Shown: positions 1-64,000 of the stretch, piece after piece
How the letters are laid out: every line of letters begins with the position of its first letter
Numbering within the stretch: position 1 is the stretch's first letter
Origin: an uncultured Methanosarcinaceae archaeon
GTDB lineage: Archaea > Halobacteriota > Methanosarcinia > Methanosarcinales > Methanosarcinaceae
Assembly (NCBI GenBank): GCA_963847185.1
Contig: CAWJYV010000007.1
Span: forward strand, 448,001 to 512,000
DNA length: 64,000 nucleotides
Direction: 5' to 3'
The notes under the pieces: model-generated
Seen by the model: only the letters and a program-made list of their open reading frames with translations
Databases searched by the model: none
What the model was told of the DNA's origin: nothing
Program-made: the position numbers and the translations under genes

Positions 1-49
1 AACTGCATCTGTTATCTGCTATACTATTTTGTAAACGTTCTCTAATTTT

Positions 50-208
50 CTACCTTTTGCCTTCAATGAATACTTTCAATTCCATTTCCCAAAGCTTCAG
101 TTGAGACAATAAGCAGATATTTTTGAGTAATTCTCCAGAATCGGTAGCAAGAAAGATGTCGTTTTTTGAGAACATCTGTAGAATGTTGGATTCTTTTTCT
201 TTCACCAT
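50..208 (-). CDS. small hypothetical protein (52 aa, MVKEKESNILQMFSKNDIFLATDSGELLKNICLLSQLKLWEMELKVFIEGKR), ends in TAG
   Basis: Manually translated ATG-started ORF below the track cutoff, divergent from 372..716; no family recognised. Confidence 0.35.
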   Translation of the reverse strand: MVKEKESNILQMFSKNDIFLATDSGELLKNICLLSQLKLWEMELKVFIEGKR

Positions 209-371
209 AAAAAACAGGGTGTAGAGTCAGTGGTCAACATAGCCTCATTTATAAGAGATTATCTTCTCGATTAGAAGTACGGAATTCAGGGGGTACAAAC
301 CCAAAATTATCTTAGGGTATATGAAAACTAAATATAGTTGTAATGTAAATATATTTTTGGAGTATTGAAAT

Positions 372-716
372 ATGGCTATGCTATTAGTGCCATTACATGA
401 ATTTTCAGACAATATTCTTCAACGGATTGATGAACGCGCACGAGTGAAAAACTACACTTATTGGTCTGACGTTTTTAGAGAGGTAATATACAAATGTTTT
501 AATTTCAAACCAACGTGCAAAGATAGACCAGTGTATATGGTGCAGCTAAAGGATTACATCGCGGAAATAAATTCGTATAAACGTCATAAGGGTAATTACC
601 TTGGTGTTGTTGTCGATGACGGACTAAAAGATAAACTTACCACATTAACTTCTCAACAAGCTAGTTCCTGGAATAGTCTCGCAATTAGGGCAGTTATACA
701 AGAATTTTCCAGATAA
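372..716 (+). CDS. putative tandem ribbon-helix-helix DNA-binding protein
   Basis: SD-like GGAG upstream; two CopG/NikR-like segments (LLVPL..SDNILQRIDERAR..WSDVFREVI and YLGVVVDDGLKDKL..SWNSLAIRAVIQEF). Confidence 0.5.
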   Translation: MAMLLVPLHEFSDNILQRIDERARVKNYTYWSDVFREVIYKCFNFKPTCKDRPVYMVQLKDYIAEINSYKRHKGNYLGVVVDDGLKDKLTTLTSQQASSWNSLAIRAVIQEFSR

Positions 717-825
717 ACCGCCAATTTATTTTTTATGATTTCTTATGCTCCATTACAACGCTATCATGTAACTGTTTTATTTGTTTTGCTGGCAGCAGTA
801 CTGATATTTATGTAAACCGGAGTAA

Positions 826-1624
826 TTACGCAATTTGAGATATTTCAGCCAGATCCTTCCGCATTTTCCTTTTCAATATCTTTTCGGAGATCCAGCCAAT
901 AGCATTGTAAACAGGATTTACAGGTACATCTGCGTAATATTTCGCTTTCGGACTCAGCCAGCCTTTCTCTTTCCAATACTTGTAATCAGCAGGGGAGATC
1001 AGGCCCAACTCTCCAAAACTTGCTTTCTGGGCGTGAAAGATAAATACATCTCGAAGCCCCGGAGATTGGCGTTTTTTGTGAAGGGAATTGTAGAACTCAA
1101 GTGCAGCCTTTTCGAGCTTCCGGTTATTCTCCTTGCTCTTTCTTCTTCGGAATCTGCATAGGAGGGGTTACAAGACCAACCGAGTAAGCTACTTCAAAAC
1201 CCCATACACTGGCTACTAATTTGAGGTAATCGAGAGCTTCCTTGTTGCCCAGCGCGCCAGTGGTAGAGAGAAGAAGGGCTTTTTTATCGAAGAAACGGGG
1301 ACGATGGAAAATATAGGAGAAACGATCTACGAAAGTCTTCATGAGTGCAGAGACATTCATTCCATAGACAGGTGTAGCAAAGATTACCCCATCAGCAGAG
1401 TGCATCTTCTGCTCGATAACGAAGGCATTGTCTTTACAGGGACAGTGATCTTCTCCTTTTACAAAACAGACAAAGCAGCCGCGACACTGAGAAAGGTCAG
1501 CATCTTTGAGCATAAAGTACTCAAATTCAACATTACTCTTAGACCGTATAAACTCTTCTATTTTCTTCGCCGCTTGGTAAGTATTACCTTTTCGTGGGCT
1601 TCCCATGATAACCAGGATTTTCAT
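826..1624 (-). pseudogene. flavodoxin-fold NAD(P)H-dependent FMN reductase / iron-sulfur flavoprotein, split by a +1 frameshift near 1131
   Basis: MKILVIMGSPRKGNT, CxxCxxCx7C, ATPVY, MKTFVDRF motifs; removing one base at GAGCAAGGAGAAT gives ENNRKLEKAALEFY...GELGLISPADY, which joins ORF 826..1008. Confidence 0.8.
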
Positions 1625-1847
1625 GATTTCAAACCGTTCCCAGAGAGGAGCCATTTCCCGATGACTTGAACTCTAAACTTTTGATATATTATTAACTATA
1701 TAAATAGAGTAGCTATATATTCCTTAAACAGGTATTTAATAAAGCGAAACAAGATCAGAAAAAAGGTTCAGTGCTTAATTTCTTTTGCTTAAAATATTTC
1801 TGCTTTTTATTTTTAAAAATTGTCAGGATCTTTCTGGGGGTGAAAAA

Positions 1848-3428
1848 ATTACTTCTTTGATATCTGAAAACGCAGGACCTGAAGAACTTGAGCCAATTGC
1901 AACGGCTGTACATTCCCTTGTTGGACTTCCGACCACAATCCGTAGCCTTAATCGAAAGGGGCTTCGTTTGGAAAATGGGAAAATCCTTGACCGGGAATAT
2001 ACAGGACCTGTACTTGAAGAGGTGCTCAGGGTTGGCAAGACTATAAGGGGAGTTCCGAAGGAAGGCACATATCTGGGCAGGAACGTAGCTGTTTCTCCCA
2101 TTTTCTCGGAGGACGGGAAGGTTATTGCTGCACTCGGGATTGTGGATTTGCTCTCTGTCCTTGAGATGCAGGAGATAATCAGGACAGTCGTAAATAACAG
2201 TCCAGCTGTGGTTTTTCTGTGGAAAACTGATGAAAAAAGGCCCTCTGAGTTTGTTTCTGAAAATGTAGTTCAGTTCGGGTATACAGTTGAGGACTTTATT
2301 TCAGGCAGAGTCCTGTACGGGGATATCATCCATTCCGACGACTTGAAAAGGGTCGAGGATTCACTCAAAGAGCGAATCAGGAGAGGTGGAGTAGATTTTG
2401 ATGCAGAATACAGGATCTTTACAAAAGCTGGCGACTTGCGGTGGGTGAATGAAAGGGCCTTTATCCAGCGAAATCCTGATGGGGAAGTGACTTACTTACA
2501 GGGGCTTGTACTGGATATAACCGAAAGAAAGGAGAACGAAGCGGCTCTCAGAAAGTCTTTTGAAACTCAGAAGCTGCTAAGAACTATAATTAACAACAGC
2601 CAGGCAGTAGCTTTTTTGTGGGAAAATAAAGCAAACATGCCTACTGTATACGTTTCGGAAAATGTAACTCAATTCGGATATACGGCCGAAGATTTCACTT
2701 CAGGTCAGATTTCTTATGAGAGTATTATTCACAGGGAAGATGTAGGCACAGTTATTGAAACTCTCAAACGCAACATCATAGAAAAGCAGGATTCTTTTGA
2801 TCTCGAATATCGAATTTTTACAGGAAATGGAAAAATTCTCTGGGTAGATGAGAAAACTTTCATTCAGAGAGATACTGAAGGCAGAGCTACCCATTTTCAG
2901 GGTCTTGTAGTTGACATTACTGAAAGAAAAGAAGCACAGAAAATGCTTGAAATCCAGCGAAAACTTGGAGTGGAACTGAGCAGTACATGGAATCTCCAAA
3001 CAATTCTCAACAAAGTTCTTGATGCTTGCCTCCAGATAAACGGGGTTAATGCTGGGGCAATCTACTTAAAGGACGAACTTCTGGACCAGATAAATCTTGT
3101 TGCGTCAAGGGGACTTTCTCCCGAATTTAAAGAAAAAGTTTCCAGATATAGGGCTGATTCCCTGGAGGCAAAACAAATCTGGATTGAAAAACCCATATAT
3201 TCGCTGGACTTCTACTCCGATACAATGAGTGATGCAGTAAAAAAAGAGGGAATAAAAGCTGTTGCCATAATCCCTCTGAAATACAGGGGAGAAGTTGTAG
3301 GCAGCCTTAACTTTGCTTCCCGTACTCTGGATAAGATTCCATGGAGTATCCGGAACTTCCTTGAGAGCGTTGCTCTTCAGGTGGTAAACTATATTGCTCC
3401 AGTCTGTATTCAGGCTGAACTATCCTGA
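1848..3428 (+). CDS. DUF2111-PAS-PAS-GAF sensor protein without an output domain
   Basis: N-terminal AVHSLVGLPTTIRS..DREYTGPVLEEVL as in 25849..26232; two PAS/PAC repeats (NNSPAVVFLW..EYRIFT..WV.E....QR..QGLV.DITERKE); C-terminal GAF-like region; start inferred at ATT 1848 or TTG 1857. Confidence 0.85.
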   Translation: MTSLISENAGPEELEPIATAVHSLVGLPTTIRSLNRKGLRLENGKILDREYTGPVLEEVLRVGKTIRGVPKEGTYLGRNVAVSPIFSEDGKVIAALGIVDLLSVLEMQEIIRTVVNNSPAVVFLWKTDEKRPSEFVSENVVQFGYTVEDFISGRVLYGDIIHSDDLKRVEDSLKERIRRGGVDFDAEYRIFTKAGDLRWVNERAFIQRNPDGEVTYLQGLVLDITERKENEAALRKSFETQKLLRTIINNSQAVAFLWENKANMPTVYVSENVTQFGYTAEDFTSGQISYESIIHREDVGTVIETLKRNIIEKQDSFDLEYRIFTGNGKILWVDEKTFIQRDTEGRATHFQGLVVDITERKEAQKMLEIQRKLGVELSSTWNLQTILNKVLDACLQINGVNAGAIYLKDELLDQINLVASRGLSPEFKEKVSRYRADSLEAKQIWIEKPIYSLDFYSDTMSDAVKKEGIKAVAIIPLKYRGEVVGSLNFASRTLDKIPWSIRNFLESVALQVVNYIAPVCIQAELS

Positions 3429-3840
3429 TAAAAATCATGAATTGAATAAAGCTTGTTCATGGCTTGAATAATTCCGAGTATGATCATTTTGTAGAATTAT
3501 CTACAAAGGCAGGCTCACAAAAAGAAGATCAAAGAGAGCAAGGTGAATTCTTACTCAGATTGCTCAGTCAGCAGCAAAAATCAGAAATAACTAAGATTAA
3601 CTTCTTTAACACTGATATAAATAATTTGTGATTTTACATTGATATGTAGGATAGAAAAATACGGTTAAATGTTGCTTATTCTCATGAATTTGTCCTGATA
3701 TAAGTCACTGCGTATCTTTTTTAAAATAAATAGGATATTTAATACTATTTTTTAAAAGTATCTGCGACTCTGATTGTTAGAGACTCTGGACAGAAAATAT
3801 ATATGCCGAGTTTTCACACTGTTTTTCGGGTGATACTATT

Positions 3841-4263
3841 ATGACCTTGAATATTGTAAACTCTGATACGAAAGTTGGTTCGACTTTCACCGGAATAGAA
3901 TGTATTGTTGAAGACTTGCCAGATAATTTTGTTATCATTGAGGAAAATTATGTTGATTCTCCAAAGGCAATGAATGATGAAGACATAAGGGAAGAGTCCA
4001 GAAGTCTGGCGAAGGCCGGTTATAAGGTGAATGTAGGTTCTGGAGCGAAGAGTCTTGATGTATATTTAAGTTCAAATAACAGTAATAATACTTTGAAGCT
4101 TACTGCCTACAGTCCTTCGAATCAAAAGATTGGAACAAAATCTGGTAAAGGTGAGATCGCCTATAATATCAAAAACAAAGGTGGGGGATTTATAGAAACA
4201 GGCAAATGGAAGTTTGAGGTCAGAGGGAGCTCTGTCACGTTTAAAGCTTACACGCATCAATAA
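3841..4263 (+). CDS. pre-peptidase C-terminal (PPC)-like beta-sandwich protein
   Basis: VNVGSGAKSLDVYL..NTLKLTAYSP..GKWKFEVRG pattern typical of Methanosarcina PPC-like proteins that precede wHTH genes. Confidence 0.6.
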   Translation: MTLNIVNSDTKVGSTFTGIECIVEDLPDNFVIIEENYVDSPKAMNDEDIREESRSLAKAGYKVNVGSGAKSLDVYLSSNNSNNTLKLTAYSPSNQKIGTKSGKGEIAYNIKNKGGGFIETGKWKFEVRGSSVTFKAYTHQ

Positions 4264-4423
4264 TAACTTGAATCTTGCTACTTATCCTTAAGCCGAAGCT
4301 CTCGAAATTTATAAAACATGTCTGACGGAAGTATAGAGATAGATTAATTCTCCATATAAAAGCAATGGCCAGGGTATCTCTGCAATAAGGAGCCTTGATG
4401 ATCAAGTTACGGGGAATCAGTCA

Positions 4424-5230
4424 GTGGAACTGAGGACTACACGTTTAATTTCTACGCATACTATTAAGCTTCAAAAGAAGCTTATTATTTGTTTTTTATT
4501 ATTTTTCTTTTTAACAGCAACAGCTGGAGCTACCGAATATAGTATGGAACCCATTCCAACTGATCAAGCCGGAGTCCCAATTGAAGGAGAAGAGGTGATA
4601 CCGCTCAAGGTTGTCGAAATACCTTACTGGCAGTTTCTGTTATGGCTGGCCACAGTACAGGTCTTAGCTGCAATTGACTTACTGTATCCTGGAAGGCTAA
4701 TTTTTGCAGTAGCAGGATATCGGATTGTAGGCCCTGTTAATGTACTTGACAATCCCAGCCGATCTAAAGTCTATACTTATATTAAAACCAGACCTGGAGC
4801 ATATATTAGTGAGATTGTAGAACAAATAGGCTTAGACAGAGGAACAGTGAAATATCATCTTAAAACCCTTAGAGCCAAGAGAAAAATCGAATCCTATAAA
4901 GACGGAGGGAAAATAAGATACTTCGAAAATCATTTTTCTTATAATGAGGATGAAAAAAAAGTTATTTCTGCCCTTCAAAACGTAACGAATCAAAGAATCG
5001 TTTCTGAAATAATGAATGAGAAATGTGAAACAAATGTGGCTCTCGCGCGTGAATTTGGAGTTTCCAGGGCTACAGTCAGCTGGTATATAAAAAACCTCAG
5101 AGAAGTTGGCCTTATATTGGAGAAGAAAGAAGGGAGAAGGACAATTTACAGAATAAATCAGTCCTATAAGCTCCTTGTTGAAAAACATGTGCAACAGATA
5201 CAGGATTCCTACAGTAAAGAGTGGGCTTAA
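4424..5230 (+). CDS. membrane-anchored winged helix-turn-helix transcriptional regulator (two wHTH domains)
   Basis: N-terminal hydrophobic segments, then VLDNPSRSKVYTYIKTRPG..GTVKYHL and ALAREFGVSRATVSWYIKNLREVGLI. Confidence 0.85.
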   Translation: MELRTTRLISTHTIKLQKKLIICFLLFFFLTATAGATEYSMEPIPTDQAGVPIEGEEVIPLKVVEIPYWQFLLWLATVQVLAAIDLLYPGRLIFAVAGYRIVGPVNVLDNPSRSKVYTYIKTRPGAYISEIVEQIGLDRGTVKYHLKTLRAKRKIESYKDGGKIRYFENHFSYNEDEKKVISALQNVTNQRIVSEIMNEKCETNVALAREFGVSRATVSWYIKNLREVGLILEKKEGRRTIYRINQSYKLLVEKHVQQIQDSYSKEWA

Positions 5231-5970
5231 AGTTGGGCTTGTCCTTAGCGTCGCGTCAGCAGTAAATATTGTATAAAATCAATTAAAAATATTTAGAATA
5301 ATTCAATCTTTGAGGAGTGACGTGATATTAAGTTGAGAAGCTATATTGCTTCAGTCTGCATCCAAGTGTGCTTATCGTTATTTTTTGTAAACTGAAGTTT
5401 ACTGATTTCCACTCTTTTTTATCTTACATCTTTAGAATCTAGTGAGAGTAAAAGATAACATTTGTTATTCAAATAATCAGGACTAAATATAAAATTAAAA
5501 CTCTTCTTTCACAGCAACTATGAAGCCCATCAAAAACTTGGTTTTTTAGGATGAGCTGGGTGTAGATTTGCTGAATTGGTCGGCAAGTGGATTTTTATTA
5601 TTTTTTCAAGGACTTTGCTCTCTCTTCAGAGCATACTAAGAAAAATAGTCGCCAGTAGTCCTTTTAAAATAGTCCTAGGGAACGATGTCTGAAATAGAGA
5701 AATCAATAAGATTCCTATACCTTCCTTGGGACTGTCTATAAAATCTTTCCAATATCTGAAAATTCAGAAAATCTCTCCTTCTAAAGAAATCGTGCGTGGA
5801 ATTCTGGCTCTTGCAAAAAAGGCTTCAGAAAATAATGGCCCTCCTCCTGGAGAGAGGTGTATTCCATATCAATGTTTCTCTTACCGAAGTCAGGTTCAGA
5901 AATTGATCTACTTTGATCAAATTCCATAGTTAAAGTTTCAAATTTATGAATTTTTTCCTGATTTTTCTTA

Positions 5971-6270
5971 TTAATTTCTACTTGCCGGTTGCAGAGATAC
6001 TACTTCAATGATGTTAAAGGATTTACCGAAAATATCTTTTCTTTCACCCAACAAACCAATAACCGTAACAAAATCGTCAACATCTGGTGTATATCCATTC
6101 CAAGATTGATTATTAGAAAAACAATGACCATTAATTGTGAAATAATAGTATTTTCCATTCACTGAAACCGCATAAGCTACGCCTGGTAAACAGGGTACGG
6201 TGGTACAGGGATTTTCAATAAGTAGATATCTCCCTGTAATTGTATCAAAGTTTTTTTTGTTAGATCCCAT
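5971..6270 (-). CDS. small beta-rich hypothetical protein with an NPCTTVPCLPG motif (OB-fold-like)
   Basis: ORF with AGGTG SD before MGSNKK; co-oriented downstream of the C25 peptidase gene. Confidence 0.6.
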   Translation of the reverse strand: MGSNKKNFDTITGRYLLIENPCTTVPCLPGVAYAVSVNGKYYYFTINGHCFSNNQSWNGYTPDVDDFVTVIGLLGERKDIFGKSFNIIEVVSLQPASRN

Positions 6271-6499
6271 AATTACACACCTTTTCAACTTTAGGTCGTT
6301 TACCATTATGCGGTTGGTATTTTAGGATTCAGATTCCAATTCTAGAAATGCCTGCTTTTTGTGCATAAATCATGTCTACCTTAATCATACTGAATTGCAA
6401 AAATGATATGTTGAGACATTAAGAATGTTTTTGGGAAAATAACGTCAACCAACTAATTGTCTACGACCTGAAAATAGCTAAATGCCATAAAAATTAGGT

Positions 6500-6524
6500 G
6501 CCCTCAACAATATCAATTGAGGGC
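6500..6524 (-). terminator. inverted repeat downstream of the C25 peptidase gene
   Basis: gccctcaa-N9-ttgagggc hairpin. Confidence 0.45.
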
Positions 6525-6556
6525 GTCTTATCTAGGGGAAATTTCTAACCTCTCAC

Positions 6557-8170
6557 TTACACTTTATAGGTAAAGTATCGCCAGTCACTCCATGGACAGA
6601 TTATATTACCAACTTTGGCACGTACGCGCCAGCGACCTCTCTGTGCTCCAACAAACATGTGTTCGTAGTTATTATCATTAAGTGCTCCTGAAACAAGCCA
6701 AGTAAAACCTCCTTCCGCCGCCCACTTCCCTGCAACACGAGCGCCGAAGGCATCAATCTCAATATTGTAAGTGACATTACTCAGACCGATCGGATCCCAT
6801 CTCATATTAGTCAGGCGTGGGTAGTGATCAAAAATGTCTCCTTCAAACGGGTCACGCAGAGTGGGTACGACACCACTCCACCAATTGATTGTAGGATCCC
6901 CTAGAAGCACCATTCCATAGAACCACTGCCGATCCCCTAGATCATGTGTATTGCCAAGAGCTTTCCACCAGTCGACGTAGGCATCGCCGATACCCTTTCC
7001 TGATCCCATTGGGCCATAGAAATTCTCAAATGCCAGCATCGAGCCAGTTTTTGCACTTCCAACAGCAGCAAGTCCATTGCATACCGAACCGCCATTTTTA
7101 TTGAAAATATACCATCCTGCCATATAGTCAGGTTGCGTAAAAAGGGCGTTACTACAGGCGAAAAGATTATAGAAATAGGCATTTGGTGGGTTGACATCAC
7201 GCAAATAGCTGTTTGCAACCCATTCAGAACCATTAGGCGTCTTGAACGAATGACCTGCTGGGTTAGAGTGAGCGCAAATATGAGCCCAGGCACGGTGTTG
7301 ATTAATTTCTGCCTTGTATCGATCTCCATCTGTAGTTGCAGGGTCCGTAATAACTTCGATATTTGATCCCGGGAACATCATGTCTAACGCACAATCGCCA
7401 AAGCCAGTCCAATCATCATCTACATAGGCAATAGCGCGGTTGGAATAGCTGAATTGACCTTTCCGGAACATGTGGTTGCGGGTGAAATAATTATTGAGCA
7501 GAGAGGCATCGTTGCCGTTTGCAGAGGGTGTCCACAAGCGTCCAATCCATATTTCAGGTTCAAGTCCTGAAGGATGTTCACTGAATTTGCCATCATTATC
7601 TTGGTCATTCCAAGTTCCATTAAGATCCATGTAATACAGGTCGCAAGGGAATTCAGAGTGAGCGCCATAAAAGTCATCATCCATTTCAAACCACGCCGTA
7701 GGGAGACTGCCTACCAAAAGAACGCCGACAATTGGAAGTTTGCTTTTAATATAATTTCGTAGCTCCATCGGAGTACCATTTTTTACTCGAAAAGCCGTTG
7801 CGAAATAACCTTCGTAGGCTACATCCTTAATATATTGGTCCATTGACGTTTTGATTAAAGGATAAAGGTCATAATTGACTAAGATCAGCATCTTCCCCTT
7901 CACGAAATGCTGTGCTGAATAGTTCTGCAAATATCTAAGATCTGAAGAAAATGTCGGCCTTGTTTGCTCTTCCGTCTCAAGTGCAGACGGTGGAATAAGA
8001 CGCCGATACTGAGCAAAAGTCTGAGGTGGCTGCCTATCCTTATTTATATACTCCAAATTACGAACGTTTCTATAGTTAATCTTGAAGGAACGCAATTGTT
8101 GGACTTTGTCAAGGTTTAGTTTCGAAAACTGATTAGTCATTGAAATTCTCCTGTTCATGAATTTGTTCAT
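6557..8170 (-). CDS. C25 (gingipain-like, caspase-hemoglobinase fold) cysteine peptidase with a C-terminal Fn3-like domain
   Basis: GVLLVGSLP, PCDLYYMDLNG, PEIWIGRL, catalytic-dyad candidates ICAHSNP and LFACSNA, LLGDPT; C-terminal HYPRLT..FVGAQRGRWRV..WSDW domain. Confidence 0.8.
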   Translation of the reverse strand: MNKFMNRRISMTNQFSKLNLDKVQQLRSFKINYRNVRNLEYINKDRQPPQTFAQYRRLIPPSALETEEQTRPTFSSDLRYLQNYSAQHFVKGKMLILVNYDLYPLIKTSMDQYIKDVAYEGYFATAFRVKNGTPMELRNYIKSKLPIVGVLLVGSLPTAWFEMDDDFYGAHSEFPCDLYYMDLNGTWNDQDNDGKFSEHPSGLEPEIWIGRLWTPSANGNDASLLNNYFTRNHMFRKGQFSYSNRAIAYVDDDWTGFGDCALDMMFPGSNIEVITDPATTDGDRYKAEINQHRAWAHICAHSNPAGHSFKTPNGSEWVANSYLRDVNPPNAYFYNLFACSNALFTQPDYMAGWYIFNKNGGSVCNGLAAVGSAKTGSMLAFENFYGPMGSGKGIGDAYVDWWKALGNTHDLGDRQWFYGMVLLGDPTINWWSGVVPTLRDPFEGDIFDHYPRLTNMRWDPIGLSNVTYNIEIDAFGARVAGKWAAEGGFTWLVSGALNDNNYEHMFVGAQRGRWRVRAKVGNIICPWSDWRYFTYKV

Positions 8171-9707
8171 AATCCCCCCTTTATTTGATTGATGCTTTTA
8201 TGGTTAAGTTCCAGTGTAACGACCGCCTGTTTTTATCTGTCCAGAATTTTGTTTCTAGTTAATCTAAATGCTGAACATAAAGGAAGTTTGGAAATTTTGG
8301 GACTCATAATTAGTATCAACCAAATAATGAAGGTATAATCAACGTCTATTGAGAAGCAAATCTGAAAGTATAAGCAATTTTTAAACTGTGAAGATTTACC
8401 TCTTTTAGGATCGGAGCTTATTCAAGGTTAGAGTTCAATCGTTCTCCTAGTATCCTTTTTAACTCCAGAGATTACTACTTTTACAAGAGAATATGATTTT
8501 TGTGTCCAAAGTCTCTAACAATTAACACATTAAATAATATTATAAAAAATCGAATTTAAATTCAAACTTTGCTTCTGATTGTTAGAAACCTTGGACATAA
8601 AACATTTAAGCAAAAAAACATCTTTTCATCTATTCCAAAGTTTACTGATGCTGCTTGTCCTATGAATCTTGTCGATATCATCTTGTTATTGGGCAAACTA
8701 ACGTTGTCTGTAATCATTTCTTATTATCTTCATAATTTGTTTTCATGGTCTAGGGTGGGAAACGATGATAGATGAAAAATAAGGAGTGAATATGTATTCC
8801 CTGTGAACTCAACAATAGGCAAATTATATTCATATATCTTGTAAATGATCACAAAGTGAGCCTTTTCTCTAAATTATCTGCAATTGAAATATTTCCGCCA
8901 CCTTTTTGTAAGTTTTATAGGAAATTCTCCATAAATCCTTTTTTGTGTTTTCGTTTGACATTTTTAAGCTTGTTGGCTTACAGATTGCCTCAAAAACAAT
9001 CATAATAAGGGAATAAAAAAGTCGATCATGCTTGTCTGGCGAAAAAATGCTGTTAAAAAACAGTTGAATTAAAAAGGTCATTTAGGTGGTTCACAAGGTT
9101 ATCCTGTATTAGAAGTTTAGTACAGGATCAGTTTTCAAGCTGTCCTATATTTTCCTTCATCTACAGCAAATCCCCCTTATGAACCAATTAATAGTATGTA
9201 AGTTATATTATAAAATATCATCGATAAAATAATAGTTTATTTCGTGAGTTCTTTTCTTTCCTTCATCTATTGTCATATAAACCTGCAGAACTAGGAAGGA
9301 ATTCAGTATTTAACTGAGCTTGTTTTTTAACATCTTTTGGTTGTGCTAGGTAAACCAGAATATCCAGAATTTTTGTTTTTCTGCACAGTCTCCTCTCTTC
9401 AGAAAGATAACCTATCTCATCATTTGAGGCAGGCTCAGAGAGGCTCAAAAAACACGTATTTGCCCAATTTTTAGCCTGATCAAGATTTACAATATGCATT
9501 AAGGATAAATACGTCCCCACAGAGATTAGTTTACTCAATATAAATGTAGCAAAATCTTATTGAATGCTTCATGGGAATAAGAAGTTATTTAGTATTAAAA
9601 GGCCATAAAAACTCAATAGAATGAATAAGTCTATTTAAGGGGTAAAATAAAAGAAATAATGTTATTTCAGAAAATATGGAAGAAATAATATTATTTTAGG
9701 GGATATT

Positions 9708-10379
9708 ATGCTACCAAAATTAATTATCCATAACAGTATAAGTATTGACGGTTCAACTACCGGTTTTGAAGCAAACATTAAAGTTCATTACGGAATTTTG
9801 AGCAGCTACCAGCCTGATGCCATGATAGTAGGTTCAAATACTGCAAAAGCAGGAACTCAGTTTTTCTGTGAAAAAATTCCACCTGAAGATAAATCAGATT
9901 TCTTGAAGCCTGAGATTCAGCCAGACGACCCAAGGGCATACTGGATGATCGCCGATTCCCGTGGAATTCTCGAAGGGATGATGCACGTCTTCAGGCGTTC
10001 CGAATACAGCAAAGACGTCATTGTCCTTGTCTCCGAAAAAACGCCGGAAGCTTACATAAATTATCTTAATGAAAGGAACTATGATTTCATCAGGGCAGGA
10101 CCAGATCGTGTAGATATCAGGCAGGCACTTGAAATCGCAAATGAACGGTATGGTTTCAAACTTGTGGTTTCTGACAGTGGGGGAGTGTTAAACAGCATCT
10201 TACTTGAGCATGAGCTTGTTGAGGAGATCAGCCTGATTATAAGCCCTGAGATTGCAGGAAAGAATGGAACAAATCTTTTCAGAAATCTCGAAAAGGTTGG
10301 AATTAAACTTGAACTTCTAAGGGATGAAATCGTGGAAAAGAAATATGTGCATCTGGTGTATAGGGTTTTGAAGGAATAA
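9708..10379 (+). CDS. RibD C-terminal / dihydrofolate reductase family protein
   Basis: PKLIIHNSISIDG, DAMIVGSNT, DSGGVLNSILL..LVEEISLIISP motifs. Confidence 0.85.
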   Translation: MLPKLIIHNSISIDGSTTGFEANIKVHYGILSSYQPDAMIVGSNTAKAGTQFFCEKIPPEDKSDFLKPEIQPDDPRAYWMIADSRGILEGMMHVFRRSEYSKDVIVLVSEKTPEAYINYLNERNYDFIRAGPDRVDIRQALEIANERYGFKLVVSDSGGVLNSILLEHELVEEISLIISPEIAGKNGTNLFRNLEKVGIKLELLRDEIVEKKYVHLVYRVLKE

Positions 10380-10745
10380 TACAACAAAAAGTAGGGAATA
10401 AATACAAGCAAATGTATTAATTACTTTAAATAGTGACCTTTTCATTGTCTGATTAAATGTGCCGAGTATTTGTAATACTCTTTGCGCTCAAGTATTTTTA
10501 TATATCCAAATTGAAAGAACGCTCTGTTTTTTGACGATGCGTACAATCCAGCTTTTCTTCTTCTCATTATCAAACCGGAGACAACTTTTGTCCAAGCTGT
10601 CTTTTTAGCTGTATTTCAAGGGTGGTAAATGTAAATTATAGGGACTGTAAGTTACGTAATTTGGAAAAAATACAGCAGTTTAAATATAATCTAAAAAATT
10701 CAAAGTTGTATAAAGTTTATTCCCTGAGGAGAATTTCTCTCCTTC

Positions 10746-12209
10746 TCAGGCTTTGTGCTTTACCTTTACCAGGAAACTAGAGACTATTTTCTGGAATGCT
10801 GGATCTTCACGAAGGATTATACCGTAGTAAACAGGTGTTAGAATTCCTACTGCTAAAAGAATTACATAAAAGTTTACAGATAGCATATCCAGTATAATTA
10901 AAGGAACACAAACAGCAAGTCCGATTACAATGTACTTAATCAGAATTTTTAAGCTCTTCATTTTATCAATCCCTGCAAGGTTCAGCAGATATGCATTATT
11001 CCAGAGCCAGAAGAGAACTCCTGTAAAGCTAAAAAGGCTGAGGGTAAACTCCGGGCTTTCTCCATAAGTTCCGCCTATTACCAGTGCTGCGACTCTTGAG
11101 ATTAGTAATATTATACTGAAGGTAAGCCATACTCCTTGTTTATCGAATACACTGTAGAGAGTTGAAATAGGAGAGGACAGATATACAAGGAATATCCATG
11201 GTATAAGGATCCTTACATAAGTACCTGCTACGGCCCAGCTTTTTCCAAAGGCAAACGTAAATATTTCTTCTCCCAGGAGCAGGAGGAGAAGCATTGGAAA
11301 TATTCCCGTTGAAATTAATTTTTTATATACTTCTTCAACTATAACTTTCATATCTCCCTTTTCGGTCCCATTTTTTACCAGGCTGATTTTCTGGAAAAAT
11401 ACCTGTCCTATGGCGGCACCTACAAGCCCCATGGGCATATTTACTACCTGATTGGCAAGTCCAAAATGTCCTACAACACTTGTCCCGTAAAAATAAGTAA
11501 GCAAAAAAGTAGGAACTTGTGGTGAAATAGTGTTTGCTAGCGTAGACCAGGAACTGAATAACGGGAAATTTTTATACCTGACAGCTACTTCCTTCATTTT
11601 CTTTATTGATACTTTTTTGAAAACTTCTGCATCTTTTCCCACTCCCTTGAGCATAACAAGGTCTGCAATCCCATATCCAGCAGTGTATCCAACTATCAGA
11701 CCAAAGGGAGATATACTCCATATGGGGATAAGCAACTGGAATATTTTGGTTGAAAGAGTGTTTGAGATTCTCGATCCTGCTATGACTCCATAACGAACTC
11801 TTCTTGAAAGCCAGTAATTCTGCACGAAAAACAAACCGTTAAGAAAAATTACTGGTGCAAGATAAACTAGGTATTTCAAAAGGCCCTCAGCCTTAAGAAT
11901 ATGCTCTACATCTTGAGGAATGAATGGCACTATTATGGCTGTAAGTACAGATACAAAAGTCAGCAATATCAAGCTTAGGAAAGCAACATTTGCAGAGTCT
12001 TCTTCTGTTTTTGGCAACATTATGGCGAACTGATAGGAAAAAGTAGAGAATATTACCAGTATGCCTGATACCGCGAGAAAAATTTGAAATACTCCGAAAT
12101 CGTCTGGACTATAGATTCTGGTTATTAGAGGTACAAGAAGTATGCTCAAAATCTGTGAAGTAACACTTCCGGATACGAGTTTTAATACATTGGAAATAAA
12201 GTTTGACAT
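10746..12209 (-). CDS. oligosaccharide flippase (Wzx/MOP family)
   Basis: Polytopic membrane protein; LITRIYSPDDFG, RYKNFP, LLTYFYGTSVVGHFGLA motifs. Confidence 0.9.
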   Translation of the reverse strand: MSNFISNVLKLVSGSVTSQILSILLVPLITRIYSPDDFGVFQIFLAVSGILVIFSTFSYQFAIMLPKTEEDSANVAFLSLILLTFVSVLTAIIVPFIPQDVEHILKAEGLLKYLVYLAPVIFLNGLFFVQNYWLSRRVRYGVIAGSRISNTLSTKIFQLLIPIWSISPFGLIVGYTAGYGIADLVMLKGVGKDAEVFKKVSIKKMKEVAVRYKNFPLFSSWSTLANTISPQVPTFLLTYFYGTSVVGHFGLANQVVNMPMGLVGAAIGQVFFQKISLVKNGTEKGDMKVIVEEVYKKLISTGIFPMLLLLLLGEEIFTFAFGKSWAVAGTYVRILIPWIFLVYLSSPISTLYSVFDKQGVWLTFSIILLISRVAALVIGGTYGESPEFTLSLFSFTGVLFWLWNNAYLLNLAGIDKMKSLKILIKYIVIGLAVCVPLIILDMLSVNFYVILLAVGILTPVYYGIILREDPAFQKIVSSFLVKVKHKA

Positions 12210-12267
12210 ATTGCTTCCAACTTTGAAATATAAATCCTGATGTAGGGGGCGTTTTTCACCCGGATCT

Positions 12268-14205
12268 TTATTTTGTAATGACGTTTCTTTCTTTTAAGTA
12301 GGCAGTTACTTCTTTGTTATCATACACCTGTGAGTATTCAGAAGTTTCAAATTTCTTGAAAAAGTCTTCTGGTAAGGGCTGGATAAAATTCACTCCATAA
12401 CGTTCAGGGTCGTTAATAGAGACAGGCTCCTTAAGAGTTGTTTTTCTCAATAATATCATCGGGTCTCTATCTATCTCTCCTGTCTGTATATGCTGATTAT
12501 TAAAATATGTTGCGTTACTATAGTCGTATCCTGGGTTACAGTAAAAAAGGCAACTGTCGTAAGGGGAGTCCAGCAGAAGGTCTCCAGTGTACTTTCCAGA
12601 TATTGTTTTGATAGCCTGAATTTCAATGTCTTTAAACTGGTTTCTTACGGTTGTATCCTTTGCCACAAGAGGATTGTCTTTATTGATTCCTGGCGTTGTA
12701 ACCATAACAAAAGAGAACAAGAGGACTATTATAAAGATTGCAGGAATCTTTAATTTTTTCGAGCCAAAAAGGCTTACCAGCTTCAATATATATGAGGCTG
12801 CCACAAGCACAAGAAACACTGCTATCAAAGGGAACCATCTGCTTGTCAGGAAATTCCTCATTCCAAGTAAAGGAATCCCGTAAGCAAGACTATACAATAT
12901 GGCAACTATTAAAGCAACTGAGAATTTGTCGAGTTTTTTGGCATCCTCACGGGAACACCATGCTAATACTCCTCCTATCGCAAAAAAAGGTAGAGCAAGG
13001 TAGCTGATGTGAAGTAAGAGTACCTCCAGTGAATTCTGGTTTGTTGCGGTACCAGTAATCAGTTCATTTGCTGAATAGCTTGTCCCTGAGGTAAGTACTT
13101 CCATTAGAGGCAAAAAAATCATTTCAAAAAAAGAAGTATCTGTGGTGACATATGTAGACATCCAGTATGTCTGCAGAGTAACTACAAAAAAGAGAATATA
13201 ATTAAAGCCATTTGTTCCAAAAGGAGAATCTTTGTACAGATTTTTGTGCAGGTATTTGCCCAGATAAATTGTAACTACGGCAAGAAGTACTACGAATGTA
13301 GTCAACTGATGGGTTAAAACCATCAAAATAGTGATTAACAGAATGAGACCTGTGTATTTCAATTCCTGCTTTTCGCTGAATATTGCATATGTAATAAATA
13401 TGAAATAACAGAGAACCAGGGAGCCTGGGGTTATATTTGCAATGCCTGTAACGATATTATGGTTGTTCAAGTTTAGAAGTAGGGCTGCAAGCAGACCCAT
13501 CTGGGGGCCTTCAATTTTCTTTCCTATCAGATAAATGGCCGCTGTAATGAAAACACTGGCAAATCCTATGGAATAAAACACTGCATCTTTTACATCTACC
13601 TTGCCCATTAACTGAGTAACTGAAATAAAAATATGGGCAAGTGGGTAATAGAAATACTTGCTACTTATCTGAAGAGGGGCAACAAATCCCGTGTCAGAGA
13701 TTATCCTTGCCATGTTTACATGAAAATAAGCATCATAACCCATGAGGCTCGGGAAATTGTAAAAAATTCCGGCCCGTATAAGAATAGAAAGCAGAAATAT
13801 TTGGAGTAATATAGAGCTTACCCTGTCTCCTTCTCTAACATAAAGGATCTGGGAGGCAACGATGCCTGCCAGGACGCATATCAGTATAAAGTAAGATATG
13901 GGCCTGTAATACAGGTTCATACTGTATATGAATATGCATGTCAGGAAGATGAGATAAAATGAAATACTCAGAATAGTTTTTAGTTTACTTGTTTCTGAAG
14001 ATATGGGGGCTTCACTTTTAAATTTCTTTCTGAAAATGATATATATTAAACAGGCAGATAGTATGGTAACTCCAATGTCCTGCTGGTTTAAATTAAATAG
14101 GTAGTACAAAGAAATAATCGATACCCCTATATTGAATCCCATAACGCCGAGAATTACATCTAAGTTTTTTGTAAATTTCTCTGCATATCTTCTTATAAAT
14201 TCCAT
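12268..14205 (-). CDS. polytopic membrane protein, DUF2206-like / GT-C glycosyltransferase-like
   Basis: Many TM segments; GYDAYFH..IISDTG, YYPLAH, LTHQLT, SRW motifs; lies within the glycosylation cluster. Confidence 0.7.
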   Translation of the reverse strand: MEFIRRYAEKFTKNLDVILGVMGFNIGVSIISLYYLFNLNQQDIGVTILSACLIYIIFRKKFKSEAPISSETSKLKTILSISFYLIFLTCIFIYSMNLYYRPISYFILICVLAGIVASQILYVREGDRVSSILLQIFLLSILIRAGIFYNFPSLMGYDAYFHVNMARIISDTGFVAPLQISSKYFYYPLAHIFISVTQLMGKVDVKDAVFYSIGFASVFITAAIYLIGKKIEGPQMGLLAALLLNLNNHNIVTGIANITPGSLVLCYFIFITYAIFSEKQELKYTGLILLITILMVLTHQLTTFVVLLAVVTIYLGKYLHKNLYKDSPFGTNGFNYILFFVVTLQTYWMSTYVTTDTSFFEMIFLPLMEVLTSGTSYSANELITGTATNQNSLEVLLLHISYLALPFFAIGGVLAWCSREDAKKLDKFSVALIVAILYSLAYGIPLLGMRNFLTSRWFPLIAVFLVLVAASYILKLVSLFGSKKLKIPAIFIIVLLFSFVMVTTPGINKDNPLVAKDTTVRNQFKDIEIQAIKTISGKYTGDLLLDSPYDSCLFYCNPGYDYSNATYFNNQHIQTGEIDRDPMILLRKTTLKEPVSINDPERYGVNFIQPLPEDFFKKFETSEYSQVYDNKEVTAYLKERNVITK

Positions 14206-15734
14206 ACAACCCCACAATATGATAATTTTTTATAATTAAATCCTTCCGTAGTAAAATATTTTTTGTTTGTTTTGGATCAATATGTGAATTTTACTTCTTC
14301 TTATTCTTCTATCTTCAAGCTTCAGATTATTCCTCGATCTCTTTAATATTATTTATTCTGTAGTGGGTCCGAGTTCGATATCCTCTAAAATTTTTATTAA
14401 TATTGCAGAATTTTTGTAAATTTAAGATAATTTCCGCATTACGTGTTAATGCTAGAGAGGTAAAGATGTTCTTCATATCTCTTTAAGGAGGAGCAGTTTT
14501 GTAAGCTTCACATTCTACTTTAATTAAGTACTTCTTATTAAGAAATCAGACTTATTTTGTTTCTTGGTAAAAAGCTCAATACCCTATGCTCAAAAATATT
14601 TCTTGATTATTCGGGTAACAATAATTTCCAAGATTTATTTGAAAGTAAAGGTTTTACTCTTCCTTTTTTGTAAGCAATCTCCACAGTTCTTGACATATAT
14701 TAATTTTTTATTCTCTTTTTACCTTTCATTTTGCTTTTTGAATCTCTCACTTCATTAAATATTTAATTATTTTTTGAATATTTATCCCTTTCTGCATGTA
14801 TGGATTAATAGATTATTTGTATCAATCCTGATAAAATAGCGCAACTAGAAGCAATTTCTAAACTAAAACAAATTTATATTCACGTTAGATCTCTGGAGAA
14901 GTTTCTTCAGGTAATAAACTTCGAGGTTCTATAACTACCTCTGATTATGGAGAACTATAACTGTTGGACCCTTTCCCCTTTACGAGTTAATCCCTTTGAT
15001 TTTTTTCTCTTATATTGTTCCCCTTAAATGAATAAATATTATTAGAATATAACTTTTAGCTTTATCTTAATATTTCTCCTTATTCTCTTAGTTCCTCATT
15101 TCTTTAATTCATCCACATCCTTATTTTAGTGGGTTGAGATTCATCAGTAATGTTGGAGGATAAGACTTACAATTGACATTTTTGATATTTTTGGCTTCCA
15201 AGACCAGAAGTATCAACTAATTTATACTCCTGCGAATTAAATCATTTGAAATTTCATCTTTAGATTACTCTTTGGTAGACAATTGACTCTGAATGGTGAG
15301 CTTTAACTGCTTTTTAATTTTTTTCATCAAATAATCGGTGTCCACTTTAATAGCTAATGATTTGTCTAATCAGATTAAGATCCCCTCAATTACACCTAAG
15401 CTGTATATGCATAGGTATATCTAACTCCCAAATTGCAAAGCTATATATTTATAATTTAAAAACACGAAAAATATCAATTTATTGTACTACAACTTCACGA
15501 TAATCATATTATAAGCTTAATTAGTAAACTGAATTTTCGCTACTGTGCAGATAATCCCTAATTGGCCAATAACTTATGCTATATCTTCGATAGTATCTTT
15601 AAACAGTTATCAAAGTCATGTGTTAACTTTATATATTTCTTAGTCTAATAATTTTTTGTATGATAGCCTTTAATATTTTTGCATTTATACACATAAAGGG
15701 GGTTATAGCATATGCAGATGTATAAGGGGGTGGA

Positions 15735-17336
15735 TTGGGTTTGTTTTCAACCCTTACGCTTGGTCTTAATTCTCTGATTTCCGATCCTGTTAGTATAGTG
15801 TCTTCTCCATCTCAACTTACCGATAGATTACTCAGGCATGAATTTACAGTTTTAATTCCAGCTCAGAATGAAGAAGCTTCTATCGGAAGCAAAGTTTTAT
15901 TGGCGGCAAGTTACGCTGATCGTGTGCTCGTTCTTGATCAGGGCTCTACTGATCGAACTATGGAAGTGGCAGCTCTCGGAGGAGCGCGAGTTGTTCCTCT
16001 GACAGGTGGAGAAGAATCCTTGCTCAAGGTTTTCTACAGAGCATCCCTTGATTCGGAAATAGTCGTTCTCATCTATCCGGAGTGTATGCAGGATATAGAT
16101 CTACTTTCTCATGTTCTTGAACCTTTGAGGCAGGGTTTCGATCTGTCTGTAGGTTCCTGGCCCTGTCGCGTCTCTTCTGAGCAAGAAACAGTAATGCTTC
16201 TGAATGGGAAAACTACCTTTAAGGAAAAAATAGGGTTCCTTGCCGTAACAGCAGATTCAATGCATAAAATAAATTCGGGCAATGAATATCCATCCTTGAA
16301 ATCCTTACTCTCTGCGGCAAAGACAGAAAAGCTCAAAGTCAACTACCTGAGCTTTGATGTGGATCCTGTATTCCGGAAGCTTGAGAGTACACGTATAGGA
16401 GTTGTCGTACCTGCTTATAATGAAGAATTACTTATAGGGGAGACTCTCAGAGGAATTCCTGAATACGTTGATCGAATCTATATCGTTGATGACGGTAGTA
16501 TCGATCGCACAGGTGAGATCGTAAAGAAGTTCGGAGATCCGAGAATCGTATATTTGTGCCATGAAGTTAACAAAGGTGTAGGTGCGTCAATAATTGATGG
16601 GTACAAGCTTGCCCTGAAAGATGAAATGGATGTAGTTGCTGTTATGGCTGGGGACAACCAGATGGATCCCGTCCAGCTTCCAAGGTTAATTTTCCCGATA
16701 ATTGAGGGAAGAGCTGATTATACAAAGGGTAACAGATTACTTACCAGCGATTTTATGACTGGAATGAGCACGTGGAGATCATTTGGAAATCTTCTTCTTA
16801 GTTTTATCACAAAAATAGGTAGTGGATACTGGCAGGTTATGGATCCGCAAAACGGATACACAGCCATCTCCAAGCAGGCCCTTGAGGTTATTGATCTGGA
16901 TTCGGTCTATCCTTATTATGGCTATTGTAACGATCTTTTGATCAAGCTTAATGCGTTTGGGATGAGAGTAATGGATGTGGTTATGCCCGCCCGTTACGGT
17001 GCAGAAAAATCGAAGATTCGATATGGAAAGTTTATTCGCAAAGTAGGTCCTATGATTTTCAGAGGTTTTCTCTGGAGGCTAAGGGTAAAATATACTGTGC
17101 TGGACTTTCACCCTCTGGTCTTGTTCTACTTCCTTGGAATGCTTTCTTTACCTGTAGGTATCCTGTTAGGATTATGGGGTCTTTTGCAGATGCTATTACA
17201 AAATCCCCTTCCTCCTTATTATCCCCTGCTGGGCTTCCTTGTACTGGGTGCGGGACTCCAAATGCTTCTTTTCGGAATGCTCTTCGATATGCAGGTTGAA
17301 AAGAAAAGAAATGAAAGAATAGGACTTGCTCGTTAA
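15735..17336 (+). CDS. family 2 glycosyltransferase with two GT2 domains (N-terminal one degenerate) and C-terminal TM helices
   Basis: VVVPAYNEE..VDDGSIDRT..NKGVG..MAGDNQMDP..KGNR..DPQNGY; an earlier VLIPAQNEE..LDQGSTDRT domain. Confidence 0.9.
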   Translation: MGLFSTLTLGLNSLISDPVSIVSSPSQLTDRLLRHEFTVLIPAQNEEASIGSKVLLAASYADRVLVLDQGSTDRTMEVAALGGARVVPLTGGEESLLKVFYRASLDSEIVVLIYPECMQDIDLLSHVLEPLRQGFDLSVGSWPCRVSSEQETVMLLNGKTTFKEKIGFLAVTADSMHKINSGNEYPSLKSLLSAAKTEKLKVNYLSFDVDPVFRKLESTRIGVVVPAYNEELLIGETLRGIPEYVDRIYIVDDGSIDRTGEIVKKFGDPRIVYLCHEVNKGVGASIIDGYKLALKDEMDVVAVMAGDNQMDPVQLPRLIFPIIEGRADYTKGNRLLTSDFMTGMSTWRSFGNLLLSFITKIGSGYWQVMDPQNGYTAISKQALEVIDLDSVYPYYGYCNDLLIKLNAFGMRVMDVVMPARYGAEKSKIRYGKFIRKVGPMIFRGFLWRLRVKYTVLDFHPLVLFYFLGMLSLPVGILLGLWGLLQMLLQNPLPPYYPLLGFLVLGAGLQMLLFGMLFDMQVEKKRNERIGLAR

Positions 17337-17337
17337 A

Positions 17338-17366
17338 ATCCGGAAATCCACTTTCCGGATCTTTTT
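17338..17366 (+). terminator. hairpin plus T-tract after the GT2 gene
   Basis: atccggaaa-tccac-tttccggat followed by cttttt. Confidence 0.55.
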
Positions 17367-17815
17367 ATCTCACTCCGCTGTTCTTTATTTCGAAAGTCTT
17401 ACTTGATAAAAGTTCTTTTTGTTCAAACTTTTTCAATGAATAACCTTAAAAATAGTCACTGCTCTGACCTTTTAGGTTATAGAGAAAAGATTTTGCGGGA
17501 TCAATCGTTTTGATATAATTTAAAATATTTTTATGCTCGATTTTTAAAATATTTTTATTAAGTTTGGGTATTAGGAGGTCTGGATAAACTCAATTCCGAA
17601 AGAGTCATAAAAAGTTGAAGTGTACCTTAATTTTCTATTCCAGCGCGGGAAAAAAGTATTAAGCAACAGCAAAGCAACAGAAGGCATGAGAATTTTCTCT
17701 TTTTCATAGACTAAACATATTGAAGGAAAAAATTATTGATATCAGGTATACTCTATGGTGAGTTTAGGTCTATAATTTTTGTTTTGCCCATCGGAACTAT
17801 AGAATGCAATATAGT

Positions 17816-17933
17816 TAGGACTTACGCACTTGAGGTTCAAAATAAAGATCAATAGACATCACTAATAAATCGATGCTTTAGACAGTTGAAGGTTTGATGC
17901 TGTTGATTATTCAGTTCAACCGCGTAAGTCCTA
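17816..17933. mobile_element. MITE (118 bp) with TAGGACTTACGC terminal inverted repeats
   Basis: taggacttacgc(ac)ttga at the left end and tcaa(cc)gcgtaagtccta at the right end; no ORF; the terminal TA could be the target duplication. Confidence 0.85.
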
Positions 17934-18322
17934 TTTGATTTATTTGTGAGCAGCCTATCTTTCTCGAAATATTAGATAGAGCGTTTAGAAAAACAGTTAT
18001 ATATGATCTTCAGAGGTAATTTCTGGAATTTTGTAAGGAGAATATCTGCTCAGGTTATTTGCCTGACAATATCATATTTATATCTATCCCTTCTGGTTTA
18101 ACCTATTATTTGATTAACAGTGTTAAAGGGAATATAACTTCGCAATCATTTTTTTCTAATTTTATTTTTACTGTCATATGCCAAAATTTTTTATACTCTT
18201 ATGATGTTTCACTAAATAAGAAGGCTTTTTGGGCCATTGGGATTTTACATTACTAATATAACTCTCAATATTATTTCCGATTAATATTGTTTTATAGGTG
18301 TGCATGATTGCACGGGGGTCCT

Positions 18323-19219
18323 ATGAAGGGAACTTTTTCGGTTACAGTCGATCTTGAAGATTGGTATCATATTCCATCTGTATGCAGTTCTCCTTATGCT
18401 GTTTACAGGAATGTAAATGAGTTCTTTGAAAAATGGAAAGGCAAATATGACTATCTAACTGAGCCTACAAATAGGGTACTGGATATACTCGATGAATTTA
18501 ATGTAACTGCTACGTTCTTTGTGGTTGCGGACATTATAGAACATTATCCCGGACTGATAGAGTCGGTTGTAGAAAGAGGGCATGAGCTTGCTTGTCATGG
18601 GCTGCACCATGCCTGTAAAATAGATCCTGATACTAAAAAACCTTTAATGAATATCGGGGAATTTGAGCAGAGGACACTACTTGCAAAGAAGATGCTGGAA
18701 AAAATTAGCGGTGAAAAAATAGTCGGATACAGAGCACCAAATGCCCTTATAGGCGGTTGGATGCTTGATTCTCTCGAAAATATGGGGTTCAAATATGACT
18801 CCTCGGTATCCGTAAATTCTCTCTATAATAAAACGGATTCGGCTTTAAAAACAGTCTCCTCAATCCCTTACTATCCTCTCGAAGGAGAGCTCGAAACTGG
18901 TGATGACCGAAATTTTATTGAATTTCCCTGGGCCTATTATCAAAATGTCCTGAAAATTCCAGCATGTGGAGGTCCTGTCCTTCGCTTTTTTGGGGCTCCA
19001 CTCGTGTTAAATGGACTTGTCCAGAGCTTAAAAAGAGGACATACCATCTTCTATTTCCACTCACTGGATATTTCCTGTTCCAGGTTCCCTTCTGTGGGGA
19101 ATGGAAGGCCTTTTTACTGGTGTATAAAAGGAAAGCTAGTTGAACAGAGAATTCGTTATATCCTGAGCAAATTAAACGAAGTTGACAAGATATGCTTGCG
19201 AGAGTATCCCGAAATATAA
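18323..19219 (+). CDS. polysaccharide deacetylase family protein (CE4, DUF3473-type)
   Basis: TVDLEDWYH, ATFFVV, GHELACHGLHH, GYRAPNA, FKYDSS, FYFH motifs. Confidence 0.9.
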   Translation: MKGTFSVTVDLEDWYHIPSVCSSPYAVYRNVNEFFEKWKGKYDYLTEPTNRVLDILDEFNVTATFFVVADIIEHYPGLIESVVERGHELACHGLHHACKIDPDTKKPLMNIGEFEQRTLLAKKMLEKISGEKIVGYRAPNALIGGWMLDSLENMGFKYDSSVSVNSLYNKTDSALKTVSSIPYYPLEGELETGDDRNFIEFPWAYYQNVLKIPACGGPVLRFFGAPLVLNGLVQSLKRGHTIFYFHSLDISCSRFPSVGNGRPFYWCIKGKLVEQRIRYILSKLNEVDKICLREYPEI

Positions 19220-19893
19220 TATATTTATTTCTAGTATTGTTTTCTGTTTTGCTATCAGAAACAATTTCCAAATCATATATCTCTCAGGAAACCATTATTT
19301 ACCCCTGAAAGTATCTTTAGTTAGTTGTTGAATATATTCATTCTTATATTACTCCATTGATTAAACTGTCGCATCCACTTCCTATGAAAATTCATGATTA
19401 TACTCTCAGTTTAAATCTATACTCAGTAGGTTGAATTACCTATTCTGAGTACTTTACCTGGACTTTGAATGGTTATCAGGAGTTCTGTCTTAAGTTTTGT
19501 GAAAAACAATTGACTGATTTTGTATATCTCAGAAAATCTGTTCATAAAGAGCTTGATTTCAGATCTCGCCATAAATTTCTCGAAAAATAGTGAATTATCT
19601 AAGTAAAGGATTAATACCCGAAAGCCTTTAATTCTTGAAAATTTTTAATCCATCGAAACATTAATTATATTGAGGCAGGTATATCAACCTGCGCTCCAGG
19701 CACAACTATTAACTATTTGTTGGGCCGATTGGATAGGTAAAAATAAAAAGGAGAATGTAACAAAAAGCTATATGCGAAAGTTTTTGAGCCTGTTAATTGC
19801 CTTCTCAAGCAATACTCTAAAAGAATTAAAATGTTTTTCAGGGTCGGCTTCATACCCGGGTGCAGAAACTGGACTTTGTAACTTTCGGAAAGG

Positions 19894-21609
19894 ATGGGGG
19901 ACACATTGTCTAAAATTACTAATAATATATTAAATCTTGTAACTTCGATTTCTCTGCTTTTACTGGTTTATAACCTATTTGTTCTCAGGGGAATCCAGCC
20001 TGAGGGGTATATAGTTAATATCTATGAGCAGCTTCCTTTCCACTTCTTCCTGACTTTGCTCTTTTGTTTTCTCTCTGCCTGTATCATGCTTCTTGCATAC
20101 AGAAAGATGAGCGCAGTTCTCATTCTTTTTCTAGTCCATGTTACATTGCTGATTACTCCTCATATGCTTGGTTATGTTTCGGTAGGCAGAGGATCGGAGC
20201 TCTCATATATGGGACTTGTAGGAGAGAGTGGGCTTTTTAGTCTTACCAATGCATCTCCTACCGGTCCCTTATTCGTCTCAGCCCTGGCTCTGGTTTCAGG
20301 GCTGGAGTCATGGACACTTTCATATTTTTTACCCCTCTTTTTTTCAATTTTATTTATCAGCGGAATGTTCCTGTTCTATCGGGCCTTTATGAGCAGGGAA
20401 AAACTGGTTTTAGTAACGTTTTTGTCTTCGCTTATTCCTTATTTTGGACATTTTCAGGTTTCAACGTTTCCATATTACCTATGTTTTTGCCTTGTGCCTC
20501 TCTATCTTTTCGTATTGAGAAATGCACTTGCAGCTAAAAACAGGGGAATGGCTATCTGTCTTCTATTTATGTTACCTTTGATCCCATTATCTTATCCCTT
20601 CATTTTTGCATACCTGGTTTGCTTTTCCCTCTCCCTTGCTATTTCAGGCACAATGCTAAAGAAGGGACTTCTTCGTAAAATTTTAAGCTCCAACCTTCTT
20701 CCCTTTGGTTCTTCCAATTCTACGGGAAAAAAGGTTCCTGTATTTATCTTTCTGTCCTTTACATTTGCAGGCCTCCTGCTCTATTCAAAATATGCGCTTA
20801 ATATCTTCGAAGTCTCCCCCTCAAATCTTGCCTGGCGCTCTGAGATATTAATGAAGGCAGGTTTTTCCTTAATACCGGAAACAAAGGAAAGTTTTTTTGA
20901 ATTAGTGAATCTTTTCAATCTTTATTATGGCAAGTACTACATCCCTTTAATTTTTATCGTAATTAATTCCATCATTGTATGGCAGAATCGTAAAAGGTTT
21001 TGTCAGCATTTTGTCCACAGGTATCCTCGCTTTCTAATCCTTTATATCTCCACTTTTTTCCTGGAGCTTGCCTTCCTTTTAAATCCCTTTGTTCCTTATC
21101 CTCCGGATAGGTTTGTAAACTTGAGTTTTATCATTTTTGCCCAGATACCTTTGCTGGGTTACTCTCTGTATGTTATTTTCCTCAGAAAAGGATATATCCT
21201 TGGCCTTGGCTCGGCGGTCCTTGTTCTTTGCCTTCTCTGGACACTGGGATTCTTCACATGTTTCAGTTCTCCGTATGCCGGCGGAATTTCTGAAGCGGTT
21301 TCACAAAACGAGGTCAATGGAGTTAAATGGTTATTAAAGGTAAATGATAACTCTCCATATATCATGTCATCCGAAGGAAAAGAGCTAAGTGACCTTCCAG
21401 AGAAATTTAGTGGAAATCACAGCATTTTCGAAAAGCCAGTTGAAAACAAACCTTCCTACATAGTAGTTACTACTTTTTCAGAAGCTTTGAACCTGAGTGA
21501 AAGGAAATATAAGGGAATTCCGGATCTTTCAGAAAATAGTCCCCGAAATTATCCCGTATACAAGATTTATGACTCTCTCAACATAGAGATTTATGAATAT
21601 AACCCGTAA
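19894..21609 (+). CDS. polytopic membrane protein, divergent DUF2206/GT-C-like
   Basis: Long hydrophobic ORF with architecture similar to 12268..14205; C-terminal KIYD motif. Confidence 0.65.
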   Translation: MGDTLSKITNNILNLVTSISLLLLVYNLFVLRGIQPEGYIVNIYEQLPFHFFLTLLFCFLSACIMLLAYRKMSAVLILFLVHVTLLITPHMLGYVSVGRGSELSYMGLVGESGLFSLTNASPTGPLFVSALALVSGLESWTLSYFLPLFFSILFISGMFLFYRAFMSREKLVLVTFLSSLIPYFGHFQVSTFPYYLCFCLVPLYLFVLRNALAAKNRGMAICLLFMLPLIPLSYPFIFAYLVCFSLSLAISGTMLKKGLLRKILSSNLLPFGSSNSTGKKVPVFIFLSFTFAGLLLYSKYALNIFEVSPSNLAWRSEILMKAGFSLIPETKESFFELVNLFNLYYGKYYIPLIFIVINSIIVWQNRKRFCQHFVHRYPRFLILYISTFFLELAFLLNPFVPYPPDRFVNLSFIIFAQIPLLGYSLYVIFLRKGYILGLGSAVLVLCLLWTLGFFTCFSSPYAGGISEAVSQNEVNGVKWLLKVNDNSPYIMSSEGKELSDLPEKFSGNHSIFEKPVENKPSYIVVTTFSEALNLSERKYKGIPDLSENSPRNYPVYKIYDSLNIEIYEYNP

Positions 21610-21626
21610 ATTATTTTTTTCCTCTT

Positions 21627-22163
21627 CTACTCCTGTGCTGTAAAACTTTCTTTTATTTTCGATTGGATGTACTTGCCTGTAAGAAGAACAATTATAATTA
21701 ATCCAATTATTTCTGAAATAAAAGTCTGTGTAAATGCCGGGTCATAAGATCTGTTGAAGATTATCATCAGATACTCGATAAAACTTCCGTAAATTTTGTC
21801 TCTTGGAAACTCCCAGCCTAAAAGGGGCCAGAAAAACGCTTCAGGACTATTCCACATCTGATCTTCAAGCAGATGACAAAAAGATGCCCCTGCAATGATA
21901 AGAAGTTTAGATTTCCCATTCCGGTAAAGATAGTATCCCGCCAAACCGAGCAGAGTCGCAAATAAAAGGGTATGTGCAAAGATTCGTCCACTTCCTATGG
22001 TTTCAGCAAGGATTATCCTGCCAAGAGGTTTATCTATAATATCTGGAAAAAGTGATCCTATTACAATATATGGGACAGCTCTTTGAAAGTTCTTTTTTGA
22101 ATACAAATAGTATAAGGAATAAAAAATTCCCAAAGTAATCCCAACATGCCCCAGAACAAACAT
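21627..22163 (-). CDS. membrane metal-dependent hydrolase (YdjM family)
   Basis: GH, GSLFPDIIDK, RIFAHTL, CHLLED, FFWP motifs. Confidence 0.85.
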   Translation of the reverse strand: MFVLGHVGITLGIFYSLYYLYSKKNFQRAVPYIVIGSLFPDIIDKPLGRIILAETIGSGRIFAHTLLFATLLGLAGYYLYRNGKSKLLIIAGASFCHLLEDQMWNSPEAFFWPLLGWEFPRDKIYGSFIEYLMIIFNRSYDPAFTQTFISEIIGLIIIVLLTGKYIQSKIKESFTAQE

Positions 22164-22264
22164 CAGATTAAAAATAGTTTCTTTATTTTAATTACTTTTT
22201 GGCCGGCCTGTCAGGGGGACCTGCCGGCTTAATCTTTTATTTTTATGCCAAACTGATAATATTC

Positions 22265-22969
22265 TCAGGCCTGGCATTCAGCTACAAGCTTTTCTACCAG
22301 TTCCTGGCGGATAGCAGTTCTTCTGTCTCCCCCACAGACCATACCCCGGACGCCGATAATGTCGGGTCCGATCCTTTCAAGCATTGGCAGGTCCTCAAAT
22401 TTCAGGGACCCTGCAATTGCATTTTCAAGTCCGTGTTCATGAGCAAGATCAGTGAACTTTTTAAGTGTTTTTTCATCCATGAATTCAAAGGTGGATTTTC
22501 CGTCTTTGATTGCAGTATCCACCATTACTACATCTATCCCAGCCTCTGCGGCAATTGCAGGAAGTAATAGAGGAGAAATTGAATTGATGCGTTTGTAGTC
22601 CGAATATCCTGAAGCAACAACTCTCTTTGTCGAGTCATAATCCTTTACAGCCTGTGTTACTTTCGTAAGAAAATCAAGGGCCTGTTCTTCAGTTTGGATA
22701 TCATAAAGACCCACCTTTATGTAGTCTGCTCCGGCAACTGCCGCTCCAAGGGCTGCAAGAGATGCAGTTCCTGGTTTATAATTAAAATCTCCTATAGTTG
22801 CGCTTATCGGCTGTCTGCCATTTACGGCTTCTTTCACATCTCTGATTATCCATGGGAAATTAGCCCCAAGGGAGCCTTCTTTTGGGTTTTTGACATCCAC
22901 AATGTCTGCGCCGCCTCTGGAAGCAATGATTGCTTCTTCTCTATTGATTGGACTTACAAGCAGTTTCAT
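22265..22969 (-). CDS. mfnB: (5-formylfuran-3-yl)methyl phosphate synthase (methanofuran biosynthesis)
   Basis: MKLLVSP..EEA..GGADIVDVKNPKEGSLGA, SATIGD, DYIKVGL, MVDTAIKDG, GVRG motifs. Confidence 0.93.
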   Translation of the reverse strand: MKLLVSPINREEAIIASRGGADIVDVKNPKEGSLGANFPWIIRDVKEAVNGRQPISATIGDFNYKPGTASLAALGAAVAGADYIKVGLYDIQTEEQALDFLTKVTQAVKDYDSTKRVVASGYSDYKRINSISPLLLPAIAAEAGIDVVMVDTAIKDGKSTFEFMDEKTLKKFTDLAHEHGLENAIAGSLKFEDLPMLERIGPDIIGVRGMVCGGDRRTAIRQELVEKLVAECQA

Positions 22970-23082
22970 AAAAATCCTCTAACTGAGCATGGAATTAGAA
23001 TCATTATAATGAATATTTCTCTTTTTATACAATAAATCTTATTTTATATTTTTTTATAGGATGATGCAGCTATGGAATAAGT

Positions 23083-23817
23083 ATGTTCCGAGTAGTCTTT
23101 GTAATGGATATACTTAACCGTAGCGTGGTTCTTGCAAAAGGTGGAGTAAGGGAAAAATACCGTCCGGTTTCTGATTCAAGTGTTGTATGCAGTAACTCGA
23201 ACCCTCTGGATATAGTTGAGGCTTTGCGACCCAGGGAGGTCTATATCGCCGACCTTAACGCTCTCCAGGGCAAGAGGCCTCGTGATACAAATGCCGAAAC
23301 TATCCGCGAAGTCAGTCTAAGGGCAGACACAATGCTTGATTTTGGAGTCTCATCTCCAGAAGAAATAGACAAGGCTCTTTCCATATCAAAGACCGCAATT
23401 GTGGGTACGGAAACAGGCTCTTTTTCAGTGATCAAAGATGCAGCTTTCCGGCACCCTGGCCTTATCAGTGTTAGTATCGATATGAAGCATGGAAAAATCC
23501 TTAAAAAGGATCCTGAAATACCTGAGAGCCCTTTTGAAATCGTAAAATTACTAAACGATCTTCCTCTCAAAGACCTAATTTTCCTTGACCTTGACAGAGT
23601 TGGAACTGCTTCTGGCTTTGATCCTGAATTCCTTCTCAAACTGGTTGAATGTTCCAAGCACAGTGTCCTGCTTGCAGGAGGGGTTCGAAATATGGAAGAC
23701 CTCTTCATTCTCAAAAGACTCGGGATAGAAGGAGCCCTTGTTGCAACTGCAGTTCATTCAGGCCTTGTTTCTCCGGAAGTTCTGAATTCAGGGCTCAAAT
23801 CAGATGGTAAGCAATAA
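23083..23817 (+). CDS. HisA/HisF-related TIM-barrel protein (C1-cofactor linked)
   Basis: VMDI..VVLAKGG.REKYRP, YIADL, LDLDRVGT..G, AGGVR, ALVATAVH; divergent from mfnB. Confidence 0.85.
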   Translation: MFRVVFVMDILNRSVVLAKGGVREKYRPVSDSSVVCSNSNPLDIVEALRPREVYIADLNALQGKRPRDTNAETIREVSLRADTMLDFGVSSPEEIDKALSISKTAIVGTETGSFSVIKDAAFRHPGLISVSIDMKHGKILKKDPEIPESPFEIVKLLNDLPLKDLIFLDLDRVGTASGFDPEFLLKLVECSKHSVLLAGGVRNMEDLFILKRLGIEGALVATAVHSGLVSPEVLNSGLKSDGKQ

Positions 23818-23950
23818 TTCCTACACGTCTGATCATATATCGCAGGAAGGTTTTTACCCTTCCTCATGAGTTTGTATATAGTCTATTGAGTATCGTTATA
23901 TTCAAAAAATGGGTTTTATATAAATACCAAAATATTTCGAGGTTTATATC

Positions 23951-24211
23951 ATGGTAAAGAACAATACTTCTGAAGAAAATGTTGAGGAAACTGCTGAGAT
24001 GAAAAGTGGAGACGGGTACGTAGAAATCAAAATGGGGGGAGGCTGGTACATGACTATTTCCTTAGCTCACAGTGACCGTTACGAAAAAGAGTATGTCGAG
24101 CTTGCAAAAGAGCGCGGAGGAGTAAAGAAATCCAGGTTCAACCTTAACCCTTCACACGTTAGAATGCTCGGGGAAGCCCTTCTTAAATTTGCGGATGATA
24201 ATTCGCTCTAA
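23951..24211 (+). CDS. small conserved hypothetical protein, possibly PC4/whirly-like fold
   Basis: GAGGT SD and TTTATATA box upstream; predicted beta-beta-beta-beta-alpha pattern. Confidence 0.65.
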   Translation: MVKNNTSEENVEETAEMKSGDGYVEIKMGGGWYMTISLAHSDRYEKEYVELAKERGGVKKSRFNLNPSHVRMLGEALLKFADDNSL

Positions 24212-24295
24212 CAGGATCTTTCCCTTTTTCCTTTTTCGAGGTTCAATTTACAGGCTGATTTTTTTCTTTTTTATCTTTGATTTCTCTTTACTAAT

Positions 24296-24922
24296 TCAGT
24301 TTGTGCGGAGTAATTCGAGAACTTTTTCTGTTACTTCTTTTTCCAGGCTTTCGGGGGGCTGAGAGGCATCAACTATGATAAAACGCTCAGTATCTTCTTC
24401 TGCGAGTTTCAGGAAGAGCTCTCTTACACTTTGCAAAAATTCTATTTTTTCAAACTTGCTATGATCTCCCCGCTTCCCACAGCGTTCAACTGAAATTTCG
24501 GGCCTGATATCAAAAAGAAATGTCATGTCTGGAATAACAGTCCAGCCTCTATGCAGATTTTTTACCCATTCAAGCGGATTTTCCAGGCGGTTCTTCAGGG
24601 TTACTCCCTGGTAAGCATAACGGCTGTCAGAATAGCGGTCAGAAATCACTGAGTTTCCACTTTCCAGCGTGGGTTTTACAAGCTTTGCCAGATGTTCGGC
24701 ATGGTCAGCCGTAAAAAGGAAGAGCTCGGCAAGCTGGTCAGTATCCGACTGTATGGCCTTTTCCACAGCAATTCCAGTGAGCGTACCTCTTGTCGGCTCC
24801 CTGGTAAATACAGGCTTAAATGTTTTTATTTCCGGGTTGTCCTGAAGTTTCTTTGCAACCGTACTTTTACCTGAACCGTCAATACCTTCAAGTGTAATCA
24901 GTTTGCCTCTCATAATGACCAT
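24296..24922 (-). CDS. tmk: thymidylate kinase
   Basis: ITLEGIDGSGKST P-loop, TREPT, ISDRYSDS..AYQG. Confidence 0.95.
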   Translation of the reverse strand: MVIMRGKLITLEGIDGSGKSTVAKKLQDNPEIKTFKPVFTREPTRGTLTGIAVEKAIQSDTDQLAELFLFTADHAEHLAKLVKPTLESGNSVISDRYSDSRYAYQGVTLKNRLENPLEWVKNLHRGWTVIPDMTFLFDIRPEISVERCGKRGDHSKFEKIEFLQSVRELFLKLAEEDTERFIIVDASQPPESLEKEVTEKVLELLRTN

Positions 24923-25065
24923 CTTTTTTCTTTAAATATTTTTATTGAAATGTATTATGTGTATTTATACTCTCCAGAGGAATCCCTATTTGGTGGTGAT
25001 TCAGGATAGGAATTCCCGGATAAAATAAGCATCTATTTATGCAATATTAAAAATAGCTTAAAGTA

Positions 25066-25728
25066 ATGACTGTAATAGGAGTAATCACACGAGGTAAATA
25101 CGGGCACCGTTTGATTGAGACCATCAAGGAACACAGCGATTTTTCAGTCGTCACTGCTGACCTTCCTGAGTTCGTGCCCGTTTTCATTGAAGAACCTGAT
25201 GAATTTCTGGAAAATCTGGATTTCGACCGCCGTGTTTTTTCTGCCGAAATTATAATTACTTACTCCCTGCATCCTGACCTGACATTTTCAATTGCGAAGC
25301 TTGCTGCAGAAGCCGGTGTACGCTCCCTCATTATTCCAGGAGGGCCGTCCAAAGCTTCAATCCCTGATCTAAAAAAGATTTCTGAAACTTCGGGCATGGA
25401 CATCGAGGTTGATGAGATTTGCTGCACCCTTGAACCCAACGCCTTCAACAAACCATTCGCAGATCTGTTTGGATCTCCTATCCTGAAAGTAAAAACGAAA
25501 GATGGAAATATTTCAGAAGTTGAAGTTCTAAAAGGAGCTCCTTGCGGAAGTACCTGGCATATGGCAAAAGAAATTGTTGGAACTTCTGTCAAAGACGCCC
25601 CTCCAAAGGCAGGTCTATTGATCCAGCATTATCCCTGCAGGGCGTCGCGTGGTGATCTTGGAGGGATACATGAATCAGGGGAATTGCATAAGCAAGCATT
25701 TATTAAAGCTCTTGAGAGTAAGGATTGA
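25066..25728 (+). CDS. DUF166 family protein
   Basis: LHPDL, ICC.L, GAPCGSTW, HYPCRA motifs. Confidence 0.8.
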   Translation: MTVIGVITRGKYGHRLIETIKEHSDFSVVTADLPEFVPVFIEEPDEFLENLDFDRRVFSAEIIITYSLHPDLTFSIAKLAAEAGVRSLIIPGGPSKASIPDLKKISETSGMDIEVDEICCTLEPNAFNKPFADLFGSPILKVKTKDGNISEVEVLKGAPCGSTWHMAKEIVGTSVKDAPPKAGLLIQHYPCRASRGDLGGIHESGELHKQAFIKALESKD

Positions 25729-25848
25729 TTATATATTGTTTGAAAAAACATATTCTTAATATGCAGGAAAGTAAGAGTCAGTTTTTAATTCTAATAATCT
25801 CTGGCTTTTTACCTATGCTGGCGACCATTAATCTATGGGGGTGAAAAC

Positions 25849-26232
25849 ATTATTTCCCTAACTATATCTGAAGACTCAGGTTCTGAAGATCTTGAGGCAA
25901 TAGCAGTTGCAGTGCATTCGCTGGTTGGGCTTCCCACAACTATTCGTAGTCTCAAAAGAAAAGGACTTCGTCTTGAAAAAGGGGAAGTTCTCGACAGAGA
26001 CTACACAGGGCCTGTACTGGAAGAAGTACTAAAAACCAATAAAGTTGTTCATGAAGTTCCCATAGAAGGCGTATATAAGGGAAAACATGTAGTTGTTACT
26101 CCCATTCGTTCAAAGGACGGAAAAGTTATTGCAGCTCTTGGAATTGTGGACCTGCTAACAACCATTGATCTTCCTTCAGTTTTTAAGGAATATACTTCCG
26201 TGCTGGAAGAAGTCGAAGATGCAAAGAAATAA
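25849..26232 (+). CDS. stand-alone DUF2111 domain protein
   Basis: AVHSLVGLPTTIRS..GLRLEKG.VLDRDYTGPVLEEVL..G.Y.G..V.V.PI..VIAALGIVD; homology extends upstream of the GTG at 25912 to ATT at 25849. Confidence 0.85.
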   Translation: MISLTISEDSGSEDLEAIAVAVHSLVGLPTTIRSLKRKGLRLEKGEVLDRDYTGPVLEEVLKTNKVVHEVPIEGVYKGKHVVVTPIRSKDGKVIAALGIVDLLTTIDLPSVFKEYTSVLEEVEDAKK

Positions 26233-26382
26233 AATTGACGATTTAGTGTTTAGTCCTGTTCAGTCCTTTGAGGACGAGTTAAAAAGAGTCCATAATTGGA
26301 GGTTTTGTCCCCATTCTTTTTCTGGGTCTTTTTCTATGCTCCTCCAATCAGGGTTCTGCTTCAAAATCCAGTGTTTTTAGCT

Positions 26383-27213
26383 TTATTCTGGTTTTTCGTA
26401 TAATCTGGTTTTCTTCAGCAGGGTTCCGTTCTTTGCATGGGGCTGCCTGAATACTGTGTCATTTGATTTTTCGATTTCTCTTGCTTGAGCTGCAAGCAGG
26501 GCAGCTGCTCCCATTATTTCATGTCCTGCTGCAGCTGTAAGGCAAACCTGATCGATTTCCTTCAACATGAAACAGGCAGGGAAGTTAACCTGTGCTACTT
26601 TCTCAGCCATGTGAAGGGCAGCAAGAGCCTTTGCCTTTGCGTAGGGGTTTGCAAAACCTCCATGTTCAACACACTTCTCTGGCTTAGCAAAAATGTGTGG
26701 AAGTTCAAGGTCTTTGCCTGACTTTCCGGATGCGATCTGCTGGGTTACTTTGTCCAGCTCTTCCTGGATAAGCCTTACAACGCCGCAGACAGAGAGTACT
26801 TTCATTGCATCAGAGTTGAAAGATGCCATCTCCACGGGATCCAGAAACTCTCTCTTTGCTCCTATGAGGGGGTCTACGGGGAGGATAATATATCCGAAAC
26901 CTTCCTGCTCGAACGCCTCTCTAGCTTCTTTCTTTGTCGGACCGTCAGAGACGATAATGCAGGGTACGTCTTTCCATACTTCACGGGCTGCAGTCGGACC
27001 TGGGGCTGCTGCGTTCGGGCTGATGATCACAACAAAGTCTGCGTTCCACTGCTTGAAACTTTCAGTATCTGCGGCATCAGCAGGGCCCATCTTAGCACCT
27101 GTGCCAAATACCCGTACTGTGATTCCTTCGCGTGCTGCAATTTCATCTTGAATCAGATTGATAACCTGGCTCATTCCCAGGTTGCCCATTTTTATGAATC
27201 CTATGTTGACCAT
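26383..27213 (-). CDS. mtd: F420-dependent methylene-tetrahydromethanopterin dehydrogenase
   Basis: IGFIKMGNLG, DEIAARE, GTGAKM, ISPNAAAPGP, DPLIGAKREFLDPVEMA, NPYAKAKA motifs. Confidence 0.97.
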   Translation of the reverse strand: MVNIGFIKMGNLGMSQVINLIQDEIAAREGITVRVFGTGAKMGPADAADTESFKQWNADFVVIISPNAAAPGPTAAREVWKDVPCIIVSDGPTKKEAREAFEQEGFGYIILPVDPLIGAKREFLDPVEMASFNSDAMKVLSVCGVVRLIQEELDKVTQQIASGKSGKDLELPHIFAKPEKCVEHGGFANPYAKAKALAALHMAEKVAQVNFPACFMLKEIDQVCLTAAAGHEIMGAAALLAAQAREIEKSNDTVFRQPHAKNGTLLKKTRLYEKPE

Positions 27214-27248
27214 TTTTCTCAAAATCCTATGTTGACCTTTTTCTTCAA
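27197..27248. repeat. 26-bp tandem duplication spanning the mtd start codon
   Basis: aatcctatgttgaccatttttctcaa followed by aatcctatgttgacctttttcttcaa. Confidence 0.8.
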
Positions 27249-27617
27249 TAGTGGAAATTCCTGAGGGGTTTATAATTCTTTTGGCAATACTACTTCCATA
27301 TCACAGATATTTTATAAATATATACTTTATTTATAATTATTATTCAGTATCTTCTCCTCCTCTCCGAAAAGCTTAAAAGGGATGTGATTTATTTCACTCA
27401 AAAACGTTGACATCAATGCTGTTGTTTTGTGGTTTTGTTTTGCAGAACCCGTATCATAATTTGAAAACATATATCCTTTGGTGGGCTTTTAATGTCAGGG
27501 CAAGTATATTTTACCAGGTTGCGGGGGTACCCCTGAAAAAGGTACACCGGGCAGCATGCCCTTTTTCGGGAACTATCCCGCTATATCTATAGTTATTCAG
27601 GTCCAGGTTTTGATTGA

Positions 27618-28331
27618 GTGAACTGTCCTATGCATAATTCTACTAAAAATACTGAGAATAAAATGATTGTTTTTGATATGGATAGTACCCTTATAGACGC
27701 TGAGACTATCGATGAGCTCGCCAGGGCTGCAGGTGTTGTAAGTAAAGTAGAAGAGATTACGAAGAAAGCGATGTGTGGAGATCTTGATTTCGAGCAGGCG
27801 CTTGTAGAAAGGGTTAAGCTTCTTAAAGGGCTTCCTCTTGAAGCTGCCCTTGATGCGGTAAATCAAATCAACCTTATGCCGGGAGCAGAAGAGCTTATTC
27901 TCTACGTTAAAAAGAAGGGTTATAAAACTGCAATGATCTCCGGTGGATTTACTATTTCTGCCGAACCGGTAGGTAAAGCGCTTGGTATTGATTTTGTCGT
28001 TTCCAATGAACTGCTTGTGAAAGACGGCTTCCTTACGGGAAAAGTTGTCGGCTCCATCACACAAAGTGACTCCAAAGCCGAGGTTTTTGAGGAACTAACA
28101 CGGCTTAATGGGATCCGTCCAGAGCGATGTGTAGTTATCGGGGACGGCGCAAATGACGCCTGTATCTTTGAGAGGGCAGGTTTCGCCATAGCTTTCAATC
28201 CCAAGCCTATCCTGAGGGAATATGCGGATGTGGTCATAAATAAAAAAGATCTTAAAGCCGTTATCCCTGTTCTTGAATCCCTTTCTTATCAATGTCGTAA
28301 TCAGGCACAGCATGTCGACATCGAACATTAG
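27618..28331 (+). CDS. serB: phosphoserine phosphatase (HAD family)
   Basis: VFDMDSTLIDAETIDELA, ISGGF, GDGAND, AFNPKP. Confidence 0.93.
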   Translation: MNCPMHNSTKNTENKMIVFDMDSTLIDAETIDELARAAGVVSKVEEITKKAMCGDLDFEQALVERVKLLKGLPLEAALDAVNQINLMPGAEELILYVKKKGYKTAMISGGFTISAEPVGKALGIDFVVSNELLVKDGFLTGKVVGSITQSDSKAEVFEELTRLNGIRPERCVVIGDGANDACIFERAGFAIAFNPKPILREYADVVINKKDLKAVIPVLESLSYQCRNQAQHVDIEH

Positions 28332-28380
28332 ACCTACTAAAATGCCAGCTCTTTTGCTGGACCGGGAGGCACAATAAGAG

Positions 28381-29238
28381 ATGCTAAAGGAATTGCAGAA
28401 AAAAAGAACCGATTTGAAGAATATTGCTGAAGAATCCAAGGACAAAAGAAACGCTTTAAATGCAGAGGCCAGTACTCTTGCCGCAAAGCGTAACGACCTT
28501 AACAAGAAGACAAAAGATCTTATCAACGAGGCTCAGGAATTAAAAGTCCTTAGAGACGAGGTCAATGAGAAAGTCAGCGATTGCAAGAATAAGCGCGATG
28601 ACACAAACTCCAGGGCAAATGAACTTTTTGCAAAGGCAGACTCCATCAGAAAACAAAACAATCTTGGTGGACCTTCTATCAAAGCCCTGAGGAAAGATAT
28701 CGACCGTCTTGAATTCGCCCAGCAAACCGAGGTTCTGAGCACAAGCAAGGAAAGAGAGCTCGTCGGCAAGATTACTCAGCTTCAGAAGCAGTATCATATC
28801 AAAAAAGTCCAGCTTGAGGACAACCTTGAACTGAAGAATATTCTGGACGAAGCTCAGCAAATTAGGGACGAAGCCTCAGTATTCCACAACGAGATGGCAG
28901 AGTATGCCAGACAGGCTCAGGAATATCATGAGAAGATGATTACCGCTTTCAAGGAAGCTGACAGAACCAGGGCAGAATCTGACATTGCCCACAGGGAATT
29001 TGTAAAAGCCCAGGAAGCAGCTGACGAGCAGCATAAGGTTTTCATCAATGCCCAGAAAGAAATCCGGGACCTTGATAAAGAGATCTTTAAGCTTAAGAAG
29101 AAAGACAAAGATGGAAAGTCTCGTGTTGTCAAGTCCGAACTTCAGAAAGATGCCAAGTCTATCTTCGAGAAGTTCAAGGGCGGAGCAAAACTCACTACCG
29201 AAGACCTGATGACTCTTCAGAGATCTGGATTAGTCTGA
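28381..29238 (+). CDS. archaeal coiled-coil protein (COG1340-like)
   Basis: Heptad-rich; LEFAQQTEVLS..KERELV and C-terminal FKGGAKLTTEDLMTLQ. Confidence 0.85.
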   Translation: MLKELQKKRTDLKNIAEESKDKRNALNAEASTLAAKRNDLNKKTKDLINEAQELKVLRDEVNEKVSDCKNKRDDTNSRANELFAKADSIRKQNNLGGPSIKALRKDIDRLEFAQQTEVLSTSKERELVGKITQLQKQYHIKKVQLEDNLELKNILDEAQQIRDEASVFHNEMAEYARQAQEYHEKMITAFKEADRTRAESDIAHREFVKAQEAADEQHKVFINAQKEIRDLDKEIFKLKKKDKDGKSRVVKSELQKDAKSIFEKFKGGAKLTTEDLMTLQRSGLV

Positions 29239-29513
29239 TTCCTCTAACAAAACAGGAGTTTACATTGCTGAAATTTTTTCAGTGCGGGTACACGTTACTC
29301 GCATCCTATTTTTCTTTTTGATTTATCCGGTATTTTCGGCTTTAAAATTTCCACTTTCAGTTTAATTTACTGTTTCTTTATACACAGTTTAAGAGCTTTC
29401 ATAGTGTCCGCTTCTTTTTTTAAATCCATTAAAAGGAGAATCTGGAATAAGAAAGGATTTGGAATAGAAAGATGATTTGAAATAAAGGGAGAGTTTTGAA
29501 CTTGTGTTGTGGT

Positions 29514-30653
29514 TTACTCAAGGACCTTCAGATACTTTTCCCTGAACTCCGGGTTCCTCATAAGGCAGCATTTTGCGTTGTATATGGTTTCCTCTCTGAT
29601 TTTTTTCCAGACATCCCTTACTTTATCTCTATGTACATTCCCATATGGAATAGGGATGCATGCACAGGGGAGGATATTCCCTTCAGGGGTGATATGTAGC
29701 CACTTACGGCCTGCCATACAGCCTGTAGCTTTCATAACCAGCGGGATAGGAAAAACTCTGGGCCCTTCTTTTCCCCTGACCTGGGATACGAAATTTTCAA
29801 ATTTTCTCATGTCTTTTGGGGTCATGATCTCGGAAGCATGTTCCATCCACCTGCCTGTAGGAACTATCTCGTAGAAAGATAGTTCGTTGACCCCAAGATC
29901 TGCTGCAAGAGCAAATAGTTCTTCAAGCTCGTCTACATTGTCTCTGGAAAGCACCACATAGATATTTACAAGCAGCCCTGCTTTAAGTCCGTTTTTGACC
30001 GCTTCTACTGCACTCTTAAAAACTCCTCTCCTGCCTCTTACATAATCATGCTTCTCTTCATGCGCGCTGTCAAAACTGACAGTCAAAGAATACAGTCCTG
30101 CTTCTTTCAGGTGAATTGCCCGCTCTTCAGTAAGTCCTACGCCAGAGGTGAACATGCCAGCAATGGCTTTTTCTGGGTCCACATATCTTATCAGATCTTC
30201 TAATCCAGAATAGGTCAGGGGTTCTCCTCCATCAAAAATTATAAAGGTCGCCCCCATTTCGAGAACCTGATCAATTGTAGATTTAACGACTTCCGGCGCA
30301 AGTCTTACCCGGTTTTTCGTGTCAGGGAGAGCACAGTGAATACAGTTATTCGGACATTCTTCAGTGATGGAGATTGTAACCTGATCTGGAACCATCCTCC
30401 CCAGAAAAGAGAGAAACTGGCTTTTAATCAGGCGGTCAAAACCTGAACTTGGAACTGGAGGCATCCAGGTTGAACAGATAAGCCTGTCTTCTTCTATTTT
30501 TGCAGGCTTTTCACCTTCAAAGATTGAGAGGTTTTTCGCAAGATTTTTCCTCAGGAGGATAGACGCAGCCCCGCTGGTTTTCATCCTCATATGTCCTTCT
30601 TCTATTTCTGCATAAACTCTGAGAAGGGGGGTTTTATAAAAATCGTACTGCAT
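29514..30653 (-). CDS. radical SAM protein with SPASM/twitch domain
   Basis: ITEECPNNCIHC, DGGEP, GCMAG..ITPEGNILPC..GNV..CC. Confidence 0.9.
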   Translation of the reverse strand: MQYDFYKTPLLRVYAEIEEGHMRMKTSGAASILLRKNLAKNLSIFEGEKPAKIEEDRLICSTWMPPVPSSGFDRLIKSQFLSFLGRMVPDQVTISITEECPNNCIHCALPDTKNRVRLAPEVVKSTIDQVLEMGATFIIFDGGEPLTYSGLEDLIRYVDPEKAIAGMFTSGVGLTEERAIHLKEAGLYSLTVSFDSAHEEKHDYVRGRRGVFKSAVEAVKNGLKAGLLVNIYVVLSRDNVDELEELFALAADLGVNELSFYEIVPTGRWMEHASEIMTPKDMRKFENFVSQVRGKEGPRVFPIPLVMKATGCMAGRKWLHITPEGNILPCACIPIPYGNVHRDKVRDVWKKIREETIYNAKCCLMRNPEFREKYLKVLE

Positions 30654-30828
30654 ATTCTTTCCTGCACCAGTTTGATGCTGATGTTTGATCAATGTTTAAT
30701 GCTGAGGTTTATGATTTTTGAGTCTGAGATTTGTCTTATATTTGACATTGCTGTTCCTTTCTCAGCTCTTTTTTCTCAGTTTTTTGATTCGTTGTTTTTG
30801 ATTCATTATAATTGTTTCAAGTTCAGAT

Positions 30829-31987
30829 TCATTTATTCCTGAGAAATGCTCTGTACTTCAATATCGCAGAGGGTTTTTTCCTCAGTATAAATGCAAAGAC
30901 TTGCATTGCCTGCTCAATTGAACTTCCATGAATAAATGAGAGGTCTTCTTTCTCAAACACCGCCGCCATTTCGTCAATTTCGCGGTCTGTCATTTTTCTA
31001 AGCGTCTCAAGTCCTATGCGGCCTATGTAGTGTTCTGCCTTAAACTCCTTTTCCCAGCTCTTCCTATACTCTAAGAGAGCACTTTTTGAAACGTCTTCCT
31101 TTTTTACGGCATCTGCGGCTATATCTCCGCATATCTGGCCTGCTCTCATAGCATATCCTATTCCAGACTGCCCTGCTGCTCCTCCTACGATCATGACTCC
31201 ATCGGTTATGTACTCATTGGGGATTGTCACTATAGGGTCTCCGCCTGAAAGTTTCCGTACAACTTCAATTTCTTCTAGCCCTTTTAGCTTCTTGAACCTT
31301 TCAATCCAGGCGTTCAGGTAAGGTGTCGCATCTCTTCCGCATCTGCGCACATAGGCCCCGATTGCAGCATTATCTCCTCCTCTTGGGGCGTATGTAGTCT
31401 TCCATCCTGGGGCATGGTTTCCTACATAGTATTCAAACATTTTTGACTTTCCAAGGTCAGGAGCCCTGATGTCCAGTTCAACTCCCCAGGCAATATCTTC
31501 CGGGTGTTTCATTGTTTTTAGTCCCATAAGGGAAGCCATTTTTGAATTAATACCATCGGCGATTATAACGAGTTCTGACTTGAAATTCCCGGCAGACGTA
31601 TGGACAGTAAAATCTTTTCCCCTTTTTGAGGATATTATGAACTTCTGTTCCTGTTTGAATATTCACGCCGACTTTCTCTATTTTTTCTGCATAAAAACGG
31701 TCAAACTTTGTCTTGTCAATAGCGTATCCAGGTGTTTCAACTTCTACTATCCTTCCAGATGGAGAAATAATTTGCATACCTTTGAGATAATGCACCACAT
31801 ACGAGGGGTCTACTGTCTCTCCGCATTTATCGAGCATGCCCTTAAAAAAAGAATTTGCGGGATGGGGAGGATTTCCGATCTCTTTTTTTCTTTCCAGCAA
31901 AAGGACCGTAGAGCCTTTTTCACAGGCATTTCTCGCAGCCATCAGCCCTGCAGGAGATGCTCCGATTACAATAATATCTGCGTCCAT
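30829..31987 (-). pseudogene. geranylgeranyl reductase family flavoprotein, split by a +1 frameshift near 31620
   Basis: IIVIGASPAGL..LLERK; removing one base from AAAAAGGGGAAAAG restores KDFTVHTSAGNFKSELVIIADGINSKMA into ORF 30829..31539 (VGGAAGQSGIGYAM). Confidence 0.85.
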
Positions 31988-32002
31988 TTTTCTCTACCTT
32001 TT

Positions 32003-32953
32003 TTACCAGAGAATAGAGGTATAAGCTCCCACATAAATGCACAGCACCACATCAAGGATCATTGACCCAAACATAATTGCTCTGTAGTTTGAGCCGTTAA
32101 GGAAGAGTGCGCCGCCTCTCTCAGGGGTGGGATGTTTGATAAAGTCAAAACATTGCATAAGCATCCAGAGCCCTGAAGCAAGGGCTCCTGCAAAATACAC
32201 AGGTCCGAGCTGAGCTGACCAGCCTATGATTACTGAGGCAATAACCCCGATAACCCACCAGAAAGTAACGAATCTGGCAGTTAAAGGAATTCCAAAGGTT
32301 ACTGGAAGTGTTGGAGCACCTTTCAGCCTGTCTCCTTCAACATCTCTGGCAACACCTCCAAGGGTAAAAGCCCAGTCCGTAACACACATCATGAGCCCGA
32401 AACAGATCGCTGAGAGGGGCAGAATTACTCCGTCGCTGCCTTTCAGAATCCCAGCCGGGTCAAAGGCAAGCCAGACACCAACAGGTACAAGCCCGTATGA
32501 AATTCCCACAGGCAGAAAGCTGAGGAAAGTACTCCTCTTTGCAAAGATTGAATAAACAGTAATAATCCCCGCCGCGATAAAAAGAATCAGGAGAGACTCA
32601 GGGTTCAGGTAAAAGGCCGCTGCACCTGCAATTCCCAAAAGCAGGATTGCATAAGCAAGTGCTGCACTCTTTGAAACTCTGGAAGAAGGCAAAGGGCGAT
32701 TTGGAATATTGATTGTATCAATATCAACATCACACCAGTCATTAAAAACATATGAACTTGTAATAGCTGCAAAGCCTCCTATGACTGCAATCAGGAAGGG
32801 TAATAATTCAGGAAGCCCTCCGGTCGCCAGGTAAGAAGCCAGGATTGCACTCGAGGCCGGGAGGGTGAGATCCATGTAGTAGAGTTCGGGTCTCAAAAGC
32901 CGGAGATAAGGGCTGATTTCCCCGATCCTTGCTGTAAGGGACAATAGTTTCAC
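32003..32953 (-). CDS. UbiA family prenyltransferase
   Basis: NDWCDVDIDTINIPNRPLPS and RDVEGDRLKGAPTLP Asp-rich motifs; about 9 TM helices. Confidence 0.92.
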   Translation of the reverse strand: MKLLSLTARIGEISPYLRLLRPELYYMDLTLPASSAILASYLATGGLPELLPFLIAVIGGFAAITSSYVFNDWCDVDIDTINIPNRPLPSSRVSKSAALAYAILLLGIAGAAAFYLNPESLLILFIAAGIITVYSIFAKRSTFLSFLPVGISYGLVPVGVWLAFDPAGILKGSDGVILPLSAICFGLMMCVTDWAFTLGGVARDVEGDRLKGAPTLPVTFGIPLTARFVTFWWVIGVIASVIIGWSAQLGPVYFAGALASGLWMLMQCFDFIKHPTPERGGALFLNGSNYRAIMFGSMILDVVLCIYVGAYTSILW

Positions 32954-33208
32954 CTGCGCTTTTCTATTTTCTTTTGATTTTATATTGAATTTTTGTCTCA
33001 GGAATTTTATTCTTCAGGCTCTTTCTCAATTTAGAAGGTTGTTTACAGGTAGTCCTATAAGTGTTTGCATCTCAAAAAAGTTTTCTTTTTATCTTCTTAG
33101 AGGCAGGTTTTGTGTAAGAAAGTCCTAAGAATTCAGAAATAATCAGGTAAAGTTTAAAAATTTATGAAATATTTATAAAATATTTCTCTTTATTTTCACT
33201 TTCAAAGT

Positions 33209-34681
33209 TCATTCTTTTTTCCAGGCTTCTCTGTATATCAGTTTTGCTTTTTTACTTATATCTTCAATTAGCGGATGGCTGAACTCTTTTTCGCAGACAA
33301 ATGTATATTCTGCTTGCGGATTCAGGTCAATCAGTTTAAGGGTATTCGAGAGAGCTGTGCTGAGGGATTCGTAGTCCGGAAATTTCGGAACCTCTGCGTT
33401 AAAAGGATAAACTTCCTCCATTTCGACAGGAAACGCTCCAAAGGGTGCTTTAAAAGTGAGGACTTGATCATAACTTCTCTCTCCTTTTAACTGGCCTGTG
33501 CGAATAAGTACGGAGCCTTCCAGACTGAACCTTTCCAGCCTCTTCCCAAAGCGCAGGACTTCCGGACGGGAGGATGATTCTGGCCCGCAGTAGAAATAAG
33601 TTCCTTTTGTCGCCGGGTCAAACTGTTCCAGCCAGGAGGAATGGGTATAAAGCTTTTTCAGCCCATCAAGAAGCTTTGGATGAGCACGGCAACGCTGCTC
33701 TACAAGCTCGAGTAAATTTCCATCCTTTATGCACTGCTTAATCAGCCGGATTTCAGCAAAAGTTGCATAGAGGTTATGCCTTCCCAGAAGCTCTTCTTTA
33801 TTTTCCGCCTTTTTCAGTTCTTCGGCAGTATATTTTGAACATATGGGACAGGAACAGGGCAGATAATTTAGTTTCTCCACATGGTAAGTCCCATGTGCAG
33901 TAATATATCTTCCGTCCTTGGCATAGAGGGCATACGCTGCCGAATCAAAAAGATCACAGCCCAGAGCCACTGCAAGAGCGAACATCATTGGATGCCCTGC
34001 CCCGAAAAGATGTACAGGTGATGCTGGAGAAAGCCCTTTTTTGGACGCTGCAATCACATCAACAAGTTCTGCGTACCGGTAGGCTTCCATGAGAGGGACA
34101 ACTGCTCCCAGTGGATATACTTCAAAGTTCAGGGTTTTGAGGTGGGAAGCTGCTTTTTCTCTCAGTTCCGGATAAGTTGAACCCTGAACCGGGCCTGCAA
34201 GGAGCTGTTCCCCCTGAATGAATTTACGGGCAGCTTCCAGCCTTTCGGCCGTAATTACCAGTTCCTCTTCAGCCCTCCTGAAGTGAACGTCAGGAGGTGT
34301 GGGAATATCCAGAGGGACAATAATATCGCTTCCTATTTTTTGCTGGAAGCCGAGAATTTCTTCGTTCGTAACTTCCACTGATCCGTACACGGATAACTGG
34401 AAAGAACCCGAGTCAGTCATTATAGGTCCATTAAAGTCCAGAAGTCCGTGCAGTCCTTTCTCAAGGGCGACTTTTTTAAGCTCTTCCTTTCGGTATATAA
34501 TATAGGAATTTGTAATCAGGATCTCTGCCCCGAAACTTCGCATTTCTCTCGGGGGGATAAGCTGGATATTTGGATTAATTACAGGCATAACTGTAGGTGT
34601 CTCAACAGTCCCGTGGGGAGTTTTGAGCCTTCCTATTCTGCCGCCTGCGTCCTTGTCGAGAATTTCGAATATTGTTGACAT
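33209..34681 (-). CDS. tgtA: archaeosine tRNA-guanine(15) transglycosylase, N-terminal subunit lacking the PUA domain
   Basis: ETPTVMPV, MTDSGSFQ, PVQG, HLFGAGHP, DLFDSAAY, CSCPIC zinc motif. Confidence 0.95.
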   Translation of the reverse strand: MSTIFEILDKDAGGRIGRLKTPHGTVETPTVMPVINPNIQLIPPREMRSFGAEILITNSYIIYRKEELKKVALEKGLHGLLDFNGPIMTDSGSFQLSVYGSVEVTNEEILGFQQKIGSDIIVPLDIPTPPDVHFRRAEEELVITAERLEAARKFIQGEQLLAGPVQGSTYPELREKAASHLKTLNFEVYPLGAVVPLMEAYRYAELVDVIAASKKGLSPASPVHLFGAGHPMMFALAVALGCDLFDSAAYALYAKDGRYITAHGTYHVEKLNYLPCSCPICSKYTAEELKKAENKEELLGRHNLYATFAEIRLIKQCIKDGNLLELVEQRCRAHPKLLDGLKKLYTHSSWLEQFDPATKGTYFYCGPESSSRPEVLRFGKRLERFSLEGSVLIRTGQLKGERSYDQVLTFKAPFGAFPVEMEEVYPFNAEVPKFPDYESLSTALSNTLKLIDLNPQAEYTFVCEKEFSHPLIEDISKKAKLIYREAWKKE

Positions 34682-35100
34682 GCCGGCGTTATAGATGCCT
34701 CTCAGATATATTTATCTTTGGGGTGACGGCTTTACCATAAATTTACTTATCTTTTTCCAGCTTTTTGGATGGTATTTCACATTCTTTATATTATTTGTCT
34801 TTTTTACTTTAAACTAATATTTTTGCTCCAAAAAAGATGAAGTAATAATTTTGGGAGTCCCCCCTGATAATGACAACACTTTACTTACCTTGAGAATTAG
34901 TTTAGAATAATTTAATTAAGTTTATATAATAGCATTCCGCGAACATATAAATAAAAATCATGGATTTAGAAATCTCAGCCTTAAAGTATTTTTATCCATT
35001 TAAACCGTATTACTTCTAGGTTCAAAAATCGATGTCAATAAAAGCAGAGCTTTTGAAGGCTAATCAAGTGATGTAAAAATAATTAGTAGAGGTCTTTGTT

Positions 35101-37005
35101 TTGTGGCAATTAAAAAAAATTGGAATATTATTAGTTCTAATAGGCTTTGCACTACAGGCCGCTATTGGCAGTGCAGCAGCTACAACGTTTTACGTTGACA
35201 CTGGAGGGCAGGGAAATTACACAACGATCCAGAGTGCTGTAAATGACGCTAGCGAGGGCGACACGATCATAGTCAATTCTGGAGTGTATTCTGAGAGAGT
35301 TACTGTGGATAAGATGATTATTTTAAAAGGCGCGTCAGGCTATCCAACAGTTGTCGATGGATTTGAAATAGATGCAGCTGGTACCCAGGTAAATGGGTTT
35401 ACCATTAAAGGTTGGATCTGGTTTGATATGGGAGCTGGATCCTGCATCATCCGGAACAATAGATTTGAAGGAGCCGGCGTGAGTATAGGTAACAACTATC
35501 TTCATGGAAATCAGACTATAATAAATAACATCTTTACGGACAGTTCAGCCGCTATATCAACATATGATAGTATGGACAATAAAATTATCGGAAATAAGAT
35601 TCAAAACTGTAGTACAGGTGTAGAGCTTTTGTCCGGGGGAGGAGGCCACGTCATTACCGGAAATAATATCACAGATTGTGATGTGGGCATAAAATTATCC
35701 GATGAATCTGCTACAATTTATAATAACTACTTCAATAACAATATTAACCTGCAGACAGCAGATGAATTTGCAGGAACAACTCTAAACACTACTAAAACAA
35801 AAGATACAAACATAATAGGCGGTCCTTACATAGGTGGTAACTTCTGGGGCTCTCCTTCAGGAGACGGGTTTTCTCAGACTCAGTTAGATGCAAATAATGA
35901 TGGTATCGCTGAGTCTATATTTCAAATAAATGAGAATATCATTGACTACATGCCTCTGATAATCTCCAGAGCCGAGCCTGTGCCTTCACTTCCAGTAGCA
36001 AATTTCCAGATAAATATCAGTCAGGGCCCTGCTCCTCTTTCTGTTACATTTACTGATCTTTCTGAAAATATAGTTTCGAGGAGCTGGGACTTTGAAAATG
36101 ACGGAAAGATCGACTCTACAGGCAAAACCGAAGTCCATGTGTATATTGTCCCAGGAACATATACAGTAAATCTTACAGTTGCCAATGAGATTGGACTAGC
36201 TTCGAAACTTGCCACGATAACTGTTACAGAAACAAATGGAAATAGTGGAACAGAGAACACCGGAACGAGTGGAGATTCTTCTGATGGTGGAGATAGTGAT
36301 GGAGGCAATCACCACAGCAATGGTGGTGGAGGCGGTGCAGGGGGATCTCCTGAACCTCAAAAGAATGTTGACGTCAAGGAACTCTCACAAGCATTTGTCA
36401 CAAGTGGAAAAAATGTAAAGTTTGATTTTACGAAGAATGCAACATGTGTTGTTTATGTGACTTTTGGTTCAAAAAAGACCTTTGGAAAGACCACAGCTAT
36501 TGCTGAAATGCTGAAAAATAAATCTTCTCTTGTTTCCGAGCTTCCTGAAGGTGAAGTTTATAAATCCTTTAATGTGTGGGTAGGGAACGGTGGAATAGCT
36601 TCAGAGGAAAACATTGAGAATCCTGTCCTTTGTTTTAAGGTTGAAAAGTCCTGGCTTCAGGATAAAAGTATAGATCCGGCTTCAATCGCCCTCAACTGGT
36701 ATAACGATAAAAAATGGGAGCAGATTCCGGTTAATATGTCAGGGGAAGATGAATACTATCTGTATTTTACGGCCAATGTTTCTGGATTCTCTTCTTTTGC
36801 AATAACAGGAAAATCAAATGACACTGCTGCACAGGAAGTTTCTAAGCAACAGGAAGATAATTTACCTTTCATTGGATCAGTAAGGCTGACCAGTGATGCC
36901 AATGACACTATAGTAAAAGGCGGCCCTGGAAAGAAAACTCCAGGATTTGAGTTTGTTTTTGGAACTGCCTGTTTCTTTGGTGCATTTTATTACAGACGAA
37001 AATAA
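35101..37005 (+). CDS. cell-surface protein: signal peptide, NosD/CASH beta-helix, PKD, Gly/Ser linker, PGF-pre-PGF and PGF-CTERM
   Basis: YTTIQSAVN, GGPYIGGNFW, PVANF..GPAPLSVTFTD, GGSPEPQKNV.VKE, GFSSFAITG, KTPGFE..YRRK. Confidence 0.92.
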   Translation: MWQLKKIGILLVLIGFALQAAIGSAAATTFYVDTGGQGNYTTIQSAVNDASEGDTIIVNSGVYSERVTVDKMIILKGASGYPTVVDGFEIDAAGTQVNGFTIKGWIWFDMGAGSCIIRNNRFEGAGVSIGNNYLHGNQTIINNIFTDSSAAISTYDSMDNKIIGNKIQNCSTGVELLSGGGGHVITGNNITDCDVGIKLSDESATIYNNYFNNNINLQTADEFAGTTLNTTKTKDTNIIGGPYIGGNFWGSPSGDGFSQTQLDANNDGIAESIFQINENIIDYMPLIISRAEPVPSLPVANFQINISQGPAPLSVTFTDLSENIVSRSWDFENDGKIDSTGKTEVHVYIVPGTYTVNLTVANEIGLASKLATITVTETNGNSGTENTGTSGDSSDGGDSDGGNHHSNGGGGGAGGSPEPQKNVDVKELSQAFVTSGKNVKFDFTKNATCVVYVTFGSKKTFGKTTAIAEMLKNKSSLVSELPEGEVYKSFNVWVGNGGIASEENIENPVLCFKVEKSWLQDKSIDPASIALNWYNDKKWEQIPVNMSGEDEYYLYFTANVSGFSSFAITGKSNDTAAQEVSKQQEDNLPFIGSVRLTSDANDTIVKGGPGKKTPGFEFVFGTACFFGAFYYRRK

Positions 37006-37289
37006 CAAGGTGAAGGGGGGTTACCCTTCATCCCAATCTTTTTTAGCAATACTCATATAAGTGTCAACTATCTAAATATTTTTCATAAAATAGCCACGAC
37101 ACTAGTAAATAGAATGTCGATAAGTATACGGGCTGTTAAGCGATAGATTTAGCAGCGCAAACAAACCCCCAGTTATAAACCCTATATAAAGCAAAATATG
37201 TCAAGGTACTTTCGGATTGGACTCGAACGTTGTATCACAAAGAGCATTCTCTAATTAAAAAAAATATGATGAGTGATAAGTAAATTTTC

Positions 37290-37412
37290 GGCTCTGTAGA
37301 AAACCTACGGAATAACAAATCTACATTAATTTGAACTGAACCTTATGATCTACATTTTCCATAGTTGGTTTCAGTCCCTTAATGCTGATTTAGATAGGTT
37401 TTCTACAGAGCC
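37290..37412. mobile_element. MITE (123 bp) with 18-bp perfect TIRs and 8-bp target-site duplication
   Basis: ggctctgtagaaaaccta ... taggttttctacagagcc flanked by aaattttc at 37282-37289 and 37413-37420. Confidence 0.92.
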
Positions 37413-37448
37413 AAATTTTCTACTATTAAAATACAAGGCGGTATATAA

Positions 37449-38339
37449 ATGAGAAAAAGAAATTTGCTGCTAATTCCTATATTTCTTACTCTTCTAATTG
37501 TGGGATTGTTTGCCCATGCTATTTACATGGATCAAAATGATTGGAGAGAGGACTCACTTAGATATAATTGTGGTTATACGGTCAGTGTGACAGGCCTTTC
37601 CGGAAAAGAAGTACAGGGGACAACAGTGATAATGGTTCCTATCCCCGCATCTAAGGAAGGCAAATTTTTTACTCCACCTACTCAGAAAGATCCTTATTTT
37701 ACCCAGAAACTAATGCATGAGATCCTGAATTGGCCTGAAGAAGACCGCAAAGGGCCCTATTTCAGAAATGCAACTGAATTTTTTGATGACAAAGAAACAA
37801 TTGGAGACTGGACAACTTTCATTGCAGAAACCGACAAAGGCTACATGCTCGGATTCAGGACAAACGAGACGAGGCTCAAGGATATCGAATTTGGTGATAG
37901 CTTCGTCGTAGATCATTTTGATGTTTTTGATCCTATAAATAATGGGAGCCCTATATTATTCCCAATTGAAAACGTTTCTAATATTTCTTCCGTCCCTTAT
38001 GGAGATTACAATATGTATGCTTCAAGTCCGACATATGATACCTACGTCTATGTAAGTGATAATCTAAAACGAGGGGAACCATTATCTTTCGATATCGAGC
38101 TGGATGCAAATAACGATCCGACAGAGTGGCCTGAAAAATACAGGGGTCGATACTTAAATCTAGTATTATCGAATGTTAACGACACAGGCTATGTAAAAGT
38201 CAGGGTTTTTCTGGGACAGGTACTGCCTCAAGGAAATAATATTATTTCTCTATTTGAGAGTCAATATATTAGAGATTACTATGATAATAAAACGTCTCAC
38301 GTTATAAACGAAACTCTCAGTTACACAGACGTTGAATGA
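37449..38339 (+). CDS. N-terminally membrane-anchored hypothetical protein, paralog A (candidate immunity protein)
   Basis: MRKRNLLLIPIFLTLL anchor; extensive identical blocks shared with 40191..41090. Confidence 0.85.
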   Translation: MRKRNLLLIPIFLTLLIVGLFAHAIYMDQNDWREDSLRYNCGYTVSVTGLSGKEVQGTTVIMVPIPASKEGKFFTPPTQKDPYFTQKLMHEILNWPEEDRKGPYFRNATEFFDDKETIGDWTTFIAETDKGYMLGFRTNETRLKDIEFGDSFVVDHFDVFDPINNGSPILFPIENVSNISSVPYGDYNMYASSPTYDTYVYVSDNLKRGEPLSFDIELDANNDPTEWPEKYRGRYLNLVLSNVNDTGYVKVRVFLGQVLPQGNNIISLFESQYIRDYYDNKTSHVINETLSYTDVE

Positions 38340-38896
38340 AGTCTTTCAGTTGGCCAGATTTCTATGAATTTTACCTGGCCATTTTAATGGTTTCACTTGA
38401 TTGCAGTGACCAAAATAAGGGTGACAGAGGCTCCCTTAGAACAACTTTCTGGTCTTTTTTTGATTATCTTGCTATATGATCTTTTAATTCTTTTTAAAAC
38501 CACTTTGCTAAATTGTTATAATATATTTTCAAGCATATTGACTCAAATATAGCAAAAGTGAACGTAAATTTTCAAATCTCCATTTTTTTATTTAAACTAA
38601 TTCTATTTATTACGACAGATGTACTATTATATAATCTTTTTGTGCAAATTCTCGAACAATAGGGTTCATAAAATTATTAAAAGCTCAAAAAGACTCTAAA
38701 ATCAGTCATTTCAAGGATTGAGTCCCAAATATATATAAACACGTGGCTAAAAGTAGTTTGTAGAGTTTAAATTCACTCTGGGGAGCCTATTTAAACTCCA
38801 CATTGCCCTAAAAGGCATGATTATGTTAGCTTTGCGTATATTTAAGGCTTAGCTTACCTGATTCTGCCTCCTGGGAGATTAACAGGAGTAGTATAA

Positions 38897-40072
38897 ATGA
38901 CGTTAAAGAGAACAGGAATAGGAATACTTCTTTTGACAATGCTGCTGGTGAGCGTAACATTTGTGCCAGCAGCGAGTGCAGCGGCTGATAAGGCAAGCGC
39001 AAAGAATGCCTCTGATAGTAAAGTCGAAACTTACGGTATCAAAGGGCTTGATGCTAAGAAGGTAAAGCAGATAGAAGAAGAAGTCAGTAGTATCAAGAAG
39101 ATGCCGAATACTGTCAAGAAATGTCCTTACATGGCTCTGCTTGTAGCGAACGATAAGGAAAAAGAGATTTTCCTGGGCTATATTGACAAATTGTCAGTAT
39201 CCGATTCTGAAAAAAGTGAAATGAAAAATGCACTGCAAGATATCTGGAGCCGTGTTCCAAATGGAATCACGGAAGAAGATTATCCAGTAATGAAAAAAAT
39301 TGGAAAGGAAATAACCACATATGTTGAAGAGACTTATTGGGCAGGCGATCAAAGTGCTAAATGGATGACAGTAGCACACAAAAATCTAATTTCCGCTGGT
39401 GTCAACCTGATATATACAAACTCTAATTGGGCAAACACGGCATCTGGTGCTGCCATGCTGCCTGATACTACTATTGATACGGGTTCAATCTCTGTACCTG
39501 TACCTACTCCGTTGGGTTTGGTAACGATTTCGATTCCTAAAACATGTTATTACCACTACTATAATCCTGATGTCAGTTTCGGGGGAGCTCCAGGGAAATG
39601 CTCTTCCTACGCAGCAACAGCGAAAACCTACTATAAGAACAAGGACTACACAAACGCTTTCAAAAATCTTGGAATTGCCAGTCACTATCTTTCAGATGTA
39701 GGACAGCCAATGCACTCTGGTGGGGAATCAGGATCGCTTAAGGATTATTTGCTAAATTGGAATGGAAATTATTACCATTATCGATACGAAAAATACGTGG
39801 ATAATAATTGGATCAATGGCCACAATTTTGGGAAATATGTTACTAGAAACACCCAAGTGAAGACAGTAACCGACCCTGCTGCAGCGGTAAGATCGATGGC
39901 ACAATATAGCAATGCTTACTCCACTAAGTTATGGGCCGAAATTTATGCTCATCCAAATTTCGATAAATCAGGTAATGCGGATGATACTACATATATACAA
40001 TATGTAACGATAATTATGAACCAGGAAGCAGCAAAGTATAACGCTGGTCTGGCAAAATATATGAAGAGTTAA
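38897..40072 (+). CDS. secreted zinc-dependent phospholipase C / S1-P1 nuclease fold protein with a long propeptide
   Basis: Signal peptide (..FVPAASA); W156-x4-H, PD, HYY, HYLSDVGQPMH and HYRYE trinuclear-Zn motifs. Confidence 0.85.
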   Translation: MTLKRTGIGILLLTMLLVSVTFVPAASAAADKASAKNASDSKVETYGIKGLDAKKVKQIEEEVSSIKKMPNTVKKCPYMALLVANDKEKEIFLGYIDKLSVSDSEKSEMKNALQDIWSRVPNGITEEDYPVMKKIGKEITTYVEETYWAGDQSAKWMTVAHKNLISAGVNLIYTNSNWANTASGAAMLPDTTIDTGSISVPVPTPLGLVTISIPKTCYYHYYNPDVSFGGAPGKCSSYAATAKTYYKNKDYTNAFKNLGIASHYLSDVGQPMHSGGESGSLKDYLLNWNGNYYHYRYEKYVDNNWINGHNFGKYVTRNTQVKTVTDPAAAVRSMAQYSNAYSTKLWAEIYAHPNFDKSGNADDTTYIQYVTIIMNQEAAKYNAGLAKYMKS

Positions 40073-40190
40073 AAACGGATTATGGAAGCTGAAAACATAA
40101 TTCCACCTACCTCTAGGCTGAAAAATTAGTTTCCATTTTTTTTCTATTTTATAATATTGTTTATTAGAAAAAATACAAGGCGGTATATAA

Positions 40191-41090
40191 ATGAGAAAAA
40201 GAAATTTGCTGCTAATTCCTATCTTTCTTACTCTTCTTGTTGTAGGCATACTATGTTTTTATTCAATCTATACCATAAATGCGGGTATCCATGCGAGGGA
40301 GCCAACTCAAAGATACTACTTTGATTATGATATCAAAGTGACAGGCCTTTCTGGAAAGGAGGTGAATGGAACAACCGTAATAATGGTTCCTATTCCCGCA
40401 TCTAAGGAAGGAAAATTTTTTACTCCATTTACACAAAAGCCTGATTTACTCCAGAAATTTCTGCTAAAAGTTACGCACAAGCCTGAACAAAACCGTGTAG
40501 GTCCCTATTTTGAAAACATGAGTGAGGGACTTGATACTAAAGAGATAACAAAAGGGAAATGGGTAACTTTCATTGCAGAGACTGACAAAGGCTCTATGCT
40601 TGGATTCCGAACAAACGAGACCAAACTTGAAGATATTGATTACGGTGCCTGGTTTGTTGCAGATTATTTTGATATTTTTGATCCCATAAATAATGGAAGC
40701 CCCATGTTATTCCCTGTCGAAAACGTATCTAATGTTTCTTCTGTTCCTTATGGGGACTACACATTGTATACTTCAAATCCGGCTTATGATACCTATGTCT
40801 ACTTAAGTAACAATCTAAAAGGAAGAGAAAATGTGTCTTTCTTTGTCTATTTGAGTGCAAATAATGACCCAAATGAGTGGCCTGAAAAATACAGAGGTCG
40901 GTACAATAATCTACTAGCAGCAAAAGTTAATGACACGGATTATGTAAAAGTCAGGGCTATTCTTGGACAGGAAGTACCATGGGGAAATGACAGTCTTGAA
41001 GTAATGCATACTCAGTATTTTTTAGAGTTTTATGATAATGAAACGTCTAATTATATGAATGAAACTTCCAGCTACACAGAAGTTGCATGA
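40191..41090 (+). CDS. N-terminally membrane-anchored hypothetical protein, paralog B (candidate cognate immunity protein)
   Basis: Paralog of 37449..38339 directly downstream of the PLC gene. Confidence 0.85.
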   Translation: MRKRNLLLIPIFLTLLVVGILCFYSIYTINAGIHAREPTQRYYFDYDIKVTGLSGKEVNGTTVIMVPIPASKEGKFFTPFTQKPDLLQKFLLKVTHKPEQNRVGPYFENMSEGLDTKEITKGKWVTFIAETDKGSMLGFRTNETKLEDIDYGAWFVADYFDIFDPINNGSPMLFPVENVSNVSSVPYGDYTLYTSNPAYDTYVYLSNNLKGRENVSFFVYLSANNDPNEWPEKYRGRYNNLLAAKVNDTDYVKVRAILGQEVPWGNDSLEVMHTQYFLEFYDNETSNYMNETSSYTEVA

Positions 41091-41520
41091 AGTCCTTAAA
41101 TTTGTTATGTTTCTGTGAAGTCTTCGTTACCTAGTCACCTAATATTTACCTTCATTGCAGTGGGCAACCTAAAAGCAACGAAGACATTCCATGACCCAAC
41201 GCTGTAATTTATGTGTACACTATTTGAATATCGAGTGTTTATAATAATTCAATAAGTGCCTTATAGGTTGGCTTTCCACAAATGTGTTCGTAATTACATT
41301 TTTCTGGACACTAGATATTCACTTCCGTTAATATTACAAAAATATTCATAAACGTTATTTTTTACACTATATTCCATAATTAAATAACCTGAAGTATGTT
41401 TTTATTCGAAGATAAGCGCCTGTAGTTTGAAACATATCGGGAAGTCAGGTAAAGAGATATTGATACTGGAGTGTAACGAATATGTTGAAAAAAATTGCGA
41501 ATCATTCACAAAAAATAGAA

Positions 41521-43656
41521 ATGAAATTACTAAGCATAAGCTGCATATTAATATTATTAATATCGTTGTTCTCATTTACGGCATTAGCTGAGAACATAAA
41601 TGTATCTGACAAAACTAACACAGATAACAAGATCTCAGCGACACTTTCTTCCAAGATTGCTGAAGCTTCAGCGAGTGAAAAAATTCCTGTAATTATTTTA
41701 TTGAAAAACCAGAGTATTTCATTTAATTCTATAAAAGGTAGATCTCAAATCAACAGCGAACAAAAGAATTTAATGAACATTCTTAATGCTGCAGAATCTA
41801 ACAAAAAAGCACAAAATATCAAGTCCATAAAAATTATTAATGCTATTGCAGCCAACGTAGCTCCTGAAACTATAGCTTCCATTTCTGAAATGCCTGAAGT
41901 TTCAGTAATCGAGCCTGATGAAGTTGTTTCCATAGCAGAAGGCCAGGAAATTCAGGTAGAGGAAGTAAAAACTTCAGGTCTTGTACAGAAGAATGCATGG
42001 GGAGTTGATAAAATTGGAGCGCCGACAGTATGGCAGCAAGGTATAACCGGAAAAGGAATAACTGTTGCTGTTGTGGATACCGGTATTGATGTGCAGCATC
42101 CCGATCTTGACGATCTTGATGACAATCCGAGTACAAACGATCCAAAGGTTGTAGGTTGGATTGATTATACAAATGGGAAGAGTTCTTCGTATGACGATTA
42201 TGGGCATGGAACTCACATAGCCGGAACTATATCAGGAACAGGTGCTAATGGTTTACATACCGGAGTTGCTCCGGGTACAAAGCTAATTGCAGCAAAAGTT
42301 CTTGATGAATCTGGTTCTAGGATATGCATCTAATGTTATTCTTGCTTTTGAGTGGGCAGTCAATAATAATGCTCGTGTTATAAGTTACAGTTGTGGAGGA
42401 TTACGTCATTATTCACCATACACAATTGCCATAGATAATGTTGTGGCAGCAGGCGTAATTCCCGTTATAGCTGCTGGTAATTCAGGGATGAGCTCTTATA
42501 CAATTGAGTGCCCTGGTGATGAAATCAACTCTACAACTGTTGGTGCAACTGATTCCTCTGATACGATAGCTGATTTTAGTAGCCGCGGTCCTGTTGATCT
42601 TAACGGGCAAAAATACATTAAACCTGATGTTTCTGCGCCCGGAGTGGATATTGAGTCCACGTATCCTGGCGGTTCCTATGAGGTAGCAAGCGGGACTTCC
42701 ATGGCTACACCGCATGTATCGGGTACTGTGGCTTTAATGCTGGAAAAAAAGCCTGCTCTCAAACCATCTGAGATAAAACAGATCTTAGAAAGTACCGCTG
42801 TGGGTCTGGGGGCTGCAGGAAAGGACGCTGACTATGGATCAGGCAGAATAAATGCATATGAAGCAGTATTCTATAAAGAAGAAATAATAATACTTCCTGT
42901 AGCAAACTTCAGTATGAATCTAACCAGTGGTTATGCTCCGCTTAATGTGCAATTTACAGACCTATCGAAGGATGCAACCGGAATAAATTGGGACTTTGAC
43001 AACAATGGAGTGGTAGATTCCACAGATCGAAACCCAATCTATATATATGCAGCTCAAGGGGTCTACACTGTTAACCTGACTGCAAGTAATAAAAATGGCA
43101 CCAATTCAAAGTTATCTAAAATAACTGTTTTAGAAAAACAAATCGTTCCAGTTGCTGATTTTTCTGCCTCCACTACTTCAGGAAATGCACCCCTGACAGT
43201 TAAATTCACCGACAAAAGCAGTGGAGCACCAACTGCATGGAAATGGAGCTTTGGAGATGGATCTCCTCTTGTAGCTCAATATAATCCAACGCACACATAT
43301 TCAAAACCCGGAACTTACACAGTGAAAGAGACTGTAAGTAATGCAGCAGGCAAAGATACAGAAATAAAAACAAATTATATGACTATAAAAGCCGCCCCTA
43401 TAAAACCTGTTGCAGCTTTCTCTGCATCTCCAAGATCAGGAAAAGCACCACTGAAAGTTCAGTTCACTGATAAAAGTTCTAATAGTCCAACTTCATGGAA
43501 ATGGAGTTTTGGAGATGGAACGTACTCAACATCTAAGATTCCTTTGCACACATATAGTAAATCAGGAAAATATACTGTCAGCTTTGACGGCAAAGAATGA
43601 ATGCTGGAAGCAACACAAAAACTATGTCCGGATATATCGTAGTATCCAAAAAATGA
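41521..43656 (+). pseudogene. secreted subtilisin-like (S8) protease with I9-like propeptide and three PKD domains, interrupted by +1 frameshifts near 42319, 43584 and 43600
   Basis: VVDTG, HGTH, AAGN, GTSMATPH triad motifs; PKD repeats; correcting the last two insertions gives YTVSLTAKNDAGSNTKTMSGYIVVSKK-stop. Confidence 0.88.
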
Positions 43657-43783
43657 AAATTGATTCTCGTTTTCAAGAAGATTTGCTGAAAGACGGGAAA
43701 ATAGAGGTTTTCTTCCGTCTTTCTCTTTTTTTGGATTCCGAAATACAGATTTTTGATTTTCTTCTTGCCTTAATCTTCTTTTC

Positions 43784-44371
43784 TCAATCTTCTTTTACTC
43801 GTGGCATAGCAATTATTTCCCTAACCTGAAGGGAGAAAAAGTCGCTGCTGTGGGCTGGCCTGAGTACAAGAGCAACATCTGCTCCCCATCTTGTGCCTCC
43901 TATTGCTATAATCTCAGTTGTATCTGAGACCGGTATATGGCCTGAGTCAGCTGCCATAATTGCAACCTCAATAGCTACTTTGAAGCCTTTCCCGAAGAGA
44001 GATCTGAGAGTATCGGAAATTACTTCTACTCTGGAATAGCCTCCGAACTTCTTTGTAATCGAACGCTCAATTCCGGAAAACATGTGGGATTGAGTGGTAA
44101 TTACTGCCCCGAGAGCTTCAAGTTTCTTTTTATATTCTTCTTCAACTTCCCACTGGCCTTTCTCTTTCTGCCCATACTGGTGGCTTACTCCAATAACTTT
44201 TATGCCGCTGCCTTTTACAGCTTCTGCCATTTTCAGAGCTGTTTTCCCGCTGGTGCTGGCGACTACAATATGGGAAATCCCCAGTTCTGATGCCCTTTTT
44301 GCTGCCGCTTCAATAACTGCGTCGGTATTTTCTTCTCCTACATTGTCAAAGTAAAGAACAGATTCTTCCAT
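43784..44371 (-). CDS. pyruvate kinase alpha/beta-domain protein (MTH1675/COG1751-like)
   Basis: YFD..GEENT, IVVASTSGKTA, GFKVAIEVAIMAADSG, GGT..GAD. Confidence 0.88.
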   Translation of the reverse strand: MEESVLYFDNVGEENTDAVIEAAAKRASELGISHIVVASTSGKTALKMAEAVKGSGIKVIGVSHQYGQKEKGQWEVEEEYKKKLEALGAVITTQSHMFSGIERSITKKFGGYSRVEVISDTLRSLFGKGFKVAIEVAIMAADSGHIPVSDTTEIIAIGGTRWGADVALVLRPAHSSDFFSLQVREIIAMPRVKED

Positions 44372-44790
44372 TTGCCTTTTTCTCCTGATTTCGTATTTTT
44401 CTTTCTTCGTATCTCTCTTAAATGATCTTTTTACGTTTTGTAAGCTTCTTCTAAGGTTCCTTTCTTTTATTATGCTTTTTATGATTGTCTTTTTTTGGCT
44501 CCTTTTTTGATATCCAACCTTTTATGGCATCTTTAGATAGCCTGTTTTTATCTGATGTTAACTTTAAAACAATAGTTTCCGAAATTATTTTTCTCTATCA
44601 GGAGAAAAGATATATATTAAAAAGATTCTCTTTTATTAAAAAAGAGGGCTATGGTATTCTGAAACCCGGCTTCATTGCATATTTTCGATGTCTGTGCAGG
44701 AAGTGATATATATCGGGGCTGATGAAAACTTGTTTATCTAGGATTAGGTCAAATATAATCATAGGGGTTGTATTTTATCGAGGTGGTTAT

Positions 44791-45540
44791 TTGTCAACTA
44801 CGGATTATGACAACAATGATGTAAAGATTATTACCAAACCTGTGCAGTCAAAAAATCCGGTTTTGATTGAAGGTTTTCCCGGTATCGGGCTTGTGGGGAA
44901 TATTGCAAGTCAGCATATGATAGAAGAATTGAAGATGGAATATATCGGCTCTATTGAATCCAGATATTTCCCTTCTATTGCAGTGCTTTATGAAGGGCTC
45001 ATAAACATGCCTGTCAGGATTTATGAGAGCATAGAGCACAACCTGCTTATTGTAATCTCCGATATCCCCATTAGTCATACAGTATCTTACGATGTAAGTA
45101 ATGCTCTTGTTGATTGGGCCGAATCTATCAATGTAAAAGAGATTGCTTCCATTGCAGGAATCGCCATTATGGATACAGGGCACAAAGTTTTCGGGGCAGC
45201 CACCACTTCAGAGATGCTGGAGCGGCTCAAGGATAAAGTAGAAATTTTCCAGATGGGAACTATTTCCGGAATTTCCGGTAGCGTAATGGCTGAATGTCTG
45301 CTGCGTGAAATTCCTGCAATTAGTCTGCTTGGAGCTACCAAAACTCAAAATCCTGATCCAAGGGCTGCTTCTGCTGTTATTGAAGTTTTAAACCAGCTAT
45401 ATGGGCTTTCAATAAATACCGAGAGATTAATAGAGCAGGCTGAACGCATAGAAATTGAACTCCAGAGGCTTGCTGAAGATGTTCAGAGTAGTGAGCAGAA
45501 AGGCGGCGAAGTGAAAAAGGAGTTCCCAATGTACGGGTGA
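44791..45540 (+). CDS. proteasome assembly chaperone PAC2 family protein with a C-terminal HbYX motif (MYG)
   Basis: IEGFPGIGLVGNIA, PVRIY, PDPRAA, C-terminal PMYG; TTG start after GAGGTGG. Confidence 0.88.
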   Translation: MSTTDYDNNDVKIITKPVQSKNPVLIEGFPGIGLVGNIASQHMIEELKMEYIGSIESRYFPSIAVLYEGLINMPVRIYESIEHNLLIVISDIPISHTVSYDVSNALVDWAESINVKEIASIAGIAIMDTGHKVFGAATTSEMLERLKDKVEIFQMGTISGISGSVMAECLLREIPAISLLGATKTQNPDPRAASAVIEVLNQLYGLSINTERLIEQAERIEIELQRLAEDVQSSEQKGGEVKKEFPMYG

Positions 45541-45544
45541 TCCC

Positions 45545-45934
45545 ATGGAGTACATCGCGTTAACAGGAATTGCTGAGTCTATAATCGAGATCCTGAAGAA
45601 ACATCAACTCAAAACTCTTGAAATTAGAAATCCTCAAAATTTCTTAGGGGTACTTGGGCTCAATGCAGGAGATAAAGTTCTCCTGACTTCTACCAGTCTT
45701 GAGGATCTTAAGGACGGGAGCCCTGGTCTCATAGCAAAGGTTGTGCAGAGGCAGATCTCTGCTCACTCCGTCGTTAGTTCAAACAATCTCTATGTTGAAG
45801 AACGAGAGGCTATTTCAGCTCGTATTCAGCTTGAATGCAAGTGTATGGGAAGAGTGAAAAGTGTCATTTCAGATGAACTGGGGAAACCGGTTAGGGTGGA
45901 TGCTATAGAAATTTCTTGCTATGAAGCCAGATAA
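45545..45934 (+). CDS. DUF473 family protein
   Basis: IALTGI, KTLEIRNPQN, EERE..SARIQ. Confidence 0.75.
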   Translation: MEYIALTGIAESIIEILKKHQLKTLEIRNPQNFLGVLGLNAGDKVLLTSTSLEDLKDGSPGLIAKVVQRQISAHSVVSSNNLYVEEREAISARIQLECKCMGRVKSVISDELGKPVRVDAIEISCYEAR

Positions 45935-46246
45935 CAGCCTATTAAATAAAGCTGATTTCTAAAATAATTTAAAAAACGTTTTTTCTCTATTTTTCTTGTA
46001 TCTCAATATTACCAACATTAAGATGTTTGCTATTTTTGTGAGAAAAATAATTTTCTGGCGCAAGAGACTCTTATCTAGAAGAGAATTCCAAAATACTATT
46101 ACTATTCTGAATAAAACTATTATTCTTAAAATGATGCTATTATTTTTTGAAAAAACATTATTTGGAAATACTACCACTATTTTTCTGAAAAAATAATGTT
46201 CCTGAAAGAAGTATTTTTTAAGAGGCGAAAAAAGATAGAAAAAGAA

Positions 46247-46280
46247 AGTTGCCGGAAAAATTAAGTTTTCTCCGGCAACT
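46247..46280. terminator. inverted repeat between convergent DUF473 and thermosome genes
   Basis: agttgccgga...tccggcaact hairpin next to T/A-rich tracts. Confidence 0.55.
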
Positions 46281-46340
46281 CGGGATTGCTATTTTTTAAT
46301 TTATTTTTTATTTATTTTAATTTATTTATTCATTTATTTA

Positions 46341-47963
46341 TTACATATCTTCGGGCATTTCGCCGCCTGGACCTGCTGGAGCTCTCCCAGTGCCAGATGA
46401 AGCTATTACATCATCGATTCTGAGAATCATAATTGCAGCTTCTGTGGCTGCATTAATTGCCTGGGTCTTAATTCTGAGAGGTTCGACAACATTGTTTGCG
46501 AACATGTCCTCTATCTTACCAGTGTAAACGTTAAGTCCTGCACGCTTATTGCCTTTCTCGTGCTGGGAACGCATTTCCACAAGCATGTCTATAGGGTCAA
46601 GCCCTGCGTTTTCGGCAAGTGTCTGAGGAATGACCTCGAGAGACTCTGCGAATTTCACAACAGCAAGCTGTTCCCTGCCTTTAAGGGTTGCTGCGTATTC
46701 CTTGAGTCTGAGAGACAGTTCAATTTCAGGTGCACCGCCACCTACAACGATCTTCTGATCTTCGAGAGCGACACCAACTACTCTGAGAGCATCTTCGAGA
46801 GCTCTCTCAAGACCTTCAACTACATGCTCTGTTCCGCCGCGGAGGAGGATTGAGGTGGTCTTGCTGTCTTTGCAGCCTGTGACAAAAGTCATTCTGGAAC
46901 CTGTAACGTCCCTTTCTTCTACAAGGCCGGCATAGCCAAGGTCAGACTCCTCAATTTCGTCCAGGCTGGTAATAACTCTTGCACCTGTTGCGCGGGAAAG
47001 CTTATCCATATCACTCTTTTTAACCCTGCGCATTGCAAAGATTCCTGCCTTTGTCAGGTAATACTGAGCAAGGTCATCGATACCCTTCTGACAGAAAACA
47101 ACGTCTGCGCCTGTGCCAATTACCTTGTCCACGATTTCCCTGAGCATTGCTTCTTCCTGGTCTAAGAAGAGCTGCATCTGGTCAGGAGTAGTAATCTTTA
47201 TTTCGGCTTTGGTTTCTGTCTTTTTGAGTTCGATAGGTACGCTCAAGAGCAGAACTTTTGCATTTTCTACTACTTCTGGCATACCTGTATGGACACGTTC
47301 TTTATCGACAATTACACCTTCGACGATCTCGGAGTCCTTTATGCTTCCGCCTGGTCTCTTTTCCACCTTAATATCCTCGATGTCTACGGTAATCTTTCCG
47401 TCTTCACTTACCTCAACAACTGATTTGACAGCTTTGACTGCAAGCGCAGAGAGGTGCTCCTTGTTAGCTTCTGCACCCTTTCCTGTTATGGCTGTGGCTG
47501 CAAGCTTTTCAAGAGTTTCGGTATCTTCGGGAGACGTTCTGATGGTGATGGTGTCAAGTATCTTTGTAGCCCTGTCTGCTGCAAGCCTGTAACCGCTTGC
47601 AATTATTGTTGGGTGAACGCCGCTTTCCAGCAGTTCTTCTGCCTTTGTCAGGAATTCTCCTGCAAGTACGGCTGCGGTGGTTGTTCCGTCTCCTACTTCG
47701 GCATCCTGGGTCTTGGCTACTTCTACGATCATCTTTGCACCTGGGTGCTCGATGTCCATTTCTTTGAGGATTGTGGCTCCATCATTGGTGATTACAACAT
47801 CACCCATGGAGTCTACAAGCATCTTGTCCATACCTTTGGGCCCGAGAGTAGTTCTCACAGCTTCAGCGACTGCCTTTGCGGCCATAATATTGTTGTGCTG
47901 GGCGTCGGAACCATGGGTTCTCCTACTGCCCTCCCTTAAAATAAAGATCGGTTGTGCTGACAA
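46341..47963 (-). CDS. ths: thermosome subunit (group II chaperonin)
   Basis: [37 protein letters not shown]; TTG start after AGGAG. Confidence 0.95.
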
Positions 47964-48377
47964 GCTTCTATCTCCTTTCAATGATTATGAATTCATATGA
48001 ATTTTAATTAGTTGTATTACTGAGCACATTACCTTTGTGCGTAATTTTTCATATTCTTAATGCAAGCACTTCTATATAAGAATTACTCTGGATCAAAGAG
48101 CTTAAATCTAAAAAAAAGGGTCTCCTGAATCGTTTAATATCTTTTCCTGATCTCTTTATGGGAATTGAGTCCAGAAGTTTTATTTCATAAATCAGATTAT
48201 GTTGTAAAATCCTATCATGAAAAGGATTAATGAGGATGAATGAGAAATTTTTGACTTAGTTAAAAGGCAATATCTCAATAGGTTCTAGAAAATAAAGTAG
48301 AAGGCTTTTACCACTTTACCTTCAACTTTTTCTGCACAACTTTACGAGAAAATACTCATGCGTTTGTTAGACAATGT

Positions 48378-51300
48378 TCAATGTGTTTTTATATACTCAA
48401 TCATCCGTGGGGTCAGCAGGGGAATAATCTCGGGAAGCATATTGGGCATCAGGTTCTCCATAGCTTTTGGCATAAGGTCAGGAAGCTGCTCTCTCATATA
48501 ATCCGGCATGGGGACTCTCCTTTCCACAGCTTTGAGCATATCAGGCATGACTTTTGGCATGACAGAAGGCATAAGCTTCGGCATCATGATCGGCATCATG
48601 GGTTTCATCATGGCATCCATTCCTGGGATGTATTTGACCATTTTCATCATGGTCTGAAGCGGAGAAGGCATTGCTGCCATCATCTGGGGCATGAGCTCAA
48701 CCATCAGCTCGGTCATATTTTCTGGCTGCATGAGGGCGATCATCCTTTCGAAAGGCACCCATGATTCCAGGGTATAGGTTGTAGAGTCTGGAATGTTATA
48801 TCCAAGACTTCTTCCCACCAGAGCGCCGAGATCCTGAGCCTGGATGTTAAGGTTATTTTCCTGTGCTGCCACACGGAACTGGAAGATACAGCATGGACAA
48901 AGAGCTGCAATAATGTCGGCGTTAACGTCAACAGCTTCCTGAAGTCTCATATTTCCCAATCTATATGCAACAGGTGGTTCTGCAATCAGGCTTACCACCG
49001 AACCACAGCAGTGAGCCTTTTCCCGGTTATACTCAAGTTCTCTGAACTGGATTCCAGGAATTGACTTCAAGAGCTCTCTTGGAGGCTCGTATATTTTTCC
49101 TCCGGCTCTTCCTAGATGACAGGAATCGTGCCAGGCAACTACTTTATCCAGAGGCTGCTTGAACTTCGGTTTAAGGACATCAAGGCGTTCCACAAGGACT
49201 TCGGAATAGTGCTTCGTCTCAATTCCGAATTCTATTCCGAGCTTTTCCGCCCACTGGGGATAGACTGTGTGCCACATAAGCCAGCATGCAGGGCAGGAAG
49301 TGATAACTGTTTTTACGCCTTTCTTTTTCATGTTCGAGACGTTCATTCTCATTATCTTTTCAAAAACGTCCCATCTTCCGGCAACAAGCATTGGAATCCC
49401 ACAGCATGCCTCTTTATCAAAGAGACCTGTGAACTCAATTCCCGCATCATCCAGCATGCGGACAGCTCCCACAGCCACGTCGTTTTCTACAAAGGAAGCC
49501 GTACAACCCGCAAAGTAAGCATACTCAGCTTCATCTTTCATTTTTGCCCGGATATCATCCGGGATCCATTTGTCCCTATCTTTTCTATAATTTGCCCAGA
49601 TATTCCTCTCTTTTAGCAGGCTCGCAGCCATGATTTCGAAAGGTGGAAAGGTCATCTTTTTCTCTTTTCTCACCAGCTTTTCGCGCATGGTCATCCAGGA
49701 GTGTTCTATTGGCATGTCCAGTTCACAGCGGGAGTCGCACATCTGGCAGGTCGTGCAGCCAAGAAAAGTATTCGTCTGCCTCTGGTCAAGTTTTTCCCTG
49801 CCTGCAAGATATTCCTTGATAAAGAACCATTTCCCGCGAGGAGACTGGGATTCCCATCCCCTGCCGTAATACTGATCACACTCACTTACACAATACCCGC
49901 ATTGGGAACATGAGTAGGCAAGTTCTGCAACCTCGGCAGGAATATTTTTTTCGTCTTTGAAGGAGACTTCCCCTATTCCCGACATATTTCCCACAAGCCT
50001 TCCCATAGGTTCGAAGGAAGATCCAAGGGATACTGCAGTATTGAGAAGCTTTTTTCCCTCCAGTTTCTCAGGGTTCATGATCCCATTGGGATCAAATTCT
50101 TTTCTGAGGGCTTCGATTTCGGAAAGCCTGTCTCCAAAGACGCTCTTTTTCTTCGAGGCAAAGAATAGGCCGGAGGAATATGCTCTTCCCCCGTTTTCTT
50201 CTGCAATTTTCAGGATGCTCAGGGAAAGAGCAAAGGCCGTATTAAAGAGTAAGGAGCGCTCGGAGTGACGCATGAAGCAGAGGAGCACGACATTTCCATC
50301 GCTTATAACCATTCCTTCAGTAAGCACCGGAAGTTTGATCCTCTTTTCGATTTCTTCAAAAGTAGTGTCCATCTTCTCAAGCGGTACCAGTATCTCGGCA
50401 GGAATGAAGGAGGGACCGAGCCTTTTTACTTTCATGGACTTGAACCATTCTTCAGTCTCGTGCTTTGCAACTTCTTCCGGAAGGATTGAGCCATCTGCAC
50501 TTTCGATTGCCTCCTTCAGACCAGATACGTCTCTGGAAGCAGGGTACATGAAAGTACAAACATAAGCGGCAGGCAAAACAGGTCTGTCTTTATCCACGAT
50601 TTCTCCATAGTGGAGTTTTCTGGGAGCTTTGTTTTTCATATATGCCCATTCAGGGTTCAGGAAAGAGATGGACCAGAGAGGAATATTCTTTTCTCTTATG
50701 GTTTCTACAGCTTTTTTCATGGCTAAAGCGCTGGGAAAACTGGCAGAAACAGCTTTTCTCTCTTCAAGCTTCTGGACCTTCAGGGTTACTTCCGTGATGA
50801 TGCCTGTTGTTCCCATTGTCCCTATTAACTTTTTCAGTTCAGGACCTGAAAAATCCTTTATTTTTCCATTCGGAAGGACAACACGGACTTTTTCCATGCT
50901 TTCGTAGCCCCATCCAAACTCATAACTCCCATAACCTGCCCCGCTTTGAGCCAGCCAGCCTCCTACTGTCGAAGAAGGCGCACTTGAGGGGAGTGCTCTT
51001 AATGAGAGCCCCCTTTCTTTTAGCTTCCTCTCTAACTTTTCCCAGATTATCCCGCTCTGCACAACTGCTTTCTGTCCTTCGGGATCGATACTTATAACCT
51101 TATTTAGTAATGTAACATCGGCAACTATTCCTCCCTTTGTTGGAATTACTCCTCCGTATCCTGAGGAAGCTCCTGCGCGGGGGACAACCGGAATTTTGTG
51201 CCTGTTTGCAAATTCCAGAAGCTTTACTGCATCTTCTTCTGTCCGGATTTTTATAACAGCTGCAGGATCTGTGTTCCCAATTACTTTCTTGACAAGCGGA

Positions 51301-51428
51301 GGTAAAGCTCCTATATCGTGATTGTAATAGTGGCGTTCGCGCTTGTCAAGATTGACGCATTCCCCAAAGAGTTTGGAGAGCTCTGTTTTTTGGACTTCTG
51401 AAAGTTCCGGTACATTTTTTGCTGGCAT
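48378..51428 (-). CDS. FAD-binding (GlcD-like) and Fe-S/CCG (GlcF/HdrD-like) fusion oxidoreductase with a Met/Pro-rich C-terminal tail
   Basis: PRAG, STVGG, GTMGTTGIITE, DPNGIMNP; CSQCGYC..C and CTTCQMC..C; two CCG domains (EACCG, HCCG, CPAC, HDSC). Confidence 0.9.
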   Translation of the reverse strand: MPAKNVPELSEVQKTELSKLFGECVNLDKRERHYYNHDIGALPPLVKKVIGNTDPAAVIKIRTEEDAVKLLEFANRHKIPVVPRAGASSGYGGVIPTKGGIVADVTLLNKVISIDPEGQKAVVQSGIIWEKLERKLKERGLSLRALPSSAPSSTVGGWLAQSGAGYGSYEFGWGYESMEKVRVVLPNGKIKDFSGPELKKLIGTMGTTGIITEVTLKVQKLEERKAVSASFPSALAMKKAVETIREKNIPLWSISFLNPEWAYMKNKAPRKLHYGEIVDKDRPVLPAAYVCTFMYPASRDVSGLKEAIESADGSILPEEVAKHETEEWFKSMKVKRLGPSFIPAEILVPLEKMDTTFEEIEKRIKLPVLTEGMVISDGNVVLLCFMRHSERSLLFNTAFALSLSILKIAEENGGRAYSSGLFFASKKKSVFGDRLSEIEALRKEFDPNGIMNPEKLEGKKLLNTAVSLGSSFEPMGRLVGNMSGIGEVSFKDEKNIPAEVAELAYSCSQCGYCVSECDQYYGRGWESQSPRGKWFFIKEYLAGREKLDQRQTNTFLGCTTCQMCDSRCELDMPIEHSWMTMREKLVRKEKKMTFPPFEIMAASLLKERNIWANYRKDRDKWIPDDIRAKMKDEAEYAYFAGCTASFVENDVAVGAVRMLDDAGIEFTGLFDKEACCGIPMLVAGRWDVFEKIMRMNVSNMKKKGVKTVITSCPACWLMWHTVYPQWAEKLGIEFGIETKHYSEVLVERLDVLKPKFKQPLDKVVAWHDSCHLGRAGGKIYEPPRELLKSIPGIQFRELEYNREKAHCCGSVVSLIAEPPVAYRLGNMRLQEAVDVNADIIAALCPCCIFQFRVAAQENNLNIQAQDLGALVGRSLGYNIPDSTTYTLESWVPFERMIALMQPENMTELMVELMPQMMAAMPSPLQTMMKMVKYIPGMDAMMKPMMPIMMPKLMPSVMPKVMPDMLKAVERRVPMPDYMREQLPDLMPKAMENLMPNMLPEIIPLLTPRMIEYIKTH

Positions 51429-51614
51429 ATTCTTCTTCTCCTAAGTTACAGCCGATTTGTGGACACTCTACAGTATGCAGATTATTTTACCAGGTCAGAT
51501 TTTGGAAATGTTTTTCTGACTCCCCTATATTTTATATTGTATATTTTTCAATTTAAAATATTCTTTGCAATGATATTATTCTATTCTTTTAAAAAGAAAA
51601 TGCAAATCGTAAAA

Positions 51615-52241
51615 TTAAAACTTAAGAGCATCTTTCGGACATACGGTCACGCAACGCCCGCATTTTATACAATCGGGTTTTGTTTCACTCTCGCGAATTT
51701 TAAGCTGCATGGGACAGACTTTTTCGCACTTTTTACAGTTAATGCATTTCTCCTTTGCAAGCTTGAGCTGGTATCTCTTTCCTCCAAGCAGACGCTGAGC
51801 TGTCCCCATAGGACAGAAGGAACACCAGGTTCTTGGGCTCAGGAAGCTTCCCAGGAGAATTGCAATTGCAGTTGTCACAAGGCACATGGTGACAAAAACC
51901 ATACCGATTTTTTCAAAGGTATTAAGGCTTCCGATAATGCTTGATATCCTGTATCCCATAAAGCCCATTAGGAGGAAGAATATAGGTAGGCGAACCCACA
52001 GACTCCGCAGAGTTCCAGGTATCCTCTTTTTCTTTGAAATTTTGCTTACCCAGAAGTCGACAAGGCTTCCTCTAGGACAGAGATTTCCGCAGAACCATCT
52101 GCCTCTGAAAGGGCTGCTAAGGAAAATTGCTGCAAAAATGAGCAACATGAAATAGCCGAGGGCAGGATACCAGAGCCCTCCTATGGAAACGATAAGTACA
52201 AGGATTCCCAGATAGGGAGTAATTTTAAGCAACGAACTCAA
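51615..52241 (-). CDS. membrane 4Fe-4S binding protein (NapH/MauN-like polyferredoxin)
   Basis: RWFCGNLCPRG, RTWCSFCPMG and two CxxCxxCxxxCP motifs; TTG start overlaps the upstream TGA. Confidence 0.88.
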   Translation of the reverse strand: MSSLLKITPYLGILVLIVSIGGLWYPALGYFMLLIFAAIFLSSPFRGRWFCGNLCPRGSLVDFWVSKISKKKRIPGTLRSLWVRLPIFFLLMGFMGYRISSIIGSLNTFEKIGMVFVTMCLVTTAIAILLGSFLSPRTWCSFCPMGTAQRLLGGKRYQLKLAKEKCINCKKCEKVCPMQLKIRESETKPDCIKCGRCVTVCPKDALKF

Positions 52242-52597
52242 CCTCCACTTTCCCATTTTTCAAGTTCCTGCCCCAATCGATCGGCCCAGGAATTCACTAC
52301 AGTCATTATAATGTTTTTTATTTTAGTTTTTGAGTGGATTTTGTATCTGAAGACATAGCCTCCTCCATCCAGATTCTGCTGAGATCGCTGCAGAATTTCT
52401 TTCTCATGCAGTTTTTTTACGGAACGCTGGATTGTAGAGATGTCCAGGCGCAGGATTTTCGAAAGAGATTCACTGTCTATCCACTGCTCGGTTTCATTTA
52501 AAAAATATTTCATTACCTTAAGATCTGCCTTTGTGAGATTAAGAGCACACTTGATTACATCTTCTACTTTGAATTCTTTGCAAGCGAAGTCTATCAT
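52238..52597 (-). CDS. HTH transcriptional regulator (COG3355/TrmB-like) with an N-terminal Cys pair
   Basis: CKEFKVEDVIKCALNL, LDISTIQRSVKKL, GGGYVFRY. Confidence 0.85.
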   Translation of the reverse strand: MIDFACKEFKVEDVIKCALNLTKADLKVMKYFLNETEQWIDSESLSKILRLDISTIQRSVKKLHEKEILQRSQQNLDGGGYVFRYKIHSKTKIKNIIMTVVNSWADRLGQELEKWESGG

Positions 52598-52616
52598 TTA
52601 AATCCCTCAGAAACAC

Positions 52617-52668
52617 TACAGTACTGTAATTTTGTCACAGTAGTATATATACACTGGCAAGTACTGTA
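52617..52668 (-). promoter_or_regulatory. palindromic operator(s) flanking the TATA box of the HTH-ferredoxin operon
   Basis: Perfect palindrome TACAGTACTGTA at 52617-52628, near copy GCAAGTACTGTA at 52657-52668, TATATATA between them. Confidence 0.6.
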
Positions 52669-52879
52669 TCATTAAGCCAAAAATAAGAAGTACTTTATTT
52701 TTTTATTCTATCTGGTTTTAAAGTTTTTTCCAAAAGAGCTTTTTTGCTTTCCAAAATAACTTTTTTTGCTTAACTTCCAGCTCATCAAAATTTACAAAAA
52801 TTACATAATTTATAACTCTAAAAAACAAAAAAGAAATAGAAGGAAAGGTTTTGTCTTTCTTTCCTATCCTCTCTAGAAT

Positions 52880-54100
52880 TTAAGCTCCAAAAGCTGTTTG
52901 TGCGATTGTATCTTCAATGTCTTTCTTTAGCTCATCCGGAATTCCCCTGATTCCTACATCCAGGAAACCACGAACGATCATACCTACTGCCTCTTCTTCC
53001 GTAAGTCCTCTGGCCATCAGGTACTCTACCTGGTCTTTGGCAATTTTACCGACTGCTGCTTCGTGGGTAAGTTCTACATCGTCAATGTTTGCTTCAAGAA
53101 CCGGGATTGCGAGCTGGCTTCCTTTTCCCAGGACAAGCCCCTTGCACTCCAGATGACCTTTAGCCCCCTTTTCATTGGCTATCATTTCTCCCCTTGCAAC
53201 TATTCTGCCGCCGATAGTGATCGTTCTTGAGATCAGTTCAGCTTTGGTGCCAGGGGCATTGAAAACAGCTCTGCTTCCAAGGTCGAGTTCAGAGCCAGGA
53301 TGGGCAATTGCTATGGTATTGAGCCTTGTTACTGCCCCTTTACCTTCGAGCTTTACAGTCGGGTAAGTCTGTACTGAGCGTACGGGTTTAAGGCAAATGT
53401 AATTGCTTACGTAAGTCCCCCCTTCTTCCACATGAATCACTGTTCTGGGACGCACTCCTATCTGCTCGGCCCAGTTGTGGATCATGGTGAAGTTCAGGGT
53501 GGCTCCTTTTTTCACGTACATTTCGGAAATTCCCAGATGTAGTCCTTCTTCTACTCCTTTCTTGGAGGTACAGCCTGTGATAATGTCAAGGCTTGCTCCT
53601 TCTTCTACGATAATTATATTGTGCACAGTCTGGGATACATTTTTACTGCCCAGCATAAGACAGGTCTGGACTGGCATTGAAGATTTCTTACCTGCAGGCA
53701 CCCTGATAAAATAGCCGTCTGCATCTTCAAGATAGGTTTTTGCCGTATATTTGTCAGCGTCTACCTGTACGAGTTTCCAGGAGTAATCTTTGAGCCACTC
53801 ATATTTTTCCATAGCTTTGTGAGTGGACATAAGTTCCACGTTTTTATCTTTCAGGGAAGAGTGTGCGACTGCATTATCCACTACTATAAGACTGCCTGAT
53901 CTGCCTTCTTCGCTTGGGACTACACCAACCTGGAGAAGAGTTCTTTTGCTTTCCTCATCAAGGGTTTTGAGATCCTCAATGGGTTTACTAACTTTGGAAC
54001 CTTCTTCAAACTCTTTCAGTTCAAAGTCTTCTCCGAAAGCTGCTTTTTTATTGACTGCACTCTCAGCTCTTTTTTTCAGGTTCAGCTCATCAGTCTGCAT
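52880..54100 (-). CDS. sufB: Fe-S cluster assembly scaffold SufB/SufD-like (SmsB type)
   Basis: QTVHNIIIVEEG, IITGC, ECKGL, HEAAVGKI..YLMARG..IVRGF. Confidence 0.92.
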   Translation of the reverse strand: MQTDELNLKKRAESAVNKKAAFGEDFELKEFEEGSKVSKPIEDLKTLDEESKRTLLQVGVVPSEEGRSGSLIVVDNAVAHSSLKDKNVELMSTHKAMEKYEWLKDYSWKLVQVDADKYTAKTYLEDADGYFIRVPAGKKSSMPVQTCLMLGSKNVSQTVHNIIIVEEGASLDIITGCTSKKGVEEGLHLGISEMYVKKGATLNFTMIHNWAEQIGVRPRTVIHVEEGGTYVSNYICLKPVRSVQTYPTVKLEGKGAVTRLNTIAIAHPGSELDLGSRAVFNAPGTKAELISRTITIGGRIVARGEMIANEKGAKGHLECKGLVLGKGSQLAIPVLEANIDDVELTHEAAVGKIAKDQVEYLMARGLTEEEAVGMIVRGFLDVGIRGIPDELKKDIEDTIAQTAFGA

Positions 54101-54831
54101 TTTATACACTCCTGGTATCCTCTCTCCTTTATTTCTTCCAGCATTTTCATGGGGTTTCCGGAACACATAACTGTCCCATTGCAAAGGATATATCCTCTAT
54201 CTGCCTGCATGTAATCCAGGATCTGACCTGTATGAGTAATAATAAGGGCTGATTTTCCTTTATTGCATCTTTCGCCCGGGCAGTCCGACCCTTCTTCTAT
54301 TAATTCTTTTATTGTTATTCCAACCTGTTCTATACTTACAAGGTCAACTCCGGATTCAGGTTCGTCCAGAAGATAGAGGCTCGGATTCTGCGCAGAAAGC
54401 TGCAGAAGCTCGGAGCGTTTGATTTCTCCTCCTGAAAAGCCAACATTAACATCTCTGTCCATAAAACGCTTCATATCGAGCTTTTCGGAAAGCTCTTCAG
54501 AATTTCTCTTTCCTTTCGACACTGCTTTTACAAGATCTTTTAATTTAATCCCGGACATGTCTGGAGGACGTTGCATCATAATTCCAAGTCCGCGACGGGC
54601 TCGCTCATCTACGGGCAGGCCTGTAATATCTTCTCCATTGAAAAGAATTCTTCCTTTTACAACCTTATACTCGCTAAAGCCCATAATTGTTCTCATCAAA
54701 GCTGATTTCCCGGCTCCATTTGGCCCGAAAAGCACATTAGTGTACCCTTTTTGGACTTCGAGGTTCACGTCATGAAGCAAAGTTTTCCCGTTGACCTCTA
54801 CAGTCAGATCTTCTATTTTCAGCATCGACAT
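54082..54831 (-). CDS. sufC: Fe-S cluster assembly ABC ATPase SufC (SmsC type)
   Basis: GPNGAGKS, NVGFSGGEIKRSE, LDEPESGVD, ITH, C-terminal CxxC. Confidence 0.92.
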   Translation of the reverse strand: MSMLKIEDLTVEVNGKTLLHDVNLEVQKGYTNVLFGPNGAGKSALMRTIMGFSEYKVVKGRILFNGEDITGLPVDERARRGLGIMMQRPPDMSGIKLKDLVKAVSKGKRNSEELSEKLDMKRFMDRDVNVGFSGGEIKRSELLQLSAQNPSLYLLDEPESGVDLVSIEQVGITIKELIEEGSDCPGERCNKGKSALIITHTGQILDYMQADRGYILCNGTVMCSGNPMKMLEEIKERGYQECIKCRLMS

Positions 54832-55139
54832 TTTCTCCCTTTATTTTTGATACGGTTCCCCTTTTTTCTTCCGTATCTCCAGAATTCACTCAAAGTACTA
54901 TTCACTTGAAGTATCAGAAAAACGGTAATAATCAGACAATTTCCGGCATCTTTGCCTAATCTCCGTTATTCTGCAAAAAGTTCTGTATCCTCTTTAGAGT
55001 GCATTCTATTTCTAATTATAGATTCTTTTAAAATTTGTTTTATCTGTTTAAAACCAGAGTTATTTAATTATTCCAGATTAGAGAGAAAAGTCAGTGCTAA
55101 AAATAAGCAATGTGCAGAAAAATTTTTAATTCTGCCAAT

Positions 55140-55802
55140 TTATTTAAGATCAAGGCATAAACCTGCTTCGATCTCGATGAATTCCAGGGGAAAAATCTCT
55201 TTTATTTTTTCTCTGTGAAAAGTGCAATGTCCTGCAGCTATGAGTTCCAGTCCTTTCAACCTTTCAAAATCCTCACTCTTGTGCAACCCTCCAAGTATTC
55301 CCCTTACTCTTCCATAGCGAAGGGCAGTATCTAAAATTGCGGCAAGACCTGGATGGGCACAGCCTGTAAGTACGTAAAGTCCACTTCCTGTGTCCAGAAT
55401 AAGGGCCTGTTCTTTTATTTTATCTCCGAGTTCCCCTGTACTTCGCACACCCTGGTAGATCTCTACAGGTTCTTTTACTTCAATAAGAGCGGCTCTTTTT
55501 TTAATTTCGTTTTTAAGATTCTCCGAAAAAGAAATCGGAACATAGACTATAATTTCAGGATTTGCCTTAAGTATCTCTGGAAGGCCGCCTATATGGTCCC
55601 AGTGCTGGTGAGAAAGAACAAGTTTCTTTATGTGCCCAGGATCAATCTCAAGTTTTTTCATGTTTTCCAGAAGAAGAAGGCCATCCCACCCAGTATCGAA
55701 AAGAAGGGTATCGTTGCCTGTCTCAACAAGAACGGAAAACCCCCAGCTTCCTATAAAATTCTGACTGGCTTTACTGTCATATACTACAGTAAGCCTTAAC
55801 AT
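55140..55802 (-). CDS. MBL-fold metallo-hydrolase (COG1237-like)
   Basis: LFDTG, SHQHWDHIGG, TGCAHPG, GGLH, GHCT. Confidence 0.88.
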   Translation of the reverse strand: MLRLTVVYDSKASQNFIGSWGFSVLVETGNDTLLFDTGWDGLLLLENMKKLEIDPGHIKKLVLSHQHWDHIGGLPEILKANPEIIVYVPISFSENLKNEIKKRAALIEVKEPVEIYQGVRSTGELGDKIKEQALILDTGSGLYVLTGCAHPGLAAILDTALRYGRVRGILGGLHKSEDFERLKGLELIAAGHCTFHREKIKEIFPLEFIEIEAGLCLDLK

Positions 55803-55811
55803 CTACTTTTC

Positions 55812-56783
55812 TCAGATTTCTGTCATGGTTCTGTATTCCAGAACCGTAGAAACCGGGTGTGTTTCAATTTTTATTCCCGATTCTTCAAGGGCACAGATGC
55901 CGTTAATTCCCCCTACAAGTGAAACTCCGAACTTCCCTGTTTCAACAGGTGCCCCATATAACAATTCATCAATTTCCCCCAGGGGGAACCACCCTCCCAA
56001 TCCTACTTTTTCAGTTGTTTTAATTATTTCGAAAGTTTTTTCATAAGCTGAGGAGTTTATCTGGCGCATATTGGCAAGAATTCTACCTTCTCCTTTATCA
56101 AGTACCTCGAGAACAGAAGTAGTTTTTCTTTTCATGAAGATCTGTATTGGATCAATAGAAGTTCCGCTGTAAGATATCAAATCCAAAAAGTGTGAAGGTT
56201 TTTGGCTTTCTATCTGGAGGATTCCTCCGTAGGCAGGTTCAACAGGAATGCCTGCTTTCAAGAGAAGCCCATCAAAAGTAACACTGCATACCGTAGCTAT
56301 TCCAACTTTTCCCGGGGGCATATATATTGATTCGTCATCTTCTTCAAAAATTTTCACACGGGAGCTTATCATATACCCTGCATGTGCAGTATAGGAAATA
56401 ACATCAATAACAGTTTCCATATCGTCTTTATCAAAATAAGAGATATTTACTGCTACTACGCCGTCACCGGTTTCGGGGTTATAGGTTGTTCTAAAAGCCA
56501 TCTCTTCTATCCGGGAAATCACGAAACCAAAACGGTCCCCGATAAGGGCGTCATTCATCTCACTTTCTCCCAGCTCGGTAAGTGTACGCCCTGCATACCC
56601 GTGTTTATGTGTGAACCCTCTTTCATCCAGGATCCTCAGATGGTAGCGGACAGCCCTCTCTCCTATATCATAGCCCCGGTTATTCAATTCGTCAGCTATA
56701 GCTCGGGCACCTATGGGTTTGTCACTTTCGTGAATCACCCTCATAATCTCAATGAGTTTTCGCTCTATTTGCGGATCCATCAT
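55812..56783 (-). CDS. nrpR: nitrogen regulatory repressor NrpR (wHTH plus NRD/DUF128), NrpRI type
   Basis: PIGARAIA..RGYDIGERAVRYHLRILDERG, TVCSVTFDGLLLKAGIP, YSGTSIDP, GGING. Confidence 0.9.
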   Translation of the reverse strand: MMDPQIERKLIEIMRVIHESDKPIGARAIADELNNRGYDIGERAVRYHLRILDERGFTHKHGYAGRTLTELGESEMNDALIGDRFGFVISRIEEMAFRTTYNPETGDGVVAVNISYFDKDDMETVIDVISYTAHAGYMISSRVKIFEEDDESIYMPPGKVGIATVCSVTFDGLLLKAGIPVEPAYGGILQIESQKPSHFLDLISYSGTSIDPIQIFMKRKTTSVLEVLDKGEGRILANMRQINSSAYEKTFEIIKTTEKVGLGGWFPLGEIDELLYGAPVETGKFGVSLVGGINGICALEESGIKIETHPVSTVLEYRTMTEI

Positions 56784-57251
56784 GTTATAACACCATTCTC
56801 CCTTTATTATAAACATGAACTTACTGGTGATCGTAAAAAAACACAAAACATGAGTTTAATTTGTTCAAGTTGCGCAATTATTTTCAGATCAGTATGAATG
56901 AATTTTCCTGGAATTCGTTCCAGGTCAACATGAGTTTATATAAATAGTTTTTGAATTCTGCCTATTCTCCTTTGGATGCTCAAGAAAGATTCTCTTTCAT
57001 TTAAATATGCAGTTATAGTGAATCTTTTCTTATTAATATAATTTGTCTATTTAGTTTTGGAATCAATCTATGAGATATTTCAGAAAAACAAATTCTACTA
57101 CTTGCTAAAAAGGTTTACTGGATGAATATTCTATAAGCTTTTTTCTTCTTCAACAATCTGGCGGCCATCTAGTTACCGGATTAATTAATTGATTGATACT
57201 TTATATCGGTGTCAGGTCAATTGATACACTAAATAAGCTTCAATTGATCTG

Positions 57252-57797
57252 TCATACCAGTTTTATTATTCCAGGTCCAGGAGAATAAAGTTCTCCTGTC
57301 TCCAAAAGTTTATCAAGAATTACATGGAGTTTTTCCCGATTTATTCCTTTTTCCAGAGCTTTCTGCCGAAGGTCTTCAACTCTTATTTCTCCATCTGCGG
57401 CTTCTAGAATTTCCAGTAATATTGATTTCTGGTCCTTTTTAAGGGGCTCATTCTCAGAAACTCTGCTATCTGAAAGCTCAAATGTTTTTTCTGTCCCCTC
57501 TCCTTCAGGTTTCAATATTCTGCATTCTTCAGCAGAAGGCTTAATCGAGAAAGTTTCACTTCCCTTTCCTCCTGAGATTTCGGCTTGCAAGCGAGTTCTA
57601 AAGGCCACTGCATCTGTCAGTTCTTCTGAAGAATGGAGGACTCTCAGTTTTCGGACCTGCAGGAGAGCACCACAGTGCTGGCAGCTAAGGGTCTTTTTTC
57701 CGATTTCTGTAATCTGAACATGCTGTCTGCATTTCGGGCACACAATAACTGCGTAGCGAGACCTTTTTTGGTTATTTCCTAGCTCCGGTTCAATCAC
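57252..57797 (-). CDS. DUF1922-like zinc-ribbon protein with a C-terminal winged-helix-like segment
   Basis: YAVIVCPKC..CQHCG; LDKLLETGELYSP. Confidence 0.7.
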   Translation of the reverse strand: MIEPELGNNQKRSRYAVIVCPKCRQHVQITEIGKKTLSCQHCGALLQVRKLRVLHSSEELTDAVAFRTRLQAEISGGKGSETFSIKPSAEECRILKPEGEGTEKTFELSDSRVSENEPLKKDQKSILLEILEAADGEIRVEDLRQKALEKGINREKLHVILDKLLETGELYSPGPGIIKLV

Positions 57798-58468
57798 TTT
57801 CCATACCTTCTCTGTCTCTTCTGAAAATCTCTTATTATTCTCAAAAGATCAAGTTTTCTGAAGTCTTTCCAGTTGACATCTGTGAAGTAGAGTTCAGAAT
57901 ATACTGACTGCCATACCAGAAAATCCGAGAGTTTCTGTCCTCCCGAACGAATCATAACATCTGGCTCATGCTTTACAAGAAGGTGTGATTCGAGCATCTT
58001 CTCATCCACCTCCTCCGGCTTTACACTTCCTACCTTTACTTCATTAAGAATGGTTAATACCGCTCTGGTAATTTCATCTCTTCCTCCAAACCCCAGGGAC
58101 ATATATACAAAAAAGTCTCTTTCCAGAGTGCTGCCGTTTAACTCTCCCTCCAGGCCGTAAATTGTATAACCTGTACCTGCAGGAAGGTGGGAAAAGCTTT
58201 CTTTCAACCGGTCTCTGAGTGTCGATGCAATTTCTGTTTTCAGCGAGGGGTCGGTCTTGAGAATATCTACGTATACGCTTACAACTTCCACCTTAAATCT
58301 TCTAAAAACTATGAGTGCGGATAGAAATTTTTCCATTCCTTCAAGGTCAAGAAGGTCGGTTTCCTTGAGTATGATCGCTATATGCCGTGGGATCTTTGAG
58401 GATGACCTTGTTATTTGCCAGGCAAGGTATCTTTCATAAAAAGGGTAAACAATAGAAAATAAATCCAT
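57794..58468 (-). CDS. cis-prenyltransferase family protein, NgBR/Nus1-like non-catalytic subunit
   Basis: PRHIAIILKE (lacks the catalytic DGNRR), EPDVMIRSGG..LSDFLVWQSVYSEL, C-terminal RYGK (RxG motif). Confidence 0.85.
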   Translation of the reverse strand: MDLFSIVYPFYERYLAWQITRSSSKIPRHIAIILKETDLLDLEGMEKFLSALIVFRRFKVEVVSVYVDILKTDPSLKTEIASTLRDRLKESFSHLPAGTGYTIYGLEGELNGSTLERDFFVYMSLGFGGRDEITRAVLTILNEVKVGSVKPEEVDEKMLESHLLVKHEPDVMIRSGGQKLSDFLVWQSVYSELYFTDVNWKDFRKLDLLRIIRDFQKRQRRYGK

Positions 58469-58581
58469 CTGGACAATATCCTCCCTGACAAGCTAAAACA
58501 ATTCAGTATTTTTTCTTTTCCGTTGTTTCAATAAAAATTTAATTAGATTGAGATTTTTTCCTGTCCATAACTTTTTTCAGT

Positions 58582-59766
58582 TTACTTTGCAGTAGATACG
58601 ATCTTAATTACATCTTCATTCTTCATCTCGTGCTTTTCTCCAAGTCTCAGCCTTGTACGCGCATCTACAGCGTACAGAAACCTGTCCCCGATCTCAGTAT
58701 GAATCTGGTAAGCAAGATCATGGCACGTAGAGCCTCTTTTCATGAGATAGGCGTCAGGAAGCATGTTTCCGGTTTTGTCGGACCATTTTCCTTCGTCTTC
58801 CACCGGATAAACAACAATAAGGTCAAGAAGCTCAAAAACAGTCCTGTTTATACATTCCTGAACACCGGTACCGCCCAGCCTTTCAATTACTTTCTGGATA
58901 GCTTCAAGCCCTTTTTTCTGCGCCTTTGTGAGTTCCTCGGTAAGAATATCGAAGTTTTTATCTCCTGGTGCGTATCTGATAATGCCACTTTTTGCTGCGG
59001 ATCTGAGTGCCAGTTCGGCTGCTGCACTTGTAGGTACCACTATTCTGTCAAGGTCCCGGAGTTTATTCAGATTTTCTCTTGGGGCAATATCTGCTTTATT
59101 TGCAGCAATGAGCAGGGGCTTGCTAATCTCCCTCATTTTGTCGCAGAGCCGAATCATGTCTTCTTCGCTCCATTTAATGTGGTCTATCCTCACAAGCCCT
59201 GTTTCTACCAGAGCTGCGTTTACATGTGACTCTCTTATTCCTGCGCCTGCAACCTGTTCTGCAATTACCACTTCGAGTTTAAGCCCTTCTGCCTGGATTT
59301 TTCTGGCAAGCTTAGTCCAGTTTCTTTCCAGAATACCGTACAGCCACATGGTAATTTCTTTGTTTAAGAATGCCACATCTTCAAGAGGATCATGATCCCC
59401 TATTTCTACAGGGTTGCCTTCTGCGTCTGTCCCGCCTGAGGCATCCACTACATGGACGATTGCTTGAGCCTGCCGGAGTTCATCCAAAAAAGTGTTTCCA
59501 AGCCCTCTTCCTTTATGCGCATCCGGGACAAGTCCTGCAACATCAATTATATCAATAGGAACTAACCTGACCCCATCCACACATTTTCCGCATTTCTTCT
59601 CCTTTTCTTTGCAGGGACATTCGGCCCTCACATAGGTAACTCCGTGATTTGCATTGATAGTTGTGAAAGGGTAATTTGCAATTTCAACTTCTGCAAGGGT
59701 AGCAGCTTTGAAAAAAGTTGATTTTCCCGCATTGGGTTTTCCTGCAAGTCCTATGGTCATCGACAT
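58582..59766 (-). CDS. ychF: Obg-family redox-regulated ATPase YchF
   Basis: GKPNAGKST, ANYPFTT, DVAGLV, ANKAD, C-terminal TGS domain. Confidence 0.92.
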   Translation of the reverse strand: MSMTIGLAGKPNAGKSTFFKAATLAEVEIANYPFTTINANHGVTYVRAECPCKEKEKKCGKCVDGVRLVPIDIIDVAGLVPDAHKGRGLGNTFLDELRQAQAIVHVVDASGGTDAEGNPVEIGDHDPLEDVAFLNKEITMWLYGILERNWTKLARKIQAEGLKLEVVIAEQVAGAGIRESHVNAALVETGLVRIDHIKWSEEDMIRLCDKMREISKPLLIAANKADIAPRENLNKLRDLDRIVVPTSAAAELALRSAAKSGIIRYAPGDKNFDILTEELTKAQKKGLEAIQKVIERLGGTGVQECINRTVFELLDLIVVYPVEDEGKWSDKTGNMLPDAYLMKRGSTCHDLAYQIHTEIGDRFLYAVDARTRLRLGEKHEMKNEDVIKIVSTAK

Positions 59767-59898
59767 GAATTATAAAAACGAACTTGTTGCATTTAATCTT
59801 TATTGATATTGATGCCAGGGAAAATGGATTTTTTCCTTTTGCTTCCATAAAGGCCGGATAAGCGAATTTTGGAGTGAACCACCTTTCGAGGAATAAGG

Positions 59899-59906
59899 TT
59901 TATATT
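59899..59906 (+). promoter_or_regulatory. TATA box for tRNA-Arg
   Basis: TTTATATT about 33 nt upstream of the mature tRNA 5' end, preceded by a purine-rich BRE-like GGAATAAGG. Confidence 0.55.
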
Positions 59907-59938
59907 CTTGAATGTGCTTATGAGTGGTGCTCGCTTGC

Positions 59939-60010
59939 GTCCCGATAGGGTAGTGGATATCCTTGAGGCCTGCGGAGCCTTAGACCTGAGTTCAAGTCTC
60001 AGTCGGGACG
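59939..60010 (+). tRNA. tRNA-Arg (anticodon GCG), no intron, CCA not encoded
   Basis: Acceptor GTCCCGA/TCGGGAC, anticodon arm GAGGC-CTGCGGA-GCCTT, T arm CTGAG-TTCAAGT-CTCAG, followed by a T-rich terminator. Confidence 0.95.
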
Positions 60011-60242
60011 TAAATTTTATTTTTGTTTTTCTTCTTACTTCATTTTTGTTTCTTTTAATTTCTCCTTTCTTCTGGTGGCTTCTGTATTTTTTTCTTTAGT
60101 TTTGCTCGTCCTTCATTCTGCTTGTCCTCTTTCTTTTCCTGAACCTCAAATTTATATTTTTGTTTCTATTCTTCTCTCCTATCAAAAAGGTAATGAATAT
60201 AAGCTGAACTTATATTATAAAGACCAAAAGATGGTGATAATT

Positions 60243-60656
60243 ATGAAGGGCAAAATTTTGATTTTACTTCTAATGATTGTGTTCTTACTCGCCTCAGGTT
60301 GCGCTGACAAGAACACAGGAACCGTACCTGAGGACTCCAATGCCTCTGCACCTGAAGCCAATGTGACAGCACAGAATGAAAATTTAAGTTCAGGATCAGG
60401 TGAAGACCATATTGTCCGCCTTGAGTATTATGAGGTCATCAGGCCATCAGAACTGGATATCAATACGGGAGATACGGTTTCCTGGTGGAGCGGCAAAAGG
60501 CAGGGGACTTACGTTCTTGTCAGTGAAGAAGGATTATTTCCGGATGAAGAACTGGCTTACAGCGTACCTTACAGTTACACCTTTAGCAAACCCGGAACCT
60601 ATCTTTTCACTGTAAAAGATGTTCCAAAGATGAATTGCACAATTAGGGTAAACTGA
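60243..60656 (+). CDS. lipoprotein with a cupredoxin-like domain
   Basis: Lipobox LASGC; PSELDINTGDTVSW..YSYTFSKPGTY..M..TIRV plastocyanin-like pattern. Confidence 0.75.
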   Translation: MKGKILILLLMIVFLLASGCADKNTGTVPEDSNASAPEANVTAQNENLSSGSGEDHIVRLEYYEVIRPSELDINTGDTVSWWSGKRQGTYVLVSEEGLFPDEELAYSVPYSYTFSKPGTYLFTVKDVPKMNCTIRVN

Positions 60657-60789
60657 AATCTTTCTATCTGACTGGAAAACCGATTTTTCCTTTTTTCCGA
60701 AGAGCTGTCTCTTAAGTGAAGGAAGGAACAGAGCTTCTTTGAGGGAGCCTGTTCCAAATTAATTTTTGTAGTTTGGGAGAAAATCTCTT

Positions 60790-61578
60790 TTATACTCTCA
60801 TAATAGGTCTTGCTATACTTTTGTAGTGATCAAAAAGTTCTTTTCCCCATTTGAGTGCGCTCTCATCAAAACTTACCAGGTTATGATTGTAATAAATGCC
60901 GCTGTTACAAAAGAGCGAGAGCGCCATGAATTTTTCCGTAACTATGCTTGATGCTATCTTCATGTTGTTATTATTACAAACATACAGCTTGGTATATTTG
61001 AGATTCAGAAAATGTTCAAGTTCTCTTTTGTAATCGTTGAGCATTCTGTCATATACGTATTCTGTGAATACCAGCGTTATATCCGTACCCTTTGCTGCGA
61101 GCTCTATACAAAGAGAAGGATATATGGGCAGGAAAAATGAAGATGAGATCATCACCTTTTCCGATTCTGAAAGATGTTTTACAACTTCTTTAGGGTATTC
61201 AAACACATGATTTCGGTCAGGGTTTACTTCAATATAGTCTCCAAGTTTCCCGATATTATCCAGAAATTCCGGGGGAATTGATGTCATATCCTGATTTATC
61301 CAGTAATCATGGTTTTTATCAAATACGTTGAATGTTTCAAGGATCGTCCTCATTTTCGGGACCAGAATTTCTCCGATACTGGAAAGTTTGTAGAGCCTGT
61401 TGCTCTCAACAACCACGTCGTGCTTCATCAGGATCTTTATCTGGGTCATTATCGGGCTTGAGCGGACATCAAGTGTATCCTTGATCTCTTCGATACTTTT
61501 AGGCCCATCCAGAAGCAGCAGAAGGAGATTTTTCCTTTTTTCTGAAAGAAAGAGAACATCCAGTAATGATGACTCCAT
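60790..61578 (-). CDS. winged-helix DUF1724 (COG4742) transcriptional regulator
   Basis: FLSEKRKNLLLLL.DGP, IPPEFL..I..LG, SALKWGKELF. Confidence 0.88.
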   Translation of the reverse strand: MESSLLDVLFLSEKRKNLLLLLLDGPKSIEEIKDTLDVRSSPIMTQIKILMKHDVVVESNRLYKLSSIGEILVPKMRTILETFNVFDKNHDYWINQDMTSIPPEFLDNIGKLGDYIEVNPDRNHVFEYPKEVVKHLSESEKVMISSSFFLPIYPSLCIELAAKGTDITLVFTEYVYDRMLNDYKRELEHFLNLKYTKLYVCNNNNMKIASSIVTEKFMALSLFCNSGIYYNHNLVSFDESALKWGKELFDHYKSIARPIMRV

Positions 61579-61941
61579 CTGATTCCCTCTCTTAATGTCT
61601 CATCCTATTAGATCTTATATTGTATATATCTTTATGCCAGATATATATCTCTATACCAGAAGCCTCTTGGCCTCGCTTACCTTTATCCCTTGCCATTATT
61701 CTTTTTTTGTGGGAAAAAGGATCTTCTAAGTGTAAACTCGGGGACATAAAGAGAATACCATTTTCACGTAACAGATTACTACTATAAAATATATAATTAT
61801 ATTTTATTATTTTTTCCTAATGTCCCCTTAAGAAAATTTATACGGCAATTTTTCTTGAGTTTTTGTTATCATAGTCTGACTTCTTGGGATTGGAATTACA
61901 CTCAAAAATAGCTGTGGGGTTCATCTGTATCCTTCCTTTAT

Positions 61942-62727
61942 TCATATTTTGTTTACCTGTCTGGAAAGTTTCTTAAAGTAATCGAAAAGTTCTTGGCCCC
62001 ATCGCAGGGCACTGGGCTCAAAACTCATAATAAATTGCTGATCGAATTTCCCGTTTTTATCAAAAAGCCCAAGAAGCATTATCCTGTCAGTCACAGTGAC
62101 TTCACTAATCTTTATTCCTTCTTTGGAGACATAAAGGCTTACATTATCCCTGCCCATTAACTCCTTTATCATATTTGAGTGCTCGTTTGAAAGATGATCC
62201 CATACAGACTGTGTAAAATTCAGGGAAAGTTCAGCATCTTTCCTGCCAAGTTCAACATATAGAGGCAGATAGGCGGGGTTGAAATACGAAGCAAAGGTTA
62301 AAACTTTCTTTGCATTAGCCATATTTTCGATAATTTCCTGAGAGGGCTCATATATATGATTCAGATCGGGTTCAATAAGGATGCAATCTCCCAGTTCTGA
62401 TATCCTTTCCAGGAGATGCCTGGGAATCGAATTCAAGTTGTGACCTACCCAGTAACAGTTGTTCTTTTCCACTACTTCAAGAGCACTTATCAGAGGCTTA
62501 ATCTTCTTGACGATAAATTCTCCCAGGACTGTGAGTTTATACATCCTGTCTTCCTGAATTATAAGATCATTATCTATCAGTTTCTTAATCTGGGGAAGAA
62601 TTGACGTAGCAGTAACATCAAGTTCGCCTCTGATTTCATCAATATTCTTTGAGCCGCTATCCAGCAATATAAGAAGGTTTTTTCTTTTATCGGAGCGGAA
62701 AACAAGATCAATAAGTGAAGAATCCAT
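61942..62727 (-). CDS. winged-helix DUF1724 (COG4742) transcriptional regulator, tandem paralog
   Basis: FRSDKRKNLLILL, ILPQIKKL, IPRHLLERISELG, SALRWGQELF. Confidence 0.88.
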   Translation of the reverse strand: MDSSLIDLVFRSDKRKNLLILLDSGSKNIDEIRGELDVTATSILPQIKKLIDNDLIIQEDRMYKLTVLGEFIVKKIKPLISALEVVEKNNCYWVGHNLNSIPRHLLERISELGDCILIEPDLNHIYEPSQEIIENMANAKKVLTFASYFNPAYLPLYVELGRKDAELSLNFTQSVWDHLSNEHSNMIKELMGRDNVSLYVSKEGIKISEVTVTDRIMLLGLFDKNGKFDQQFIMSFEPSALRWGQELFDYFKKLSRQVNKI

Positions 62728-62869
62728 TTACCTTTACTTCCTGCGGTCTAATCTCTTGAGTTGCCGTCGATCCTTCTTTCGGCAGGCTGGTTCCTTGGTA
62801 TTCATGTTTAATTTCAACATTTCTTCTGCTTTTTTCAATTAATTTTTCTATCTAACAAAGAATCATGCT

Positions 62870-64000
62870 TCAGTTAATTGAAATCCCGGGGGTGCAGACT
62901 CCTACAAAGGTTATCTTTGTTTCCATTGGGGTCTGCTTCCAGCCTGGAGGAGAAAGGTACTTTACACTCGTGTCTATTTTTATTGAATCTTCCGAAAGAC
63001 CGAAATCTTTCATTGAATCGAGGATAAGCTCTTCACCTGTTTTGTAGGAGTATTCTATTGCTGTTCTGTACTGCTCAAATTTCTTCCTCCCAACCGGAGT
63101 GAACACCAGGAATTTTTGATCTGGGTTTTCCATTGAGTAAGGCCTGATAGTTATCTCAATCCTTTTAATTCCTTTTCCTACGAGAGCTCCAACTGCATTT
63201 CCTACTCTTGCCTGCTCAGGGACTATAACTTCTGCATCAATCAGACCTTTCAGCTCTTCGTAGTAAGCTTTTACCGGTCCTCCTAGCAGAACTATAGGAA
63301 TGTTTACCTTGTACTGGACAGGGATCTCTTCTTCCAGCATCTTTTTTATTCCGTCTTTCCCTCTCCCTTCCATCATAAAAGACATCAAGCCGTAAGCCAT
63401 ATTTTTCGCAACCTGATGCTTTACTCTCTTGCAGAAGGCATGGACGCCCATATGTGTAAAACGTGAAAGTTTTCTCGCTCCTATCTGAGCGGCTTCTACA
63501 TCCCATTCAGTATATTCTCCCAATACGTGCAGGGCATCCGTAGGTGTGAAACCTATCGCCTGGATTACTCTCTGCTGAATCAGTGAGTCCATAACTGCAG
63601 GAGAGGGGAAACGCTTCGTTTTGTTTAAAATATCGTGGATAGAAAGGGGTTCATCCCCTATAAATTTTAACAACTTTTTCTCATTTTCTGTGGGGTCGAT
63701 GGGTACTATCCCGGTACTGACAAAGAATTTGGTGGGCTGAATATGTTCATTAAGCATGGTCCTCAGGGGGACAGGATTCTTCTCCAGTTTTTCCTTGAAA
63801 TTAGGGTATTTCACTGCAGCATAACAGAGGGGCATTACCCTTCTCGGGCCGATGCGCGTACATTTTTTGAACCATACATGGCTATCTCCACCGTTTGCGG
63901 AACTTTCCATCTTTATGGCCTTTACACGGGTTTGCCAGCCTCCGACAATTGCTCCTTTCTCACAAAGCTCGGGAACTCCTTTTTTTATAATGGAAATATC
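62870..64000 (-). CDS. hydantoinase/oxoprolinase family protein, 3' part (starts beyond the window)
   Basis: Frame open to the window edge (DISIIKKGVP..GAIVGGWQTRV); GGDSHV, IGPRRV, GFTPTDALHVLG, VGNAVGA. Confidence 0.88.
   Translation of the reverse strand, partial: DISIIKKGVPELCEKGAIVGGWQTRVKAIKMESSANGGDSHVWFKKCTRIGPRRVMPLCYAAVKYPNFKEKLEKNPVPLRTMLNEHIQPTKFFVSTGIVPIDPTENEKKLLKFIGDEPLSIHDILNKTKRFPSPAVMDSLIQQRVIQAIGFTPTDALHVLGEYTEWDVEAAQIGARKLSRFTHMGVHAFCKRVKHQVAKNMAYGLMSFMMEGRGKDGIKKMLEEEIPVQYKVNIPIVLLGGPVKAYYEELKGLIDAEVIVPEQARVGNAVGALVGKGIKRIEITIRPYSMENPDQKFLVFTPVGRKKFEQYRTAIEYSYKTGEELILDSMKDFGLSEDSIKIDTSVKYLSPPGWKQTPMETKITFVGVCTPGISIN

Follow-up and report, generated by a model that had tools for sequence, protein, structure and literature searches.

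A conserved gene trio for a UbiA prenyltransferase, a GGR-like flavoprotein and a radical SAM enzyme as a candidate module of methanophenazine biosynthesis

The window, a stretch of 64,000 nucleotides from an uncultured Methanosarcinaceae archaeon, carries on its minus strand the genes for a UbiA-superfamily prenyltransferase, a GGR-like flavoprotein and a radical SAM enzyme, designated rSAM_B. The features of the locus are:

32003..32953, minus strand: UbiA-superfamily membrane prenyltransferase, 316 aa (PF01040, 144.7 bits, cut-off 34.2, residues 35-286)
31547..31987, minus strand: GGR-like flavoprotein, N-terminal piece, 146 aa (TIGR02032, 51.8 bits), with a Rossmann FAD site, a PPHPAN motif and an out-of-frame tail at its end
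31613..31626, minus strand: site of a 1-nt insertion in an A5G4A4 run, breaking the GGR-like gene (DNA alignment, run contigs)
30829..31539, minus strand: GGR-like flavoprotein, C-terminal piece, 236 aa (NF041160, 37.4 bits; TIGR02032, 27.8 bits), with a GGAAGQ motif
29514..30692, minus strand: radical SAM / SPASM-twitch enzyme rSAM_B, 392 aa (PF04055, 76.6 bits, cut-off 29.5; PF13186, 28 bits, cut-off 21.5)

Minus-strand open reading frames and Pfam matches agree with the original prediction of three co-oriented genes at these coordinates. The predicted spacing of 15 nt between the UbiA stop codon and the reductase ATG (31987) was verified on the coordinates, and both of the odd reductase motifs, PHPANSFF and VGGAAGQ, were found in the translations. 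The reductase and radical SAM genes are separated by 136 nt in this genome. The description of the trio thus stood for the UbiA and radical SAM reading frames, the gap and the motifs, and had to be amended for the reductase, which is split into two open reading frames by a frameshift that had been missed. In an NCBIfam profile search no curated cut-off was reached by any of the three proteins, and none of the three enzymes is a member of a named enzyme family.

Frame analysis showed that the C-terminal reductase piece is continuous with the N-terminal piece in frame 2, the gene being split by the single inserted nucleotide. The extra base is missing from all three aligned relatives (DNA alignment), and in L002 and L019-L022 the reading frame is unbroken. 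Contigs of three metagenome runs were all that cover the insertion site: X1 (record 2), X2 (record 11) and X20 (one left out at 31621), and each is one base shorter there. The frameshift is either a genuine strain mutation or an assembly error, the two being indistinguishable here because no sequencing run contained at least half of the stretch's words (run search). A real frameshift would mean that the strain can do without the reductase. Contigs of metatranscriptome run X20 (90-99% alike) span most of the three genes, a weak hint that the trio is transcribed in a relative.

The NDxxDxxxD and DxxxD motifs of the UbiA superfamily bind Mg-diphosphate. Both are present in the window protein as N71-D72-x2-D75-x-D77-x-D79 and D204-x3-D208, and are invariant in 11 orthologs. 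The best NCBIfam match, PRK12884, reached 111 bits against a cut-off of 269. Matches to quinone prenyltransferases were all below their cut-offs (MqnP_DT, 53.4 against 430; ubiA_proteo, 57 against 275; ubiA_other, 84 against 180.8), as was the match to the MenA model and to every MqnP and UbiA model; the heme O synthase model cyoE_ctaB gave 80 bits (cut-off 210). Clustering with DGGGP synthases, which would have spoken against the original prediction, was not seen. The window protein shares with that enzyme the superfamily and both Asp-rich motifs, and its nearest solved structure by sequence is the M. jannaschii DGGGP synthase 6m31 (47 bits), but it scored only 92.1 bits on NF009521 (cut-off 296) and 73.8 on NF009522 (cut-off 353). 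The same genome's own DGGGP synthase, at L133:1558-2427, scored 410.7 bits on NF009521. In a midpoint-rooted tree, whose deeper forks lack resolution, the DGGGPS clade (support 100/98) leaves out all 16 UbiA orthologs and is joined to them via branches of 2.1 and 3.5 changes per site.

A conserved cysteine near the flavin and a GDAA motif define the GGR family. The intact ortholog of the window reductase at L031:7763-8920 (385 aa) matched the T. acidophilum GGR 3oz2 with an E value of 4e-29 over 357 residues (4-360), and scored 113.9 bits on TIGR02032, under the cut-off of 158.8. The N-terminal FAD site (GxGxxG) is retained as VIGASPAG. The GGR-like protein is set apart from the family by PPHPANS in place of the Cys-bearing PVRCGEG of 3oz2, and by GGAA (in GGAAGQ) in place of GDAA, followed by a 6-residue deletion. 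Both replacements are invariant in 8 orthologs from four families. Because the conserved cysteine is absent and GGAA replaces GDAA, the catalytic competence of the protein is assumed here. Three GGRs of M. acetivorans are 45-47 kDa (PMC6309074), and since this is larger than a 385-aa protein, they were not equated with the window reductase. A GGR of unusual regiospecificity (Ogawa et al. 2014) is paraphrased in PMC10821996 as having omega-terminal specificity.

The best NCBIfam matches of rSAM_B were AhbD, NirJ2 and PqqE, which gave about 112-122 bits where the cut-offs are 381-500 (AhbD, 121.9 bits, cut-off 500; NirJ2, 121.4 bits); AhbC gave 87.7 bits (cut-off 650). Away from the trio, the genome encodes a genuine AhbD, at 637.5 bits, and a genuine AhbC, at 776.8 bits. 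The cysteines of the core motif C113-x3-C117-x2-C120, and also C325, C343 and C376, are nearly invariant in 70 sequences. VIA-align comparison of an AlphaFold model (pLDDT 94.6) matched residues ~80-390 to SkfB (6efn, Z 27.1), BlsE (7vob, 24.8), SuiB (5v1t, 24.5) and PqqE (6c8v, 23.6). The CX3CX2C core and the C-terminal auxiliary-cluster domain are common to rSAM_B and the SPASM/twitch enzymes (SkfB, SuiB, BlsE and PqqE, with AhbD and NirJ by profile), but rSAM_B differs by a conserved, family-specific N-terminal domain of ~100 residues with an invariant S-x-W-x-P-P-x-P motif. Folded alone (pLDDT 81.6), these 100 residues gave a best Z of 3.6 among 48,161 chains, a result that does not exclude a known fold and leaves an RRE (PqqD-like) peptide-binding domain unsupported. 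The substrate class cannot be inferred from the fold, because RiPP maturases and small-molecule enzymes tie in whole-protein searches. Two paralogs of rSAM_B are encoded in the genome, rSAM_A (42% identical to rSAM_B) and rSAM_C.

The order TgtA-UbiA-GGRl-rSAM-DUF7121-SerB-Mtd, where GGRl denotes the GGR-like gene, was found in 4/4 complete genomes of the genus. A comparison of coordinates in 14 genera of the family, with one or two genomes per genus, showed a contiguous trio in 13, an arrangement that exceeds chance. Elsewhere the pairings vary: UbiA and rSAM_B are neighbours in all three f8 genomes, GGRl adjoins rSAM_B in f11, UbiA adjoins GGRl at 4/4 loci in f2, and in f34 UbiA, an rSAM_A-like gene and GGRl lie next to one another, while the three genes are dispersed in f7. 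The other neighbours are mostly housekeeping genes, and a Pfam survey of 142 neighbouring ORFs at 18 loci gave no further recurrent partner. In the f34 cluster the neighbouring ThiC proved genuine (562 bits), and in L018 the radical SAM gene adjoining GGRl encodes CofG (429 bits); both were treated as housekeeping neighbours.

Orthologs were sought class-wide in 251 genomes per search and phylum-wide in 401 genomes; those that are related do not count as independent. UbiA orthologs were found in 223 of the 229 genomes of families f1, f2, f3, f7 and f8 (f1 111/111, f2 7/7, f3 3/3, f7 99/105, f8 3/3) and in 0/21 genomes of the sister families (f4 0/19, f5 0/1, f6 0/1). GGR-like orthologs (E <= 3e-60) were present in 215/229 (f1 111/111, f2 7/7, f3 3/3, f8 3/3, f7 91/105), and f4-f6 gave matches of 1e-31 to 1e-36 only, or none. 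Of the 14/105 f7 genomes without an ortholog-grade match, three are at least 94% complete (G095, G110, G112). The radical SAM family, usually with three copies per genome, was found in all 229 genomes (f1 111/111, f2 7/7, f3 3/3, f7 105/105, f8 3/3) and in 0/21 genomes of f4-f6. Across the phylum, UbiA orthologs were restricted to f1, f2, f7, f11 (3/4) and f34 (3/3), with 0/327 in genomes of the other 31 families. Named records with orthologs include Methanosarcina, Methanohalophilus, Methanohalobium, Methanosalsum, ANME-3 and ANME-2 cluster MAGs; f4 appears to be Methanoperedens-like and f7 Methanothrix-like.

This distribution was compared with that of menaquinone genes. MqnA/MqnD (PF02621) matched at 216-270 bits in 5/5 UbiA-negative genomes examined (f4, f5, f6), and in the Mqn-bearing genome G029 an MqnP-like UbiA (TIGR01475, 311 bits) lies two genes after the MqnA/MqnD-family gene (PF02621). 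The domain was absent from four of five UbiA-positive representatives and from 5/5 genomes of f11 and f34. The fifth representative, G006, has a 26.5-bit match, and the two ORFs after it have paralogs in that genome; the locus was read as an ABC-transporter operon and discarded as a pathway lead. PMC9012536 infers that ANME-2a/b/c and ANME-3 use methanophenazine, and records futalosine genes in ANME-1 alone; methanophenazine-type lineages were assigned from this source and general background. On these assignments the phylogenetic profile agrees with the original prediction, all three genes being confined to presumed methanophenazine lineages and not found in the sister lineages with futalosine genes. 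Absence of the operon from producers, which would have spoken against that prediction, was not seen in f1, where all 111 sampled genomes carry it. HdrE was rejected as a proxy for methanophenazine use; it does not discriminate, because an Mqn-bearing genome has it too, and f11 (0/4) and f34 (0/3), both of which carry trio-type genes, gave no match. A link between the product and HdrDE therefore does not hold everywhere. Families f18 and f19 gave weak HdrE-like matches, without a UbiA of this type and without MqnA/D. PhzA/B (PF03284) was unmatched in the window's own genome and likewise in control genomes, so this negative carries no information.

A link to C25 chain synthesis lies outside the window. 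A geranylfarnesyl diphosphate (GFPP) synthase gene is found at G000:C8:524652-525539 (NF040627 GFPS_Meth, 573 bits, just below the cut-off of 600), with the gene for rSAM_A, the paralog of the window's radical SAM enzyme, 36 nt downstream. This pairing recurs in G059 (f7) and twice in G298 (f11). No clear GFPP synthase ortholog was found in G025 (100% complete, best match 34%), the only f2 genome examined, or in G496 (f34). According to PMC6315138, which cites Ogawa 2010, geranylfarnesyl diphosphate synthase activity is established for the M. mazei enzyme, and no enzyme other than this C25 synthase has been tied to methanophenazine in print. The same article (2018) describes the methanophenazine pathway as not identified, a later preprint offers a hypothesis only (bioRxiv 10.1101/2022.07.20.500911), and a literature search found no published assignment of the trio to methanophenazine steps.

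Among known systems, the closest are the quinone side-chain modules, in which a membrane UbiA (MenA, UbiA or MqnP) likewise adjoins a GGR-fold flavoprotein. The product here is presumably also a membrane redox lipid, and the distribution of the trio is complementary to that of the futalosine pathway. Unlike those modules, the trio has no quinone head-group genes with it and its UbiA falls under every MqnP, MenA and UbiA cut-off; three dedicated radical SAM paralogs accompany it instead, and an aryl ether would be expected in place of the C-C bond. CnqPT1 of a marine Streptomyces, a membrane-bound UbiA-type 1,6-dihydroxyphenazine O-prenyltransferase, is a precedent for formation of a prenyl-phenazine ether in the UbiA family, although it is bacterial, uses a short prenyl donor and is likened here by description only.

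Taken as a whole, gene comparison suggests that the conserved three-gene operon probably belongs to the methanophenazine pathway. The support for this role is guilt by association. The module proposed in the original prediction keeps its candidate status through the lineage distribution and the rSAM paralog adjoining the C25 synthase, with the roles of the individual enzymes predicted from sequence. In the proposed route, the geranylfarnesyl diphosphate synthase encoded beside rSAM_A, identified by family match, would make the C25 diphosphate. UbiA, with both Asp-rich motifs intact, would ionise this diphosphate and join the chain to the hydroxyl of 2-hydroxyphenazine or a precursor, and the GGR-like flavoprotein would next saturate the double bond of the first isoprene unit, which would have to remain allylic until the chain has been transferred. 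As a joint reading, attachment of the C25 tail by UbiA and saturation of its first unit by the flavoprotein would be rather more likely true than false. More speculatively, rSAM_B and paralogs A and C may be responsible for assembly or tailoring of the head group, or may have a prenylated intermediate as their substrate. A broader proposal, which we regard as possible but doubtful, is that UbiA, the GGR-like protein, rSAM A, B and C and GFPP synthase form a core archaeal route in which the phenazine head group comes from radical SAM chemistry, not from bacterial chorismate-based Phz enzymes, and the rSAM N-terminal domain binds the precursor.

It is unlikely, though it deserves serious weight, that the operon makes some other prenylated membrane compound of the same lineages, such as an unknown lipid, a polyprenyl carrier or a second redox lipid. 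The acceptor substrate is unreadable from sequence, the enzymes lie outside every named family, f11 and f34 carry the genes without an HdrE match, and G025 (f2) yielded no GFPP synthase ortholog, all of which would suit such a product. To our knowledge, however, methanophenazine is the sole prenylated compound with the taxonomic range of the trio. The complementarity with Mqn genes and the repeated links to the C25 synthase also argue against another compound, and the synthesis of hydroxyarchaeol, according to PMC10821996, is credited to a phytoene-desaturase homolog (Mori 2015). Far less probable is that UbiA and the GGR-like protein are spare ether-lipid enzymes, a DGGGP synthase and a lipid geranylgeranyl reductase acting on archaeol precursors. 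Their nearest solved structures are indeed 6m31 (47 bits) and the lipid GGR 3oz2 (E 4e-29), but the window UbiA falls far short of the genome's true DGGGPS on NF009521 (92 against 410.7 bits, cut-off 296), all 16 orthologs fall outside the 100/98 clade, with branch lengths of 2.1 and 3.5 changes per site in between, the GGR Cys motif is missing, and the Mqn-bearing sister families make ether lipids without these genes.

The resemblance of the radical SAM enzyme to AhbD and NirJ (121.9 and 121.4 bits for AhbD and NirJ2), together with the weak match of UbiA to heme O synthase (80 bits on cyoE_ctaB), raises the idea of prenylation and tailoring of a tetrapyrrole, heme O/A-like, by the module. 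We consider this slightly less credible again: the scores are far under the cut-offs of 500 and 210, the genuine AhbD and AhbC are elsewhere in the genome, the C25 synthase link suits no known heme tail, and f4, which we take to be a cytochrome-rich family, is without the whole gene set. The least probable explanation is that the three genes are mere neighbours with no common pathway. The 136-nt gap before the radical SAM gene, the dispersal in f7 and the mostly housekeeping surroundings would fit it; against it, the three families co-occur and vanish together across 251 genomes, and stand side by side in varied pairings in f1, f2, f8, f11 and f34.

Methanophenazine, which is quinone-like, serves as electron carrier in the membranes of methanogens that use acetate or methyl compounds and of marine methane oxidisers, and the organisms that use it account for much of biological methane turnover. 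For the steps of its synthesis that lack assigned enzymes, the trio appears to supply the best candidates so far, as part of a strongly co-distributed set of six genes, three of them in this locus and three in other parts of the genome. If the assignment to methanophenazine is true, the question would be directly testable in genetically tractable Methanosarcina strains, a sequence marker could sort genomes into methanophenazine-type and menaquinone-type, and enzymologists would gain a new radical SAM subfamily and an atypical prenyl reductase to study. Were the head group also built by the radical SAM enzymes, it would be the third archaeal redox head group to come from such chemistry, after F420 (CofG/H) and futalosine (MqnC/E).

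The minus strand of the window (G000:C7:448001-512000) holds four open frames at 29514-32953, within a 4.04-Mb genome (G000) of 10 contigs whose near kin among named records is Methanosarcina. A three-gene module for methanophenazine or a novel prenyl ether had been proposed here; the three genes are present, but the reductase is not one intact frame, being split into two pieces.

Genes of the trio and its surroundings in the window
32003..32953, minus strand: UbiA protein, open frame, 316 aa
31547..31987 and 30829..31539, minus strand: GGR-like flavoprotein in two pieces, open frames
29514..30692, minus strand: radical SAM/SPASM protein rSAM_B, open frame, 392 aa
28381-29238, plus strand: DUF7121 protein, synteny conserved
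35101-37005, plus strand: NosD/PKD/PGF-pre-PGF surface protein, operon neighbour
25066-25728, plus strand: DUF166 protein, weak match to the DfsP (seleno)protein model (96.6 bits vs 200)

The 15-nt spacing noted between UbiA and the reductase was borne out in the window sequence, and both atypical reductase strings, PHPANSFF and VGGAAGQ, were found in the window translations. Three-frame translation placed the reductase frame switch in an A5G4A4 run near 31615-31625, where three aligned relatives, and also contigs from three public runs spanning the site, have one base fewer; the gene is in frame in the related loci L002 and L019-L022. The reductase gene is thus interrupted in this particular assembly, either by a private mutation or by an assembly error, and the two are indistinguishable because the window's own strain was not found in any public run screened.

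The order TgtA-UbiA-GGR-like-radical SAM-DUF7121-SerB-Mtd was kept in all four complete genomes of the genus. Gene coordinates were compared in 14 genera of the family, each represented by one or two genomes, and showed a contiguous trio in 13; in the remaining genus, g19 (G179 and G238), UbiA lies on a separate contig and the other two genes still adjoin. Partial groupings were found in other families: UbiA with rSAM_B in 3/3 f8 genomes, the GGR-like gene with rSAM_B in f11, UbiA with the GGR-like gene in 4/4 f2 loci, and UbiA with an rSAM_A-like gene and the GGR-like gene in f34. A compact cluster outside the class (L130:8847-14308 of G496, f34, and L132) comprises a UbiA ortholog (46% identity), a gene resembling rSAM_A, a GGR-like one (33%), a genuine ThiC and another UbiA (30%); the same order occurs in G452. 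ThiC and CofG beside the relatives' genes were rejected as pathway members, being ordinary housekeeping genes. Outside the window, 1.2-6.5 kb ahead of its position 1, lies a second prenyl cluster (L030, G000:C7:441519-446756) that is distinct from the trio operon. It encodes a radical SAM/SPASM protein (386 aa), an EgtD-like Methyltransf_33 protein, an amidinotransferase/ADI-like protein and two tandem UbiA proteins, whose scores on the NF009511 'prenyltransferase' model are 521 and 582 bits.

The distribution of the trio was surveyed in 251 genomes of the class, the window's own genome being additional to its family, f1. Counts are of related genomes and not of independent samples.

Genomes with orthologs, by family (UbiA at E <= 1e-40, GGR-like at E <= 3e-60, radical SAM family at E <= 1e-50)
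Family: UbiA; GGR-like; radical SAM
f1: 111/111; 111/111; 111/111
f2: 7/7; 7/7; 7/7
f3: 3/3; 3/3; 3/3
f7: 99/105; 91/105; 105/105
f8: 3/3; 3/3; 3/3
f4: 0/19; 0/19; 0/19
f5: 0/1; 0/1; 0/1
f6: 0/1; 0/1; 0/1

Radical SAM family members usually number three per genome. The GGR-like ortholog was absent from 14 of the 105 f7 genomes, three of them at least 94% complete, and in f4-f6 the GGR-like query gave matches of 1e-31 to 1e-36 only, or none. A phylum-wide search of 401 genomes detected UbiA orthologs only in f1 (52/52), f2 (2/2), f7 (12/12), f11 (3/4, 60-62% identity) and f34 (3/3, 45-48%), against 0/327 in the remaining 31 families. Among the named records that carry orthologs are Methanohalophilus, Methanohalobium, Methanosalsum, ANME-3 and ANME-2 cluster MAGs.

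The futalosine menaquinone gene family MqnA/MqnD (PF02621) was present, at 216-270 bits, in all five UbiA-negative genomes examined (three f4, one f5, one f6); one Mqn-bearing genome carries an MqnP-like UbiA near its PF02621 gene. Of five UbiA-positive representatives, four lack PF02621 and the fifth has a 26.5-bit match; 5/5 genomes of f11 and f34 lack it as well. The split between the two gene sets fits the view in PMC9012536 that methanophenazine serves ANME-2a/b/c, ANME-3 and Methanosarcinaceae, and menaquinone other lineages. By inference from gene content and genome sizes, f4 is Methanoperedens-like and f7 Methanothrix-like. A search for HdrE gave no match in f11 (G298 included) or f34; f18 and f19 have weak HdrE-like matches and neither the UbiA nor the Mqn gene set. 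Near both G298 UbiA copies (L122:7670-9071 and L123:981-3878), CCG-domain (HdrD/HdrB-like) and 4Fe-4S genes lie within 2-4 kb.

The window UbiA matches PF01040 (144.7 bits), keeps both Asp-rich motifs and falls under every curated NCBIfam cut-off, its best match being PRK12884 (111, cut-off 269). Digeranylgeranylglyceryl phosphate synthase (DGGGPS) is a rival UbiA-type identity that is disfavoured, on whose model the window protein scored 92 against a cut-off of 296. The genome's true DGGGPS is encoded at L133:1558-2427 (410.7 bits), and in a 24-protein tree with unresolved deep forks the DGGGPS clade (support 100/98) excluded all the UbiA orthologs, as the original prediction had required of them. 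Assignment of the trio to hydroxyarchaeol synthesis is also disfavoured; PMC10821996 credits that step to a different enzyme.

The GGR-like protein was read from an intact ortholog (L031:7763-8920, 97% identical), whose match to 3oz2, a lipid reductase of Thermoplasma, spans 357 residues (E 4e-29) and whose score on TIGR02032 is 113.9, under the cut-off of 158.8. PPHPAN stands where 3oz2 has a Cys-containing stretch, and GGAA replaces GDAA, followed by a six-residue deletion. Eight orthologs drawn from four families all show both alterations unvaried, so these mark a distinct subfamily and not decay.

rSAM_B carries a CX3CX2C motif and a SPASM/twitch domain. A heme-pathway role as AhbD or AhbC is disfavoured: the protein reached only about 112-122 bits against the models for AhbD, NirJ2 and PqqE (cut-offs 381-500), and true AhbD and AhbC are encoded elsewhere in the genome. 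A search of 1.84 billion proteins returned only 187 cluster representatives at E <= 1e-30, and about 23 of the best 150 matches start before residue 36 and so include the N-terminal domain. The N-terminal 100 residues contain an invariant S-x-W-x-P-P-x-P motif and gave no structural match above Z 3.6. In the confident AlphaFold model (pLDDT 94.6), residues ~80-390 resemble SkfB (Z 27.1, rmsd 3.3, 288 aligned), BlsE (Z 24.8), SuiB (24.5) and PqqE (23.6); on these scores peptide-modifying and small-molecule enzymes tie as likenesses.

Two rSAM_B paralogs are present in the genome, rSAM_A (C8:525575-526849, 42% identity) and, outside the window, rSAM_C (C7:205961-207181, L029:5962-7182:-, 36%). 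By tblastn, G025, G035, G042, G059 and G298 each have one clear ortholog of A, B and C. In a comparison that included loci L138-L167, CX3CX2C was kept in 22 other rSAM_C sequences of the same family and four from other families. It was missing from 8/8 Methanosarcina-clade sequences (genera g1, g17 and g24), in which nearly all cysteines are gone (1-4 vs 7-13) and which are nonetheless 67-84% conserved; this rSAM_C looks like a retained, cluster-less 'pseudo radical SAM', perhaps a scaffold. An in-frame TAG or TGA lies within radical SAM orthologs of two genomes (G298:C10:8078-9214, G298:C6:72999-74165 and G042:C9:233775-234911).

Methanophenazine is reportedly a 2-hydroxyphenazine ether with a C25 chain whose first unit is saturated, a structure credited to Abken in 1998 and Beifuss in 2000. 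rSAM_A follows a polyprenyl synthase gene at a distance of 36 nt; the synthase reaches 573 bits (cut-off 600) on NF040627, the model for geranylfarnesyl diphosphate synthase (GFPPS) of Methanosarcina, maker of the C25 tail. This adjacency recurs once in G059 (f7) and at two loci of G298 (f11), giving 3/6 genomes and 4/7 loci examined; G042 and G025 lack it, and the G035 contig begins at the gene. A search for a GFPPS ortholog in G025 (f2) and G496 (f34) found none. In Methanosarcina (G000:C8:524652-531971) the GFPPS-rSAM_A pair lies ~1 kb upstream of ATP synthase genes (subunits I, E and C), and in f3 (L015, L016 and L018) the gene for subunit C of the A-type ATP synthase has the UbiA ortholog immediately after it at 3/3 loci with upstream flank, so that closeness of pathway-candidate genes to the ATPase operon recurs.

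PMC6315138 (2018) cites Ogawa 2010 for the need for an NF040627-type GFPPS in methanophenazine synthesis, describes the pathway as not identified and points to 'UbiA' homologs in general terms only. Another 2018 paper speculated on UbiX/UbiD, and a 2022 preprint (bioRxiv 10.1101/2022.07.20.500911) hypothesised a role for ubiA. No assignment appeared among the matches listed in searches on methanophenazine biosynthesis with prenyltransferase, methanophenazine from 2023 on, and methanophenazine with radical SAM. The trio is a real, conserved, uncharacterised operon. Judged from sequence, its most likely function, held with moderate confidence, would be attachment and partial saturation of the methanophenazine side chain, together with a radical SAM step of unspecified chemistry.
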